A DNA stretch of 64,000 nucleotides from Candidatus Latescibacterota bacterium (lineage in GTDB: Bacteria; Latescibacterota; UBA2968), in the NCBI GenBank assembly GCA_965222605.1, contig OZ244960.1, positions 5,824,001-5,888,000 of the forward strand, read 5' to 3'. The notes beneath the pieces were generated by a model, which was not told where the DNA came from, did no database searches, and saw nothing but the letters and a program-made list of their open reading frames with translations. Every line of letters starts with the position of its first letter. Positions within the stretch are counted from its first letter, which is position 1. Below, one piece after another: positions 1 to 64,000 of this stretch. The position numbers and the translations under genes were made by a program.

Positions 1-224
1 GTTTCGATGCCGATCATGACGGTGTCGATGTTTGGATCGCCGAGTACAGCGTCTAATGACGTGCGAAATTCCATGCCGAATTTGTCGGCGTTTTCGCGCC
101 CGCGGTCTTTGTTGTCGTCCCATGTGGCGATGAGTTCGACATCGTCATAATGCTGCATTTGACCACAATATGCGTTGATGTGTCCGTGTGCGTGGCTGAT
201 TACGCCAATATGAACTTTGTCCAT
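1..224 (-). CDS. Gfo/Idh/MocA family oxidoreductase (5' part; runs off window)
   Basis: Manual translation MDKVHIGVISHAHGHINAY...DVELIATWDD...VLGDPNIDTVMI, a Rossmann-type N-terminus; follows a paralogue. Confidence 0.75.
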   Translation of the reverse strand, partial: MDKVHIGVISHAHGHINAYCGQMQHYDDVELIATWDDNKDRGRENADKFGMEFRTSLDAVLGDPNIDTVMIGIE

Positions 225-232
225 AAATATTC

Positions 233-1225
233 CTATTTCACGTAAACAACGGTTTCGTTGTCGAGCGATTCAATTGCTGCGGCAATGACTTTTTGCACGG
301 CGAGGCCGTCTTCGCCCGAGCCGTCGATGTCTTCGGGGGCAACCCCGTCTCTGACCTGGTGGAGAAATGTGCCGATGCGGTCTCGAAAGGTGTCGATAAA
401 GTCTCCAAATCCCCCAAAAGCCGGGTCTGTGTACACGGTTTTTTCGAGGTTGCCCGCCGGGTAGAGGGTGAGTTCGTACCACATGTCTTCAAGGACGAAG
501 CGACCGCCTGTTCCGGCGACTTCACAGCGTTCCATGGGATGCCCGCGTTCGATGTCGTAACTGCCCGTGAGTGAACCGACTACGCCATTTTTAAAACGCA
601 TGTTGAATTGCGCGGTGGACCATATTTTACGCCCCGGTGCTTTGGTGGCGAAACATTGAACCGCTTCGATATCGCCGCAGAAATAGCGCATGACGTCAAT
701 GGTGTGTGGGTGGAGCGCTTTGAGGTGATAATATGGCGAACTTTCCGCCGGGTTCATGATCCACATCGCCATATTGATAAAGAGCAGATGGCCCAGGCGA
801 CCTTCATTTACCCATTTTTTTGCAAGGCGAGCAGCAGGGGTAAAGCGGTGGTTGAGATCAATGCCATAGCAGACGCCCATTTTTTTTGCTTTGGCGACCA
901 TTTCTTCGCCGTGTAAAATATTATTTGAGATGGGTTTTTCACCCAAAACGTGACAGCCGGCTTCGAGGGCTTGTATTGTGGGTGCGTAGTGATCGCTGCT
1001 GTATTCATATCCGCCCGTGGCTACGCTTACCACATCGGGTTTGCGTTCTTCAAGCATTTTCTGAACGTTGTAAAAAGCGGTGACGCCCAGGCGCTGTGCG
1101 GCCGTATTGGCGCGGGTTTCGTCAATGTCGCATACGCCTACAAGCTCGGACAATGGGTTTTCAACATAAATGTCAGCGTGCCGGTTGCCAATTGGCCCCA
1201 GTCCGATGACGCATACACGTAGCAT
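233..1225 (-). CDS. Gfo/Idh/MocA family oxidoreductase
   Basis: Start trimmed to MLRVCVIGLGPIG (GxGxxG); EKP motif; NHRF. Confidence 0.9.
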   Translation of the reverse strand: MLRVCVIGLGPIGNRHADIYVENPLSELVGVCDIDETRANTAAQRLGVTAFYNVQKMLEERKPDVVSVATGGYEYSSDHYAPTIQALEAGCHVLGEKPISNNILHGEEMVAKAKKMGVCYGIDLNHRFTPAARLAKKWVNEGRLGHLLFINMAMWIMNPAESSPYYHLKALHPHTIDVMRYFCGDIEAVQCFATKAPGRKIWSTAQFNMRFKNGVVGSLTGSYDIERGHPMERCEVAGTGGRFVLEDMWYELTLYPAGNLEKTVYTDPAFGGFGDFIDTFRDRIGTFLHQVRDGVAPEDIDGSGEDGLAVQKVIAAAIESLDNETVVYVK

Positions 1226-1253
1226 AAAGGTACTCCATATTTGGGATTGGTGC

Positions 1254-2300
1254 TCAATCATCCAGCGTTTGCCGGCGACGACGGGCGAGTTCGCGCAGGT
1301 CGTCAACGCGGTCGGATTCATCGACGATTTCAGAGCCGAGAATTTCTTCGAGTACGTCTTCAAGTGCCAGAACGCCAGCGAGTCCCCCGTATTCATCGAT
1401 GACGGCAAAGAGGTGTTGGCGACGGTCGAGAAACATTTGCAGGATGCGGTCGAGGCTATGCGATTCGGCGACAAAATGCACGGGTTGCATGAGGTCTGAT
1501 AATTTGCTGTGGTCGCGGTCATCGGTAAGTGCAGCCAGGATGTCGCGCCGCAAAACAATGCCGACAATGTCTTCAAAATCTTTCTCGAAAACGGGAATGC
1601 GGCTGTAAGACCATATTCCGCGCTGGTTGCGGGCTTCTTCAACGGTGAGGTCGTCTTTGAGTGAAAAGACAACGGTTCGGGGGGTCATGATCTCCCTTGC
1701 AGTTTTGGATTTGAGGGAGAGTATATTTTGTATCACGCGCGCTTCTGTGGGGTCTAATGCGCCACTGCGCCTTCCCAGGCGGGCGAGTGAAATGAGTTCT
1801 TCATCGGAAATATCCTGTTCTTTTTGTTCTTTGGCAACCAGGCGCGTGGCCAGGCGCGACAATACAATAAATGGTGCGAATATCCAGACCAATAACTGGA
1901 GGGGGCGGGCAATGATGCTCGCCAGCGGGCGCGCATAAACCACGCCGATTGTTTTGGGCAGGAGTTCGGATAGGAATAAGATGGCGAAGGTCATTGCGAT
2001 GGAAAAGGCAATGCCAGCAAAGGACTCGCCGGCTGTTTCTTCTCCCATAACCGCTGTGGCAAAAAGAAATCCAGCGAGGCTGACGCCACCGGTGTTTGAT
2101 ATGGTGTTCAGAGATAAGATGGCGGAAATTGGGCGGTCAACGGTTTGGCGCAAGCGTCGCAAGATGAGGCCAGAGGTTTTGTTTTCTTGCGCGAGGATTT
2201 CGATATGGCTGATGGGCACAGAATAGAGTACGGCTTCAAAGAGGGAGCACATGGCAGATATTAAAATAACAGCAGCAACAACAATAATAAGCTCGATCAT
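1254..2300 (-). CDS. CNNM/DUF21 + CBS-pair (hemolysin/CorC-like) membrane protein
   Basis: SAMCSLFEAVLYS, ELLPKT, IMTPR, YSRIPV, VIDEYGGLAGVLALEDVLEEILG. Confidence 0.9.
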   Translation of the reverse strand: MIELIIVVAAVILISAMCSLFEAVLYSVPISHIEILAQENKTSGLILRRLRQTVDRPISAILSLNTISNTGGVSLAGFLFATAVMGEETAGESFAGIAFSIAMTFAILFLSELLPKTIGVVYARPLASIIARPLQLLVWIFAPFIVLSRLATRLVAKEQKEQDISDEELISLARLGRRSGALDPTEARVIQNILSLKSKTAREIMTPRTVVFSLKDDLTVEEARNQRGIWSYSRIPVFEKDFEDIVGIVLRRDILAALTDDRDHSKLSDLMQPVHFVAESHSLDRILQMFLDRRQHLFAVIDEYGGLAGVLALEDVLEEILGSEIVDESDRVDDLRELARRRRQTLDD

Positions 2301-2529
2301 GGGATTTTGTCTCCTTGCGCAGTTTGGCAAGACTGGGAGGTTTCATCTTTTTATTTAAGCATAAATTTTTTTTCGTCAAGATGTTTGCGAGGCGGGGTAC
2401 AACTTTGGCAAGAGTTTAACCTCTGGCTTGCAATAAGGTATTTTTCCTTGCCAAGTGTGTTTGAATCCGCTAAATTACGGCGTCATAATTTTCGAAATTT
2501 TACGGGGATTATCATTTTTACAAAATGCT

Positions 2530-2910
2530 ATGAAACGCGAAAGAATACATTATAACACGGTGCGCGAAGTTTGTTTTGCGCCGGAAGATCTCGTTCGTCT
2601 TTCCGATAATTTGCAGGAAAACGGCGCGCCATGTCATATCCGCCATTTAATGCCCGGGGAGGCAGACCCCGTGCGTTTGGCTCAGGTCAAAGACGTTATT
2701 GAAACGGTACTGACAGGGCGCAAGTACGAGGTTTTGTTGCTGCGCTCGCAGGGCAAGACTTTTACAGAAATCGCGCTGCTTTTAGAGATTTCAAAAAGTG
2801 CGGTGCAAAGTCACTACCGCCTCGCCATACGGCGGGTGCAACGCGCTCTGGGTATAGAACCCGGACAAAAGGTCAAACCCCCGTCACCATCGCCGTATTC
2901 CATGGTCTAA
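2530..2910 (+). CDS. sigma-70 region 4/LuxR-type HTH protein
   Basis: LTGRKYEVLLLRSQGKTFTEIALLLEISKSAVQSHYRLA helix-turn-helix; start approximate. Confidence 0.6.
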   Translation: MKRERIHYNTVREVCFAPEDLVRLSDNLQENGAPCHIRHLMPGEADPVRLAQVKDVIETVLTGRKYEVLLLRSQGKTFTEIALLLEISKSAVQSHYRLAIRRVQRALGIEPGQKVKPPSPSPYSMV

Positions 2911-2934
2911 CTTTCCTCTGTTTGTTTTGTCAAT

Positions 2935-2967
2935 CAGGTTCCGCTTTGCGCGACCTGTTTTTTTTTG
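2935..2967 (+). terminator. probable intrinsic terminator
   Basis: CAGGT...ACCTG stem followed by a long T run. Confidence 0.5.
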
Positions 2968-3075
2968 CTCCAAAGCCTCCAGTCCCTCGCCTTTTTCTAA
3001 AAAATGTCGCAGGAGACCCGTGCTTGAGCACGGAGAGGAATGTGACGTGATTGAATGTGGTGTTGCATGTAGATG

Positions 3076-3104
3076 TTGACATTCATACCATTTGCAAGTA
3101 TATT
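3076..3104 (+). promoter_or_regulatory. sigma70 promoter for tnpB
   Basis: TTGACA-17 bp-TATATT. Confidence 0.6.
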
Positions 3105-3174
3105 GGAGTATGATTAAGCTAATAAAAACAATAGTTTGTGTCTATGAATCTGCATTGCGGAGGGTCAATTTTAG

Positions 3175-4413
3175 ATGCAATACCTGACAATAAAAGCCCA
3201 TCTTCGTGGAGAACCTGAACGCTTTGCCATTCTCCGTGACGCAATGCTGTCTGCGACCAAAGTCTATAATGGCTTGATCTTCCATCTGCGTGAAGAATAC
3301 GACCAGCATGGGAAAGTCTGTTATTCGGTCAGCCATCTCAACCGTATCGCCCGCGGATTGCCTCGCCACAAGGAATTGTACTCCGATGTGGTGGACACCA
3401 CGCGACAAGAGGTGGGGTGGGCTTTTCGGTCGTTCTTTCAAAAGTGCAAGCGCGACAAGAAGGCACGGCCTCCAGGGTTCAGGAAGAAGACGTGCCTGTC
3501 TCCGCTGCGCTATTCCCACCCCAATAATGGATCCATCAAAGTGATCCACAAACGCGGGATGACATATCTTCGCATGTCCCTTGGCACCACCCGACAGGAC
3601 GGTGTGCGCCATATCGTCTTTCGTCTCCACACCCGCCCAGATATTGACCTTCAGAGGTTGAAAAACGTCCAGATCATCTACGATACGCACACACGGGATT
3701 TCCAAGTCCGTCTGGTGGTCGAAGTGGATATTGTTCAAAAGCTGAGAGAGGCCACCGTTGGTGTAGATATAGGCGAAGACTGGCTCATCGCCGCAGATTT
3801 CTGTGACAGCACGCGGTATCTGATCTGTGGACGTGAACTTAAGGCCACACGCCGATACTGGCAGAAGGTCAGAGCAAAGGTCAAACCGCCCAGCCAGGAC
3901 CATCCCAAGATGTCGAGACGCTATCGCCAGATCGCCCGAAAAGAAGCCCGACAAATCACGCATGCCCTCCATATCGCCAGCAGACGGTTTGTGGATATGT
4001 GTGCCGATAAGGGTGTGGGCACTATCATCCTGGGAGACCTGACCGGCATCCGACAGCACATCGCTTATGGCACAAGGATGAATCAACGCCTGCACGCCTG
4101 GCCATATGATAGGCTCAGGGCGATGATTGAATACAAGGCCGCACTGTGTGGCATAAAGGTCAAAGTCGTCTCGGAAAAGTATACCTCGCAGACTTGCCCG
4201 CACTGTGGTATAAGAAAGAAATCCAATCGCAAACATCGTGGTTGGTACTCCTGCCTATGTGGCTTTGAAGGTCAAGCGGATCTGGTAGGTGCTTTCAATA
4301 TCCACCGGCAGGTATCTGGGGTTCCCAGTAGTGGGCGTTCGGCACGCCCCGTGGTCTTGGTGTATGATCACCATACGGTCCACGAAGCTGCAAGTTCTCG
4401 AGAGGCAGCCTGA
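3175..4413 (+). CDS. tnpB: RNA-guided endonuclease TnpB
   Basis: VGVDIG (RuvC-I), IILGDL, SEKYTSQTCPHCG...CLCG zinc finger, ADLVGAFNI (RuvC-III). Confidence 0.92.
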   Translation: MQYLTIKAHLRGEPERFAILRDAMLSATKVYNGLIFHLREEYDQHGKVCYSVSHLNRIARGLPRHKELYSDVVDTTRQEVGWAFRSFFQKCKRDKKARPPGFRKKTCLSPLRYSHPNNGSIKVIHKRGMTYLRMSLGTTRQDGVRHIVFRLHTRPDIDLQRLKNVQIIYDTHTRDFQVRLVVEVDIVQKLREATVGVDIGEDWLIAADFCDSTRYLICGRELKATRRYWQKVRAKVKPPSQDHPKMSRRYRQIARKEARQITHALHIASRRFVDMCADKGVGTIILGDLTGIRQHIAYGTRMNQRLHAWPYDRLRAMIEYKAALCGIKVKVVSEKYTSQTCPHCGIRKKSNRKHRGWYSCLCGFEGQADLVGAFNIHRQVSGVPSSGRSARPVVLVYDHHTVHEAASSREAA

Positions 4414-4534
4414 AAGTCAGGGCAACTCCCGGAATCCCTCGACTTTAGTCGAGGGAGCACGTCGAGTGTATCTTTGGTGTTTATCACAATAGTTGTGAAT
4501 CGCGTTTTAATTTCATTTTTGAAAGGAGTTTTCC

Positions 4535-4912
4535 ATGGCTGTATTTCTTCATACGCGCATTCGCGTGAGCGATTTGGATAAGTCGATCCAGTATTATTGC
4601 GATCACTTTGGTTTTGTGCTAAAGAGCCGTTCGGAGAAGTCGCCAGCGGGCAATCAGATCTGCCATCTGGAATTGCCGGGCAACGAGCATACGCTGGAAT
4701 TGACGTATTCCGATGATTACGAGTTGAATGTGCCCGAAGATTTGATGCACTTTGCGATCGGCGTGTCCGATTTGATTGCCTTTTGCGATGAGCTAGAAAA
4801 AAATGGACTCGAAATTTGGCCCGGCGATTGGCGAGAGACTTTCCCCACAGGTCGCAAAATGGCGTTTGTCGATGATCCCGATGGGTATGAAATTGAGTTG
4901 TTGGAACGATAA
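4535..4912 (+). CDS. VOC/glyoxalase I-like protein
   Basis: FLHTRIRVSDL, LELTY, HFAIGV, AFVDDPDGYEIELLE. Confidence 0.88.
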   Translation: MAVFLHTRIRVSDLDKSIQYYCDHFGFVLKSRSEKSPAGNQICHLELPGNEHTLELTYSDDYELNVPEDLMHFAIGVSDLIAFCDELEKNGLEIWPGDWRETFPTGRKMAFVDDPDGYEIELLER

Positions 4913-4918
4913 AAATTA

Positions 4919-4950
4919 AGGGATCGCCTGACTGAAATAAGGCGGTCCCT
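4919..4950 (+). terminator. hairpin between convergent genes
   Basis: AGGGATCGCCT...AGGCGGTCCCT inverted repeat. Confidence 0.5.
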
Positions 4951-5023
4951 CAAGTTATTTTATTAGTAATTGCCGGGTTTTATTTTTGAAAGGGGATACA
5001 GGATGCGGTGGGATAGATATCAA

Positions 5024-5323
5024 TCAGTCGGATGGTGTAGTGATTACAACGCGCTCAACCTGAATCTCATCGGCCTTCTGCATGACCTGTGCCAAGTCGT
5101 AGGCCGCCTGCATTCGGTACCATGTGATTGCGCCTCCGCCGAAGGCTTTGTCCAGGCGAATCGCCATCTCAGGCGAGATGCCAGCCTGGCCGTTCACGAT
5201 ATCCGATAGTTCCTCGTAGTCAACGCCGAGTTTTTGCGCGGCTACAGCCACACTCAGCCCAAGTGGTTCCAGGCAATCGTAGCGTACTGACAGCCCCGGA
5301 TGGGGCGGATTCTTCATCGGCAT
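5024..5323 (-). CDS. higA: HigA family antitoxin
   Basis: MKNPPHPG...[15 protein letters not shown]...[12 protein letters not shown]. Confidence 0.92.
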
Positions 5324-5332
5324 TTTTTCTCC

Positions 5333-5611
5333 TTAGTGGTAGTCAATCAAGTCCACGTTACGAGCATTTTCTCCTTTAAACTGAAACACGATGCGCCAGT
5401 TACCCGACACACTGACCGACCAGTATCCCATGCGGTTACCTTTTAACGGATGTAGTCGAAAGCCCGGTAGGTTCATGTCTCCAGGTACTGTCGCCTCATC
5501 AAGGCGGGCTAGAATACGCTCTATTTTGTCAGCGTATTCAGGTTGAACATATCGCCGATTTCCTTCTTCATAGAGGGATTTGAGACCTTTGTGGCGAAAA
5601 CTGAGGATCAT
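5333..5611 (-). CDS. higB: HigB/RelE family toxin
   Basis: MILSFRHKGL...PGFRLHPLKG...WSVSVSGNWRIVF...DLIDYH. Confidence 0.92.
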   Translation of the reverse strand: MILSFRHKGLKSLYEEGNRRYVQPEYADKIERILARLDEATVPGDMNLPGFRLHPLKGNRMGYWSVSVSGNWRIVFQFKGENARNVDLIDYH

Positions 5612-5695
5612 AAACCAAATATAACCTATCTTCTTCCAGAATCAAAATATCACCTAAATTCAGCATCGATTGCAGAATGACCAGGTCCAGAACTG

Positions 5696-6151
5696 ATGTT
5701 ACCCAATTTAACTGTGCGTCCAGCGCGGGTTTCTGATAGAAAAGCACTTAATGAATTAGTAAAAATGATTGGACCGCAATGCGTTATGGAGTTGCCGGGC
5801 GGGCACGTGTCCATAGATGTGGAGCAGATACTTGTGGCCGTGCAGAGCGATCAGGTGATTGGATTTGTGGCATGGCATCAAGATGAGATGCAGGCCGCGA
5901 TTGTGGGGCTTGGGGTGTGTGATACGCATCGGCGCTTTGGCGTGGCAACGCAGTTGGTCAACGCGCTGACTGAGCATTTGCGGGAGGCGGGGTTGCGGTT
6001 GTTGGAAGTGGTTGTGCCCGGCGATGGGGTAGGCGCGATGGCCGTTTTTGAATCGGTAGGGTTCAGGCGGCTGGGGCGCAGTGCTACTGGTGCGTTTACT
6101 TTTGAATATCGCTTGTGGGGACGCAGAAATCGGGCAGATGGATTTGCGTGA
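5696..6151 (+). CDS. GNAT family N-acetyltransferase
   Basis: LGVCDTHRRFGVATQL (acetyl-CoA motif A), FESVGF. Confidence 0.8.
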   Translation: MLPNLTVRPARVSDRKALNELVKMIGPQCVMELPGGHVSIDVEQILVAVQSDQVIGFVAWHQDEMQAAIVGLGVCDTHRRFGVATQLVNALTEHLREAGLRLLEVVVPGDGVGAMAVFESVGFRRLGRSATGAFTFEYRLWGRRNRADGFA

Positions 6152-6203
6152 TCTGTTATTAGTTTGGGAGCAATGTCAGGCAGGTGATTGAGAAAGGTGG
6201 ATT

Positions 6204-8159
6204 ATGGCCGAAGTACAAACCTCAAATACAACAGATGTAGCAACGCGCGAGGGTATTACGCTCAGGGCTGTTCTTTTTGGTATGGTCGTGGTGCTGTGGA
6301 TTGCGTTTTGGAATACGCATGCCGAGTATCTCGCCCATACATCGCGTATGAATATCAGCCATTTTCCAATGGTATTGTTGTGTACCTATGTGCTGGTGGT
6401 GTTGCTGAATCAGTTGGTGCGCTGGATAAAGCCTCGATATGCGCTGTGTCAAACCGAGTTGCTGATGGTGTTGGCGATGGGGCTTTTGGGTGCGGCCATT
6501 CCCGCTTATGGTTTGACGAGTTTTTTTCTGGGCATGATTTCGGTGCCGCATTATCTGGCGACGCCCGAAAATCAATGGTCGGAATTTGTCCATCCCCATT
6601 TGCCCGATTGGCTGGTGCCGAGCAATGAAGGCCACGCCATGCAATGGCTTTACGAGGGCCTGCCTGCGGGACAATCCATTCCCTGGGATGTGTGGGTTGT
6701 TCCGCTGTTCTGGTGGTTGAGCGTTATTGCAGCCATTGTTCTGGCGTCTATCGCGCTTTCAAGTATGTTGCGAAAACAGTGGTCTGAGCACGAGCGCGTG
6801 GCCTATCCCGTGCTCGGTCCTCCGGTAGAACTGGCCTCGGCTGCCGACGCGCCAAAGCGGGAAGGCATTTTGTACAATCGGTTGTTCTGGATTGGATGCG
6901 GCCTGATTTTTTTTGTTAAAGCGTGGAATATTTTGTCGTATTTCAACCCCGGTATTCCCATTATCTGGTTGGGACAGCAGTGGTTTTATTTTGCCCGATT
7001 TTATCCGCCGCAGCATACAGGGGTGAATTTTTTTACCATTGGCTTTGCGTATTTTGCCAATGTGGATGTGTTGTTTTCCATTCTGGTATTTCATGTTCTA
7101 TACCTCAATGAGATTGCTTTTTTTCGTCGAATTGGGTTCACATTGACGGCCAAAACGGGTCCCGGCGATGCGGTGGCTGGGCTGCAAAGTGCCGGTGCAT
7201 TTATTGCTCTGGTCTTCTGGACATTTTGGACGGCGCGGTTGCATTTGAAGGATGTGTTTCGCAAGGCGTTATGGGGCGACGATACGGTGGATGATTCGGA
7301 TGAGTTGATGTCGCATCGCATGGCGGTTATTTCGCTTGGGGTCAGCGTGTTGTTCTTGCTGTTGTGGCTGCGTACTATGGGATTGGAATGGAATTTTGCG
7401 TGTCTGTTAACCCTGGGTTTATTCATCGCTTATGTTGGGCTTGCCCGTGTGATTGCCGAAACCGGCGTGGTGTATATGAGCATGCCTATCAGCGAGGCCG
7501 GTTTCGCAGATCTGTTTTTTCATCCGGCAGATTATTCGGCGGGTGCGAGAACTTCGATCACGCTGTTTTCTGCCTTGCGTTGCCAGAGCAAGGCAATGTT
7601 TATGGTGCCTCTGGTTCACGTTGCCAGGTTGGGCGAGTTGATCCAGCAGCAAAAGGGGCGTTTGTTGATGACCGTGCTTTTGACACTCATCGTTGGGATC
7701 GGTGGGACGGTGATTCTGACGCTTTTTTTGAGTTATACACACGGCGCGTATAATTTTAATGATCTTCCTTTTACGCGCTATCCGCCGCGGGTGTACGACG
7801 GTCTGGTCAACGCCTTAAAAGAAGTGCCCGAATACAAACCCGAACGCTATTTGTTTATCGGTGCTGGAGCACTCATTTTTAGTGTTATGAGTTTTTTGCG
7901 GTATCGCTTTACATGGTGGCCCCTGCATCAGATTGGGATGATTGTGCCGGTTGGTCACGCGATGCATTCGACTATGTCTATTTTGATTGCGTGGAGCGCC
8001 AAAGCTATTATTCTTCGCATTGGGGGAGCTTCGCTTTATCGGCGCAGTCGGCCCTTTTTTGTCGGGATGCTGGTGGGCTATGGGCTTGCCGTGTTCACGT
8101 CCTATGTGGTGGATCAGATTTGGTTTCCCGGGCGGGGGCATCACATGCATTCGTGGTAG
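6204..8159 (+). CDS. multi-pass membrane protein (DUF6785/DUF6784-like)
   Basis: 651 aa polytopic; GITLRAVLFG, RKQWSEHERVAYP, ARVIAETG, WWPLHQIG, YRRSRPFFVG motifs. Confidence 0.7.
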   Translation: MAEVQTSNTTDVATREGITLRAVLFGMVVVLWIAFWNTHAEYLAHTSRMNISHFPMVLLCTYVLVVLLNQLVRWIKPRYALCQTELLMVLAMGLLGAAIPAYGLTSFFLGMISVPHYLATPENQWSEFVHPHLPDWLVPSNEGHAMQWLYEGLPAGQSIPWDVWVVPLFWWLSVIAAIVLASIALSSMLRKQWSEHERVAYPVLGPPVELASAADAPKREGILYNRLFWIGCGLIFFVKAWNILSYFNPGIPIIWLGQQWFYFARFYPPQHTGVNFFTIGFAYFANVDVLFSILVFHVLYLNEIAFFRRIGFTLTAKTGPGDAVAGLQSAGAFIALVFWTFWTARLHLKDVFRKALWGDDTVDDSDELMSHRMAVISLGVSVLFLLLWLRTMGLEWNFACLLTLGLFIAYVGLARVIAETGVVYMSMPISEAGFADLFFHPADYSAGARTSITLFSALRCQSKAMFMVPLVHVARLGELIQQQKGRLLMTVLLTLIVGIGGTVILTLFLSYTHGAYNFNDLPFTRYPPRVYDGLVNALKEVPEYKPERYLFIGAGALIFSVMSFLRYRFTWWPLHQIGMIVPVGHAMHSTMSILIAWSAKAIILRIGGASLYRRSRPFFVGMLVGYGLAVFTSYVVDQIWFPGRGHHMHSW

Positions 8160-8178
8160 AGGATGTGCATGAACAAAA

Positions 8179-9633
8179 ATGGGGGAGGATGTGAGCAGTC
8201 AATCTCTGGCAACACGAGCGGTGCGCGGTGCGTTTTGGACCAGTGGCGGGTTGGGCGTGCATCTAATCGTGACACTGATTTTTTTTCGGATTCTAAATCT
8301 GGAAGATATGGGGTATTTCATCTGGGCACAGCGCGTTTTAATTTTGTTCCAGATGGTTGGTGTATTGGGTTTAAATGATGCCCTGGTAAAATACCAGAAT
8401 GCCTCTCGCGTCCACATTTCTTCTGCTTTTTGGACCTGTCTTTTTGTGGGCGTGGTGCTTTTTGCCGGGTTTATTGCAAGTGAGTGGCTTCTGATTATCT
8501 GGTTGGGGAGAACGCCGAATATTGCGGCGTTTTTTGATATTGCAAAACCCATGGCTTTGATCATTCCCCTTGCATCTGTTTCGGGCATTGTGAAAGCGAT
8601 TCTGGCTCGGGAATTGCGCTTTCAATCCATAGCAATAAGTGAAATGGCCGCTGCGTTGATTGCGGCAATTGTTGGCATTGGCCTTCTCGTTGGTGGTTGG
8701 GGCATAAAAAGTGCGGTTTGGAATACAATAGCGAGAGAGATTGCATTGTTGGGCGGTTTGTGGATTGCCGCTGCCTGGATGCCGTCGCTGTCGTTTAGTT
8801 GGGCAAAGCTGAAGGATCTCCTGCCATTTGGATTCAATGTTTCTGGCGCGAATCTGCTCAACAATATCAACAATAATCTGGACAAGGTCTATTTTGTTCC
8901 CGTTTTACTGGGGCCTGTTGCTGCGGGTATGTACGCTTTTGCCTATCAATACACTATGGTTCCATTGAATCGGGCAAGTGTTGTGCTTACGCGGGTAATT
9001 TTTCCGGCTTTTTCCGTGGTGCAGAGCGATAATCGGACTTTGCGACGGGGATATACGCGCACTATTACTGCGATTGCCCTTTTGGCCTGGCCCGCGCTCA
9101 TAGGTGGTTTTATTTATGGGCGAGAGATTTTGTTGTTCGTAAAAGGCGAGGAGATATTGCCGGCTCTTAATTCACTCAGGCTGTTGGTTTTAGCTGGTAT
9201 GCTTAAAGCTGTGGGTACGGTTGTGGGGTCAGTTTTTCTCGCCAAAGGAAAGGCAGACTGGTCATTCCGATGGACGCTTGTAAATCTGATTGTTTTCGTA
9301 CCCGCGCTCTATTGGGGGGTGCGCTATGGTATCGATGGGATCGCCGCCGTGCTTTCAGCGGCTGCTGCGTTATTTCTCGTGGTTACGCAAATACTGGTCA
9401 ACCGTTTGATCAATCTGCGAATGGCCAATTATTTGAAATCATTTGTTCGACCATTGCTGACAACGCTATTGGTCGCCGCTGCGCTGGTTGCGGTTCGTTT
9501 ATTGACCGATCTGGGGCTTGTTGAAACTCTGTTGTTGGGAGGAGTGATTGGGAGCATTGCCTATGCTATTGCTGTTCGTTTGTTTGCGTGGGCATTTGTG
9601 ATGCGGTTCTGGCGTGATTTCCGGGGGCAATAG
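8179..9633 (+). CDS. Wzx/WzxC-like polysaccharide flippase
   Basis: RAVRGAFWT, LARELRF, RVIFPAFS; about 12-14 TM segments. Confidence 0.85.
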   Translation: MGEDVSSQSLATRAVRGAFWTSGGLGVHLIVTLIFFRILNLEDMGYFIWAQRVLILFQMVGVLGLNDALVKYQNASRVHISSAFWTCLFVGVVLFAGFIASEWLLIIWLGRTPNIAAFFDIAKPMALIIPLASVSGIVKAILARELRFQSIAISEMAAALIAAIVGIGLLVGGWGIKSAVWNTIAREIALLGGLWIAAAWMPSLSFSWAKLKDLLPFGFNVSGANLLNNINNNLDKVYFVPVLLGPVAAGMYAFAYQYTMVPLNRASVVLTRVIFPAFSVVQSDNRTLRRGYTRTITAIALLAWPALIGGFIYGREILLFVKGEEILPALNSLRLLVLAGMLKAVGTVVGSVFLAKGKADWSFRWTLVNLIVFVPALYWGVRYGIDGIAAVLSAAAALFLVVTQILVNRLINLRMANYLKSFVRPLLTTLLVAAALVAVRLLTDLGLVETLLLGGVIGSIAYAIAVRLFAWAFVMRFWRDFRGQ

Positions 9634-9733
9634 ATCAAAAAATAGGCTCGAAATTGTGATTGTGTTGTCATCTACTTCATGGCATAATGCAAGCGTTCGG
9701 CTGTAAAATGGGATTGTGAATAGGAGGTGCGTT

Positions 9734-10816
9734 TTGAAAACCTATCGCGTGGGCATTATTGGATTGGGACGAATGGGTAGCACCATTGACGATGAAGGGC
9801 ATGCTGTAAAACCGTATTCTATTGCGGCCTGTTGTGAGGTGATAGATCAACTCGAACTGGTCGCTGGCTCCGATTTGCAGGCAGATAAGCGGGCAGCTTT
9901 TACCCGGCGATGGGGTGTGGAGGCTGTGTACGAAGATTATCTGGAGATGGTGGATCGAGAGTCGCTCGATCTGGTGGCGGTGTGTACAACCGCATCGGGT
10001 TTGTTTAAGCCTGCCCATGAAGCACCCGATGCCAATTTCAGGGGCGATTCGCATGCGGATTTAACCGTGAGCCTTGCCAATGCTGGGGTGCCGATGTTGT
10101 ATGTGGAGAAGGCCATGGCGAGTTCAATAGCGCGGGCAGATGAGATTTTGGAAGCGGTACGAGCAAATGGCACTGTGTTTAATACGGGTGTTTTGAGACG
10201 ATTTAACGAAAGTTATCACACGGTGCGACGCGCAATTGCCGAGGGTGAAATTGGGGAACCCAAAGCAGCTGTTCACTACGCGGCCTCGTCTTTGATGCAC
10301 GGGCATATCCACTCCATAGATACGCTTTCTTTTTTGCTGGGTGACCCGGAGATTGAAGCGGTGCGGGGTGAATTGTTGCCACGAGATTTTGCGATTGAGA
10401 ACAATCACATTGCTTTTGATCCGAGCGCGACTTTTCAATTGCGATTTGAAAATGGCATAGAAGCCTGGTCGGTACCCGCTGGTGGGTGGGAATTTGAGGT
10501 GATAGGGACAAAAGGGTGCATCCGGTCGATTAATAACGGCGATGGCATAAAGCTGAGAAAAACTGGTACTATGGTCGGCAAACGCCAGGGATGGGATGAT
10601 GCGGAGGTCGCGCCTGTTGTGCCCAAAAGCCATGTGGTGTCGTGTCTCGAGGATTTGATAGACGCTTATGAGCAAGGGCGTCCAACGCTGGGGCATGTGG
10701 AGGTCGCTCATCACATCACTGAGGCTTGTATTGCTGTGGCAGAGAGCCATCGTCGGGGGAGTGCGTGGGTAAATCTGCCGCTAGAAGAAAGGGATTTGTA
10801 CATCTTTCACGTTTAA
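9734..10816 (+). CDS. Gfo/Idh/MocA family oxidoreductase
   Basis: RBS AGGAGG + TTG start; IIGLGRMG, EKAMA. Confidence 0.88.
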   Translation: MKTYRVGIIGLGRMGSTIDDEGHAVKPYSIAACCEVIDQLELVAGSDLQADKRAAFTRRWGVEAVYEDYLEMVDRESLDLVAVCTTASGLFKPAHEAPDANFRGDSHADLTVSLANAGVPMLYVEKAMASSIARADEILEAVRANGTVFNTGVLRRFNESYHTVRRAIAEGEIGEPKAAVHYAASSLMHGHIHSIDTLSFLLGDPEIEAVRGELLPRDFAIENNHIAFDPSATFQLRFENGIEAWSVPAGGWEFEVIGTKGCIRSINNGDGIKLRKTGTMVGKRQGWDDAEVAPVVPKSHVVSCLEDLIDAYEQGRPTLGHVEVAHHITEACIAVAESHRRGSAWVNLPLEERDLYIFHV

Positions 10817-10836
10817 GCCATTATTGGGAGCAGACC

Positions 10837-11913
10837 ATGAAAACATACCGCGCAGCACTGATTGGATGCAGTCGGATGGGAGCATTTATCGACAATGAGG
10901 TGGACAACACGCTGGCGTATTCCCATGCAGCGGGATACGAGGCATGTGATCGAACGGATTTGGTCGCGTGTTCGGATCTGCGCGAAGATGTGATGGCGCA
11001 GGCGGGCGAGCGATATGGGGTTCCAAAATCGCGGCAGTACACGGATTACCGGGAACTTATCAATACGGAAGAGCCAGATATTGTGAGCGTGGCCACGCAG
11101 CCAGAGCAGCGCGCAGAAATTGTGGTGTATGCTGCCGAGCATGGGGCAAAGGCGATTTATGCGGAGAAGGCGATGGCGGCTTCTATGGCGGATGCCGATG
11201 CGATGGTCGATGCGTGTGAGCGCAATGGTGTGTTTTTCAATCTGGGGACCAATCGGCGATGGGATCGAGGGTATGACAGTATGAAAGCGGTGATTGACAG
11301 CGGGCGTATTGGGCAATTGCGGTCGCTGATTATTCATCAGACGAGTTCTCTTTTCAATGGTGCGAGTCACAGTTTTGATCTGTTGATGCGCCTCAATAGC
11401 GACCATCCCGCATTGTGGGTGCAGGCGCATTTATCACAGGGGGCGGATGAGATTGAGGGGAATATTTTGAAGGCGGATCCGGTGGGGCATGGGATTATCC
11501 AGTTTGAAAATGGCGTGACGGCTTATGCCCTCAATTCCGGACGCGGTTTGGAGGTTGAAGCTGTGGGCGATGCGGGGGTTGTGACGAGTTTGCAAAATGG
11601 CGCGGGGTGGCAGGTGCGCGAGGTGGTTGGGCACGATCACAGGGGACGGAATGTGCTGGGGTTTGGGGATTTTCCAGAGGTGGAGCCGACGAGTTCTACG
11701 GTACATTTGATTGAAGACCTGGCACACGCGCTGGATACGGGCGAACCGACGCGGTGCGGTGTGCGGTTGGCACATGCCAATCAGGAATTGATTTTTGCTT
11801 TTGTCGAATCGCACCAGCGAGGGGGCGAGCGGGTGCATCTGCCGTTGAAAGACTGTCCCTATCGCATGGATCGCGGTTTTGCACCCAGGCAACCGAAGTT
11901 TGAACGCGAATAA
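10837..11913 (+). CDS. Gfo/Idh/MocA family oxidoreductase
   Basis: MKTYRAALIGCSRMG, EKAMA; paralogue of the previous gene. Confidence 0.88.
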   Translation: MKTYRAALIGCSRMGAFIDNEVDNTLAYSHAAGYEACDRTDLVACSDLREDVMAQAGERYGVPKSRQYTDYRELINTEEPDIVSVATQPEQRAEIVVYAAEHGAKAIYAEKAMAASMADADAMVDACERNGVFFNLGTNRRWDRGYDSMKAVIDSGRIGQLRSLIIHQTSSLFNGASHSFDLLMRLNSDHPALWVQAHLSQGADEIEGNILKADPVGHGIIQFENGVTAYALNSGRGLEVEAVGDAGVVTSLQNGAGWQVREVVGHDHRGRNVLGFGDFPEVEPTSSTVHLIEDLAHALDTGEPTRCGVRLAHANQELIFAFVESHQRGGERVHLPLKDCPYRMDRGFAPRQPKFERE

Positions 11914-11924
11914 AGGAGGTTATT

Positions 11925-12941
11925 GTGGAATATCGCGAGTTTGGACAGACGGGTTTGAAGGTTTCGGCAATCGGTTTTGGATGCTGGGAATTGGGCGGGG
12001 GGTATGGGTCTATTGATGACGCTGAGGTCGTTGCTGCGGTCAATCGCGCCATCGATTTGGGGATCAATTGTTTTGATACGGCTCAGGGATATGGCAGTGG
12101 TACGTCTGAGCGGTTGCTTGCACGGGCATTGGGACCGAGGCGTAAAGATGTGATTTTGGTCACAAAGTTTGGTATTGGCTATAAACACGGCAGGGACAGC
12201 AGCAAAGAGATGGTCCACCGGGCGATTGAGCAAAGTTTGGAGATGCTGAATACGGATTACGTCGATGTGTATCTGGTGCATTGGCCCGACCGCGATACGC
12301 CTTTTGAAGAGACCATGGGTGCTTTGGAAGAAATCGTCCAGGCCGGGAAGACGCGGTTTGTGGGGCTGTCGAATTTTACGCCTCCAGAAATTGCGCGGTG
12401 TATGGATGCGCGTCACGTGGATGTGTTGCAATACGGCTGTAATTTGTTCGATCGCCGCCATGTGAAATGGACGTTTCCATACGCGGAAGCAAATAATGTG
12501 GGGGTGATGACGTACGGTTCTCTGGCTTATGGCTTGCTCGCTGGCGCGTTTACAGAAGATACGGTTTTTGAAGATAATGATTGGCGGAGAAGAGGCGGTA
12601 GCAATACGACTTTGCGCCTGTTTGATCCGGGTATATTCCAGCGCAATGTTCGGGCGGTGAATGAGTTGAAGAAAATCGCCGCAGGACTGGGCAAAAATCT
12701 GCCGCATATGGCGCTGAATTGGGTGTTGTCTCACCAGGCTGTGAGCACGGCACTGGTGGGTGCGCGAAAGCCGGAAGAGGTTGAAGACAATATGGGTGCT
12801 CTGGGGTGGACATTGGGTGAGGATACAAAGCGGGCAATTGATAGGGTTTTTGCCAAATACGAGATTGATACTGCGCCCAATAAGTGGGGCGAAACTGATG
12901 CGAGGTGGATAGATATTGATCCCGCGGAGTGGACAGGTTGA
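11925..12941 (+). CDS. aldo/keto reductase
   Basis: VSAIGFGCW, FDTAQGYG, TKFG, YLVHWPD, VGLSNF. Confidence 0.93.
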   Translation: MEYREFGQTGLKVSAIGFGCWELGGGYGSIDDAEVVAAVNRAIDLGINCFDTAQGYGSGTSERLLARALGPRRKDVILVTKFGIGYKHGRDSSKEMVHRAIEQSLEMLNTDYVDVYLVHWPDRDTPFEETMGALEEIVQAGKTRFVGLSNFTPPEIARCMDARHVDVLQYGCNLFDRRHVKWTFPYAEANNVGVMTYGSLAYGLLAGAFTEDTVFEDNDWRRRGGSNTTLRLFDPGIFQRNVRAVNELKKIAAGLGKNLPHMALNWVLSHQAVSTALVGARKPEEVEDNMGALGWTLGEDTKRAIDRVFAKYEIDTAPNKWGETDARWIDIDPAEWTG

Positions 12942-12948
12942 GGAGGAT

Positions 12949-13896
12949 ATGATGGATAACGTACGCGTTGGTGTAATTGGATGTGGTGGCCGGGGCAGGG
13001 GACACATCCGAATCTTGAATGAATTTGAAGATGTGCATCTCGCAGCGGTTTGCGATCCGGTTGTGGAGATCCGCGAGTCCGTGTGTGATGAGTATGAGAT
13101 CGAAGGACAATACGGCGATGTTTCCGCGTTGCTCGAAGGCGAGGCTCTCGACGCTGTTTTTGTCGCGCCTCCTGCACACTTAAATGCCACGCTTGCATTG
13201 CCGTGTCTGGAGGCTGGCGTAAATACCTTTTTGGAGAAACCACCGGGTTTGAGTCTGAAAGAAACCAAAGCGTTAAAAGCTGCATCTGAAGAAACGGATG
13301 CGAAAGCCATGGTGGGATGGAATCGGCGATTTCATCCGATTATTGTCGAGGCGCGCAATCTGGTGCTGGATCGCGGTCCCGTGACGCAATTGGTGGGGGA
13401 GTTCCACAAGAGTATCACGGAGTTGGGCAATTCGGGCAAATTTGCCGAGGTACTGATGGATTGTATGCTTTTTGAAACGCCGATTCACGCCATTGATACC
13501 ATCCGCTTTTTGGCAGGTGCTGATGTTTCTGAGGTACACAGTGTGGTGCAGCGGTCTATGTCCGGCTATCGGGATGTACACGCGGCTCTCGTCGCGTTTG
13601 AAAATGGCGTTGTCGCGCAACTTATTCACAATTATACGACCAATGCCAGGCTGGAGCGTTATGAGATCCACGGGCACGAGATTTCGGCTTATATGGAGGG
13701 TGTGTCGCGCGGAGAGGTTTTTTGCGATGGTGAGAAGATGGCGTTGAGCGGGAATGGGTCGGGAACAGATGAACAGAACCGATTTTTCATCGATTGCGTC
13801 AAAGAAGATCGCCCAGTCGCGCTTCCCGCGGCAAATTTGGATGAGGCGATTAAAACGATGGAATTGGCCGAGGCGATTATGGCGGGGACGCGATAA
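12949..13896 (+). CDS. Gfo/Idh/MocA family oxidoreductase
   Basis: VIGCGGRG, LEKPP, GWNRRF. Confidence 0.9.
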   Translation: MMDNVRVGVIGCGGRGRGHIRILNEFEDVHLAAVCDPVVEIRESVCDEYEIEGQYGDVSALLEGEALDAVFVAPPAHLNATLALPCLEAGVNTFLEKPPGLSLKETKALKAASEETDAKAMVGWNRRFHPIIVEARNLVLDRGPVTQLVGEFHKSITELGNSGKFAEVLMDCMLFETPIHAIDTIRFLAGADVSEVHSVVQRSMSGYRDVHAALVAFENGVVAQLIHNYTTNARLERYEIHGHEISAYMEGVSRGEVFCDGEKMALSGNGSGTDEQNRFFIDCVKEDRPVALPAANLDEAIKTMELAEAIMAGTR

Positions 13897-13912
13897 AACC
13901 GGCTTCTTTCTA

Positions 13913-13941
13913 TTGACAATATTTTCCGAATCCCATACTTT
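13913..13941 (+). promoter_or_regulatory. sigma70 promoter for tRNA-Pro
   Basis: TTGACA-17 bp-TACTTT just upstream of the tRNA. Confidence 0.6.
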
Positions 13942-13952
13942 TAAATCAGAAA

Positions 13953-14029
13953 CGAGGTGTGGCTCAGTCCGGTAGAGCACCTGCTTTGGGAGCAGGGGGC
14001 CGGGGGTTCAAATCCCTCCACCTCGACCA
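13953..14029 (+). tRNA. tRNA-Pro(UGG)
   Basis: Cloverleaf CGAGGTG...CACCTCG-A-CCA, anticodon loop TT-TGG-GA, GGTTCAAATCC T-loop. Confidence 0.95.
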
Positions 14030-14034
14030 ATAAA

Positions 14035-14072
14035 CAAGGGGTTGTGAGTTTTTGCTCGCAACCCCTTTTGTT
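14035..14072 (+). terminator. intrinsic terminator after tRNA-Pro
   Basis: AAGGGGTTGTGAG...CTCGCAACCCCTT plus T-rich tail. Confidence 0.7.
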
Positions 14073-14291
14073 TTGAGGTGTAGTGGAACCGCTATAAAGG
14101 CTAATGAACGGGGCAGGACATCGCCCCGTTTTACACCGCTTGACATTGGGCATCAACGTGGTATTTTCTCACACAGAGATAGTGTCAAATGTTGTGGATG
14201 GCGTCGCGCGCAGCATTGAATTAAAGCGTGAACGGGCCTGGACCAGTTGTAATCCGTCCCCAATGCAAGCGCGTGATAATAAGGGTTTTTT

Positions 14292-17200
14292 ATGCTCAAA
14301 TCACTTGACCGCATGGGTACCTGGCGGACTTATTCTCTGGATAGCGGCCTTGCCGGGCTGCGCGTTGAACATATCGCCGAGGACAACGAGGGGTGTATCT
14401 GGTTCGCCACCTGGGACAACGGTGTTAGTCGCTTCGACGGGGACGAGTTCCGGAATTTTACCAAACAGGACGGCCTTGTTAATGATCATATTTATTTTGT
14501 TTCACAAGACAGTCAGAATCGATTGTGGTTCGGTACAGAAAAAGGCGTCTGCTGGTACGACGGGGTGGGTTTCCATTATTTGAAGGGCGATGGGATCGCA
14601 GGCCGATCCGTGCAATCTATCTACGAAGATCGTCAGAGGCGTATATGGTTCGGTGGCACGAGTACCCTGGGGTATTACGATGGTACTGTGTTTCACGACA
14701 TGATTCCGCTCTACCTCCAGCACTACGAGCAGCCTCCTTCTCATCAGTGGGCCATGTGTTGGGGTATTACTCAGGATCCGCAAGGACACCTGTGGTTTGG
14801 CTTTGACCGCCTCATCCGCTTTGATGGTGAATTCTTCCACCGCTATGAAGAGAAAGACGGTTTTCCCTACGAAGGGACCGCCTATGTCGTGGGCCAGGAC
14901 CATACCGGCAAGGTGTGGATTGGTCGGTTCGGAAATCGAGATGAACTCTGGTGCTATGCCGATGGTGCCTTCCAATCTGTTCAGGTAAATTTGGGAGGCT
15001 GGCTACGCAAAATTCAGTGTGACCGTGAAGGGCGAATGTGGTTCTGCACCTCGGAAGGGGTATTGTATCAGGACAGTGACGGATTCAGCAGGTTTCCCCT
15101 TGCCGATGGCTTGTCCCATCCCGCAGTCAAAGCCGTGTTTCAGGATCGCGATCATCAGTATTGGTTCGCCACCTGGAGCGGCGTTGGACTTTACGATGCT
15201 CATAGTATCAGCGTTTTTGACCTCGGTAAGGCTTTTCCCAAAGACAAAGAGCCGAGCGAAATCTCGCAGATCGTACAAGATCGGCAAGGTGATATATGGA
15301 TCGGGTGTGTGTCACCCCTTCTTACTGACCTGCCCCAAAGCGTCGCCCGCTTTGATGGCGAGCACTTTACATTTGTAGGCTCCGAGCAAGGCTTTGATAT
15401 CAACAACTGTTTCTCTATGTACGAGGACCACGAGGGGTATCTGTGGTTTGGCGGCCTCAACGGCCTGTTCCGCTACGATGGGCAGGAAATAAAAAAAATA
15501 AAAATAGCTGCGGGTTCAGGCGACAGGAGTATCAGTACAATTACCCAGGACGCGCAAGGTCAATTCCTTTTCGGCTATTGGGGAAAGGGCACCTATAAAA
15601 CTAAAATCGGATTCAAAAAAGAAGAGTTTTCGACCAGCCCATTAGAGATCATTTACCAGCGGGGCGAGGCGTTCCAAACCATTTTTGTGGAGGATGAAAA
15701 GAAAGATATTTTAGACCGCATTGGCACTGTGATTGCCGGGCGCAACAGCGAGATCTATTTTCATTTGGCCTGCCACAATTTCTCAGTTGGCAACAGGGGC
15801 TTCGCTCGCTGGCATCCCGAAGATGGCCTTAAATTTTATGGAATTGAAGATGGTTTGATAGACCCCAAGGTCAACGACCTGCTATTAGACCGCGCAGGCA
15901 ACCTGTGGATTGCCACTTTGAGCGGTCTCGTTCGTTTTGATGGCTACACTTTCCACACATTCACGACTGAAGACGGTCTGCCGAACAACCGCATTCGGTG
16001 TCTATTCGAGGATCGGCAAGGACACCTCTGGCTCGGGACAGAAGGCGGTGTAGTTCACTACGATGGTCAGCTTTTTCAGACCATCAAGTCACCGCATATA
16101 GGATCGGTTTCTCAGATATTCGAAGATCGCGACGGAACGTTCTATTTTGGCACTGCTCTGGGTTCTATAATACGCTATCGCCAGCGGCAAACTCCGCCCC
16201 AGATTCGCCTGATTCAGGTTGTCGCCGATCAGGTCTATGAGAACTTAGACGACATCATCTTGTCCACGGCAGGACAGCAGGTGATTTTCGAATACAAGGG
16301 GATGAGTTTTTCCACACATCCGCGCGACATGCTCTATGTCTATCGCCTGAAGGGATACGACTCCGACTGGCGTCCAGCGACCCGAAAGATGCGGGCCTTT
16401 TACCGGGGCTTGCCGCCGGGAGACTACACCTTTCAGGTCAGGTCTATAGATCGCGATCTCAATTATTCAGAGATCGCGCAGGTAAGACTCTCGATAACGG
16501 CGGACCCGCGTATCGAAGCATTTACGGACATAATCAACCGTCGAGGAAGCCAGAAGTTTATCGGGCATAGCGAGGCTCTGCGCGAGTTTCTAATCAATCT
16601 TGAAAAAATCGCATCTACCAATATAACTGTGCTGATTATGGGCGAGACAGGTGTGGGCAAGGGACTGGCAGCACGGGTGCTACACGCGCTGAGTAACCAT
16701 AGCGATGGGCCTTTTATAGAGGTTAGTTGCGGTGCATTGCCCGAGGCGTTGATCGATAGCGAACTTTTTGGTCACGAGCAAGGGGCTTTTACCAGCGCTA
16801 TTTCCCGCAGACTGGGCAGGGTGGAACTGGCGGAGGGTGGCACGCTCTTTTTGGATGAGATCGGCGATATGGCTGTGGAAACGCAGGTCAAGCTGTTGCG
16901 CTTGCTGGAAGAGGGCACGTTTGAGCGCGTTGGGAGCAGCGAGACGCTGACGACAAAGACGCGGATTGTGGCAGCGACGAATCGCAATCTGGAAGAGATG
17001 GTCAGCACAGATGATTTTCGGGAGGATCTCTATTACCGCCTCAATGCCTTTCCGATGTATTTGCCGCCGCTGCGCGAGCGCAAGGAGGATATACCATACC
17101 TTGCCGAGTTTTTCAAGAACCGCATGGCGACACATTTAGATAAGCAAATCGGCCCTTTGACAGTAGAGGTTATAGAAGTGCTGCAAGCCTACCATTGGCC

Positions 17201-17498
17201 AGGCAATGTGCGAGAACTGGAGCATACGATAAACCGCGCCGTAATCGTGTGTCAGGATTCTCGAATTGACGTTGGGGATATCGGCCTCATAAGCAGTAGC
17301 TCTCCTGTTTTTACAGACCGAGAAATCGTGCCTTTGGCTGAATATGAACGCGATTACATACTCAAAGTGCTCAAAGCGACCAACTATCAGATAAAAGGTG
17401 TTCATGGTGCAGCGGCACTGCTGGGACTACACCCTTCGACGCTGTATGGGAAAATGAGAAAACAGGGTATCAAACGCCCAGGTAAAGATCATATATAA
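14292..17498 (+). CDS. sigma54-dependent enhancer-binding protein with N-terminal two-component-regulator beta-propeller and Y_Y_Y domains
   Basis: Repeated D-x-x-G-x-L-W-x-G/AT blades; YRLKGYD...YRGLPPGDYTFQV; GETGVGKG, GAFTSA, LFLDEIG, WPGNVRELE; Fis-type HTH. Confidence 0.9.
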   Translation: MLKSLDRMGTWRTYSLDSGLAGLRVEHIAEDNEGCIWFATWDNGVSRFDGDEFRNFTKQDGLVNDHIYFVSQDSQNRLWFGTEKGVCWYDGVGFHYLKGDGIAGRSVQSIYEDRQRRIWFGGTSTLGYYDGTVFHDMIPLYLQHYEQPPSHQWAMCWGITQDPQGHLWFGFDRLIRFDGEFFHRYEEKDGFPYEGTAYVVGQDHTGKVWIGRFGNRDELWCYADGAFQSVQVNLGGWLRKIQCDREGRMWFCTSEGVLYQDSDGFSRFPLADGLSHPAVKAVFQDRDHQYWFATWSGVGLYDAHSISVFDLGKAFPKDKEPSEISQIVQDRQGDIWIGCVSPLLTDLPQSVARFDGEHFTFVGSEQGFDINNCFSMYEDHEGYLWFGGLNGLFRYDGQEIKKIKIAAGSGDRSISTITQDAQGQFLFGYWGKGTYKTKIGFKKEEFSTSPLEIIYQRGEAFQTIFVEDEKKDILDRIGTVIAGRNSEIYFHLACHNFSVGNRGFARWHPEDGLKFYGIEDGLIDPKVNDLLLDRAGNLWIATLSGLVRFDGYTFHTFTTEDGLPNNRIRCLFEDRQGHLWLGTEGGVVHYDGQLFQTIKSPHIGSVSQIFEDRDGTFYFGTALGSIIRYRQRQTPPQIRLIQVVADQVYENLDDIILSTAGQQVIFEYKGMSFSTHPRDMLYVYRLKGYDSDWRPATRKMRAFYRGLPPGDYTFQVRSIDRDLNYSEIAQVRLSITADPRIEAFTDIINRRGSQKFIGHSEALREFLINLEKIASTNITVLIMGETGVGKGLAARVLHALSNHSDGPFIEVSCGALPEALIDSELFGHEQGAFTSAISRRLGRVELAEGGTLFLDEIGDMAVETQVKLLRLLEEGTFERVGSSETLTTKTRIVAATNRNLEEMVSTDDFREDLYYRLNAFPMYLPPLRERKEDIPYLAEFFKNRMATHLDKQIGPLTVEVIEVLQAYHWPGNVRELEHTINRAVIVCQDSRIDVGDIGLISSSSPVFTDREIVPLAEYERDYILKVLKATNYQIKGVHGAAALLGLHPSTLYGKMRKQGIKRPGKDHI

Positions 17499-17632
17499 TC
17501 TCAAGGATCATATATGATCTTTTGTTGTTAAAATACTATTATTAAGATACTTAAGTAATACATAAGAGTTAGACTGATTATTTTTGAGATCATATACGAT
17601 CTCGAAAATATAAAATACAGTCTAACTCTTAT
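17486..17632. promoter_or_regulatory. putative upstream activator sites
   Basis: Three RGATC-ATATAY-RATCT palindromes (17486, 17505, 17587); the third is flanked by a perfect 15 bp inverted repeat ATAAGAGTTAGACTG (17562-17576 / 17618-17632). Confidence 0.6.
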
Positions 17633-17702
17633 TTTTTTATAATAATTCTATCCTGATTAAAAATAACATCTTACGAGTATAGTTATTTGGGTCCATTCAC
17701 AG

Positions 17703-17718
17703 TGGCACACATATTGCA
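17703..17718 (+). promoter_or_regulatory. sigma54 (-24/-12) promoter
   Basis: TGGCAC-ACATA-TTGCA, matching the consensus, downstream of a bEBP gene. Confidence 0.85.
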
Positions 17719-17782
17719 TTATATCTATGTGTTTAATGCCATAAAGGAGAAGATTTAGACTTCAAAGAAAGGAAGGTAGAGT

Positions 17783-18625
17783 ATGAAACATTTTTTGGTA
17801 TTTGTGGTCATTGCAAGTTGCTTGTGGTTATCACATCCGGCGGCGCATGCCGAGTCAGATAGGGCATTTTTGAAGAAGACCATTAAGGAAAACTTGGAGG
17901 GCGCGAGTTCGTCGGAAATCATTTTTGCCAGGTACGGGCGGCGCACCATCACGTTGAAACCCCTCGCGACCAGCCAGTATGAAATGCGCCTGGCACTCTG
18001 GACTTTGATGGGCGAGCCGGTTGAACTTTATGAATGCCTCATGCCGCACTTGGGGAGCCTGATCTTTGGAGCGAACGACGGTTACGCCAATAGAGTTGAA
18101 ATTGTCAGCGTCGGTGATAAAAACGAGACTGACATATCATTCTACGGCGATAGCAAAGTGTACGTCAGCCAGGACGTGTTGGACAAAATCGATTACGTGG
18201 ACTTTAGCTTTTCGATCGTGACCTATGACCTTTTTGAATTGCCGGACGAGTTCTATTCGAAAGACAATAGCATGCGTTTTGGTACTTTTAAAGCGTATAT
18301 CCATTTGAAGAACCCTGGTGTTTTGGCTTCACCCGGCAAATGGGGCTGGGACACGCCAGGAAGTCCTGAATGGGAAAAATTTCTGTCGAAGTATCAATTT
18401 CCTTTGGATGAAGGTAAATACAAGTTGCCGGAAGACCATTACATGGACGAAAAGCAGGCTAAGGAGGCATTTCGCCGCATGCGCTGGCGTTACCACAAAA
18501 AACAGGACTTATTCGTTAAAAACTGGTTCGATATTCATCATTTGCGCGTGAATCCGGACCGTATCCTGGACCTCATCCGCAAACACAGTCCTGAAGCCTA
18601 CGCCGAGATCATGGAAAAAGAATAA
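17783..18625 (+). CDS. secreted hypothetical protein
   Basis: Signal peptide MKHFLVFVVIASCLWLSHPAAHA; RBS; no recognised domain. Confidence 0.7.
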   Translation: MKHFLVFVVIASCLWLSHPAAHAESDRAFLKKTIKENLEGASSSEIIFARYGRRTITLKPLATSQYEMRLALWTLMGEPVELYECLMPHLGSLIFGANDGYANRVEIVSVGDKNETDISFYGDSKVYVSQDVLDKIDYVDFSFSIVTYDLFELPDEFYSKDNSMRFGTFKAYIHLKNPGVLASPGKWGWDTPGSPEWEKFLSKYQFPLDEGKYKLPEDHYMDEKQAKEAFRRMRWRYHKKQDLFVKNWFDIHHLRVNPDRILDLIRKHSPEAYAEIMEKE

Positions 18626-18811
18626 AGCAAGTGAGGTGGAATATGAAACGTTTTTGGTTGTGCTTGAGGTGGATTGATGATTTGCATTTTTCTACCTGGC
18701 TTGTGCAACAGAAAGGCGGTTTACTTATGAGAGGTCAAAGCATAAGTAAAGCAAGTTATCAGTACAAAATAAGACGTGCCTGTTTTTAAGACTACAAGAA
18801 AGGGGTTCAGT

Positions 18812-19582
18812 ATGTGGCGCATGTTTGTCGTCTTGGCCGTTGTGGTGAGTTGCTGGACGGTGTATTCTGTGTATTCCGAACCGAGTTTTCCAATGCCTGA
18901 GATGGTGATGATTCCGTCGGGCAGTTTTCAGATGGGCTGTGTGTCGGGTAGGCGCTGCTCGGACGCTGAGAAACCTGTGCATGAAGTGATGATAGACTCG
19001 TTTGCCCTGTCGAAGTATGAGGTGACCTTTGAGGAGTATGATGCATTCACCGATGCGACGGGACGCGAGCGGGCAGACGATGAAGGTTGGGGGCGTGGTC
19101 GGCGTCCGGTGATCAATGTTTCGTGGTTTGATGCGATGGCCTACACGCAGTGGCTGTCGTCACAGACGGGCAAGACCTATCGTTTGCCGAGCGAGGCGGA
19201 GTGGGAGTATGCAGCGCGCGCGGGAACTGAGACGATGTTTAGCTGGGGGAATGATTCTGGTTACAACCGCGCCAATTGCAATGGCTGTGGCAGTCGGTGG
19301 GATAAAAAACAGACGGCACCAGTGGGATCATTCGAGGCCAATGGCTGGGGCCTTTACGACATGCACGGTAATGTATGGGAGTGGGTACGAGATTGTCGGA
19401 ACGAGAGTTATAGGGGCGCACCGACAGATGGTTCTGCATGGATTGGAATTTGCTCTGAGCGCGTGTTGCGTGGTGGTTCGTGGTACTTCAGCCCGTGGGT
19501 CTTGCGGTCGGCGTATCGCGACTGGTACCCCTCCGGCTATCGGGACGACGTCATCGGTTTTCGAGTTGCCCGGTCTTTTTAG
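18812..19582 (+). CDS. secreted FGE-sulfatase/SUMF1 (C-type lectin fold) protein, DGR-target-like
   Basis: PEMVMIPSGSFQMG, YEVTF, RPVINVSW, YRLPSEAEWEYAARAG, GLYDMHGNVWEW, RGGSW...IGFRVAR. Confidence 0.9.
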   Translation: MWRMFVVLAVVVSCWTVYSVYSEPSFPMPEMVMIPSGSFQMGCVSGRRCSDAEKPVHEVMIDSFALSKYEVTFEEYDAFTDATGRERADDEGWGRGRRPVINVSWFDAMAYTQWLSSQTGKTYRLPSEAEWEYAARAGTETMFSWGNDSGYNRANCNGCGSRWDKKQTAPVGSFEANGWGLYDMHGNVWEWVRDCRNESYRGAPTDGSAWIGICSERVLRGGSWYFSPWVLRSAYRDWYPSGYRDDVIGFRVARSF

Positions 19583-19650
19583 CTCCTGATTCTTTACATC
19601 TTTACTTCATTTGTGGGGCTGGGGACTGGCGGGGGTTTTACGATTTTTTT
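19472..19650 (+). repeat. DGR-type variable repeat VR1 plus conserved 3' tail
   Basis: GGTGGTTCGTGG...TCGGTTTTCGAGTTGCCCGGTCTTTTTAG-CTCCTGATTCTTTACATCTTTAC, shared with 20332 and 20911. Confidence 0.75.
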
Positions 19651-19705
19651 AGCGACCACTATGATTGCACTTGAGTCGGTGAACAAGTATCTAAAGGAGG
19701 CATCT

Positions 19706-20442
19706 ATGTGGAACCATATTATGTTGACCATTTGTTCGGTGTTTGTGTTGACAGGTCCGGCATCGACTGGAGACATGACCCGTGACCCGGACAAGGACTT
19801 CAATAAGCTAAGCACCGCAGGAAACCAACGCCCTCAAGGGATCTGGTCGAACGGAACGACCATGTGGGTGGTGGACTCCTATGACCAGAAAATTTATGCC
19901 TACAACCTGAGGACCAAAGCCCGTGACTCGAACAGGATGATAGCTGGGACCGCGAGAATCGTCCTGTGATGAATGTGAGCTGGGAAGATGCCCAGTCTTA
20001 TGTTCGCTGGTTGTCTGGCAAGACGGGAAAACCCTATCGTTTATTGAGTGAATCGGAATGGGAGTATGTGGCGCGTGCAGGTACAGAGACGGCGTATAGC
20101 TGGGGGGATCATATTGGTGAAAACCGTGCCAATTGTGATGGTTGCGGCAGTCAGTGGGATGGTAAGCAGACGGCGCCAGTGGGATCATTCGCAGCCAATG
20201 GCTGGGGCCTTTACGACATGCACGGTAATGTAAGGGAGTGGGTGGAAGACTGCTATCATGGCAGCTATGCGGGCGCACCTACTGATGGAAGTGCACGGGA
20301 GTCTACGGAGGGGTGCTGGCGCGTGTTTCGTGGTGGTTCGTGGGACCTCGAACCGAGGAATTTGCGTTCGGCGTATCGCAGCAGAGGCACCACCGATGTT
20401 CGGTACTACAGCATCGGTTTTCGAGTTGCCCGGTCTTTTTAA
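19706..20442 (+). pseudogene. chimeric/frameshifted secreted protein: signal peptide + one beta-propeller-like repeat joined out of frame to an FGE-sulfatase C-terminal half
   Basis: 19706-19969 MWNHIMLT...GIWSNGTTMWVVDS; from ~19936 another frame reads DDSWDRENRPVMNVSW, matching the FGE domain, and continues as ORF 19966-20442. Confidence 0.7.
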
Positions 20443-20540
20443 CTCCTGATTCTTTACATCTTTACCTCTTTTGTGGGGGAGGGTGGGGGGTGGGGGCTTG
20501 GGGGTTGGTTTTAGACGGGGGGTTTTACGATTTTTTTTCG
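20332..20540 (+). repeat. DGR-type variable repeat VR2 plus conserved 3' tail
   Basis: Same length as VR1 (111 nt to stop) with identical flanks and codon-position-1/2 variation. Confidence 0.75.
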
Positions 20541-20622
20541 AGGGAGGGTTTACGTGGTATGTTCGAAGAATTTTCCCCATTGAACAATCCTGTTATAGGA
20601 TAGGATATCAGGAGTTAGGCTT

Positions 20623-21081
20623 TTGAATGACCAGTCAAATGCTCGGGCACGTCAAACTGGACCGGCATTAGAGGCACATTACCAGTTCATTCTGTGGCTG
20701 GTGCCCACCCTGGAGCGATTTCCCCGCAATCAGTGGGATGCAGAGAAGACAGCTCCAGGGGGCTCGTTTAGTGCCAACAGATGGGGTCTCCACGACATGC
20801 ACGGTAATGTGGCAGAGTGGGTGCAAGATTGTTGGAACTGGGATTACAAGGGGGCACCTGCAGACGGTTCTGCGTGGGAGTCTGGGGACTGTTCTGAGCG
20901 CGTGTTGCGTGGTGGTTCGTGGATAAGCGAACCCTATTCTGATTTCAGTCTTGCTATCTGCTCGGCATGTCGGGCCAGCATACTCCTCAAATCTCGCCAA
21001 AGAAGGATTTTCGGTCATATAGTTGGAGGTGAAATTTTCCGAAGTAGCACCGTCGGTTTTCGAGTTGTCCGGTCTTTTTAG
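20623..21081 (+). pseudogene. avd: Avd (DGR accessory protein) N-terminal fragment fused in frame to FGE-sulfatase C-terminus with VR3
   Basis: TGPALEAHYQFILWLVPTLERFPRNQ resembles the Avd N-terminal helix; switches at CAG (20731-20733) to WDAEKTAPGGSF...GLHDMHGNVAEW...VGFRVVRSF. Confidence 0.7.
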
Positions 21082-21132
21082 ATCCTGATTCTTTATTTTT
21101 TCCCTCTTGTGTGGGGGAGGAAGGAGAAAACC

Positions 21133-22788
21133 ATGCGTAAACGAATCACGACTGTTGTTATCATCGTCACCACGCTTTTGATCTATCCGCTGTCTCAGGT
21201 TCCTGGGAGTAGTCACGATACATGTGATACGCCGCCTAACAGGGCCCCTATGGCGAAGGGCACCATTGATCCTGTGACGCTGGGTGTTAATCCTGATACT
21301 ATAGATGTATCGGACAAATTCAAGGATGATGACGGAGATACGCTGACATACAAGGTATTAGTGAGTGCAGACGCCATTGTAAAGGCGCATATGGATAGCA
21401 GTAAAGTGATAATCGGTCGGGACAGTGTGTTCCGTGCGACAATTACCGTGGTGGCTACAGACCCAGACAGTTTGAAGGCAACGCAGACGATAGCAGTGAA
21501 GGTGAATCAAGCTCCTTTGGCGGTGGACTCGATTGCTTCCGTGATGCTGGGTGTTGATCCCGACACTGTGGATGTATCGGACAAATTTAGCGATGCGGAC
21601 GGAGATACACTGACATACAAGGCGACGGTGAGTGATACAGCTATTGCAACGGTGAGTATGGATGATGGCAAGGTGACCATCAAGCCTGGGACGAAGGAGG
21701 GCAATACGATGGTGACGGTGACAGCGGAAGATCGGTGGGGATTGCAAGCAAAACAATACATTGCTGTGGTACAAGTGGATCCGATAATCAAAGTCATTGA
21801 ACACATAATCATTGTGTTTGTAGTAACTGGAATTGGAGCTTTGCTTTTAAAATTCGCCTTTAAATTTAATTTTAACTTTGATACTCGTATAGGTGAAAAA
21901 GGTAAGGTTCAGGAAAATAAAGATGCGCTTAGGAGGCTCCAGTATATCGTCGGAGTTCTGGGTATCGGACTGCCGCTTCTCCTGCTCATTGCATGTCTGT
22001 ACGATTACGGGTCTAATACTATGATGGTAGAAGATTTCAGTAAGTGTGTCAAAAATTCAATCAGTGCGTATTACGATAGCGCGAGTCGAGACGTATTCGT
22101 TGGGATTCTATGCGTAATCGGTGCATTTCTGTTTGCCTATAAAGGCTATGACACTCGGGATGACCAGGCGAGCCATCTCGCGGGATTGTCGGCGTTCGGA
22201 GTTGCACTCTTCCCCGCGACAAGCAACAACAGAGCGGTAGAGGCGATGCATTACTTGTCTGCCATATTGCTCTTTTTGACGCTGGCCTATATTTCGCGGT
22301 ATCGTTTTACAAAATCGAAATGTGAGTCTATACGACCAGGAACGCTCAAGGCGAAACGGAACCAGGTGTATAATTGGTGTGCTTATATGATGATATTTGG
22401 CCTGCTTGCTATCGGTGCATTTAAGTGCTTGAAATTGCCCGCGATGAACGACTACAAGATGATGTCCGCCGCCGTGCTACTTTTGGTACTGACCTATTTT
22501 TTAATAAATGCCTATTTTTCATGGCATTCTACAGAAAAGGCTAAACAGAATAAGAAAAGCGCACATGTGATAACATTTGGCCTCTTCGCTATTGGAGTTG
22601 GGGTTTGGACACAATATTATCTGACTTCGTTTCCCTTTATGTTTGTGACCGAAACCGTGCTGTTTTTAGCGTTTGGCATTTCGTGGTTGGTCAAGAGTGA
22701 CACATTGATATTATTACGCGATAAAGATGAAAATGATGTCGATGATGATCAAAATGGTGCCGATGACGATGAAAATGATAGTGCGTAG
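21133..22788 (+). CDS. secreted/membrane protein: two Ig/cadherin-like repeats + multi-TM C-terminal domain (DUF998-like)
   Basis: NRAP/NQAP...DVSDKF.D.DGDTLTY...TVTA.D repeats; SISAYY, FVGILCVIGAFLFAYKGY, AFGISWLVK. Confidence 0.7.
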   Translation: MRKRITTVVIIVTTLLIYPLSQVPGSSHDTCDTPPNRAPMAKGTIDPVTLGVNPDTIDVSDKFKDDDGDTLTYKVLVSADAIVKAHMDSSKVIIGRDSVFRATITVVATDPDSLKATQTIAVKVNQAPLAVDSIASVMLGVDPDTVDVSDKFSDADGDTLTYKATVSDTAIATVSMDDGKVTIKPGTKEGNTMVTVTAEDRWGLQAKQYIAVVQVDPIIKVIEHIIIVFVVTGIGALLLKFAFKFNFNFDTRIGEKGKVQENKDALRRLQYIVGVLGIGLPLLLLIACLYDYGSNTMMVEDFSKCVKNSISAYYDSASRDVFVGILCVIGAFLFAYKGYDTRDDQASHLAGLSAFGVALFPATSNNRAVEAMHYLSAILLFLTLAYISRYRFTKSKCESIRPGTLKAKRNQVYNWCAYMMIFGLLAIGAFKCLKLPAMNDYKMMSAAVLLLVLTYFLINAYFSWHSTEKAKQNKKSAHVITFGLFAIGVGVWTQYYLTSFPFMFVTETVLFLAFGISWLVKSDTLILLRDKDENDVDDDQNGADDDENDSA

Positions 22789-23425
22789 GAGTAATTGTGC
22801 AGAAACCGAGCCTGATAGAATGTCTTGCCATTAAACGAAAGAGAAAAATGTAGTTAGAGTTTCGGGATAGCACTCATCATCAAGAACCCAAAATCTCCAA
22901 TGTCTTTTTTCGCTGGCGAATACAGGTTTGTCCTCTAAGCACAGCCACCAATTCAAATAATCCCGGCCCAAACCCAACGCCGCAAAGTGCAAGGCGCGTT
23001 AATGCGTTTGGAACCCAACAGGTCGGGTTCACCAGCCAATGTGTACGTGTGGCGTCGCACGCAACGATAGTAGGCGAAAATTGATAAAAGAAGAGACAGC
23101 ATGCGAAGAGTGATCACAAGTATTTTTGTTCTATTTTTACTGGGATTCTCCACAGTTGCATTCGCCCAACTGCCACCGGAGGTCATGGTAGATAAACATC
23201 TGATGCAGGCAGAACAGCTACTTGAGAAAAAAGACTATATAGTTGCGTTCAACATGATGGACAAAATCATCGCGCTGCAAAAAGAGCACAGTCTCACATT
23301 GCCAGACGAGTTCCACTTTAAGTATACACAGACGTGATGTGTGACTTTAAATAGCGAAAAAGAGGTTCCTCGGCTATCTTGAATTGTTCACTAAACAAGA
23401 AGCCATTCAACGAAAGGAACCTCCA

Positions 23426-24390
23426 ATGTATAATTTAGACCTTTTTGTCATTGCAATCTACTGTTTTATTGAAGACGAACTTTATTCGGCTTTCTGTAAG
23501 GTACATGGCAAGCCCCGTCAAGCAGGCTTTGAGCCCGGTCTAAGTGATGCCGAATGTCTCACCATAGAAATCGTGGGTCACTTTCTGGGATATTCAAGCC
23601 AGAAAAAACTTTATGAGCAGATGAAAGAACACTTCATAGATTGGTTTCCCACTTTGAAAGACCGTCCTGCCTTTGTGCGTCAATGTGCCAATTTGTGGGT
23701 TGTCAAGATGTGGATGCAACAGCGGATTGTTGCCAGCTTGGAAGGGCATCAGGCATCCTGCCAGATCATAGATACGCTACCCTTACCGATCTGTAAACTG
23801 GCAAGGCGACATTATCGCAAGATATTTACAAGAGAGCCAGTCTTTGAGTTCCCACCCCCTTCAAAAGGCTTCTGTGCTGCCAAAAGCGAAGCGTATTTTG
23901 GTTTTAAGGGTGGCCTGAGGATCACGGATTATGGCCTTATTGTCCACGCGCCGATCTTGAAAGCGTATGGACACGACAAGAACTGCCGAGAGGCACTCCT
24001 TGATGGCACAATGGGAGATACAACCGTCTTGGCCGATGCGGCCTTTATGGATTTGGACTGGCAAAAAAGGTGCTTTGATACCTACCGAATACGCATAAAG
24101 ACACCCTTAAAGTCCAATATGAAAGACAATCCTGAACGCACCCCTTTCATTTTGCCCAAAGCGAAGAAAGCCACAAGGCGATTAGTCGGAGCGGTGTACA
24201 ACTTCGCAGAAGTTCAACCGTTTATGCACAATTGACAGAACGCTTGCATATTGCCCGCATGAAAGTGCGAGATGCATGGCATTTATTGAACTTGTGGCAT
24301 ACCAAAATCTTAACCCATACTATGTGTGTCTTTCTCAATATCATCAATTATCGAGACCCTCTTGATTTTGATGGCCTCGTGCAATTTTGA
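23426..24390 (+). pseudogene. IS982 DDE transposase, frameshifted
   Basis: LSDAECLTI, IIDTLPLPIC, YFGFK, LADAAF; frame broken at 24188-24216; C-terminus TVYAQLTER...TKILTHT in another frame. Confidence 0.85.
24188..24216 (+). repeat. hairpin mini-element copy
   Basis: GGAGCGGTGTACAACT-TC-GCA-GA-AGTTCA; same family as 35613, 46650, 53411, 53462. Confidence 0.7.
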
Positions 24391-24546
24391 AGTCACACAT
24401 CGCGTTATACACAGATTGCCTTTTCAACAGGCTCGATGCAGACCGCTGTGAACGGCAGGGAGCAGGAATGATGACAGACGAGACGGCGGAGCTTGGCCCG
24501 TAGTGCCTTTATATGGGAACCGTAACTATCTGGGCTAAGATGTGCG

Positions 24547-24792
24547 TTATTTGGCGCGTTGACGCCATCCTCTTATTCTTTCTCTCTGTTGTCTGACAAG
24601 TGTGACGACTTCTTGCGTAGAGATGTCTGCCTCGATTGAAGGAACATCCAGTGGTGACCCGGAGAGGCGTTCTGGCACCAGGGCATAAGTCCTGCCGTCT
24701 TTTCTGCGTATAAGGACCTTACCCATTGATTCGGCTTTGTCGAGTACGCTGGAGAGTCTTTGTCTGGCTTCTGAGTACGTATATACTTCCAT
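24547..24792 (-). CDS. Phd/YefM-like antitoxin
   Basis: MEVYTYSEARQRLSSVLDKA...VLIRRKDG...SPLDVP. Confidence 0.8.
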   Translation of the reverse strand: MEVYTYSEARQRLSSVLDKAESMGKVLIRRKDGRTYALVPERLSGSPLDVPSIEADISTQEVVTLVRQQRERIRGWRQRAK

Positions 24793-24793
24793 C

Positions 24794-25192
24794 TCATTCC
24801 TCCAAATTAACGAGGTTGATACCGAGTGCATCTGCGGCACGTTTAAGTGTTCGATCCAGTGTTAATAAGGGTGCTGCATGCCGCAAGGCGCAGTCCAATA
24901 AGTACGCGTCGTATGCGTATGCGTTTACCTGAGCCGCGATGGACAGAACATTTGCCATGTCAATGTTCACGTATTGCAGGGGGATGCTATCGAGAATCTC
25001 CAGCCCCCGCTGTGCATCCGCGACGCTGATGCGATGTTGCTTGATCATCGCAGAGAAGGCATTTCCGATTTCCCAGGGAATGGAACCGGGACCGATAAGT
25101 GTGTGACCCGATGTGGCTGCGATAATCGCGTCTCTTTCAGGTTCAGCTACGATCACCGCAATGATCGCTGACGTATCAATTACAATGTTCAT
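24794..25192 (-). CDS. vapC: PIN-domain (VapC) toxin
   Basis: IVIDTSAII, EIGNA, YAYDAYLL, LLTLD. Confidence 0.85.
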   Translation of the reverse strand: MNIVIDTSAIIAVIVAEPERDAIIAATSGHTLIGPGSIPWEIGNAFSAMIKQHRISVADAQRGLEILDSIPLQYVNIDMANVLSIAAQVNAYAYDAYLLDCALRHAAPLLTLDRTLKRAADALGINLVNLEE

Positions 25193-25214
25193 TATGGTCT
25201 CCTCAAGACACTAT

Positions 25215-25244
25215 CAATTGTACAATTGTCTGAAGAAATGTCAA
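25215..25244 (-). promoter_or_regulatory. TA promoter with palindromic operator
   Basis: Minus-strand TTGACA-16 bp-TACAAT; the -10 lies within the perfect palindrome CAATTGTACAATTG. Confidence 0.55.
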
Positions 25245-25307
25245 GGGATATATACTTCAAAGGTGCCTCGTGCTGAAAGAAATTGACCAGGAAAAGATAG
25301 GTGTAGT

Positions 25308-25379
25308 ATGAAGCGTCTTTGTATCGTGCTTGCAGTCGTTGCAAGTTGTCTATGGGTATGTTTGATCAAAACGGCGTAA
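25308..25379 (+). pseudogene. orphan signal-peptide remnant
   Basis: MKRLCIVLAVVASCLWVCLIKTA*, similar to the leader of 17783. Confidence 0.45.
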
Positions 25380-25402
25380 TACCAAAATAGAAGGAAAAAC
25401 CA

Positions 25403-27721
25403 ATGCGTAAACAGATTCTGTTTCTCTTATCAACACTCGCGCTTTTGATATATCCGCTGTCTCTTTCGGGACAGAATAGTACGGCAGGTGATCAAGACCT
25501 TACCCCGGACTTTGATGGGGATGGTCAGGTTGGCTTCCCTGACTTTTTGGCGTTTGTGGGTCAGTTTGGGGCACGTGAGGGGGATGGGCGTTATGATGTC
25601 AGATATGATCTGGATAGTGATGGCGAAATTGGATTTTCCGATTTTCTGCTCTTTAGTGCCAGCTTTGGCAAAGGGGAGCCTGCCTCTGGCGGTGATGGTG
25701 CAACGATGGTTGCTATTCCGGATGGGAACCTGCGTGCTGCTATTGAGGCTATTCTCAACAAGGTGAGTGGTGCGCCGATCACTCAGGGTGAGATGGCGGC
25801 CTTGACGCGCCTTGATGCCCGGAATGCGAATATCAAGGACTGGGCCGGGCTTGAGTTTGCGACTAACCTGATAGATCTGAATCTTGAAGACAACAACCTC
25901 TCGGATGTATCTGCGTTGTCTGGCTTGACTCGTCTGGAAGTGCTGAATCTTGGGTCCAACGACCTCTCAGATGTGTCTGCGTTGTCGGGCTTAACCAACC
26001 TGACATTTCTGAATCTTTCTGACAACAGTATCTCGGACCTCACGCCCCTATCGAGTTTGACTAACCTGACAACGCTGGATCTTTCCGGCACCGGCGTCAG
26101 GGATTTGTCAGCGTTGTCTGGCTTGACCAATCTGGAATCGCTGGATCTTGCTAACAACAGGATCACGGATGTATCTGTATCGTCATTGTCAGTTTTGACC
26201 AATCTGAGGTCGTTGGAACTTTCCTCCAACTTCATTGGTGATGTATCTGCATTGTCAGTTTTGACCAATCTGAGGTCGTTGGATCTTTCCTCCAATTTCA
26301 TCAGGGATGTGTCCGCGCTGTCTGGCTTGGTCAATCTGACGGATCTGGATCTTTCCTTCACGAGCATCAGTGATGTGTCAGTGCTGTCTGGCTTGATCAA
26401 TCTGGAATCGCTGGATCTTTCCTTCACCAGTATCAGTGATTTGTCAGTGCTGTCTGGCTTGATCAATCTGGAATCGCTGGATCTTTCCGGCACCGGTATC
26501 AGGGATTTGTCAGCGTTGTCTGGCTTGACTAATCTGACAAGTCTGAAACTTTACAAAACCAGTATCTCAGACCTCGCACCTCTGGTCGCAAACACGGGAT
26601 TGGGCAGTGGAGATGAGATTGATGTGAGAGAAACTCCGTTGAGTGACACATCACGCAAAACGCATATTCTATCCCTTCTGCGTAGAGGAGTTGAGATTTC
26701 TTTTTATGTAAGTATCCCAGATATTAATCTGCACGCTGTTATTGAGGATAGTCTCGGCAAGGCGCAAGGGGCACCAATTGCGGTAGCTGAAATGGCGGCC
26801 TTGACGCGCTTTAGTGCCCGGGATGCGAATATTAGGGACTTAACAGGGCTTGAGTTTGCTGCTAATCTGGTATGGTTACATCTTGGTTCCGGTGTGATTG
26901 ATCCGTTTTCCAACAGCAACGAGATATCCGACATCTCGCCCCTTTCTGGCTTGACCAACCTGACTTATCTGAATCTTTTTCTCAACGATGTCTCGAATAT
27001 CACCCCATTATCAGGCTTGACCCGTCTGGAATGGCTGAATCTTGCCAACAACAGCATCAGTGATGTGTCCGCGCTGTCAGGCTTGACCCGTCTGGAAGGG
27101 CTGAATCTTAACAATATGAACATCACAGATGTGTCAGCACTATCGGGCTTGACCCGTCTGGAATGGTTGCGTCTTACATTCAGCGACATTGTTGATGTGT
27201 CCGCGCTGTCAGGCTTGACCAACCTGACTTTTCTGTTTCTTGGTTACACCAACATCTCGAATATCACACCATTATCAGGCATGACCAATCTGGAAGAACT
27301 GCGTCTTAACAATAACAACATCAGTGATGTGTCCGCACTCTCAGGCTTGACCCGTCTGAATTACCTGGTGCTTACCCGCAACAACATCAGTGATGTGTCC
27401 GCACTCTCAGGCTTGACCAATCTGGAACAGCTGTGGCTTTACAACAACAGCATCTCGGATCTTGCGCCTCTGGTGGCAAACACGGGATTGGGTACTGGAG
27501 ATGTGGTTGGTGTGCAGAATAATCCGTTGAGTGCCATATCGCTCAACACGCATATTCCAGCCCTTCAAGACAGAGGAGTTGAGGTGCGTTTTGGCGCGTT
27601 GAAGCCCGCGGTGGAGAAGGAGGAATCCTCAGGGCTTGAGGAGTGGGAGGCAGGAGATTATATTTTTCGCAGGCAGGTGGAGAAGGGAAAGGACGCGCTC
27701 AAATCCGCGACAGAGCAGTAA
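25403..27721 (+). CDS. secreted leucine-rich-repeat (internalin-like) protein with EF-hand/dockerin-like N-terminus
   Basis: DFDGDGQVGFPDF / DLDSDGEIGFSDF; two blocks of 22-aa LSGLTNLxxLxLxxNxIxDxS repeats with IPDxNL caps. Confidence 0.9.
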   Translation: MRKQILFLLSTLALLIYPLSLSGQNSTAGDQDLTPDFDGDGQVGFPDFLAFVGQFGAREGDGRYDVRYDLDSDGEIGFSDFLLFSASFGKGEPASGGDGATMVAIPDGNLRAAIEAILNKVSGAPITQGEMAALTRLDARNANIKDWAGLEFATNLIDLNLEDNNLSDVSALSGLTRLEVLNLGSNDLSDVSALSGLTNLTFLNLSDNSISDLTPLSSLTNLTTLDLSGTGVRDLSALSGLTNLESLDLANNRITDVSVSSLSVLTNLRSLELSSNFIGDVSALSVLTNLRSLDLSSNFIRDVSALSGLVNLTDLDLSFTSISDVSVLSGLINLESLDLSFTSISDLSVLSGLINLESLDLSGTGIRDLSALSGLTNLTSLKLYKTSISDLAPLVANTGLGSGDEIDVRETPLSDTSRKTHILSLLRRGVEISFYVSIPDINLHAVIEDSLGKAQGAPIAVAEMAALTRFSARDANIRDLTGLEFAANLVWLHLGSGVIDPFSNSNEISDISPLSGLTNLTYLNLFLNDVSNITPLSGLTRLEWLNLANNSISDVSALSGLTRLEGLNLNNMNITDVSALSGLTRLEWLRLTFSDIVDVSALSGLTNLTFLFLGYTNISNITPLSGMTNLEELRLNNNNISDVSALSGLTRLNYLVLTRNNISDVSALSGLTNLEQLWLYNNSISDLAPLVANTGLGTGDVVGVQNNPLSAISLNTHIPALQDRGVEVRFGALKPAVEKEESSGLEEWEAGDYIFRRQVEKGKDALKSATEQ

Positions 27722-27786
27722 TTCAAAGAAAAACAAAAGGCCGTAAGTATTGCTCAATTGCAACAAAAACTTACGACCCAAAAAAT

Positions 27787-27860
27787 TGGTTGCCCCTCAG
27801 GGATTCGAACCCCGATACCTGGAACCAAAATCCAGTGTCTTGCCATTAGACGAAGGGGCA
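27787..27860 (-). tRNA. tRNA-Gln(UUG)
   Basis: Reverse complement TGCCCCT...AGGGGCA-A-CCA, anticodon loop TT-TTG-GT, GGTTCGAATCC. Confidence 0.93.
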
Positions 27861-27952
27861 ATAACTTGTGTTGAGGGGTAAATATAAATTTTTAGCCGAT
27901 TACTGGCAACACACTTTTTAGAAATTAGCAGTCAGCGGTCAGATAGAACCTT

Positions 27953-28043
27953 CTGGGATCGCGGCTAAGCATGCCCCCGTAGTGTTTTTATACGGGGATC
28001 CTGCCGCGATGACGCACGGGACAGCACGGGGGCCGTCCCCTAC
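27953..28043. repeat. cluster of REP-like palindromes
   Basis: GGATCGCGGC...GCCGCGATGAC element (also at 53366) and minus-strand GTAG-GGGACGGC-CCCCGT-GCTGTCCC. Confidence 0.6.
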
Positions 28044-29729
28044 TTACTTTTTATTACCACTTCTCACTCTCGCCCATGTGTCGCGCAGAGTAATTGTTCG
28101 GTTTAATACGAGCTTTTCATCTGATGAGTCTGTATCGACACAGAAATAGCCCAGGCGCTCAAATTGGACTACGTGACCAACTTCTGCCCCTTTCATGCTC
28201 GGCTCGACATAACAGGTGGGACGCACTTCCAGTGAGTCGGGATTTAAGTTGGCTGTGAAGTCCTCTCCATCTTTGGTTCGGGTTGGGCTTACAGTCATGA
28301 ACAGCCGATCAAATAATCGCACTTCGGCCTCCAGTGCGTGTTTGGCCGATACCCAGTGCAATGTCGAGCGAACCCGGCGTTTATCGGGTGTTGTTCCACC
28401 TCGGCTTTCGGGATCCCAGGTACAGCGCAGCTCGATCACGTTGCCGTCGTCGTCCTTCACGGCATCCTGGCAGGTGATATAACACGCCGCGCGCAACCGC
28501 ACTTCGCGTCCAGGCGCAAGACGGTAAAATTTGCGCGGGGGATCTTCCATAAAATCTTCCCGCTCGATGTACAGTTCCCGCGAAAAGGGAACGGGGCGCG
28601 TGCCCGCATCGGGGTCTTCGGGATTGATCATCGCTTCAAATGTCTCTTCTTCGTCTTCGGGATAGTTTTCAATGACCACTTTTAAGGGATCGATCACGCC
28701 CATTACCCGGGGCGCGACTTTGTTCAGGTGCTCGCGAATATAGAATTCAAACAAATCTATTTCTGCCGTTGTATCCCGCCGGTTCATTCCCACGCGCCAG
28801 ATAAAATTCACAATGGCTTGTGGCGGTATCCCGCGCCGTCGCATCCCCGAAAGCGTGGGCATGCGCGGGTCGTCCCATCCGTTTACGAGATTGCGTTCGA
28901 CCAGTTGGGTCAGCATGCGCTTGCTGGTCAATGTGTAGGTGATATTCAACCTCGCAAATTCAATTTGCCGCGAGGGAAAGATCTCTAATTGCTGGATGTA
29001 CCAATCGTACAGGGGGCGGTGTTCCGCAAATTCAATGCTGCACAGCGAATGCGTCACTTGTTCAATGGCGTCGGATTGCCCGTGTGCCCAATCGTACATT
29101 GGATAAATACACCACTTGTCACCCGTGCGGTGGTGTGACGTGTGTTTGATGCGATACATTACGGGATCGCGCATGTTCATATTTGGCGATGCCATATCGG
29201 CCTTTGCGCGCAATGTACACGCGCCATCGGGAAATTCTCCATTTTTCATCCGCGCAAATAGATCGAGATTTTCCGACACGGTGCGATCTCGATAGGGGCT
29301 GTTTTTCCCCGGTTCTGTCACTGTTCCGCGGTAATCGCGTATCTCCTGTGGACTCAGGTCGCAGACATAGGCTTTCCCCTGCTGAATGAGTTCCACAGCA
29401 TAATCGTAGAGTTGGTCAAAATAGTCAGAGGCAAAGTACAATCCGTCGCCCCAATCAAAGCCCATCCACTTCAAATCTTCTTTGATGGACTCGACGTATT
29501 CGGTGTCTTCTCGGTCTGGATTGGTGTCGTCAAACCGGAGATTGCACTGTCCGTCAAATTCCTCGGCGAGACCAAAGTCCAGACAAAAAGCCTTGGCATG
29601 ACCAATGTGCAGATAGCCGTTTGGCTCTGGCGGAAAGCGCGTTACGATTTTTTTGTGTTTGCCATTTTTTACGTCTTCGCGAACAATTTCTCGGATAAAA
29701 TCCGTTGGTGCGTCTTCGGTTATTGCCAT
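28044..29729 (-). CDS. glnS: glutamine--tRNA ligase
   Basis: [42 protein letters not shown]. Confidence 0.96.
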
Positions 29730-29776
29730 TTTAAAACCTTTTGGGTTGTTAGTTGTCAGTCTTCAGCTTTTTCACT

Positions 29777-31489
29777 TCACACTTCACACTTCACACGTTC
29801 TATCACCTGATCCAGAGGCACATCTGAGCGGTCATCTTCATGTCTCAGTTTCATCTCCACCTGTCCATTGGCCAGGCCGCGCGATCCCACGGTCAACCGT
29901 ATTGGAATGCCGATCAAATCTGCATCATTGAATTTTACGCCTGCGCGTTCATCGCGGTCATCGAGCAAGACATCCAGGCCCGCGGCCTTTAGTTGCTCAT
30001 ACAATTTCTCGGCGGCTTCCAGTTCTCCTGCGGGTTTTCGACCCGTCAGAACTACGATTTGTACCTCAAATGGCGCGACGGATATCGGCCAGATAATGCC
30101 GTGGTCATCGTGATGGGCTTCGATAATACACGCCAATAGCCGGCCCACGCCGATGCCGTAACAGCCCATGACGAGGGGCTGCATTTTGCCGTTTTCATCC
30201 AGGACCTTCGCGCCCATGCTGTCGCTGTACTTTGTGCCGAGCTTGAAGATATTGCCCACTTCAATGCCGCGCGTGCTGTCGAGCGGGGTTTCACATTCTG
30301 GACAGGGCATGCCTTTTTCTACGGCGATGAGGTCTGTGACGATGTCAGGCTTAAAATCGCGTCCGACATTGACATTTAAGCAGTGATACCCTTCCTCATT
30401 TGCGCCCGATACAAAATTTGTTCCTTTTGCGATGGCTTTATCTGCGACTACGATAGCATTTTTTACGGCCATTGGCGACGCATATCCCGGTACTGCGTCA
30501 ACTGCTGTGATTTCCTCATCTGTTGCAGGACGCAATGCCTGCGCCTTTACCACATTGGCCAGCTTGGTTTCGTTCAACTCGTGATCGCCGCGCAATACCG
30601 CAAATATAAATTTGTCTTCGCCATTTATTGTGCCGATTAAAAATACGGCTTTGGCTGTTTTGCTCTGCGGCACATCCAAAAACGACGCGACTTCTTCAAT
30701 GGTTTTGCAATTGGGAGTCGCCACTTTTTGCAGGGGTTCTTCGCTATCTGCTTCAATGGCTTCTCGCTTATATGTCGCTATCTGTCGATTGGCGCGATAA
30801 CCGCATGTATCACATAAGAGCAGGGTGTCTTCACCGCCCGGGTTTAAGTACATAAATTCGTGCGCTTCTGTCCCGCCCATCATACCCGGGTCGCTTTCTA
30901 CTGAGATGACGTGATCGCCCAATCCCGCGCGTTCAAATATCCGCTGATATGCTTCGTACATGCGCGGATAATACGCATCTAAACCCGCCTGGTCGATGTG
31001 AAAGCTGTATCCGTCTTTCATCGTAAATTCGCGTACGCGAATCAATCCGCCCCGGCTGCGTGGCTCGTCGCGGAATTTGGTTTGAAGTTGGAACGCGCTC
31101 AATGGCAATTGTCGGTAGCTCTGTACCATGTGGCGCGCCAAATCGGTTACGACTTCTTCGTGCGTCATTGCCAAACACATGTCGCGGTCTGCGCGGTCTT
31201 TCATGCGCATCATTTCCTGTCCCACATCGTCCCACCGCCCGCTCTCGCGCCAGATTTCCGCGGGTTGCACCACGGGCATTGAAATTTCAAAGCAATCTGC
31301 TCGTTCCATTTCCTCGCGCAAAATCTGTTCGATGTTCCGCTTCACGCGCAATCCCAGCGGCAAGAAACTAAAAATTCCCGATGCCAGAGATCGGATCAAT
31401 CCCGCGCGCAGGGCCAACTGGTGGCTGATCGCTTCTGCATCCGCGGGTACCTCGCGCAGGGTTTGTGTCAACAATTGAGAATAACGCAT
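29777..31489 (-). CDS. proS: proline--tRNA ligase
   Basis: SHQLALRAG, KFRDEPRSRGGLIRVREF, EVGNIFKLGTKYS, MGCYGIGVGR. Confidence 0.96.
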   Translation of the reverse strand: MRYSQLLTQTLREVPADAEAISHQLALRAGLIRSLASGIFSFLPLGLRVKRNIEQILREEMERADCFEISMPVVQPAEIWRESGRWDDVGQEMMRMKDRADRDMCLAMTHEEVVTDLARHMVQSYRQLPLSAFQLQTKFRDEPRSRGGLIRVREFTMKDGYSFHIDQAGLDAYYPRMYEAYQRIFERAGLGDHVISVESDPGMMGGTEAHEFMYLNPGGEDTLLLCDTCGYRANRQIATYKREAIEADSEEPLQKVATPNCKTIEEVASFLDVPQSKTAKAVFLIGTINGEDKFIFAVLRGDHELNETKLANVVKAQALRPATDEEITAVDAVPGYASPMAVKNAIVVADKAIAKGTNFVSGANEEGYHCLNVNVGRDFKPDIVTDLIAVEKGMPCPECETPLDSTRGIEVGNIFKLGTKYSDSMGAKVLDENGKMQPLVMGCYGIGVGRLLACIIEAHHDDHGIIWPISVAPFEVQIVVLTGRKPAGELEAAEKLYEQLKAAGLDVLLDDRDERAGVKFNDADLIGIPIRLTVGSRGLANGQVEMKLRHEDDRSDVPLDQVIERVKCEV

Positions 31490-31608
31490 TTCTATTCCTT
31501 TTGAAAATTCCTGGAAAATATAAACAAAATATGAGGATCAGAGCCAAATATTGTATTCGGTTTGATATTGTGGACGATTCGGCGTTACATAAAGTTTCAC
31601 GATAGGCA

Positions 31609-32289
31609 TCATGCACGCCCAAGTGCGATTAACAGATCTGGACGATTTGAGCCGACGGCATCAACCCCCAGATCGATAACACGCTGTATCTCCTCAACCG
31701 TGTCGGGGTTCCAGGCACGGATCATGAGGCCGTGTGCATGCGCTTTCTGAACGAGCTGGGCGTCAATATTCGGATGCAGGATGTGTATCGCTTCCGCCCC
31801 CATATCGACAGCTTGTTCACACGCATCATCTGGTGGATTCGACCACAACGCACCCAGCGCCAGGCTCGGATTCAACTGACGCGCTTCGCGTAGTCGCTCA
31901 TGGACAAACGAAGTCAGAAGTACCTCGCTTTCCATACTATTTCGCTCAACCGTCCGGACGACAGGCTCGGCGGTGTCGGGCCCTTTCAGTTCAATCTGAA
32001 GAACCACTTTCCCGCGCACCAGATCTATCACTTCCTGTAGCGTGGGAATGCGCTCTCCTTTGCCGGCGTCCAACCGCTTAACTTCCTCTAACGTAAAGTC
32101 GGCGATCGCACCCTGTCCATCGGTCGTTCGATCCACGGTGGCATCGTGAATGACGACGAGGTGCTGATCGCGCGTGAGGTGCACATCAATCTCGACCTGA
32201 TCGACGCTGAGATCTATCGCTTTTTGAATGGATAGTCGCGTATTTTCAGGTTCGAGTTCTGCTGCTCCCCGGTGTCCTGTAAGAATCAT
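31609..32289 (-). CDS. glycerophosphodiester phosphodiesterase
   Basis: GHRGA...PENT, EIDV, IHD, IELK. Confidence 0.9.
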   Translation of the reverse strand: MILTGHRGAAELEPENTRLSIQKAIDLSVDQVEIDVHLTRDQHLVVIHDATVDRTTDGQGAIADFTLEEVKRLDAGKGERIPTLQEVIDLVRGKVVLQIELKGPDTAEPVVRTVERNSMESEVLLTSFVHERLREARQLNPSLALGALWSNPPDDACEQAVDMGAEAIHILHPNIDAQLVQKAHAHGLMIRAWNPDTVEEIQRVIDLGVDAVGSNRPDLLIALGRA

Positions 32290-32322
32290 TTGAGTCCTCT
32301 CTGTGGTAATGGTAAAGTAAAT

Positions 32323-33138
32323 CTATCCAATCTCGACCACCAGCCCATCTTCGCCCACCATGACTTCGCCGCCGTATTCTTTCCGAATCTGATCGCCCAT
32401 GCGATGCACGGCTTGTAGATCACCCGTGATGTCTTCGATTACCAGATGCTTGATCATCACGCGTTTGACATTGGCCTCGGTTGCGATTTCCGCGATTTCT
32501 GGGGGGGTAATATGCCACGATCCCCAGGGTTGGGTCGCCAAAAATTCAGCCGTGCCCGAACATTCTATGGATAATAAATCGGCATCTTGACAGAATGCTG
32601 GGAATTCCGCATCGGGATTTCCGTCGCCTGTGATTATGACGCGGTGATCTTTTGTGCCGATGCGGTAGGCGAGTGTGGGGATGCCGCCGTGATCTGTGAA
32701 TGTTGCGGACAGTTGAAAATCGTCCGTGGATAGAAATTCGCCTTTTTCTCCGATCTCAATGACTTCTGGATCGAGTACACTGTCGTCTTTTCCATGCCCA
32801 ATCCGACTTTGAATATCCTGCTCAAAGGGCGGGCGAATTACATGTGATACAAAGTGTTTTGTACCGACGGGACCATAAATTTGCAAGGGTTTTTTGCGGA
32901 CCTTTACCCAGCCGACAAATACGAGATAGGGGACATCGACGATGTGATCAAAGTGCAGGTGTGTCAAGAATAGCCGATCTACATTTTCGCAATTTACACC
33001 TGCACGCGCCAAATTTGTACACGCTGATCGACCGCAGTCAAACATCCAGTTTTCATTGCCGATTTGCAATAATTGCGATGGTCCACCGCGATTCGGGTTG
33101 TCTCGCACCGCACCACTGCCGAGCATGATATATCGCAT
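32323..33138 (-). CDS. MBL-fold hydrolase (RNase Z/AtsA-like)
   Basis: LGSG, FDCG, THLHFDH, ITGD, KHL. Confidence 0.85.
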   Translation of the reverse strand: MRYIMLGSGAVRDNPNRGGPSQLLQIGNENWMFDCGRSACTNLARAGVNCENVDRLFLTHLHFDHIVDVPYLVFVGWVKVRKKPLQIYGPVGTKHFVSHVIRPPFEQDIQSRIGHGKDDSVLDPEVIEIGEKGEFLSTDDFQLSATFTDHGGIPTLAYRIGTKDHRVIITGDGNPDAEFPAFCQDADLLSIECSGTAEFLATQPWGSWHITPPEIAEIATEANVKRVMIKHLVIEDITGDLQAVHRMGDQIRKEYGGEVMVGEDGLVVEIG

Positions 33139-33149
33139 GATTAAATCCT

Positions 33150-34112
33150 CTATAACGGTCCGTTGACGGGAAATTCGGGTTTTTGTCCGTTGAGGACACG
33201 CACAATATCCGCTGCTACCATTGCCATTTTTTGTATCGATTCGGTCGAGTGGCCGGAATAATGGGGCGATAGAAGTACGTTGTCGAGTTCGCACAGGGGG
33301 TTGTCTGGCGTTGCGGGTTCTTGTTCAAAGACGTCGATGATTGCGCCGCCAATTTGTTTGTTTTTGAGTGCGGTTACGAGTGCCTGTTCGTCGATGACTG
33401 GCCCGCGGCTGCAATTGGCGATGATGGCGTGGGGTTGCATGCGGGCGAGTGTGTCGGCATTGATGAGGTGATGCGTGCTGTCGAGAAGGGGGACGTTGAG
33501 GCTGATATAGTCCGAGGTAGATAGGAGTTCGTCCAATTCTACGCGGCGCACATTCAGGCGGTTTTCTTCTTCTGTGGGTGCGGGAAATTCATCGGTGTAG
33601 ATGACGTTCATTCTGAAGCCGAGGGAGCAGATTTCCGCAAGGCGACGGCCTATGCGACCAAAGCCAATAATGCCCAGGGTTTTGCCGAGTAATTCTGGGG
33701 CGTGTACGCGATCTCGAAACGCCCAGTCGCCAGAGCGGGTCGCGGTATCGGCTTGACCAATTTTGCGCGGCAGGGCGATGAAGGACATAGCGAGATATTC
33801 GGCGACAGCTTCTACGGGTGCGCCGGGTGTATTGACGACATAAATACCGCGCTCGGTGGCGGCGTCAACGTCGATATTATCGACGCCAATGCCGTGGCGA
33901 CCTATGACTTTGAGACGCGGTGCGCGATCCATTACAGGTCCGTCAATAATGCCGCGCGCGCGTGCGAGAATGCCGTCGGCGTGTTTGACCGAGGCGATGA
34001 TTTGATCGGGTTCAAATCCTTTGGCCCAGAGGATATCGCAGTCGTTTTTGAGAAGGTGATCTTGTCCACAGGGATGTACGGGTTCAAAGAGTAGGATGTT
34101 GAATTTTGCCAC
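33150..34112 (-). CDS. D-2-hydroxyacid dehydrogenase (SerA-like)
   Basis: RHGIGVDNID, GIIGFGRIG, NCSRG, DVFEQEP, SPH. Confidence 0.9.
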   Translation of the reverse strand: MAKFNILLFEPVHPCGQDHLLKNDCDILWAKGFEPDQIIASVKHADGILARARGIIDGPVMDRAPRLKVIGRHGIGVDNIDVDAATERGIYVVNTPGAPVEAVAEYLAMSFIALPRKIGQADTATRSGDWAFRDRVHAPELLGKTLGIIGFGRIGRRLAEICSLGFRMNVIYTDEFPAPTEEENRLNVRRVELDELLSTSDYISLNVPLLDSTHHLINADTLARMQPHAIIANCSRGPVIDEQALVTALKNKQIGGAIIDVFEQEPATPDNPLCELDNVLLSPHYSGHSTESIQKMAMVAADIVRVLNGQKPEFPVNGPL

Positions 34113-34254
34113 AGTGTGTCCTTTCTATTGTTGTTTTTGTAAAAACATAGTGTATATCCGGAGTGCGATTTTGTCAAGATGCGAGAATTTTATTTTTCTA
34201 TATTCTGTCTTGCTTCGTTTTTGGGTTTTGTATATATTTTCCCTTCTATGAGGC

Positions 34255-34329
34255 GACCCCGTCGTTCAGTGGTTAGGACACCGGGTTTTCATCCCGGCAA
34301 CGGGGGTTCGATTCCCCTCGGGGTCGCCA
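34255..34329 (+). tRNA. tRNA-Glu(UUC)
   Basis: GACCCCG...CGGGGTC-G-CCA, anticodon loop TT-TTC-AT, GGTTCGATTCC. Confidence 0.95.
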
Positions 34330-34352
34330 TTAAAATTTAAGTGTATTATTCA

Positions 34353-34381
34353 GGGGTCGTGACTTCACGACCCTTATTTTA
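34353..34381 (+). terminator. intrinsic terminator after tRNA-Glu
   Basis: GGGTCGTGA-CT-TCACGACCC plus TTATTTT. Confidence 0.7.
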
Positions 34382-34465
34382 TTGGTGGATGAATGGGAGA
34401 TACGGGCTATATTGGGAAACGATTTGTTTATTGATCAGTAATCCCGAATAAAGAAAGGAGTTCTT

Positions 34466-35614
34466 TTGACAATTGCACCTCTTCTTTCACCCGATGCTTT
34501 TGAAGGTATTGAAGGCCTGACGCATCTGTGTACGGGGGGTGAATCCCCGTGGCTTAAAAGTCAGGCTGGGGTATATGCCGAGTTTGCCAAATTCAAGGGT
34601 GGGTCACACAAGGGCCGCGATAAAATTTACGACCGCGGAGAACGCTGTCGCAAGCGCATGGGGCAGCTCTGGAATGTGCCGGCCAATCGCATCGCGTTTA
34701 TGCCTTCTGCTGCCGAGGGCATGGGCTGGTTTTCGCGGGGGTTAGACTGGCAGCGCGGCGATAATGTCGTGACCAATAATCTCGAGTTTCCCTCTGTGGC
34801 GTATGCGTGGAAGCACCTGCGATCCAGAGGCGTTGAAGTCCGATTGGTACCGCACAGGCAGTGGCGGGTGCGCGAAGAGGACCTGCTCGCCGCTGTTGAT
34901 TTTCGCACGCGCGTTCTCGCAGTCAGCCATGTGGGGTTTTACACGGGGCAGTGTTTGAATTTGGCGCAACTCTCTGAGGGCGCGCGAAAAAAAGGCGCGT
35001 TATTTGCCGTTGATGCGACGCATTCTTCGGGGGTTTTGCGCGTGCCAGCGCAGTTGACAGATCTCACGGTGAGCAGCAGTTACAAATGGCTTTTGGCAAC
35101 GCATGGTACAGCCCCTTGTTATTTGAGCGAACGCGCAGAGGAGCAGGTTGCATCGACGTGTTTTGGCTGGCATAATCTCAAAGTGTGGCCCGAACAGACT
35201 GCCGAGCGCGATCCCGAGGTCGCCGAGCAACCCATGCCGGAAAAACTCGAACCCGGGAATCCGGCTATGCAGGTGATTATGCATCTGGATCACGCGCTGG
35301 GTGTGATTTTAGATATTGGTCCCGAGAAGATTGAAAATCACGCACGCGATTTGTCCGAATTGGTGTCTCGTGGTCTTGCGAAGTTGGGTTACGAGGTCAT
35401 TTCGCCAAGTAATCGAGAAGCGCGGTCGGGGAATACCTGTTTTGCGTGTGAAGATGGTCGCGAGATGGTCTATCGCCTTGAAGAGCGCAATGTTTTTTGC
35501 TGGGGCGAGTTTGGGCGGGTGCGCGTTTCTACGCATTTGTACAATAGTAGCGATGATGTGGCGCGATTGCTCGATGCGCTGAATGAAGTAATCCGCAGAA
35601 AAAAACGCGAGTGA
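34466..35614 (+). CDS. class V PLP aminotransferase (cysteine desulfurase-like)
   Basis: EFPS, VDATH, SSYKWLL, RVSTHLYN. Confidence 0.88.
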   Translation: MTIAPLLSPDAFEGIEGLTHLCTGGESPWLKSQAGVYAEFAKFKGGSHKGRDKIYDRGERCRKRMGQLWNVPANRIAFMPSAAEGMGWFSRGLDWQRGDNVVTNNLEFPSVAYAWKHLRSRGVEVRLVPHRQWRVREEDLLAAVDFRTRVLAVSHVGFYTGQCLNLAQLSEGARKKGALFAVDATHSSGVLRVPAQLTDLTVSSSYKWLLATHGTAPCYLSERAEEQVASTCFGWHNLKVWPEQTAERDPEVAEQPMPEKLEPGNPAMQVIMHLDHALGVILDIGPEKIENHARDLSELVSRGLAKLGYEVISPSNREARSGNTCFACEDGREMVYRLEERNVFCWGEFGRVRVSTHLYNSSDDVARLLDALNEVIRRKKRE

Positions 35615-35650
35615 GCGGTGTACAACTGGCCGCCTCTCAGGCCAGTTCAT
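35613..35650 (+). repeat. hairpin mini-element copy
   Basis: GAGCGGTGTACAACT-GGC-loop-GCC-AGTTCAT overlapping the stop codon. Confidence 0.7.
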
Positions 35651-35685
35651 TTGAGCGTTTTTCGCAGATGGTCGCAGATAAAAAT

Positions 35686-35712
35686 GTAGGGGCGGGTTTC
35701 GAACCCACCCGT
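35686..35712 (+). repeat. GTAG-type REP palindrome
   Basis: GTAG-GGGCGGGTTTCGAACCCACCC. Confidence 0.55.
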
Positions 35713-35733
35713 TTTTAAGAAAGGATGTTAGCC

Positions 35734-36564
35734 ATGATGAAATTGGGATGTATGTCTCTGAGTTACAAAGATCAGTTCAGTGCTGGCGAAATCGATATGG
35801 CGGGGTTTATCGACAAGGCGTATGATCTGCGCCTGGATGGGATTGATATTCACACGCGCGCGTTTGAATCTGAAGACCCAGCTTATTTGCGAGATATTCG
35901 CATGCGCTGTCTCAGGCGCGGTCTGGCGATTTCGTATCTCGGTGTGAGCAATGATTTTGGCAGGCCCCAGGAAGAATTGCAGGAGGTGATAGATAGTGTC
36001 AAGCACTGGGTCGATGTTGCGGAGTTTATGGGTGTGCCACTCGTGCGGATTTTTGCGGCGTGGAATCGCAATGAAGAGCCTGAAGAACAGGTGTGGGATC
36101 GCATGATTCCCTGTATGCAGGAGGTCGCGGCATACGGGCAACAAAAGGGCATTGTTCTGGGCTTACACAATCACAATCACGGGTGTGTTACGCGCACGGG
36201 TAAAGACGTGCGTCGAATTCTCGAGATGGTCGATAATCCCTATTTGTCCCATATTCTCGACACAGGGCAATATGTCGGATCGCCGGGGTCGAGTGGTCAG
36301 CGCGGGACAGAAGATCCGGCATTGAATTTCTATGGGAGTATTGCAGAAACAGCCCCTCTTGCCGTGCATGTTCGCGCAAAGGTCTATCGCATCAGTACAG
36401 GAGAAGAGGTCTGGCTGAATTATCCGCGCATTTTTGAGATTTTGAATGGGGTGAATTACAATGGGTGGGTATCGATCGTGTATGAAGGACAGGATGAAGA
36501 GGCTGAAGAGACGGCGGTTCCCAAAGCCGTGAATTATCTGCGGCAATTTGTGCCGGGTGGGTGA
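35734..36564 (+). CDS. sugar phosphate isomerase/epimerase (xylose-isomerase-like TIM barrel)
   Basis: VRIFA, LGLHNH, LDTGQ, HVRAK, YNGWVSIVYEG. Confidence 0.8.
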   Translation: MMKLGCMSLSYKDQFSAGEIDMAGFIDKAYDLRLDGIDIHTRAFESEDPAYLRDIRMRCLRRGLAISYLGVSNDFGRPQEELQEVIDSVKHWVDVAEFMGVPLVRIFAAWNRNEEPEEQVWDRMIPCMQEVAAYGQQKGIVLGLHNHNHGCVTRTGKDVRRILEMVDNPYLSHILDTGQYVGSPGSSGQRGTEDPALNFYGSIAETAPLAVHVRAKVYRISTGEEVWLNYPRIFEILNGVNYNGWVSIVYEGQDEEAEETAVPKAVNYLRQFVPGG

Positions 36565-36659
36565 GGGGATGGCAGTGAGGTGCAGTCGGACTTTGAGGCC
36601 AAAGTGGAAGCGATAACGCGCTGATGGCCTGGCGTGCCGAAGTTTGCAAAAGGGGAGTG

Positions 36660-38429
36660 ATGATCATGCCCTGGGATAGCGATAGATTGTTGCAGCAAAT
36701 CGAACTTGGCGAGGACAGCCGCGTCGAGTTCAAGGAAGTTGTGTTTGCTGGTGGTCGCGTGCGGGCACCGCGTCGGGAAACCATCGCCGATGAATTGGCT
36801 GCTTTTGGCAACACCATCGGTGGCACATTGATCTTCAGTGTGTCAGACGCTGGTGAGGTGTGGTCGATGAACCGAAAACAAATGGATGCGTTGGAAGCCT
36901 TCGTCAGCGAGAATTGTTCGGACAGCATCCGTCCTCCGTTGGCGTTCGTCACCCAACGGCTGGCCTTGCCAGACGGTTCGTTCGCGTTGGTCGTCGAAGT
37001 CGAACAGAGTGCGTTGGTACACAAGAGCTCCGGGGGATATCTTTCCCGGCAGGGTAGCACCAGGCGAGAGTTGTCGTCGGAAGCATTGCACCGCCTGTTT
37101 CAACAGCGGGGGCGTTCTGGCCTTCTTGGCCCTGACGAAGCGATTGTCGCTGGGACAGGGGCCAATACGCTCGATGCGACGCTTGTGGACCGTTTCTTAA
37201 GTTCGCGTGCCACTGAGTCCACCGCGGCACAACTCGCAAAGCTGGGACTGGTGCGGGAGGATGACAACGGTGTGACCCGCGCAACAGTCGCCGGGGTGCT
37301 GCTTTGCACGATACGCCCGGATGAACACATACGCGGTGCGGTGATCGAAGCCGTTCGCTATCGCGGCACGGTACTCGGTCGTGCGAGCCAGCACGACGCG
37401 GCGTCAATTACTGGTCCATTGGATCGGCAGATCCGCGACGCCGTCAATTTCGCCAGGCTCAACACGCGGGTGGCGGCGCGCAAGGACCCCGGACGGGTGG
37501 AGGTCCCGCAATTCAGTCCGCGGGCGGTGTTCGAGGCCATCGTCAACGCCGTGGTCCACCGCGACTACTCAATGGAGAATACGAAGATACGGCTCTTTAT
37601 CTTCGACGATAGACTTGAGTTATGCTCTCCGGGTGCCCTGCCCAATACGCTGCCTATCGAAGCCATGCGAAATCGACAAGCCACCCGCAACGAAACGCTC
37701 GCGTCCGTCTTCCGTATGCTTGCAGTAGGGGATATCGTCGGTGCTGGCGACCAGCAGTACTTTTTGGAGCTACGCGGCGAAGGCGTTCCGATCATCTATG
37801 AGCAGACGCGGGATCTGACAGGGCACGACCCGAACTACGAACTGATCGGTGGCGCAGAACTGCGACTGACGATACCGTCCGCTCGTCCACCGGTAACGGG
37901 CATTGAAGGTGAAGTATCCGTATCTGCCGCGGGTCGGCCACTCGCGGGTGCAAAGGTCGTTGTGCTGTATCCCAACAAGACCTGGATGGAGGGGGAGACC
38001 GATACGTTTGGCCGGGTCGGTTTCGAGTTTCACTCGGAACTCCCCATCACCGTTTTTTGTGCGGCATCGGGGCACACAGCCCATGTGGAGCGGAATTGGT
38101 ACCCGCCAGAACTGCTCTCTGTACAGCTTGAGACGCTGCCAATGGGAGGATCAGAGATTTTCACGGAAGGAACAGGTCATTTGCCCGATTTGACCGGGCG
38201 ACTAAATCCGATCCTCGACGATCTAGACCGCATGTATCTTTACGCGATTAACGTCGCTATTGATGAAGGCAAGCAGCAACCCGTTTATTTCAAACTGAAT
38301 CAGCCCTTGCGGCTTACCGATGCCAACGGTTTTGAATGGGTCGTGCGGTTTGTTGAGATGATCGGAAGGTCGGCACTGCTGGAATACGAGTCCCCGGGCC
38401 AAAGACGGAGGACCAATGAACAGAGATGA
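36660..38429 (+). CDS. Schlafen/AlbA_2 + HATPase_c_4 (RecG-C-like) protein with extra C-terminal beta domain
   Basis: GEDSRVEFK, AFGNTIGG, EAIVNAVVHRDYS, IFDDRLELCSPG. Confidence 0.8.
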   Translation: MIMPWDSDRLLQQIELGEDSRVEFKEVVFAGGRVRAPRRETIADELAAFGNTIGGTLIFSVSDAGEVWSMNRKQMDALEAFVSENCSDSIRPPLAFVTQRLALPDGSFALVVEVEQSALVHKSSGGYLSRQGSTRRELSSEALHRLFQQRGRSGLLGPDEAIVAGTGANTLDATLVDRFLSSRATESTAAQLAKLGLVREDDNGVTRATVAGVLLCTIRPDEHIRGAVIEAVRYRGTVLGRASQHDAASITGPLDRQIRDAVNFARLNTRVAARKDPGRVEVPQFSPRAVFEAIVNAVVHRDYSMENTKIRLFIFDDRLELCSPGALPNTLPIEAMRNRQATRNETLASVFRMLAVGDIVGAGDQQYFLELRGEGVPIIYEQTRDLTGHDPNYELIGGAELRLTIPSARPPVTGIEGEVSVSAAGRPLAGAKVVVLYPNKTWMEGETDTFGRVGFEFHSELPITVFCAASGHTAHVERNWYPPELLSVQLETLPMGGSEIFTEGTGHLPDLTGRLNPILDDLDRMYLYAINVAIDEGKQQPVYFKLNQPLRLTDANGFEWVVRFVEMIGRSALLEYESPGQRRRTNEQR

Positions 38430-38470
38430 GGTTCTGTATGTCATGAGTATTTTTTACGAGGTACATCGTT

Positions 38471-41400
38471 TTGAATAATGCATTTTTCGAAAAGCCTGTC
38501 CTCAACTCGCCTTATGAGCGGCCTAACCTACATTGGGAACTGGATGGGGCAAGACAGCCAACCCAGAAAATCATCGAAAGCCGAAGGCAGGTCTCATTCA
38601 TCACGGCGGTCCCGACATCGAAGAAGCAAAGGGGATCATCCTTGAATCAAGCCTCTCTTGTGTTCGACAAGGCCGCGAGGGAGCTTGAGACCGATAATCA
38701 GCAATACGAGTTGATGCAGACTATCAATGGTGTTCGCCGACAGATTGACCGGTGGCGCGAGCTACCGAACCCGAACCAATGGCGTGTGACCGCGGAGACT
38801 GCCCGCTTGCTTCGGCACTGGCGGCACCACCAATTCAGTGGTATTCGCCCCTTTTTCTGCCAGGTGGAAGCAGTAGAAACCGCAATATGGCTCACTGAGG
38901 TTGCGCCGAACATAGGGCAGGTGGGTAGGGGATTCCTCGACCATCTGGAAAACGCTAATAACGACGCCAATCCAGATTTGTCGCGATTGGCACTCAAGTT
39001 GGCGACAGGCGCAGGGAAGACCACTGTGATGGCGATGTTGATCGCCTGGCAGACCATCAATGCGGTCCGCCGACCCCAGAGCCGCAGGTTCACGCGCGGC
39101 TTTCTGGTGGTTACGCCCGGTATTACCATTAAGGATCGCTTGCGCGTGTTGCAGCCGAATGATCCGGATAGCTATTATCAGAGCCGCGAGTTGGTGCCGA
39201 GTGACATGCTTCCCGATCTGGAAAAGGCAAAAATTGTTATCACCAACTACCACGCCTTCAAGTTGCGCGAACGCATGGAATTATCCAGAGGCGGGCGTTC
39301 CTTGCTTCAAGGACGGGGCGATGCACTAACGACCCTGGAGACCGAGGGACAGATGCTGCAACGGGTGATGCCCGAACTCATGGGCATGAAGAATGTCATG
39401 GTTCTCAACGATGAGGCGCACCACTGCTATCGGGAGAAGCCGGGTGAGCAGGAAGAAGGCAGGCTTACGGGAGACGATAGGCAGGAAGCTAAAAAGAATG
39501 CGGAAGCTGCGCGGCTATGGATTTCCGGGCTTGAAACGGTGGGTAAAAAGCTCGGTATTAACCGGGTGATGGATCTTTCTGCGACGCCTTTCTTTTTGCG
39601 CGGGTCGGGTTATCGCGAAGGAACATTGTTTCCCTGGACGATGTGCGACTTCTCGCTGATGGACGCCATCGAATGCGGCATTGTCAAACTGCCCCGGGTA
39701 CCGGTGGCGGACAATATCCCCGGTGGCGATATGCCGAAGTTCCGCAATCTCTGGGAACACATCCGCACCCGCATGCCGAAGAGGGGACGGGGTAAGTCCA
39801 AACATCTCGATCCTTTGAGTTTGCCCGTAGAGCTACAAACTGCACTGGAGGCTTTGTACGGGCATTACGAAAAGACCTTCGCGCTTATGGATGAGGCTGG
39901 TATTAGTGTTCCGCCGTGCTTTATAGTGGTCTGTAATAATACCTCGACTTCCAAGCTGGTTTACGATTATATTTCTGGCTTCCACCGCGAAAACGATGAT
40001 GGCTCAACGACGTTTGAAAACGGGCGTCTTGGGTTGTTCCGCAACTTTGACGAATATGGCAACCCGTATCCACTGCCTCGCACCTTGTTGATCGATAGCC
40101 ATCAACTGGAGTCTGGTGATGCACTGGATAGTAACTTCCGCAAGATAGCCGCTGAGGAGATCGATCGTTTCCGACGGGATCGCATCACGCGCACGGGCGA
40201 CCGCGAGCAGGCTGAGAAGATCACCGACCAGGAGCTTCTCCGCGAGGTTATGAATACCGTTGGCAAACCCGATCAACTGGGGGCTTCGATTCGCTGTGTT
40301 GTGTCGGTATCAATGCTCACTGAAGGATGGGACGCGAATACGGTCAGCCATGTACTCGGCGTTCGCGCGTTTGGAACGCAGTTGCTATGCGAACAAGTCG
40401 TTGGTCGCGCGTTGCGGCGGCAATCTTATGATCTCAACGATGATGGTCTGTTCGATGTCGAGTACGCAGATGTATTGGGGATCCCCTTTGATTTTACGGC
40501 GAAGCCTGTTTCAGTGTCACCTCGGCCGCCGCGGGAAACTGTGCAGGTGAGGGCCGTGCGCCCCGAAAGGGATGAACTCGAGATTTATTTTCCGCGGGTA
40601 GCTGGGTACCGGGTGGAATTGCCCGAAGAGAGGCTCACTGCGGAGTTCAACGAGGATTCAGTGCTGGAACTCACGCCGGATATGATTGGGCCGTCGCATA
40701 CGACGAATCAGGGGATTATTGGCGAGGGTGTCGATCTCAATCTGGTTCACACAGGCGATCTTCGTCCTTCGACCCTTCTCTTTCACCTCACCCGTCGGTT
40801 GCTTTATACGAAGTGGCGCGATCCGGATGAGGATCCGAAGATGCATCTCTTTGGACAACTCAAGAGCATCACCAAACAATGGCTTGATGGTTGTCTTGTT
40901 TGTAAAGGTGGCACGTATCCCGCGCAACTTATGTATCAGGCACTGGCTGACATAGCCTGCGAGCGCATCACGGCTGCCATCACGCGAGCAAAAATCGATA
41001 GTCGTCCTGTCAAAGCGGTGCTCGATCCGTATAACCCTATCGGTTCCACCGCGCATGTCAACTTCAACACGTCTAAGACCAGTCGCTGGGAGACCGACGC
41101 CCGCCGTTGCCATATCAATTGGGTTGTCCTCGATAGCGATTGGGAAGCAGAGTTTTGCCGCGTGGTCGAAGCTCATCCTCGTGTCAGAGCGTATGTGAAG
41201 AACCACAATCTGGGGTTGGAAGTACCTTACCGCTACGGCTCTGAAACGCGGACGTATATCCCGGACTTTATTGTTCTGATTGATGATGGCCGTGGCGACG
41301 ACGATCTCTTGCATCTCATCGTTGAGATCAAAGGCTATCGCAGAGAGGATGCCAAAGAGAAGAAGACGACTATGGACACCTATTGGGTACCCGGTGTGAA

Positions 41401-41539
41401 TAATCATGGTCGCTATGGTCGTTGGGCCTTTGCCGAGTTCACAGACGTCTATGAGATAGAGTCGGAATTTGAGGCCAAAATGGAGGCGGTATTTGATGAG
41501 ATGATTGAACAAAACGCCGCGCATTGCGTTTCTATGTGA
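38471..41539 (+). CDS. res: type III restriction enzyme Res subunit (BPTD_3080-like)
   Basis: LATGAGKT, NDEAHHCY, SATP, MLTEGWD, EQVVGRALRR, PDF...VEIKG. Confidence 0.9.
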   Translation: MNNAFFEKPVLNSPYERPNLHWELDGARQPTQKIIESRRQVSFITAVPTSKKQRGSSLNQASLVFDKAARELETDNQQYELMQTINGVRRQIDRWRELPNPNQWRVTAETARLLRHWRHHQFSGIRPFFCQVEAVETAIWLTEVAPNIGQVGRGFLDHLENANNDANPDLSRLALKLATGAGKTTVMAMLIAWQTINAVRRPQSRRFTRGFLVVTPGITIKDRLRVLQPNDPDSYYQSRELVPSDMLPDLEKAKIVITNYHAFKLRERMELSRGGRSLLQGRGDALTTLETEGQMLQRVMPELMGMKNVMVLNDEAHHCYREKPGEQEEGRLTGDDRQEAKKNAEAARLWISGLETVGKKLGINRVMDLSATPFFLRGSGYREGTLFPWTMCDFSLMDAIECGIVKLPRVPVADNIPGGDMPKFRNLWEHIRTRMPKRGRGKSKHLDPLSLPVELQTALEALYGHYEKTFALMDEAGISVPPCFIVVCNNTSTSKLVYDYISGFHRENDDGSTTFENGRLGLFRNFDEYGNPYPLPRTLLIDSHQLESGDALDSNFRKIAAEEIDRFRRDRITRTGDREQAEKITDQELLREVMNTVGKPDQLGASIRCVVSVSMLTEGWDANTVSHVLGVRAFGTQLLCEQVVGRALRRQSYDLNDDGLFDVEYADVLGIPFDFTAKPVSVSPRPPRETVQVRAVRPERDELEIYFPRVAGYRVELPEERLTAEFNEDSVLELTPDMIGPSHTTNQGIIGEGVDLNLVHTGDLRPSTLLFHLTRRLLYTKWRDPDEDPKMHLFGQLKSITKQWLDGCLVCKGGTYPAQLMYQALADIACERITAAITRAKIDSRPVKAVLDPYNPIGSTAHVNFNTSKTSRWETDARRCHINWVVLDSDWEAEFCRVVEAHPRVRAYVKNHNLGLEVPYRYGSETRTYIPDFIVLIDDGRGDDDLLHLIVEIKGYRREDAKEKKTTMDTYWVPGVNNHGRYGRWAFAEFTDVYEIESEFEAKMEAVFDEMIEQNAAHCVSM

Positions 41540-41554
41540 CCGATTGAGGAATCC

Positions 41555-41723
41555 ATGAGAGAGAAAGTTTATATTGAAACGACAGTGATTAGCTATCTGA
41601 CTGCTTGGCGAAGTCCACAACTCTTGATGGCAGCACATCAAGAAGCAACGCGAATTTGGTGGGACGAACAGAAAAATAGATTCGACCGTTCTTTGTACCC
41701 CTCTCGAATTGATTGAGGAATAA
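41555..41723 (+). pseudogene. PIN-domain toxin with internal deletion
   Basis: MREKVYIETTVISYL...HQEATRIWW, then C-terminal CTPLELIEE* in another frame. Confidence 0.7.
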
Positions 41724-41727
41724 GCTC

Positions 41728-41904
41728 ATGCGACCAGACCCAATCGTAGAAGAAGTTCGTAAAATACGCGATGCGTATGCTAAGCATTTCAATTATGACC
41801 TGGATGCGATTTGCCGAGATTTACAAGAGAAACAGAGGCTGGGCAAAAGAAGAGTGGTTTCTTTGCCGCCCAAACGCCCGAGAAAAATGAACGGCAACGG
41901 TTAG
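41728..41904 (+). CDS. small putative antitoxin (DPIVEEVR family)
   Basis: DPIVEEVRKIRDAYAKHFNYDLDAI, of the type that follows this PIN family. Confidence 0.65.
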   Translation: MRPDPIVEEVRKIRDAYAKHFNYDLDAICRDLQEKQRLGKRRVVSLPPKRPRKMNGNG

Positions 41905-41958
41905 AAGCTGTTTTTAAACTCATTCTGTTCCCATCCCTGCCTATGACCAGGATACGTG

Positions 41959-42252
41959 ATGATGAATAGAGATGAAGTTCTGAATGTGCTCCGAGCGCAC
42001 AAGCCGATTCTTTCGCAACGCTTTGGCGTCACAGAACTCGCCTTGTTTGGGTCCTTTGCCCGCGACCAGGCGACGGACACCAGCGATGTTGATATTTTAG
42101 TGCGGTTCGGCACACCGCTCAATTGGCAACGCTACTTTGGAACGCAAGGCTACCTGGAAGACCTGCTTGGTCGGCCAGTAGATTTGGCAACTGACCAGGA
42201 TCTGCGCGTCGAGATACGGCCCTACGTAGAACGGGAGGTGATCGATGTCTAA
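41959..42252 (+). CDS. minimal nucleotidyltransferase (MNT antitoxin)
   Basis: LFGSFARD...SDVDILV...LEDLLGRPVDL. Confidence 0.88.
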   Translation: MMNRDEVLNVLRAHKPILSQRFGVTELALFGSFARDQATDTSDVDILVRFGTPLNWQRYFGTQGYLEDLLGRPVDLATDQDLRVEIRPYVEREVIDV

Positions 42253-42298
42253 TGCCGAGCAGGGACCACGAGAGTGGCGCTTGTATGTGGGGCTATAA
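42245..42298 (+). pseudogene. HEPN/DUF86 toxin 5' remnant
   Basis: Overlapping start MSNAEQGPREWRLYV then stop; position after MNT. Confidence 0.5.
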
Positions 42299-42405
42299 GC
42301 TAAATGGACATGGGTTGACAAATGGAGACTTATACTCTATTCTATAATACTTTGTCAATATCAGAAAGGATAAGCCAGATACCAGAAGGATCTTTAGCGA
42401 ATTTA

Positions 42406-42810
42406 ATGGCAAATATCAAAGTCAAGTGGCTCATATATACTGTGCTCGTGGGTGTCATACCTGCTCTCTTGCGAATATTGATATGGCTTATCTCACAGGA
42501 CAGAACGATGGATATCTTCAACGCCTCAGACTTCGTGGCGTTTGGATTGATCTTACATATATCCAATATCAATGAAATAGAGCATTTCAATGATCACGAA
42601 AAATCTTGGAAAACAATTCAAAACGGGATCTCAATTGGTTTTATATCACTCTATAGTGTCTTATTCACGGCTTACTTATTGGGACAATCTAACCCTGGAT
42701 TGATCAGGGGTGAGACCATAAAATATATTTCTATGGTCTCCAGTCTTGTGTCGTTTCTCTTGAGTTTCTCCGTATATAATAGAGTATCGAAACTGGTTGA
42801 GGAGGAATAA
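42406..42810 (+). CDS. 4-TM hypothetical membrane protein (AT-rich)
   Basis: Four hydrophobic segments; start approximate. Confidence 0.65.
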   Translation: MANIKVKWLIYTVLVGVIPALLRILIWLISQDRTMDIFNASDFVAFGLILHISNINEIEHFNDHEKSWKTIQNGISIGFISLYSVLFTAYLLGQSNPGLIRGETIKYISMVSSLVSFLLSFSVYNRVSKLVEEE

Positions 42811-42811
42811 A

Positions 42812-42928
42812 ATGTTTGAAACTATCCTTATCATAGTCTCAATTTTGGTTGCAATAATGGGTGTTGGTGTGGCGACCTGGTCTATTATGGACACGAGAAA
42901 ACGGTTGAACGATAAATCTGAGGGATAG
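42812..42928 (+). CDS. small single-TM peptide
   Basis: RBS GGAGG; MFETILIIVSILVAIMGVGVATWSIMDTRKR. Confidence 0.5.
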   Translation: MFETILIIVSILVAIMGVGVATWSIMDTRKRLNDKSEG

Positions 42929-43062
42929 ACCACAGGTGCTGAAAAGCCCAATTTTTGATTCATAACCGCCCCTTGGCAGTACGTCTTGCTCCTCTCGCAC
43001 AGCGAGGGTAATCATGAGTGAGACCGATCCCCTGGGGCTTTTTTTTCGGAGGCTTGAGTTAA

Positions 43063-43215
43063 ATGGCTCGAAGGACGCGCGCTAGATCCCCAAAGACTGT
43101 CGATACTATCCGACACTCGGACGCATCGCGAAAGAACATCCCCATAGCCGAGTATCAGGCTGTAATGGCGGACCATGAGCGAAGTCCCATTCAGGTCGCG
43201 TATGAGCGGCGTAAT
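43063..43215 (+). pseudogene. duplicated 5' remnant of type III mod
   Basis: PKTVDTIRHSDASRKNIPIAEYQAVMADHERSPIQVAYERRN, close to the start of 43682. Confidence 0.8.
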
Positions 43216-43228
43216 CAGAGAGAGACCA

Positions 43229-43474
43229 ATGAAGACGACCATTGACATCCACGACGAGTTGCTGACCCGAGCGATACGGTACGCGAAAAACACCGGGCGC
43301 CCATTACATGCCGTAGTAGAAGAGGGCCTGCGCCAAGTGCTTCCCGCGTCGCCCGGTAGCCGCTACCGCCTACCCGACCTGAGCGAAGGGAAGGCTGGTG
43401 CGGACGACCCGCTGGCAGAGTACTCATGGCAGGAGTTGTGCAGAATAATCTACGAAGAACCGGAGGAGCAATGA
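43229..43474 (+). CDS. vapB: VapB-like antitoxin
   Basis: MKTTIDIHDELL...VVEEGLR. Confidence 0.8.
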   Translation: MKTTIDIHDELLTRAIRYAKNTGRPLHAVVEEGLRQVLPASPGSRYRLPDLSEGKAGADDPLAEYSWQELCRIIYEEPEEQ

Positions 43475-43659
43475 TCGCCATATTGAAGGACTTTATATGT
43501 CGTCCAGGGGTGAGTGGGGGCGTTATACATGATGCCCGAGTTGCTGCCATTTGCGTCGCCCACGGTATTGATGCACTGCTCACCCGAGATCGCGATTTCT
43601 CATTGTTTCCGGAGTTGAAAACACGCAATCCGTTCGAGCCGCCAGCAGGCAGTGGTTAG
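43471..43659 (+). pseudogene. VapC toxin with internal deletion
   Basis: MIA joined directly to ...IHDARVAAICVAHG...LTRDRDFSLFP; the N-terminal VDTN motif is missing. Confidence 0.75.
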
Positions 43660-43681
43660 AATATTCTGGAGGATATGAACG

Positions 43682-46651
43682 ATGCCCAGATCAAAACGCA
43701 TACCCAAGACCGTGGAAGCCCTGCGGCACAAGGACGCATCACGAAAGAATATCCCCACAGTCGAATATCAGGCTGTGATGGCGGACGATGAGCGAAGCCC
43801 CATCCAGGTTGCGTACAAACGCCGCAACCGCGACCTCGATCCCCAATTGGTATGGCGTGGCAAGGATGAACAGGATTGGTCAGATTTGGTGGTACAGGCG
43901 CCGCCTCTGTACATTCAAGAGAAGGTTCACCCCAAGGTGCTGATCGACGATTTGATGCGCCAGAGCGAGGAAGACGTTGCGAGTGAGTCGGGCTTCCAGA
44001 CCGATCTCTTCGCCGATTTCAATGGCCTGCCTTCAGAGGATGCTAAGACCGAGTTCTATCAGCACGACGCCAACTGGTCGAACCGCATGATCCTCGGCGA
44101 TAGCTTGCAGGTGATGGCATCGCTGGCTGAGCGCGAAGGACTGCGCGGCAAGGTGCAGTGCATATACATTGACCCGCCTTATGGGATTAAGTTCAATTCT
44201 AATTTCCAGTGGTCAACCACCAGCCGAACCGTGCGAGACGGCAAAGCCGAGCACATTACCCGAGAGCCGGAGCAAGTGAAGGCGTTTCGGGATACATGGC
44301 GGGATGGGATTCATTCGTATTTGACATATCTGCGGGATCGGCTGGCTGTGGCGCGGGATTTGTTGACGGAGAGTGGTTCTGTATTTGTACAGATTGGGGA
44401 CGAGAATGTACATCGGGTGCGGGCGGTGATGGATGAGGTGTTTGGGGAGGAGAATTTTGTTGCAGGAATAGTAATCACTAAAACGACCAGCGCAACTTCT
44501 CTTTATATGGCTGGAATTTGCGACTATATCCTTTGGACTGCGAAGAATTACAAAGCGTTGAAATATCGCCAGCCATTCCGCGAAAAAAGGGCAGGCGAAG
44601 CAGGAGCTGCTTTATACAACCGCATTCAAAGTGCCGATGGGGGAACCGTTCGCGCCTTGTCCAAAGGTGAAGACTACGAGCGAGATTTTTCAAATGAAGG
44701 TTGGTTTCTCGTAACATCTGACAATTTTTTGTCACAGTCTGGGGGACGGACCACACAGCAGCCGTTTTTATTTCAAGGAGAAGTGTATAGACCATCAAGC
44801 GGAGGGTGGAAAACAAACTCGGAAGGAATAAAGCGTCTAATTGCAGCGTCTCGTATAACTAAAGGTGGACGAGCACCGCGATATATCCGCCGCATTAAGG
44901 ATTTTCCCGTATCTCCTGTTGCAAATGTTTGGGATGATATGTTGACAGGAAGTTTTACTGAAGAAAAGAGATATGTAGTACAGACTGCGGAGAAGATTGT
45001 CCAACGCTGTATTCTCATGGCCACCGACCCCAGCGACCTCGTTCTCGATCCAACTTGTGGCTCTGGCACAACCGCGCATGTCGCCGAACAGTGGGGACGC
45101 CGCTGGATCACGATTGATACCTCTCGTGTCGCGCTGGCGCTGGCTCGTGCCCGCATCATGGGCGCACGTTATCCCTATTACCTGCTTTCCGATAGTCGTG
45201 AGGGGCAGTTGAAAGAGGCAGAGATCGAGCGCAGAGTCCCCTCAGATGCGCCCACCTATAACAACATCCGCCAGGGCTTCGTGTACGAGCGCGTGCCTCA
45301 CATCATGCTTAAGGACATCGCCAATAACGCTGAGATTGACGTGATTTGGGAGGACTTTCAGAAAAAGTTAGAACCGTTGCGTGAGAAATTAAACAGCATA
45401 CTCGGCAAGGCATGGGAGGAGTGGGAGATTCCGCGCGAGGCGGGCGATCCCTGGCCTGAGCCAGCGGCGAAGGCGTTGCACAGGATTCAGCAGGCAAAGA
45501 CCAACAGCACAAAGGCGAGAGCCTTGACTGCGCTCAACAGCGCACTGAGCCGCGCGTACACTTTAGACGATGTGCCAGACAAGCCCTTTGACCCGTGGAC
45601 GAACGCGGAGGCGATTGAATGCCACCGCCAATGGTGGAAGCAACGAATCGCACGGCAAAAGAAGATTGATGGCTCCATCGCGGCGAAGGCGGACTATGAA
45701 TATCTCTACGACAAGCCCTACGAAGATCGAAATAAGGTGCGCGTTGCTGGTCCGTTCACGGTAGATAGCCTGTCACCACACCGCTTGCTGGCTGTTGATG
45801 AGAACGACGAACTCATCGGTAATATCGCGGAAGCCAGGCTCGGCTATGGAGACAACTTCGATAGAAGTTCAAATCAGGACTTCGCTACCATGATCCTGGA
45901 ACACCTCAAGACCTCTGGCGTCCAGCAGGCGCACAAAGAGGACCGGATCTCGTTCTCTGGGATCAGACCCTGGCCCGGGGATCTCGTCTGCGCCGAAGGG
46001 ACCTATTTTGAGGGTGACGAGGATTCCGGGATCCAAAAGCGCGCTGGCATTTTCATCGGCCCGGAATTTGGCACGGTTGCACGCCCTGATCTCGTGCAAG
46101 CCGCACGCGAGGCTGCAGACGCCGATTTTGATGTTTTGATCGCCTGCGCCTTTAACTATGAAGCCCATGCCTCGGAGTTCAACAAGCTCGGTCGCATTCC
46201 TGTCCTCAAATCACGGATGAATGCCGATCTCCACATGGCCGATGACTTGAAGAATACCGGCAAAGGCAACCTCTTCGTTATCTTTGGCGAACCTGATATT
46301 GATATTCTCGATGCGGATGACGACCAAATCAAGGTTAAGATCAATGGCGTTGATGTGTTTCATCCCAACACTGGTGAAATCCGCAGCGACGACACCGGCG
46401 ATATTGCCTGCTGGTTTGTCGATACCGATTACAACGAGGAGAGTTTCTTCGCCCGTCACGCCTATTTTCTTGGTGCAAATGATCCGTACAAATCCCTCAA
46501 GACCACCCTCAAATCCGAAATCAATCAGGAAGCCTGGGCTACGCTCAAAAGCGATACATCCCGGCCTTTTGACAAACCAAAATCTGGCCGCATCGCTGTG
46601 AAGGTGATCAACCATCTGGGGGATGAGGTGATGAAGGTGTTTCGGGTGTGA
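43682..46651 (+). CDS. mod: type III R-M adenine methyltransferase Mod
   Basis: YIDPPYG, VLDPTCGSGTT, IAVKVINHLGDE. Confidence 0.92.
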   Translation: MPRSKRIPKTVEALRHKDASRKNIPTVEYQAVMADDERSPIQVAYKRRNRDLDPQLVWRGKDEQDWSDLVVQAPPLYIQEKVHPKVLIDDLMRQSEEDVASESGFQTDLFADFNGLPSEDAKTEFYQHDANWSNRMILGDSLQVMASLAEREGLRGKVQCIYIDPPYGIKFNSNFQWSTTSRTVRDGKAEHITREPEQVKAFRDTWRDGIHSYLTYLRDRLAVARDLLTESGSVFVQIGDENVHRVRAVMDEVFGEENFVAGIVITKTTSATSLYMAGICDYILWTAKNYKALKYRQPFREKRAGEAGAALYNRIQSADGGTVRALSKGEDYERDFSNEGWFLVTSDNFLSQSGGRTTQQPFLFQGEVYRPSSGGWKTNSEGIKRLIAASRITKGGRAPRYIRRIKDFPVSPVANVWDDMLTGSFTEEKRYVVQTAEKIVQRCILMATDPSDLVLDPTCGSGTTAHVAEQWGRRWITIDTSRVALALARARIMGARYPYYLLSDSREGQLKEAEIERRVPSDAPTYNNIRQGFVYERVPHIMLKDIANNAEIDVIWEDFQKKLEPLREKLNSILGKAWEEWEIPREAGDPWPEPAAKALHRIQQAKTNSTKARALTALNSALSRAYTLDDVPDKPFDPWTNAEAIECHRQWWKQRIARQKKIDGSIAAKADYEYLYDKPYEDRNKVRVAGPFTVDSLSPHRLLAVDENDELIGNIAEARLGYGDNFDRSSNQDFATMILEHLKTSGVQQAHKEDRISFSGIRPWPGDLVCAEGTYFEGDEDSGIQKRAGIFIGPEFGTVARPDLVQAAREAADADFDVLIACAFNYEAHASEFNKLGRIPVLKSRMNADLHMADDLKNTGKGNLFVIFGEPDIDILDADDDQIKVKINGVDVFHPNTGEIRSDDTGDIACWFVDTDYNEESFFARHAYFLGANDPYKSLKTTLKSEINQEAWATLKSDTSRPFDKPKSGRIAVKVINHLGDEVMKVFRV

Positions 46652-46680
46652 GACGGGGTACAACTGCGACAGCAGTTCAC
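46650..46680 (+). repeat. hairpin mini-element copy
   Basis: GAGACGGGGTACAACT-GC-GACA-GC-AGTTCAC at the mod stop codon. Confidence 0.6.
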
Positions 46681-46709
46681 TGGCTTGTCCCTAAAACGGG
46701 AGATATGTC

Positions 46710-47699
46710 ATGGCTAACGCAGAGCAACTCAAAGCATTGCTGAAGTCGCACATGGAAGGCGACGACGACCGCTTTTTCTCGGTCGCTATGCAGGTTGCCG
46801 CCCACGAAGCGAAACTGGGCCACGGCAAACTCGCGAAAGAAATGCGGACCATGATTGACGAAGCCAAGGGTCGTCGTGGCGTGGATTCGCTGGTGCCGAT
46901 TGGTCGTCCGTCTGGTGAGTTGGCGAACTTATTGGAAGCCTCTTATCCAAAGACTCGGCTGAGTGATATGGTTCTGGATGATGCTCTCGCCGAGCAGATC
47001 AAGCGCGTCATTCGAGAGCAACGTCATGCTGGGCGGATTGTGGAGCATGGCCTTTCACCCAGGCGCAAGTTGCTGCTGACAGGCCCTCCTGGTACGGGTA
47101 AGACGCTAACCGCGTCTGTCCTTGCCGGCGAACTCGGTCTTCCTCTTTTTCAAGTCCGTCTCGATGGCCTTATCACCAAGTACATGGGGGAAACTGCGGC
47201 CAAGCTGAGGCAGATATTCGATGCTACCAGCCGAACCCGGGGGATTTATTTTTTTGATGAGTTCGACGCTATCGGTTCGCAGTGCGGACCCACCAATGAT
47301 GTGGGCGAGATTCGTCGAGTGTTGAACAGCTTTTTGCAGATGATTGAGCAGGATCGTTCTCATAGCCTTGTTGTAGCGGCGACGAATCATCTCGGAATAC
47401 TTGACCATGCGCTCTTCCGCCGATTCGACGATATTTTACACTACGACCTGCCCGATAAGTCACAGATCGCGAAGCTTTTGAAAACCCGCCTCGCGGGAAA
47501 TGCCGCCAAGAGGATCCGGTGGGAGAGTTTGGCCGACCTCGCTATGGGATTGAGCTACGCGGAAGTTACCCGCGCTGCAAATGAAGCCTTGAAGGACGCA
47601 CTGATCCATGATTGCGCCCGGGTTCGTTTAGCGGACATCAGGACAATGCTCACCGAACGCAAAAGCGTCGCTGAGAGACTGAAAAATAAAAGCGAATAA
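46710..47699 (+). CDS. AAA+ ATPase (IetA-like partner of S8 protease)
   Basis: GPPGTGKT, FFDEFD, AATN, ALFRRFD. Confidence 0.88.
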   Translation: MANAEQLKALLKSHMEGDDDRFFSVAMQVAAHEAKLGHGKLAKEMRTMIDEAKGRRGVDSLVPIGRPSGELANLLEASYPKTRLSDMVLDDALAEQIKRVIREQRHAGRIVEHGLSPRRKLLLTGPPGTGKTLTASVLAGELGLPLFQVRLDGLITKYMGETAAKLRQIFDATSRTRGIYFFDEFDAIGSQCGPTNDVGEIRRVLNSFLQMIEQDRSHSLVVAATNHLGILDHALFRRFDDILHYDLPDKSQIAKLLKTRLAGNAAKRIRWESLADLAMGLSYAEVTRAANEALKDALIHDCARVRLADIRTMLTERKSVAERLKNKSE

Positions 47700-47719
47700 T
47701 GGAAGGAGTATAGCTGCAA

Positions 47720-48320
47720 ATGGCGGAGGGAACCGAAGGACGAAATCGGCATTTTATACTGGAAGGTTTTACATCTACAGAGGCATATCGTTCTACGCAG
47801 CAAGGCGGAAGGCGTTCAAATGTGCCAGGGCGTGACCAGGTTAGACATGGCAGAGTGTTACAACGCCAGATTTATAAACTTCGGGAGGAGGCAGACTCGA
47901 CTCGAAAAACTCAGCAGGATGCAGGAATTGAGGAAGGGTTGGGGCTTCAGGTTGAGTTTGAGAGTTTCCCTGATGTCGAATTGGCCTTTGAGAGCCTGGC
48001 GCGAGAGCGTTCTGGGATTGAACTGCTGAATGTTCGTCATGAAGAAAACCGAACTCTCGCCACCGTCTTTGTGCCCGATGGCAAGCTGGAGATATTTGAA
48101 AATCTGGTCAGGGCATACCTCGACGAGTCTAAGAATACGAAGACTGGACCAAAGTATCACAGATTGCTGAATGCAATTTCTGCGATCAGGGCGGCAAGCC
48201 TCCAAGCACTTTGGACAGATGCTAATGAAGAATTTTCCGATGCTGAAGAAGGATCTCTTTGGTGAGAAGTGTGGTTGCCTGTCCGGGGAGATCGACAGGC
48301 AGTGGTCAATGCGTTTCTTC
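47720..48320 (+). pseudogene. S8 peptidase (IetS-like) N-terminal remnant
   Basis: IELLNV, ATVFVP, LWTD, then LW*EVWL (TGA where WWEVWL is expected). Confidence 0.75.
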
Positions 48321-48409
48321 TGGGGATTATGTAGGATAGTGCCGAAACCTAAGACATTGTTAAACGACAAATTGTCGTTTTTGATTTGCGAAATAGTCCT
48401 TTAACACAC

Positions 48410-48450
48410 AAAGCCGTACTTCCGTTAGATTTTAACGGAAGTACGGCTTT
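48410..48450. terminator. strong bidirectional hairpin
   Basis: AAAGCCGTACTTCCGTTA-gattt-TAACGGAAGTACGGCTTT. Confidence 0.55.
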
Positions 48451-48652
48451 GCTCGCATATATCTCATCAGCTTATTTGCTCTGTTAAAGTTTAACATCTG
48501 CTGGCTACTCGCGGGGCAGGCGCATGAAACCATCAAAAGCACTGGAGCGTCTGTACTGTTACAGTGCTTTTTGGGTTGACAAAGATTTGGCTTCCTTTAT
48601 ATTTTTGGTAATTTTCCCCAGAGAAACATTTTAATATAAAGGGAAAAAAGCC

Positions 48653-49054
48653 TTGAATGCTCACAATATTGAACCGGAAGGCTATGGTGTCTATGAGTCC
48701 GACAGATTTTGTTCACGTTTAAATAAATATCTAAAAAACCACCCCCGCGAAATGAGCAATATCAGAAATACCATTCACCGCACAATCGCCATACATGAAA
48801 GATCGAACAAATCAATCCATCAAATTGCCGCTGGCATCGGCCCTGTTAAATGTGAATTTGCAGATGTCTTTAGGGTCTCCGAACAAGGAAAAGGTGCCGG
48901 ATTAACGCCAATCCGACTGTATTTTTGTGTCAACAAAACAGAAAAGGTCCTTTACCTACTGGCCCTCGGCCCAAAGCTACCTCGTAGCCAGCAACAAGAC
49001 GACATAAACTATTGCAAAAAAGAAAGGAACATAATAAACAGTGAACAAAAATAA
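48653..49054 (+). CDS. putative RelE/HigB-like toxin
   Basis: IRLYF...LYLLALGPK...QQQDDI; upstream of an HTH gene; AT-rich. Confidence 0.55.
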   Translation: MNAHNIEPEGYGVYESDRFCSRLNKYLKNHPREMSNIRNTIHRTIAIHERSNKSIHQIAAGIGPVKCEFADVFRVSEQGKGAGLTPIRLYFCVNKTEKVLYLLALGPKLPRSQQQDDINYCKKERNIINSEQK

Positions 49055-49081
49055 AGAAGCAAAAAATAAGGGAGTAACTTA

Positions 49082-49666
49082 ATGGTTGATTATGCGACTT
49101 TCCAAGAGAAATGGGACAAAATTGCAGGCAAAGAGGCTACCAATGATTTTGCCCGCTGGAAGAATTGCTCTGGGGTTACAATGGAGTTGCAGATTCTCCG
49201 AATTGAGTCAGGTTTCTCAGAAAAAACTATTGCTGACCGTCTTGGGTGGACACCAGAGCAGGTTTTTGACTTTGAAATGGCAGAAATTCAAGATGTTCAT
49301 TTTAACGACATGTGGGCATATTTAAATGCTATTGGATTTAAAATGGGCATTAGGTTTATGGAAAAGGAGATGAGCATTGAGGAGGACCTTGAATTTTACG
49401 CTTCTAACATCTACGAATTGCTCAAAAAACTTGTGGAGCAAGCTGGCAATGATCCCCAGCTAACCGAGGAAGCTGTAAAGTCAATTTACAAACACAGCCA
49501 TCAGAGTATGAGCGGAATGCTTGTAAAGTTGATTCCCATGTTTCAAAATCAAAATGCCGTTATGGAGACATTGGAAGAAATTTTACCCCCCCAATTCAGA
49601 CCTTCTCGCAATCTCAACGAGATCGGCGAAAAACCTCAAGATTATCGGGAGGTTGTCGCAAGATAA
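49082..49666 (+). CDS. XRE-like HTH protein (putative antitoxin)
   Basis: LRIESGFSEKTIADRLGWTPEQVFDFE...YLNAIG. Confidence 0.6.
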   Translation: MVDYATFQEKWDKIAGKEATNDFARWKNCSGVTMELQILRIESGFSEKTIADRLGWTPEQVFDFEMAEIQDVHFNDMWAYLNAIGFKMGIRFMEKEMSIEEDLEFYASNIYELLKKLVEQAGNDPQLTEEAVKSIYKHSHQSMSGMLVKLIPMFQNQNAVMETLEEILPPQFRPSRNLNEIGEKPQDYREVVAR

Positions 49667-49689
49667 AATGATATAAAACGCTTGCTTTC

Positions 49690-49736
49690 AGGGGATTATA
49701 GTGTTATTTTGTTCACTATAATCCCCTTATTTTTTT
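49690..49736 (+). terminator. intrinsic terminator
   Basis: AGGGGATTATAGTG...CACTATAATCCCCT plus T run. Confidence 0.7.
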
Positions 49737-49883
49737 GCGGTTTGTAAAGGGCAAAAAAAGTGGAGTTTTACGTGGTCGCGCAAACCTCCTTGGTCGGCTT
49801 CCTTCCTCACCAAAGAAGAACACATCAAAGCTCTCGCTTTTTGTGATTGAAGCCATTAAAAATATAACAGGTGCTTACACCGA

Positions 49884-50396
49884 GATCTGCCCTGGCCACG
49901 CGGTGTTCTGGAAGATTTGGGAGAAACGCCAGTTGAGATGCGAGTCACGCTCTCCTATTTTATTGAGCCAAACCCATCACGCCGAGGCGACCGTTCTCGC
50001 TATCGGTATGAGTCTCACGGTCTCCGTTTCGACGTAAAACGTCCACCCGAATCGATAGACGATTTTCGGAGACGGATCAACCTGGCAGCAAGAGACGAGG
50101 GGAGAGGGACTCACCATAGTAGCGGTGATCCGTCCTGGCTGATCGGATCGCAGGGGCGCCACAGAGGATCGTTGCACAGCGACATTTGGCGCGGAACTGC
50201 AGCGGATCTTGCCAGCCGGGGAAATATCGCCGTCTATCCTGCCACCGGTTGGTGGAAGACGCGGCACTCGCTGGAAAAATACGATCAAGTAGCCCGATAC
50301 GCCCTGATCGTCAGTATTAAGGCACCAGAGGTCGATGTGGACCTGTACACTGAGATCGAGAACCTGATCACGACACCGGTTAAAGTCGAGTTCTGA
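49884..50396 (+). pseudogene. S8 peptidase C-terminal remnant
   Basis: DLPWP...MRVTLSYFIEPNP...YESHGLRF...GSLHSDIW...AVYPATGWW...RYALIVSI. Confidence 0.8.
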
Positions 50397-50397
50397 G

Positions 50398-52467
50398 ATG
50401 AATTTCCGCATCGCCGACACCTTCACCGATAGCCTTGCCAGGCTGACCGGTAATGAGCAGAAGGCTGTGAAGACCACGGCCTTTGATCTGCAATTGAATC
50501 CAGCTCAGCCGGGATTGCAATTCCACAAGTTGGATAGAACCAGAGATCGGAATTTCTGGTCTGTTCGCGTTAGTCGCGATGTCCGTATAATTGTGCATCG
50601 GACCCGGAATAGTCTGTTGCTGTGCTATGTGGCTCACCACGATAATGCCTATCAATGGGCTGAGCGGCGCAAGCTGGAAACCCATCCCAGGACTGGTGCA
50701 GCACAATTGGTTGAGGTGCGCGAGATCGTTCAAGAGATCGCCGTGCCCCAATATGTGGTAGCTGAGCAAGAAGTACAGTACAAGCTGCCTTTGCTCACTG
50801 ATGTTCCGGAGAGCGATCTTCTGAACTATGGTGTGCCGCCTGAGTGGCTGGATGATGTACGCAATGCCGATGAAGATGGTTTGCTCGAGTTAGCCGAGCA
50901 TTTGCCGGGGGAGGCAGGGGAGGCGTTGCTCGAACTGGCTGTTGGTGGAACACCACAGATAGCACAGCCCGTTACCACTACCGATCCCTTTGACCATCCC
51001 GATGCACAGCGTCGTTTCCGGTTGATGACAAATGTGGAAGCACTGGAGCGCGCGCTCGACTATCCCTGGGAGAAGTGGGCGATCTTTCTTCATCCGGCGC
51101 AGCGGGAAGTTGTTGAGAGGGACTACAACGGACCATTTCGCGTGTCGGGTACGGCGGGTACGGGGAAAACCGTTGTGGCTATTCACCGCGCCGCGTTTCT
51201 CGTGCGTAATAACCCGGATGCGATGGTGCTGCTCACCACATTCTCCGACACACTGGCTAATGCTCTACGTACCAAACTCAGACGGTTGATTCAAAACGAA
51301 CCTCGGCTTGCAGAGCGCGTGGAGGTCAACGCTATTGATACGGTTGGCGAGCGGCTTTATCGGGCGCAGTTTGGTGCGCCAAAGATCGCAACTCAGGAGA
51401 TTATTCAGGAGTTTCTGGCGAAAGCGTCCAGCGAGGTGGAGGCGCATAATTTCAGTCCTCGATTCTTGTTGAGCGAGTGGGAGACTGTCGTTGATGCATG
51501 GCAGTTGGATAGCTGGGAAGCCTATCGCGATATCAGGCGGCTTGGACGCAAGACGCGCTTGCCCGTGGCGCAGCGTTCGATACTCTGGTCTATTTTTGAG
51601 CGGGTGAAAGCCCAACTTCAGGATCAGGGACTGGTGACCCGGGCGGACATATACGGATTGCTTGCTGAGAAGCTCAAAGATCGCCGACATCTGCCGTTTG
51701 ACTTCGCTATTGTAGATGAGGCGCAAGACATCAGTGTTGCCCAACTGCGTTTTCTCGCGGCATTGGGTGACCAGCGGCCAAATAGCCTCTTTTTTGCGGG
51801 TGATCTGGGGCAGCGGATTTTCCAAACACCGTTTTCCTGGAAGGCGTTGGGTGTTGATATTCGTGGAAGATCTCGGACTCTCAAAATCAACTACCGAACA
51901 TCTCACCAAATTCGGGTACAAGCAGATCGTTTGCTGGGTCCCGAAGTCGCCGATGTGGATGGCAATGTTGAGGATCGCAGGGGAACGGTCTCGGCATTTA
52001 ATGGCGAGCCTCCGACAATAGACTTCTTTGAGACCGAGGATGAAGAAAGTAAGGCTGTTGGAACGTGGTTGCAGGAATGCCGGGACAAAGGCGTGGATGC
52101 TCGTGAGATGGGGATATTTGTGCGCTCGGCGAAGGAACTAAACCGCGCACGCGAGGCGGTGCGCGATGCCGGGTTATCTTTTCAGGTTTTGGATGAAAGC
52201 GATGGGAAGGATAAGGATAGCGTATCGATATGTACGATGCATCTGGCGAAGGGGTTGGAGTTTCGCGCTGTCGCAGTGATGGCGTGTGACGATGAAATTA
52301 TTCCGCTACAGGATCGGATTGAAACAGTCGCGGATAGTGCGGATCTCGAAGAGGTTTACGATACAGAGAGACATTTGCTCTATGTCGCATGCACACGCGC
52401 TCGGGACCATTTATTGATCACGGGGGTTACACCTGTGTCGGAGTTTCTGGATGACCTGCAGATGTAA
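50398..52467 (+). CDS. UvrD/REP-type SF1 helicase with N-terminal RelE-like domain
   Basis: FWSVRVSRDVRIIV...YVAHHDNAY; GTAGTGKT, VDEAQD, NYRT, TMHLAKGLEF, LYVACTRAR. Confidence 0.9.
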   Translation: MNFRIADTFTDSLARLTGNEQKAVKTTAFDLQLNPAQPGLQFHKLDRTRDRNFWSVRVSRDVRIIVHRTRNSLLLCYVAHHDNAYQWAERRKLETHPRTGAAQLVEVREIVQEIAVPQYVVAEQEVQYKLPLLTDVPESDLLNYGVPPEWLDDVRNADEDGLLELAEHLPGEAGEALLELAVGGTPQIAQPVTTTDPFDHPDAQRRFRLMTNVEALERALDYPWEKWAIFLHPAQREVVERDYNGPFRVSGTAGTGKTVVAIHRAAFLVRNNPDAMVLLTTFSDTLANALRTKLRRLIQNEPRLAERVEVNAIDTVGERLYRAQFGAPKIATQEIIQEFLAKASSEVEAHNFSPRFLLSEWETVVDAWQLDSWEAYRDIRRLGRKTRLPVAQRSILWSIFERVKAQLQDQGLVTRADIYGLLAEKLKDRRHLPFDFAIVDEAQDISVAQLRFLAALGDQRPNSLFFAGDLGQRIFQTPFSWKALGVDIRGRSRTLKINYRTSHQIRVQADRLLGPEVADVDGNVEDRRGTVSAFNGEPPTIDFFETEDEESKAVGTWLQECRDKGVDAREMGIFVRSAKELNRAREAVRDAGLSFQVLDESDGKDKDSVSICTMHLAKGLEFRAVAVMACDDEIIPLQDRIETVADSADLEEVYDTERHLLYVACTRARDHLLITGVTPVSEFLDDLQM

Positions 52468-52487
52468 TGGTGGAAGTGGTATGGAGA

Positions 52488-53309
52488 CTATCCATAGGCC
52501 ATTTCGGGGTGTTTTCCGAGAACGCGCAGGAGGCGTTCGTCGGCACCTTCGAGGACGTAATCTGGCATGTGATAGTTGAGGTAGGGCCAGAATCGCTGGG
52601 CGACGAAACGCTGTCCATAGACCTGGTGAAAGAGGTAGCGGATGCGATCAGATGTATTGGGGGCGCCGCGATGCCAGGTTTGGCTGCTGAGGAGGTAGAG
52701 GTCACCCGCTTTCATGTGCAGGGACGTGGGGCCTTGGCCGTCGAAAGTTGGGTTTTCTGGATCGTTGGGCTGTCTGCCCGCATAGTGGCTGCCCGGCACG
52801 AATTGGCTGGGACCATACTGGTCTTCGTTCTGGTCTGTCAGGGCGATCTGGAACGACATGCGAAAAACGGGCATCCGAAGACGTCTGTCATGGCCGCTGA
52901 TATTGTCGTCCGTAATTGGAAATTCCAGGCTGTCATCTACGTGAAAGCGGTTAATGCCCAGATCCGTGCGGTTCAAGATGCATCCCTGCGCCATGCAATG
53001 GCACTGGGGACCGAGGACTGTTTCGGCAATAGATATGATAGGCTCGCGCACGAGCAGGTCGCGGAACATCCGGTCGCATTCAAATAGCCGATGCACAACG
53101 ATGGGCGCTTTGCCATCGTGCATCGGCTTTATTTTTACATTTCGCATTTCGGCGAAATAGGGTTCTGCAAAGATCTCGTCAACACGTCTGCATATTTGCT
53201 CGCATTCTTCCCGGGAGAGGACGTTTCGGATGACGGTCGCGCCGTTTTTATAAAAATCTTCGAGAATCGGCGATAGTTCTTCTTCGGTAAAGGGTGCATG
53301 AAGTGACAT
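52488..53309 (-). CDS. phytanoyl-CoA dioxygenase (PhyH) family Fe/2OG enzyme
   Basis: FHVD, VPGSH, AGD, WHRG. Confidence 0.88.
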   Translation of the reverse strand: MSLHAPFTEEELSPILEDFYKNGATVIRNVLSREECEQICRRVDEIFAEPYFAEMRNVKIKPMHDGKAPIVVHRLFECDRMFRDLLVREPIISIAETVLGPQCHCMAQGCILNRTDLGINRFHVDDSLEFPITDDNISGHDRRLRMPVFRMSFQIALTDQNEDQYGPSQFVPGSHYAGRQPNDPENPTFDGQGPTSLHMKAGDLYLLSSQTWHRGAPNTSDRIRYLFHQVYGQRFVAQRFWPYLNYHMPDYVLEGADERLLRVLGKHPEMAYG

Positions 53310-53365
53310 GGGATATTCCTCGCTAAAAAACGAATAGACGAACCCCGCCCAACCACTCAAAACCT

Positions 53366-53499
53366 CTGGATTGCGGCTAACCCCATGCCGCAATGACGGT
53401 CTATTTGTCTATGAACTGGCCCGAGAGGCAGCCAGTTGTACACCATTCCGTAGATTCGTAGATGAACTGCTGGCGCAGTTGTACACCACTCCGTAGATT
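53366..53499. repeat. REP-like palindrome plus two tandem mini-element copies
   Basis: GGATTGCGGC...GCCGCAATGAC; ATGAACT-stem-AGTTGTACACCAYTCCGTAGATT at 53411 and 53462. Confidence 0.7.
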
Positions 53500-53506
53500 T
53501 GCTTAC

Positions 53507-54949
53507 TCAGATCGCACCTTTGGGTACGCCTTTGCCAACGTGGGGAAGCAGTCCCTGAATTGGTCGCCCGGGCACCAGTTTTCCATTCTGGACAAATCCC
53601 TCTGGGCGCCCTGTGAGTTCCTCGATCAGTTGATCGCGCCACCAGGCCAATCGGTCCGGGCGATCGCGGGACAGATCGTTGATTTCGCGGGGGTCTTCGG
53701 TTAGATCGAAGAGCAACTCTCTTCCCGTCTGGGTAAACCAGGCGTACTTCTCCTTGCCATCCGTAAGCCACTGATTGGCGGATGTCGCGTGTTCCCCGTG
53801 AATAAACGGCCGCCAATTATTCCCGCCACAATTCAGCACACTTTCGCCGTCGAGATCATCTGGGGTGTCGATCCCAGCGATGTCGCAGAAGGTGGGGAAG
53901 ATGTCCCTCAGTTCTACCGGCGATTCCACGAGCGATCCACGTTCCACAGCGCCAGATGTTTTGGGCATTCGCAGGATGAAGGGCACGCGAGCGGATCCGT
54001 CATAGGGCACGCCTTTTCCCACATGATTGTGATCGTAGAGCATTTCACCGTGATCCGCAGTGAAGAGTATGGCTGTGTTGTCCTGGACACCGTATTCGTT
54101 GAGCGCCATGATCATGCGATTGATCTGGAAATCGATGTGTGAAATCTGTGCGTAATACGCTCTTCGGGCATAGGCCACAAGCGCCGGGTCTCGCGGGATC
54201 GGGCTGTCGTGGCCGCCCTTGCGGAGTTCGTGGTCAACCCAGTTTCCCATGGCGGGTGGGGGGATGTCTTTTTGCAAATATCGATTCAGGAAAGACGCGG
54301 GTGGATCCAGCGGCGGATGAGGCCGATGGTAGGATAGCGTGAGGAAGAAGGGTTTGGATGTATCGCGTCTGCGCAAAAAGTCAATGCCCTGCGTGGTGAC
54401 CCAGCTCGTGGGGTGGAGCATTTCGTGGTAGGGCCAGGCCTGCGCCGCGTATCCATTGCATCCCACGCCAGAGTCGTTGTGGTCGGCGTAAACCGCGCCG
54501 AGTTTTTCCCGAAGCCAGGGGGTGTAATCGTCGTTCAAGCCAAATTCGCGGTTTTCCCGCCGGGCGCGGTGCATATAGCCGTCGTGCAGTACGACATTGT
54601 GAAAACCCACGAGATTGCGCCAGGGATAGACGTGCATTTTGCCGACGCACTGGGTGTGATAACCCGCATCTGATAGGGTTCCGGGAAGTGTTACTGGATA
54701 GTCCCATTGCACACCACCATTGGTGAGATATCCATGGCGTTTGGGGGCGAGACCTGTGAGGATTGTGGCGCGGGCAGCAACACATACCGGGCACGAGGCA
54801 TACGCCTGGGTAAATGTGATACCCTCACCTGCCAGATAATCCAGATGAGGGGTTTCAACTGCTGGATGACCGGTATAACCCAGGCAATCCCCCCGCCATT
54901 GATCGGTCAGGATAAAGAGTATATTGGGGGCGTTTTCGGCTGTCGGCAT
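53507..54949 (-). CDS. arylsulfatase (formylglycine-dependent)
   Basis: PNILFILTDQ, CVAARATILTG (CxxxR), GKMH, RPHPP, ADHG. Confidence 0.92.
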   Translation of the reverse strand: MPTAENAPNILFILTDQWRGDCLGYTGHPAVETPHLDYLAGEGITFTQAYASCPVCVAARATILTGLAPKRHGYLTNGGVQWDYPVTLPGTLSDAGYHTQCVGKMHVYPWRNLVGFHNVVLHDGYMHRARRENREFGLNDDYTPWLREKLGAVYADHNDSGVGCNGYAAQAWPYHEMLHPTSWVTTQGIDFLRRRDTSKPFFLTLSYHRPHPPLDPPASFLNRYLQKDIPPPAMGNWVDHELRKGGHDSPIPRDPALVAYARRAYYAQISHIDFQINRMIMALNEYGVQDNTAILFTADHGEMLYDHNHVGKGVPYDGSARVPFILRMPKTSGAVERGSLVESPVELRDIFPTFCDIAGIDTPDDLDGESVLNCGGNNWRPFIHGEHATSANQWLTDGKEKYAWFTQTGRELLFDLTEDPREINDLSRDRPDRLAWWRDQLIEELTGRPEGFVQNGKLVPGRPIQGLLPHVGKGVPKGAI

Positions 54950-54964
54950 TGGGTGTATCTCCTG

Positions 54965-55756
54965 TTATCCCCTTCGCTTGTTGGCTAATGCCCAGACATC
55001 CCGGAAGAAAGTCTGGCGGCTTTCTTCCAGGCCATTGATCACGACCGGGTTCATGCAGGGCTTGGGTTCGTGGAATCGCACGGTTACGTGATTGTACGCG
55101 AGAAGGATGGCGCGTCGCGGATTGTCCGGATTGGTCCAGGTAGATCCCGTGTGACGCACGCCTTCTGAAAATACGACGAGGCTCCCGGGTGGACAGCCAT
55201 AGGTTTCCCAAACGCCTGAGTTTGGATCATCGGCTTCTTCGGGCCAGGTGCCGTCCTGGGCAGAAGCCAGATTGGCTTTGTGTGAACCGGGGACGAGGCA
55301 GGTGCCGCCCTGGCCTTTTTTTACTTCGTTCAATTCCCAGACAATGCGCGTCATTGCGCTGTAGATGCGACCATTGTGGAAGCGGAAGGAAAACGAAGGG
55401 TGGAGGTTTGTTCCTCCCACGTGTGGCCGCCACTCGTTGCCGGTATTTTTCACGGACCGGCCGGATATAAATACGCTTTCCAATCGGATGCGCTCTCGAT
55501 CCGGGTCAATGACTTCCTGGAGAATGCCCAGGACCCGCGGATGATCGATCAGAAATTCAGTGGGACCAGAAATTGGTGAACGATGGTGTTCGGGAAGGCT
55601 TTCGGGAGTTTTCATATACGTTTCGATATGGTCGCGTGCGATCGCGATTTCCTCATCGGTGAGAACGCCGGGGATGACGAGAAAGCCTTTTAAATCGAAG
55701 AGGAATTTTTCGTAATCCGACATTGGCAGATGCTCACGCGCTTTTTTCTCAGACAT
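54965..55756 (-). CDS. PhyH family Fe/2OG enzyme (HxG motif)
   Basis: FDLKGFLVI, PHVGG, VPGSHK, EGVRHTG. Confidence 0.82.
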   Translation of the reverse strand: MSEKKAREHLPMSDYEKFLFDLKGFLVIPGVLTDEEIAIARDHIETYMKTPESLPEHHRSPISGPTEFLIDHPRVLGILQEVIDPDRERIRLESVFISGRSVKNTGNEWRPHVGGTNLHPSFSFRFHNGRIYSAMTRIVWELNEVKKGQGGTCLVPGSHKANLASAQDGTWPEEADDPNSGVWETYGCPPGSLVVFSEGVRHTGSTWTNPDNPRRAILLAYNHVTVRFHEPKPCMNPVVINGLEESRQTFFRDVWALANKRRG

Positions 55757-55768
55757 TGGTTTGCTCCT

Positions 55769-56587
55769 CTATTTTTCGGGCCATGGACGAAACAAATTGC
55801 GCTGTTCTTTTGTATATCGCGCCAGTGTATGCGATGTGATATGCTGGGGTTCATCCATAGTTGCGATATTTTGCGACATCATCCAGTAGGGGCCATAGCC
55901 TGCGTGGATGGTTTTGCGGACTTGATCTGAGCGATTGGTCAAGCCACCGTGCCTCAAGTGTTCTGTAAAAAAGATCGCATCGCCCGCTTTGACTTCCAAT
56001 CCGACCATTCCCGGTTCTACATCTGGATCATTGTCATAAGGGCATGGCATGGTGCTTTTGTGTGTGCCGGGGACGACGCAAAACGCGCCTTGTTCATTGG
56101 TGACATCGTGTATGAAGTAAATCATACGTACCATCATGCAATCGATGCGATCACTGCTGGTATAGCGGTATTTTTGATTTTCCGGTCTCGTGCCGCCGTG
56201 GCTGCGCGATGTATTGTTTTTATACCGAATGCGGATCTCTGAATTGTTGATGGTGTAGCGACCGCGGATGGCGACATGTACGTATGGCAATGTTTTTTCG
56301 TGATTTACCAGCAGGTCAAATGTTGGGTCCGCATTCCAAAAATCTTCTATGATCAGGGTTTTTCCCTCGGTGCCCGATCCCTGAACATGGTAGCCTTTCT
56401 CTGTATTTACGTGATATTCGGCTCCCCATGCGCTGAGTTTTCGCGGAGGCAAATCGACATTGGATAGGGCGTGTTCTTCCAATCTGTCAACGGCTTCGCG
56501 CAGAGATTTCACTTCTGCATCCGTGAGCATGTTTTTGATTGTGATATATCCCTGGCGGTCAAATTCGTATTGTTCGATTTTATTCAT
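55769..56587 (-). CDS. PhyH family Fe/2OG enzyme (HxG motif)
   Basis: FDRQGYI, SHGG, VPGTHK, KAGD, EHLRHGG. Confidence 0.85.
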   Translation of the reverse strand: MNKIEQYEFDRQGYITIKNMLTDAEVKSLREAVDRLEEHALSNVDLPPRKLSAWGAEYHVNTEKGYHVQGSGTEGKTLIIEDFWNADPTFDLLVNHEKTLPYVHVAIRGRYTINNSEIRIRYKNNTSRSHGGTRPENQKYRYTSSDRIDCMMVRMIYFIHDVTNEQGAFCVVPGTHKSTMPCPYDNDPDVEPGMVGLEVKAGDAIFFTEHLRHGGLTNRSDQVRKTIHAGYGPYWMMSQNIATMDEPQHITSHTLARYTKEQRNLFRPWPEK

Positions 56588-56601
56588 TGTAATTTGTCCT
56601 G

Positions 56602-57930
56602 TCAATTCTTCCTGAATAGGAGCATTGCGATTCGCCTTTCTCCCACTATGACCTTTACATTGGCTTTGATATAGATGGGGTTTTTTAGCAATGCCAGCTC
56701 TCGGACTTTTGCCTTGAGCACCGGATGTGGATCGTCGATTCTGATCACGCCGCTAAAAGAACGCTTTGTATTTTCGGCATCGACCATCTGCACGTCCAGG
56801 CTCGTCTCGTCAATCTCAGGCTCATCGGCATCCATCTCGATAATCATACTCAGATCGTTAATTTCCTGTACAGATAAGGGCTGTCCACCCGTGTCGAATT
56901 GCCCTTCCAAAATGCGGTCCTGAAGTGTATTCTGGATTTCCTGTTGAATCTCATTGGGAAGAGTGTGAATCCTGAATTCTGCGCTGTGGGTGCCTTCTAT
57001 GACTGTGCCGGTTAGCGCTATCCGGTTTAATGGCTCGGCTTCGATCTCTTCTCCGGGATCGGATGGCCCGGCATTTTGCACGCTCAGCACGCTGTGGAGA
57101 TCGACCAATTTCACCTTGCCGAGTGCGAATACCGTGTCGTCTTCTATGGCGACGAGTTTGCCCGAAAAGTAGTCTTCCAATTGTTTGGTGATCTGACCAT
57201 CGGAGATATCGTTGAATTGTGCAAACCCCATGCCCCAAGAATCCGGCGAATCGACGTCTGTTCTCAGAATTTCGCCGTCTCCATAAGTTGTAATCACTTC
57301 AATATAAGCCGGTTGACCAACGCGTACGAGCTTTTGTCCGGCGCCCTTTAGACCTGCGGAAATTCGCAGATCGTCAAAATCGAGGATGCGCGCGATTTCG
57401 TCTCCTTTTGCCACGACCGCTCCGACGATTTCCTCCTCAAACAGGATGACGCCAGCGTGCGTAGCGGTCAATGTCTCGCGTCTGGGTAGCTCTTGTTCCC
57501 AGATGGACGCCGAACTTCTGAGCGCGCTCCGAAGTTCCCGTTCCGTTGAAGTTAGAGAAGATGATGCGGCAAGGCTGTCGAGTTCGCCACTTAGTTCTTC
57601 CGCAACTTGTTGTGTGCGATACCGACTGACCCGGGATTTATCTCTGGAAATTTCAAATACCGGCTGACCAACTGTTACGTCGGTTTTATTTTTTACCAGT
57701 GCTTCTATGACGATGATATCCTCATCGGGGGATAGGACATATTCGTGCGGCTTGATGGGTTCTGCACCCGATAACACGAGGTCTTCGGTTGTTGAAAACC
57801 ATAGAAAACCGATGATTGCGGCGACCGTAAAAACGAAGCCATACCCGAATATTTCCAGATATTTGACGTACCTCGCGATAAACCTGCGGGTTCTCAAGCT
57901 CTGTGTTTTAGGTTTCTCCGTCTTTTGCAT
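56602..57930 (-). CDS. HlyD-like periplasmic adaptor, atypical
   Basis: N-terminal TM, lipoyl-like halves (VTVGQPVF; LTATHAGV...VAKGDEIARI), C-terminal GERRIAMLLF. Confidence 0.5.
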   Translation of the reverse strand: MQKTEKPKTQSLRTRRFIARYVKYLEIFGYGFVFTVAAIIGFLWFSTTEDLVLSGAEPIKPHEYVLSPDEDIIVIEALVKNKTDVTVGQPVFEISRDKSRVSRYRTQQVAEELSGELDSLAASSSLTSTERELRSALRSSASIWEQELPRRETLTATHAGVILFEEEIVGAVVAKGDEIARILDFDDLRISAGLKGAGQKLVRVGQPAYIEVITTYGDGEILRTDVDSPDSWGMGFAQFNDISDGQITKQLEDYFSGKLVAIEDDTVFALGKVKLVDLHSVLSVQNAGPSDPGEEIEAEPLNRIALTGTVIEGTHSAEFRIHTLPNEIQQEIQNTLQDRILEGQFDTGGQPLSVQEINDLSMIIEMDADEPEIDETSLDVQMVDAENTKRSFSGVIRIDDPHPVLKAKVRELALLKNPIYIKANVKVIVGERRIAMLLFRKN

Positions 57931-57957
57931 TGCTCTACCTGTGGTTATGGCTGTGCA

Positions 57958-59754
57958 TCACCCAGTGTCTCTGATATCATCCAGGCCGAGGTAGCGCCTG
58001 TACATCTCTGCGTACTCACCCCCATTGCGAAGCAGTTCTGCGTGTGTACCTTGCTCGAGAATCTGACCTTCACCGAGAACGATGATCTGGTCGGCATTTG
58101 CCACTGTTGTGAGTCTGTGAGAGACCACGAATGTGGTGCGCCCTTCTGCCACGCGGTTCAAACTTTGCAAAAATCGCTGTTCTGTGGCGCTGTCCAGGGA
58201 TGATGTGGGTTCGTCCAGAATGAGAATTTTGGGATCGCGGACCATGGCTCGGGCAATCCCGATTCGCTGTTTCTGACCCCCTGAGATTCGCGTGCCTTCT
58301 CGGAGGTCGGTATCATATCCGTTCCGTTGGGATGAGGCAAATGCGTCTATATCCGCCAGTTGCGCGGCTCTTACCACCTCATCGTCAGATGCAGGGGGCC
58401 GGCCGAACAGGATATTTTCTTTAATTGTTCCGTTGAACAAATGCGTTTCCTGTAAGACCAGACCAACCTGGTCCTGATAGGTGCTTGATCTCACTTCTCT
58501 GAGGTCCTGGCCATCTATAATTACCCTGCCGGAATCCGGGTCGTATAGTCTGAGAAGCAGGTTCACAACCGTGGTTTTGCCCGATCCACTGTGTCCGACC
58601 AGAGCGATTTTTTGACCTGCCTGAACGGTGAAGCTCAGGTTGCGCAGGACCGGTGTGCCATCCTCGTAAGAAAAGGAGACATTGTCAAAGACGACATCGC
58701 CCCTGATAGGTGGCATTGCCGGTGCATTGCGACGGTCTGTAACAGCGGGAACCTGATCCAGTGTTTCGAGAATGCGCTCGGCGGGAACCATTGCAATGCG
58801 AACTTGCTGAAAATACCGAATCAGGACTTGAATGGGATTGGACAGGCGGTTCGTATAGGAGAAAATGGGGAAGACGGACCCATAGGAGAGGTTGCCTATA
58901 ATAACTTCTCTGAGGAAGTATAGTCTTATCAGTCGATTTTTAGCCCAGGGAAGCAAGCCGCTATTGCCCGCGAGTTCTCGTTCGATGGTACGCATATAGA
59001 ACAGGCGCATCGCGGCGCGGTACCCTTCGATGGTGAGATTAACATATCGCTTTACTTCGTGCCGGCGCCGGCCAAATGTCTGTACGACGGCTGCCCCGGC
59101 AACGCCTTCTTGAAGCCCGGCGTCGCGTGCCTGCCATCTCTCTCTTACGCGGCGATCGAATCTGCGCTGTATGGTCGCGATCTTCTGGGCGACCAGCCCG
59201 TATGGAATCGCGTAAATCAGAATGACCAGCGAGACCCGCCAATCCAACCAGGTGGTGAAGATGAGTATGAGTATGAACTCATAGACCGCCCGCAATGTCG
59301 CTGGCAAGATGTCCGTAATCATGCGCATTACAGCCCCCGTATCTGCGCTCGCCCGATACATGTGCTCGCCAATACCACGACTCTCGTAGAAGGTCATGGA
59401 GAGACGCTGGAGGTGGGTGAAGAAGTAAGTTTTGAGGGCTAAGCTCACGCGTAGATCTACGTAGTGATTGAGGATGGTCGTCATGGTACCGACCAATCTT
59501 TGAATCAGGACAAGCACAACATAGGCGGCAAAGATGCGGTAGAACAGGTTCCAATCTTGATTTGGAAATGCATCATCGATGAGAAACTTGCTCAGCCACG
59601 GATTCACAACCCGCAACGTGCTGACGACGATCGTGCCCATTACGACGAGCAGCGCCTTATCCCAGACCGGGATCATCAACCTGAGAAAACGCAGGAAGAC
59701 TCTTATAAGCGACTGTTTTACTCCCTTGCGGGGAGGGGGAAAATAGTTGAACAT
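57958..59754 (-). CDS. ABC exporter, fused TMD-NBD
   Basis: GHSGSGKT, ISGGQKQR, ILDE, SHRL. Confidence 0.92.
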   Translation of the reverse strand: MFNYFPPPRKGVKQSLIRVFLRFLRLMIPVWDKALLVVMGTIVVSTLRVVNPWLSKFLIDDAFPNQDWNLFYRIFAAYVVLVLIQRLVGTMTTILNHYVDLRVSLALKTYFFTHLQRLSMTFYESRGIGEHMYRASADTGAVMRMITDILPATLRAVYEFILILIFTTWLDWRVSLVILIYAIPYGLVAQKIATIQRRFDRRVRERWQARDAGLQEGVAGAAVVQTFGRRRHEVKRYVNLTIEGYRAAMRLFYMRTIERELAGNSGLLPWAKNRLIRLYFLREVIIGNLSYGSVFPIFSYTNRLSNPIQVLIRYFQQVRIAMVPAERILETLDQVPAVTDRRNAPAMPPIRGDVVFDNVSFSYEDGTPVLRNLSFTVQAGQKIALVGHSGSGKTTVVNLLLRLYDPDSGRVIIDGQDLREVRSSTYQDQVGLVLQETHLFNGTIKENILFGRPPASDDEVVRAAQLADIDAFASSQRNGYDTDLREGTRISGGQKQRIGIARAMVRDPKILILDEPTSSLDSATEQRFLQSLNRVAEGRTTFVVSHRLTTVANADQIIVLGEGQILEQGTHAELLRNGGEYAEMYRRYLGLDDIRDTG

Positions 59755-59954
59755 CGTCTGGTCTTACCTGTTCAATATACGCGCGTGGATTTCTCCCAAA
59801 GATACCACAATTAGGCGAAGATATGTTTGTATGTCAATTGGATTCTCGGTTTTGCTGAAGAACAGAAAACAATTGCGTCTGGTAAAAAATTAACTTTTTT
59901 ATACAGTAGTCTATATGTTGTGACACATTCATTACGTCTGTGGGAGCCTGCTTC

Positions 59955-62405
59955 ATGTTTAACTTGATTGGAAATTACGCCAAAATTGCTATCAGAAATT
60001 TGATGCGCAACAAAGTGTATTCCGCGCTCAATATCCTCGGTCTTGGGATCGCCATGTCCTGCTGTCTTTTGATTGTATTGTTTTTACAACGCGAACTGCA
60101 ATACGATCACAGATATGAAAAGGGAGATCGCATCTACAAGGTCGTGCGAGAAATAAATATCCAGGGAGGGTCCCGCAATTTTTCCTGGGGTACGTCGGGA
60201 TCTTTGGGACCCGCGTTGAAACGCGATTTTCCCGAAGTAGAGTCAGCCGTTCGAATATGGCCCTGGAGCGTGAAGGTCGAACGCGAGAATGTTTTATTTC
60301 CCACACGCCTCAATCTCGTTGACAAACATGTGTTTGACGTATTTGAAGCTGAATTTGTTCAAGGCAGCGCACAGGTGGCTTTTGAAGATCCAACGAGTAT
60401 TGTGATTACCGAGAGAATGGCGAATCGCATCTACGGCGAAGAAAACCCGATGGGCAGGGTGCTCACCGTTGTCAATTCTATCTTTGGCGGAGACTATATT
60501 GTGCGGGGCGTGTTGAAAGATCGCTTCGATCCCACCACAATCCCATTTAATATGTTCGTATCGCGAGACCCCAATGCCCAATGGAGGAACAAATGGCACG
60601 TCTGGGATCCGGCTGCAGGTTTTCGACCGATACAAACATATATTTTGCTTCAAGAAGGTGTTTCTCCCAAAACATTGGAACAAAAATTTCCGGATTTTAT
60701 AAAGCGCTATATGGGCGCAGAGATCCAAAAATACAATGCGTATCATCTTCAACCTTTGCATCGGGTCTATTTGCATTCGCGTGCGGATTACGACATCAAG
60801 AGCTTTGGCGATATCGATCAACTCTATACGATGTGTGTGATTGCCGCATTTATTCTGATCATTGCCTGCGTGAACTTTATGAATCTGGCGACAGCCCAAT
60901 CAGTCCGGCGCGCAAGAGAGGTGGGCTTGCGAAAGGTGGTCGGTGCCAGTCGCGGTCAGTTGATCCAGCAATTTCTGGGAGAATCCCTGATTGTCGCAGG
61001 TCTCGCGTTGTTGCTGGCAATTATTGTCGCCCGGGCGGCACTGCCCGTGTTTAATGATTTGATCCAGCAAAATCTGGTATTAGATCTCAAGGCATATATG
61101 ACTTTGATCCCGGCATTGATCGGCGTGGTACTGGTATCTGGAATACTCGCCGGAGGTTATCCCGCCTTTGTTTTGTCTGCCTGGCAACCGATTGATACAT
61201 TAAAGAGCCAGATCCAGTCCAGATCGGGGGGATCCTGGTTCTGGAAGGGTCTTGTGATATTCCAATTTTCAATTTCGATTTTTTTGATTGTGGGTACGAT
61301 GGTCGTGCGCAACCAGATCTCTTATATGCTGGATCGGGATCTGGGAGTTGATACAGAACATCTGGTCATGTTGCCCATTTTTACTTCGAGCCGGGAGGCG
61401 CATTTCGTTCACGCCAACCGCCTATCGTCGCGATACAGTACTGTGAAACAGTCGTTTTTGAGGCATCCCAATGTCATTGGGGCAACAGCATCTCAGTATC
61501 GTGCCTTCCCCAGCGGGGGTGGCTCGCGGCGCAAGCCCATTCGCCCAGAAGATTTGCCGGGGGATGACTGGTGGATTCTGATAAATGAGGTCGATGCAGA
61601 TTTTGTAAAGACCATGGGGATTGAACTCATTGCCGGCAAAAATTTTACCCCGGGCAAGGGCAATCCCCTCAGGGGATGGACGCGCGAATTTCTGATCAAT
61701 GAGTCGGCAGCCAAATTATTCGGCTGGGATAATCCCATTGGCAAACAGATTCAGAGGCTGGATGGGGGCGGCGGCACGGGAACTGTTGTGGGCGTGTTTA
61801 AGGATTACCATTTTGATTCCTTAAAAGAAAAAATTGCGCCTCTCGCATTTATTCAGTGGGCCAGGCTATATGCGTATTTAACGCTTAAAGTAAAGGGTGG
61901 GCAGTTTGTAGAAACGATGGATTTTTTGGAAAAGGAATGGTATAAGTTCGTTCCCAATGAAGCGTTTAATCCCATTTTTATGGACGATGGATTTGCCTCT
62001 GCGTATCGGAATGAGCTTCGCCTGAGAAGAATTGCTGGCATTTCTTCATTGCTGGCGATTGTGGTGTGCTGTTTGGGTTTGTTCGGTTTGGCTGCTATCT
62101 CGGCCCAACGGCGCACAAAGGAGATTGGGGTACGCAAAGTGCTCGGTGCTTCTACAGGGCAAATTGTGACGATGTTTTCAGCCGAATTTGTCGTGCTGGT
62201 CGCGTTTGCCAGCCTCATTGCATGGCCTCTGGCTTATTACATGCTCAATGACTGGTTAGCCGATTTTGCCTACCGCATTGGTCTGGATATCTCAGTATTT
62301 GCATTGAGTAGTGTACTGGCTATTGTCATTGCTCTGGTCACGGTGAGTTATCAGGCATGGAGAGCGGCGCAGACCAATCCGATTGAGGCGCTTAAGTATG
62401 AGTGA
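59955..62405 (+). CDS. MacB/FtsX-family ABC permease (tandem, ~800 aa)
   Basis: KIAIRNL, IACVNFMNL...EVGLRKVVGA, RTKEIGVRKVLGA, NPIEALKYE. Confidence 0.92.
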   Translation: MFNLIGNYAKIAIRNLMRNKVYSALNILGLGIAMSCCLLIVLFLQRELQYDHRYEKGDRIYKVVREINIQGGSRNFSWGTSGSLGPALKRDFPEVESAVRIWPWSVKVERENVLFPTRLNLVDKHVFDVFEAEFVQGSAQVAFEDPTSIVITERMANRIYGEENPMGRVLTVVNSIFGGDYIVRGVLKDRFDPTTIPFNMFVSRDPNAQWRNKWHVWDPAAGFRPIQTYILLQEGVSPKTLEQKFPDFIKRYMGAEIQKYNAYHLQPLHRVYLHSRADYDIKSFGDIDQLYTMCVIAAFILIIACVNFMNLATAQSVRRAREVGLRKVVGASRGQLIQQFLGESLIVAGLALLLAIIVARAALPVFNDLIQQNLVLDLKAYMTLIPALIGVVLVSGILAGGYPAFVLSAWQPIDTLKSQIQSRSGGSWFWKGLVIFQFSISIFLIVGTMVVRNQISYMLDRDLGVDTEHLVMLPIFTSSREAHFVHANRLSSRYSTVKQSFLRHPNVIGATASQYRAFPSGGGSRRKPIRPEDLPGDDWWILINEVDADFVKTMGIELIAGKNFTPGKGNPLRGWTREFLINESAAKLFGWDNPIGKQIQRLDGGGGTGTVVGVFKDYHFDSLKEKIAPLAFIQWARLYAYLTLKVKGGQFVETMDFLEKEWYKFVPNEAFNPIFMDDGFASAYRNELRLRRIAGISSLLAIVVCCLGLFGLAAISAQRRTKEIGVRKVLGASTGQIVTMFSAEFVVLVAFASLIAWPLAYYMLNDWLADFAYRIGLDISVFALSSVLAIVIALVTVSYQAWRAAQTNPIEALKYE

Positions 62406-62417
62406 GGTATTCAACTC

Positions 62418-64000
62418 TCAATCGGCTGCATCGACGTCTGTGCCCAACTGCATCTGCTCATCCCATATTCTGCGGTAGAGGCCGTTTGCTGTTAGCAAGT
62501 CGTCGTGTGTACCGTTTTCGACGATTCTGCCCTGATCCAAAACGTAGATTCGGTCTGCTTTTTGAACTGTCATGAGTCTGTGAGAAACCATCACAGTGGT
62601 TCGCCCCTCCGATACGTTCCAGATTGTGTCCATGATGTGTTGTTCCGACCGAGAATCCAGGTTCGAAGTCGCCTCATCCAGAATGAGAACCGCGGGGTCC
62701 CTGATCAGGGCGCGGGCAATGCCTATTCTTTGCTTTTGTCCGCCGGATAATCTCGTTCCCTCTCCAATATCTCTTTCAAATCCCTCCGGGTGGGCGATGA
62801 CGCCGTCGTAAAGCGCGGCCATGCGCGCTGCTTCCTCCACATCTGCGTCCGAAGCCTTTAGATTTCCGTAGCGGATGTTCTCCCGAACAGTTCCAGAAAA
62901 TAAGAAGGTGTCTTGAAGCACAACGCCGAGTTGGTTGCGGTAGCTCAAGAGTCGGACGTTTTTCAGGTCGAGTCCATCTACGAGCACCGATCCAGTGGTG
63001 GGATCGTAAAGCCTCAAGATGAGGTATAGCAGCGAGGTCTTGCCCGAGCCGCTCGGTCCCACGAATGCGACGCGCGCTCCGGGACGGATTGTGATGTTGA
63101 TATTTTCCAGAACGGGCTGTCCCGATATGTATTCGAATCCCACATTTCTGAATTCGATTGTGCCGCTGAGGGACGGCATGGTGCTTGCATCGGGCGCATC
63201 GCTTATCTGGGGTTGAACGTCAAGGGTTTGCAGGACGCGCTCGGCCTGGACGAGTTGAAGGCGAATGCTCTGGATCAGCTTGATCATTCTCTCCATCGGG
63301 CCCTCAAATTGCCGGGCGAGGAAAAACACAACACTGAATTCTCCGATGCTCAACTCCCCGGTCATGGTGTAGTAACCCACGTAGAGCCACATCACTTTTT
63401 CCATGCCCTCAGAGAGAAACCACAGAACTCCCTGGTGCGTAAAGATATGTAGAACACGGTATTTGATCCAGTATCTGCGGTTCTCGATAAAAGTTGATGC
63501 ATATCGGCGGGCAGACCAGCGCATACGGCCGAAACCTTTGACGGTCTTGGTCGCGGCTATACCGTCTCTCAAGATCGTCCTCAGGTACTGTGCCTGCATT
63601 CTCATGTCCCATCGGACTCTCTGAAGGCGCGTGTAGAAATAGTGGGATAGGGCTGTGTAGGGAAAGGAGTAGAGAAAAATCAGTAATGTGAGCCAGGGAT
63701 CGACCAGACTGAGGATGATGCCCGTCCATATAATCCGGTAGGCTATGGTGATCGCATTGGGAACATCGTCGGTGATCATGGTGATCAGGCCACCTCCGAC
63801 GTCAGAGGTGCTGCGGTACATGTGTTCGCCGATGGGCCGACTCTGAAGAAAACCGAGGGAAAGTTTGTGGAGGTGGTTGTAGAAGACCGCGCGCAGGTGG
63901 ATGGTGACTTTCATGTCGATATACCACCCGATGATCCGCCGTGTCACCTGAGAGATATTCGAGATGACATACATCAGGAACATGATACCAAAGACAATAA
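62418..64000 (-). CDS. ABC exporter, fused TMD-NBD (5' end outside window)
   Basis: GPSGSGKT, LSGGQKQR, ILDEAT; frame open to the window edge. Confidence 0.9.
   Translation of the reverse strand, partial: IVFGIMFLMYVISNISQVTRRIIGWYIDMKVTIHLRAVFYNHLHKLSLGFLQSRPIGEHMYRSTSDVGGGLITMITDDVPNAITIAYRIIWTGIILSLVDPWLTLLIFLYSFPYTALSHYFYTRLQRVRWDMRMQAQYLRTILRDGIAATKTVKGFGRMRWSARRYASTFIENRRYWIKYRVLHIFTHQGVLWFLSEGMEKVMWLYVGYYTMTGELSIGEFSVVFFLARQFEGPMERMIKLIQSIRLQLVQAERVLQTLDVQPQISDAPDASTMPSLSGTIEFRNVGFEYISGQPVLENINITIRPGARVAFVGPSGSGKTSLLYLILRLYDPTTGSVLVDGLDLKNVRLLSYRNQLGVVLQDTFLFSGTVRENIRYGNLKASDADVEEAARMAALYDGVIAHPEGFERDIGEGTRLSGGQKQRIGIARALIRDPAVLILDEATSNLDSRSEQHIMDTIWNVSEGRTTVMVSHRLMTVQKADRIYVLDQGRIVENGTHDDLLTANGLYRRIWDEQMQLGTDVDAAD

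Follow-up and report, generated by a model that had tools for sequence, protein, structure and literature searches.

Three FGE-sulfatase gene ends in a Latescibacterota genome as the probable frozen repeats of an extinct diversity-generating retroelement

The window analysed here is a stretch of 64,000 nucleotides from a Candidatus Latescibacterota bacterium, and it contains three FGE-sulfatase genes, all on the + strand like the other features described below between 17783 and 22788. The source genome (G000) is one contig of 6.34 Mb, a metagenome-type assembly with 98.7% completeness and 5.4% estimated contamination. The upstream flanking gene (17783..18625) has no assigned function and no Pfam match. 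Its paralogue lies upstream of the target gene at another locus of the genome, at 2698 kb, and the flank at 18125-18635 shares 88% identity with G000 2697135-2697648 (blastn). Gene 1 (18812..19582) starts with ATG at 18812, and its ORF frame reaches upstream to a GTG at 18776. It encodes an intact exported protein of the FGE-sulfatase/CLec type (PF03781, E = 1e-60, residues 40-266), which is interpreted here as a former target of a diversity-generating retroelement (DGR). An orthologue of 273 aa was identified in the genome G014 (locus L063, 9473-10294). The 3' end of gene 1 carries the variable repeat VR1 (CGTGGTGGTTC ... GGTTTTCGAGTT; 19469..19567, 99 nt), which is collinear with the template repeat (TR) of G016, a genome of the same genus. 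The post-stop tail of VR1 (19583..19640) consists of a pyrimidine run and then G runs, and can be aligned to the remaining tails, among them the tails of the active VRs of G016.

An ORF of 118 aa (19613..19969) corresponds to an N-terminal piece of a repeat protein of 410 aa, with a paralogue at L002 2560-3792; its region 19683-19927 shares 83% identity with G000 1441636-1441877 (blastn), and a deletion junction lies within it at about 19927-19935. Gene 2 (19936..20442) is a 5'-truncated FGE-sulfatase remnant that matches Pfam model positions 93-255 only. Its ORF (19966-20442) encodes 158 aa (FGE-sulfatase, E = 3e-38) and contains VR2 (20329..20427, 99 nt). The VR2 tail and the spacer up to the start of Avd, the DGR accessory protein, occupy 20443..20622, and align with the tail-to-Avd spacers of G000 (6092 kb and 6089 kb) and G016. 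The next feature is an Avd stub of codons 1-37 (20623..20733), which matches positions 4-25 of the NF033474 model at 20668-20733 and shares 77% identity with residues 8-42 of the G016 Avd (tblastn, E = 2e-13). An FGE-sulfatase 3' fragment (20734..21081; Pfam model positions 154-230, residues 32-108) is in frame with this stub. Gene 3 is therefore a chimeric ORF (20623-21081; FGE-sulfatase E = 8e-21), and its region 20726-20933 gave blastn matches to other FGE paralogues. By alignment, VR3 (20908..21066) has the same flanks and is 60 nt longer via several indels. Its tail (21082..21120, placed by tail alignment) leads straight into the gene of a flanking Ig-domain (Big_9, PF17963) membrane protein (21109..22788). 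The part of this gene at 21504-21772 shares 79% identity with G000 2699065-2699333 (blastn). At 2698 kb, the Big_9 paralogue sits after an Avd stub, which identifies the two loci as duplicates. An IS-like repeat is located at 23332-24405.

The PF03781 scores of genes 1, 2, and 3 are 206, 132.5, and 75.2 bits (gathering cut-off 23.3). Gene 1 alone covers the whole model (positions 2-255), and is the only intact one of the three target genes; the other two are remnants that have been truncated. FGE-sulfatase paralogues at other G000 loci also match PF03781, and some G000 targets are fused to a protein kinase.

A sequence-only reading of the window had proposed that the three gene ends are DGR-type variable repeats. 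Their shared 5' motif GGTGGTTCGTGG is present as exact copies at 19472, 20332, and 20911. Only six exact copies exist in the whole genome, and all six are inside VR-type ends. The shared 3' motif TCGGTTTTCGAGTTG(C/T)CCGGTCTTTTTA(G/A) and the conserved post-stop tail were likewise found in all three window ends, and VR1 and VR2 are equal in length, as claimed. Across the genome, eight VRs of DGR type were identified at four loci. An FGE paralogue at 152 kb was a candidate for a ninth VR, but was not counted, as it contains the family motif and the DGR flanks are absent.

The variation within the repeats has an unusual distribution. VR1 and VR2 differ at 26 sites, distributed 14/7/5 over codon positions 1/2/3. 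The earlier hand count of 21 differences at codon positions 1-2 was reproduced, although the interior comprises 24 codons (72 nt) and not 23. Upstream of the repeats, the identity by codon position is 0.78/0.79/0.59 (113 gap-free codons, seven paralogues), which is an ordinary third-position bias. The VR interior shows the inverse pattern (0.49/0.64/0.75) rather than ordinary synonymous-biased divergence, which indicates that the VR variation is not due to chance. Both the shared ends and the variation pattern of the three window genes are real.

An intact cassette is present in G016, consisting of targets, Avd (132 aa), a reverse transcriptase (RT; 375 aa, YVDD), and a TR. The G016 TR translates as GGSWNNKPRNLRSANRNRNTTENRNNNNGFRVAR, and deviates at only a few residues from the template GGSW...IGFRVA that had been deduced from the window; a matching TR thus exists in a related genome. 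When the three adjacent VRs of G016 are compared with the TR of that genome, 17-18 of the 33 adenines are mismatched, but only 0-1 of the 66 remaining bases. The TR-VR homology stops at ...GTTG(C/T)CCG, beyond which VR and TR diverge in an IMH-like manner. In the G014 locus that most resembles the window locus, an RT fragment (residues 227-348) adjoins the gene-1 orthologue. Another G014 locus, L062, has a VR resembling VR1; it was rejected as the window counterpart, because it is not syntenic and its 72% identity extends over the gene alone. In the genus survey, VRs of this type were found in 11 of 21 genomes, a full RT in one, and non-overlapping RT fragments in three. MAGs that are assigned by their labels to six or more phyla contain the same DGR RT/TR lineage.

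Mismatches are enriched at TR adenines, as predicted for DGR mutagenesis. Among the seven equal-length G000 VRs, variable columns account for 30 of 33 opposite adenines of the G016 TR versus 19 of 66 others (Fisher p = 2e-9), and columns with at least three bases for 26/33 and 5/66, respectively; the TR reference in this full-length test comes from another species, not from G000 itself. Five fixed non-adenine differences between the G000 VRs and the G016 TR imply that the lost TR of G000 was slightly unlike that of G016. When the remnant of G000's own TR (see below) was used, mismatches were found in 79/126 cells at adenines and 24/189 elsewhere (p = 1e-20). Between VR1 and VR2, 23 of the 26 differences fall at TR adenine columns. 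The similarity at non-adenine third positions is 0.78 within the VRs versus 0.59 upstream, as overwriting by one template would predict. The non-adenine mismatches, 24/189 cells in the G000 VRs versus 1/198 in the active G016 VRs, are in the excess expected from drift once the element is dead. The VR copy at 1445 kb is changed in 10 of the 19 variable non-adenine columns, privately in 7, and may derive from another template or have drifted for longer.

Remnants of the DGR machinery were searched in the whole G000 genome. The informative Avd model was NCBIfam NF033474 (DivGenRetAVD); PF05635 (23S_rRNA_IVP) gave no genome match at E <= 1, and Pfam bAvd PF22296 gave weak matches only (E = 0.024 and 0.23). 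NF033474 identified three stubs, each confined to the N-terminus (positions 4-44, 5-37, and 4-25 of the 104 in the model; E = 1e-7, 2e-5, and 0.9). Owing to their truncation, all score under the family cut-off. They share 77-85% identity with the G016 Avd, and their breakpoints are all different (codons ~37, ~49, and ~57). A wrecked cassette lies downstream of the window, at a distance of about 248 kb, and contains Avd codons ~1-57, RT residues 63-177, and the 3' half of a TR. The RT fragment ends before YVDD and lacks this core. In an alignment with the G016 cassette, the wreck (6092230-6092960) falls into three blocks, with gaps of 331 and 657 bp between them; the 657-bp gap takes out the core of the RT together with the 5' half of the TR. 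The surviving 3' half of the TR comprises 45 nt at ~6092.3 kb (AGG AAT ACC ACC GAA AAC CGG AAC AAC AAT AAC GGT ...). The suggestion that the genome might hold an AAC-rich TR was thus half true. Genome scans found no complete TR and no other A-rich match; a loose A-rich scan gave 905 matches to the 3' motif, which are chance-like and without the 5' anchor. The sequence-only reading had found no RT and no TR in the window, and no intact copy of either was detected genome-wide. Pfam RVT_1 (PF00078) had no match in the genome at E <= 0.001, TIGR04416 matched a single fragment (positions 35-157 of the 353 in the model) and no intact RT, and the intact G016 RT (375 aa) as a tblastn query gave a single partial match (residues 63-176, 94% identity).

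The DGR origin of the window VRs is supported by the Avd stubs, the RT fragment, the half TR, the G016 cassette, and the adenine match. Very probably, the three 3' ends are VRs whose DGR has become extinct in G000, with its cassettes deleted and its VRs frozen. The sequence-only reading had offered two alternatives. The decapitated or frozen state agrees with the Avd stub, RT fragment, and half TR, and the word "decapitated" fits the window because gene 3 joins Avd codons 1-37, without a frameshift, to the 3' fragment of an FGE gene, a deletion scar. Diversification in trans is not supported, with no intact RT and only half a TR. In that alternative, an active DGR elsewhere in the same cell would still be diversifying the window VRs as remote targets. 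For other DGRs, the survey cited (PMC5758913) documents remote targets at distances of more than 100 kb from the RT, the degenerate loci of Thiohalocapsa are described as served by one complete locus (PMC10907252), and VR1 and VR2 have kept their conserved flanks and tails intact. A plasmid or phage outside the single-contig assembly could also encode the RT and TR. However, the 6.34-Mb contig contains no intact RT, its TR is half only, and all three Avd copies are stubs; the non-adenine drift in the VRs also argues against it. In the probable source sample, one unitig of 3156 nt contains both VR2 and VR3 and another of 238 nt contains VR1, each with 0 differences, which counts weakly against it, as contigs lose rare variants. 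Continued diversification in trans is therefore improbable.

An even less likely explanation is that the deletions reflect assembly collapse over repeated DGR cassettes, and that the real genome has an intact cassette. The metagenome-type assembly, its estimated contamination, and the repetitive loci might allow this. However, the paralogues are 68-88% identical, which is too divergent for collapse, and three loci have three distinct breakpoints. Short-read unitigs from two runs of one sample match 20203-21200 with 0 differences, including the Avd-FGE junction; this sample is probably the source, and hence not independent. When contigs from four runs were mapped to the locus, heavy cross-mapping by paralogues and other organisms was observed, with joints at 19600>20647 and 20733>21121. 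These joints are probably the 2698-kb paralogue, because 37 letters between 19600 and 20647 match the tail of that paralogue. Ordinary paralogue divergence without a retroelement, with positive selection on lectin-fold ligand-binding residues and flanks held by protein constraint or gene conversion, could draw on RGG(S/A)W...RSA.R...GFRVA being a family feature also seen in the 152-kb paralogue, but it is refuted by the coincidence of the variable columns with adenines of the G016 TR and the own TR remnant and by that remnant itself, and it leaves the better conserved synonymous non-adenine sites within the VRs and the Avd, RT, and TR remnants beside the genes unexplained.

For the extinct DGR, the following history is proposed. 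A TR similar to GGSW-NN(K/N)PRNLRSANRNRNTTxNRNNNN-GFRVAR would have been copied into cDNA by the Avd-RT complex, with misincorporation opposite adenines. The cDNA would then have replaced ~100 nt at the 3' ends of several FGE-sulfatase (C-type-lectin-fold) genes, so that codon positions 1-2 of AAC-type codons were randomised and all other positions homogenised. The window locus was probably once a DGR cassette in the order target, target, Avd, RT, TR, target. A deletion that began at Avd codon 37 and reached the middle of the downstream target would have removed the Avd C-terminus, RT, and TR, leaving the chimera at 20623-21081. A second deletion would have removed the 5' part of gene 2, and the cassettes at 2698 kb and 6092 kb would each have been killed by separate deletions; we infer this order of events. 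Because the genome has no RT and no complete TR, the eight VRs would now be frozen and change through ordinary mutation only. The intact target genes presumably still encode ligand-binding proteins, with fixed specificity.

Several features are shared with known systems. The surveyed DGRs with FGE-sulfatase/CLec-fold targets include Ser/Thr-kinase-CLec fusions and remote targets (PMC5758913), and DGRs of multicellular bacteria have been described (PMC10907252). Like the FGE/CLec DGRs in these sources, the present system has targets of the FGE-sulfatase fold with the VR at the extreme 3' end, variation at TR-adenine positions and codon positions 1-2, an Avd accessory gene, several targets per element, some kinase-fused, and an IMH-like TR-VR end. 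Unlike them, G000 is without a functional RT, a complete TR, or a complete Avd; its element is extinct, so that the activity which defines a DGR can no longer take place. The degenerate loci of Thiohalocapsa PB-PSB1 likewise retain targets with VRs, although key parts of the machinery are absent or pseudogenised, and also show duplication and rearrangement of DGR loci in a mobile-element-rich genome (PMC10907252). However, each class there is described as keeping one complete locus (PMC10907252), whereas none of the three cassettes here is complete. Degenerate DGR loci have thus already been described, and the window locus is an ordinary but clean example.

The tails after the VRs also recall a known system. 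In the Bordetella phage BPP-1, the target-site rules described are an IMH and, at 4-34 bp beyond the VR, a GC-rich hairpin/cruciform whose loop is GRNA (PMC3240598). Similarly, a conserved element of ~40-65 nt follows each VR here, past the end of TR homology, and is common to the active G016 VRs. However, these tails, each a pyrimidine run and then G runs, lack a GC-rich stem of 7-10 bp and its 4-nt loop of the kind described for BPP-1 (PMC3240598), and no stable hairpin was predicted when five tails were folded as DNA (z -0.61 to +0.93 versus shuffles).

The known DGR mechanism is unchanged by these findings. DGR surveys are RT-centred, so that extinct elements and frozen targets escape counting; the G000 element, without a functional RT, would be missed by them. 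Avd stubs, conserved VR flanks and tails, the inverted codon-position pattern, and the TR of a relative can serve as marks for recognising extinct DGRs, and the non-adenine drift in a frozen VR could give a rough clock for the time elapsed after its final retrohoming. Judging from how frequent orphan VRs are in the genus, the loss of DGRs with retained targets seems to be common, which bears on estimates of how often hypermutation is truly used. In view of the VRs in over half of the genus genomes, the single full RT, the RT fragments, and the phyla carrying this lineage, it is conceivable, though rather doubtful, that the DGR is a transient evolvability module. Such a module might spread horizontally among co-resident uncultivated bacteria of many phyla, diversify exported or kinase-linked lectin-fold receptors, and be repeatedly deleted, with chosen VRs kept hard-wired. 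If so, the repeated loss of DGRs would be selected, not accidental.

Three plus-strand reading frames lie within 18812-21120, and each matches the Pfam FGE-sulfatase family. Gene 1 (18812-19582) has an intact frame, aligns to the model along its full length (positions 2-255, E = 1e-60) and starts with a hydrophobic, export-type N-terminus. Gene 2 (ORF 19966-20442) matches only model positions 93-255, and gene 3 (ORF 20623-21081) only positions 154-230. The 3' ends of these genes carry the variable repeats (VRs) VR1 (19469-19567), VR2 (20329-20427) and VR3 (20908-21066). The sequence-only reading had described shared flanks and a post-stop tail at three FGE-sulfatase ends, and these were found in all three genes: CGTGGTGGTTCGTGG, a variable stretch, GGTTTTCGAGTTG(C/T)CCGGTCTTTTTA(G/A), and then a conserved tail after the stop codon. 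The 12-mer GGTGGTTCGTGG has six exact copies in the 6.34-Mb source genome, each within a VR-type end. VR1 and VR2 have the same length and differ at 26 of 72 interior positions, with 14, 7 and 5 differences at codon positions 1, 2 and 3; the earlier hand count of 21 differences at positions 1 and 2 was exact (14 + 7). VR3 has the same flanks, yet is 60 nt longer through several indels. Its excess over seven paralogues amounts to about three insertions, which jointly preserve the frame.

Five further VR-type ends were located in the source genome, at about 1443.5, 1445.8, 2698.5, 6089.2 and 6093.1 kb, and seven of the eight VRs are equal in length. The VR-bearing unit has an intact frame in five cases (gene 1 and the copies at 2698, 1443, 1445 and 6093 kb) and is broken in three (gene 2, gene 3 and the split 6089-kb copy). 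At 6089-6091 kb (L003:5144-7154), a kinase-FGE target is spread over three consecutive ORFs of 327, 188 and 158 aa, with a PP2C phosphatase gene adjoining; it is probably a broken copy of the adjoining 644-aa kinase-FGE gene. Among seven paralogues, mean pairwise identity upstream of the VR is 0.78/0.79/0.59 at codon positions 1/2/3 (113 gap-free codons), which reads as the usual third-position-biased divergence. In the 72-nt VR interior of the same copies the profile is inverted (0.49/0.64/0.75), and on this comparison the VR pattern is not ordinary divergence.

Remnants of the machinery of a diversity-generating retroelement (DGR) were identified in the source genome. Gene 3 opens with 37 codons that correspond to the beginning of the accessory protein Avd; the frame then continues into the final ~115 codons of an FGE gene. 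The NCBIfam model DivGenRetAVD has three matches in the genome, each to the N-terminus only: at 6092.8 kb (model positions 4-44), at 2698.7 kb (5-37) and in the window at 20668-20733 (4-25). In an alignment with a relative's intact Avd, no two stubs break off at the same point: one ends after about codon 37, one after about codon 49 and one after about codon 57. No reverse transcriptase (RT) was detected in the genome by Pfam RVT_1; the only TIGR04416 match is a minus-strand fragment at 6092400-6092759, which spans positions 35-157 of the 353-position model. When 6092230-6092960 (minus) was compared with the cassette of the same-genus genome G016 (blastn for the template repeat (TR) region, tblastn for RT and Avd, and block alignment), three pieces were aligned: the Avd start to about codon 57; RT residues 63-176, following a 331-bp gap; and the 3' 45 nt of the TR with its downstream flank, following a 657-bp gap. 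The latter gap accounts for the missing catalytic core of the RT and the missing 5' TR half. The TR remnant is about 248 kb from the window. The sequence-only reading had proposed a genome-wide search for an RT and an AAC-rich TR; it recovered the RT fragment and the partial TR, and profile, blastn, tblastn and TR scans of the contig found no whole TR, no RT able to use one and no complete Avd.

The G016 cassette, which served as a positive control, was found by searching 60 related genomes with the RT fragment and has a full-length RT frame. Its locus (L020) contains two kinase-FGE target genes and a third VR upstream, a 132-aa Avd, a 375-aa RT with YVDDFALF, and directly downstream of the RT a TR reading GGSWNNKPRNLRSANRNRNTTENRNNNNGFRVAR; the targets flank Avd-RT-TR on both sides. 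The template deduced earlier from the window VRs alone reads nearly the same as this TR. Compared with their own TR, each of the three adjacent VRs has changes at 17-18 of the 33 adenines, while the 66 remaining bases show 0, 1 and 0 mismatches; by this measure the G016 element looks active. Downstream of the TR (L020:8105-8130), two 8-nt arms pair perfectly as an inverted repeat around a GACA loop (GGCAACAC GACA GTGTTGCC); in the source-genome remnant (~6092300-6092330) both arms carry substitutions that break pairs.

The seven equal-length VRs of the source genome are collinear with the G016 TR over 99 columns. Variable columns among them fall at 30 of 33 TR adenines versus 19 of 66 other positions (Fisher p = 2e-9), and columns with at least three different bases at 26 of 33 versus 5 of 66. 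The TR adenine columns hold 23 of the 26 VR1-VR2 differences. Five non-adenine columns are fixed differences between all source-genome VRs and the G016 TR, as would be expected if the genome's own TR had differed slightly. Scored against the genome's surviving TR remnant, the seven VRs have mismatches in 79 of the 126 cells opposite adenines, versus 24 of 189 elsewhere (p = 1e-20). Non-adenine third positions are more alike inside the VRs (0.78 identity, n = 21) than third positions upstream (0.59), which fits past overwriting of all copies from one template.

The window locus very probably belongs to a decapitated DGR whose VRs are now frozen. The contig has no intact RT, full TR or complete Avd, in line with this half of the earlier proposal, and the VRs show non-adenine drift. 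Non-adenine mismatches occupy 24 of 189 cells in the source-genome VRs versus 1 of 198 in the active-looking G016 VRs, and the 1445-kb copy has lost its GGSW motif; both are expected for drift since the last retrohoming. Contigs from two runs of one sample, probably the source, match all three VRs with 0 differences (VR2 and VR3 together on 3156 nt, VR1 on 238 nt), although contigs drop rare variants. The sole remaining escape from the frozen reading is an unassembled plasmid or phage carrying the machinery. Diversification in trans, the other half of the proposal, is not supported: the contig has neither an intact RT nor a whole TR.

The window locus is a mosaic of old paralogous segments (68-88% identity). 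Paralogues of the gene upstream of gene 1 and of the Big_9 membrane-protein gene after gene 3 flank the target and Avd stub at 2698 kb, which marks both loci as copies of a single ancestral cassette. Their stubs have different end codons, and only the window stub is followed by an FGE fragment. Further deletion would not turn either locus into the other, and two or more independent deletions are therefore required. Since G016 targets lie on both sides of Avd-RT-TR, gene 3 is explained by a single deletion that ran from codon 37 of Avd to a point within a target further downstream. Another deletion removed the 5' part of gene 2 and left the rest attached, out of frame, to the ~105 N-terminal codons of a repeat protein, a 410-aa paralogue of which precedes the target at 1441-1443 kb. 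The most similar locus, in the same-genus genome G014, has a sigma-54 regulator, a repeat protein, a 273-aa gene-1 orthologue and, a few kb from the latter, an RT fragment (residues 227-348, with YVDD). The fragment retained in this counterpart speaks for the window locus having been a complete cassette in the past.

The window also encodes a sigma-54-type regulator with an N-terminal propeller-like region (14292-17498). Its paralogues adjoin VR-gene loci at 1438-1441 kb (81% identity) and in the homologous G014 locus, and more copies occur at 441-444 kb and 1281-1284 kb; the family may be linked to target genes. An IS-like repeat with a 283-aa ORF lies at 23332-24405, and the genome has five more copies of it at 93% identity. 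The abutting 78-codon ORF (23101-23337) is similar to the N-terminal part of the 1445-kb TPR-FGE target, suggesting a further putative target gene cut by the insertion.

About 40-65 nt after the stop codon are conserved among the VRs of the source genome and the active-looking VRs of G016. In phage BPP-1, retrohoming depends on a GC-rich hairpin or cruciform that has a GRNA loop and lies 4-34 bp beyond the VR (PMC3240598). Unlike phage DGR targets, the tails here (19583-19640, 20443-20510 and 21082-21120) lack a GC-rich hairpin; they consist of a run of pyrimidines (CTCCTGATTCTTTACATCTTTACCTCTTTT) and, after it, several G runs, and their predicted DNA folds were no better than those of shuffles. 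The tails may tend to form G-quadruplexes or another kind of non-B DNA.

The exact VR pattern occurs at gene ends in 11 of 21 genomes of the genus, and the full G016 RT found a complete match only in G016. Non-overlapping RT fragments remain in the source genome (residues 63-177), G008 (1-114) and G014 (227-348); G015 has only distant RTs (28% identity), and the other 16 genomes gave no match at E <= 1e-8. This distribution suggests that the DGR was lost repeatedly while the targets were kept. Full-length RTs 67-79% identical to that of G016 were found in MAG records of at least six phylum-level groups, judged by record title: Latescibacteria/Latescibacterota, Binatia, Dehalococcoidia, Alphaproteobacteria, Gammaproteobacteria groups, Nitrospira/Nitrospirales and Acidobacteriota. 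Records from the same genus carry the title Latescibacteria. An adenine-rich TR was present in 11 of 20 scanned RT loci; these TRs are nearly identical among themselves, lie directly after the RT and encode GGSWNN(K/N)PRNLR(S/A)ANRNRN...NRNNNNGFR. The comparison suggests that the DGR lineage has spread horizontally.

Full-text search found no title or abstract combining "diversity-generating retroelement" and "sponge"; the supplementary tables of the surveys may list related elements. The Wu et al. survey describes FGE/CLec-fold targets, several targets per DGR, remote targets at >100 kb, non-adenine substitutions and TR-VR indels (PMC5758913). DGRs have been sorted into active and inactive from population data in a preprint (10.1101/2020.04.01.020958). 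In Thiohalocapsa, targets linked to kinases are described, as are "degenerate" loci whose machinery is absent or pseudogenised, and each class is reported to retain one complete locus (PMC10907252). Compared with these described DGRs and degenerate loci, the source genome differs only in having no complete locus left, and the window locus offers a clear-cut case of a decayed element whose kind is already known.
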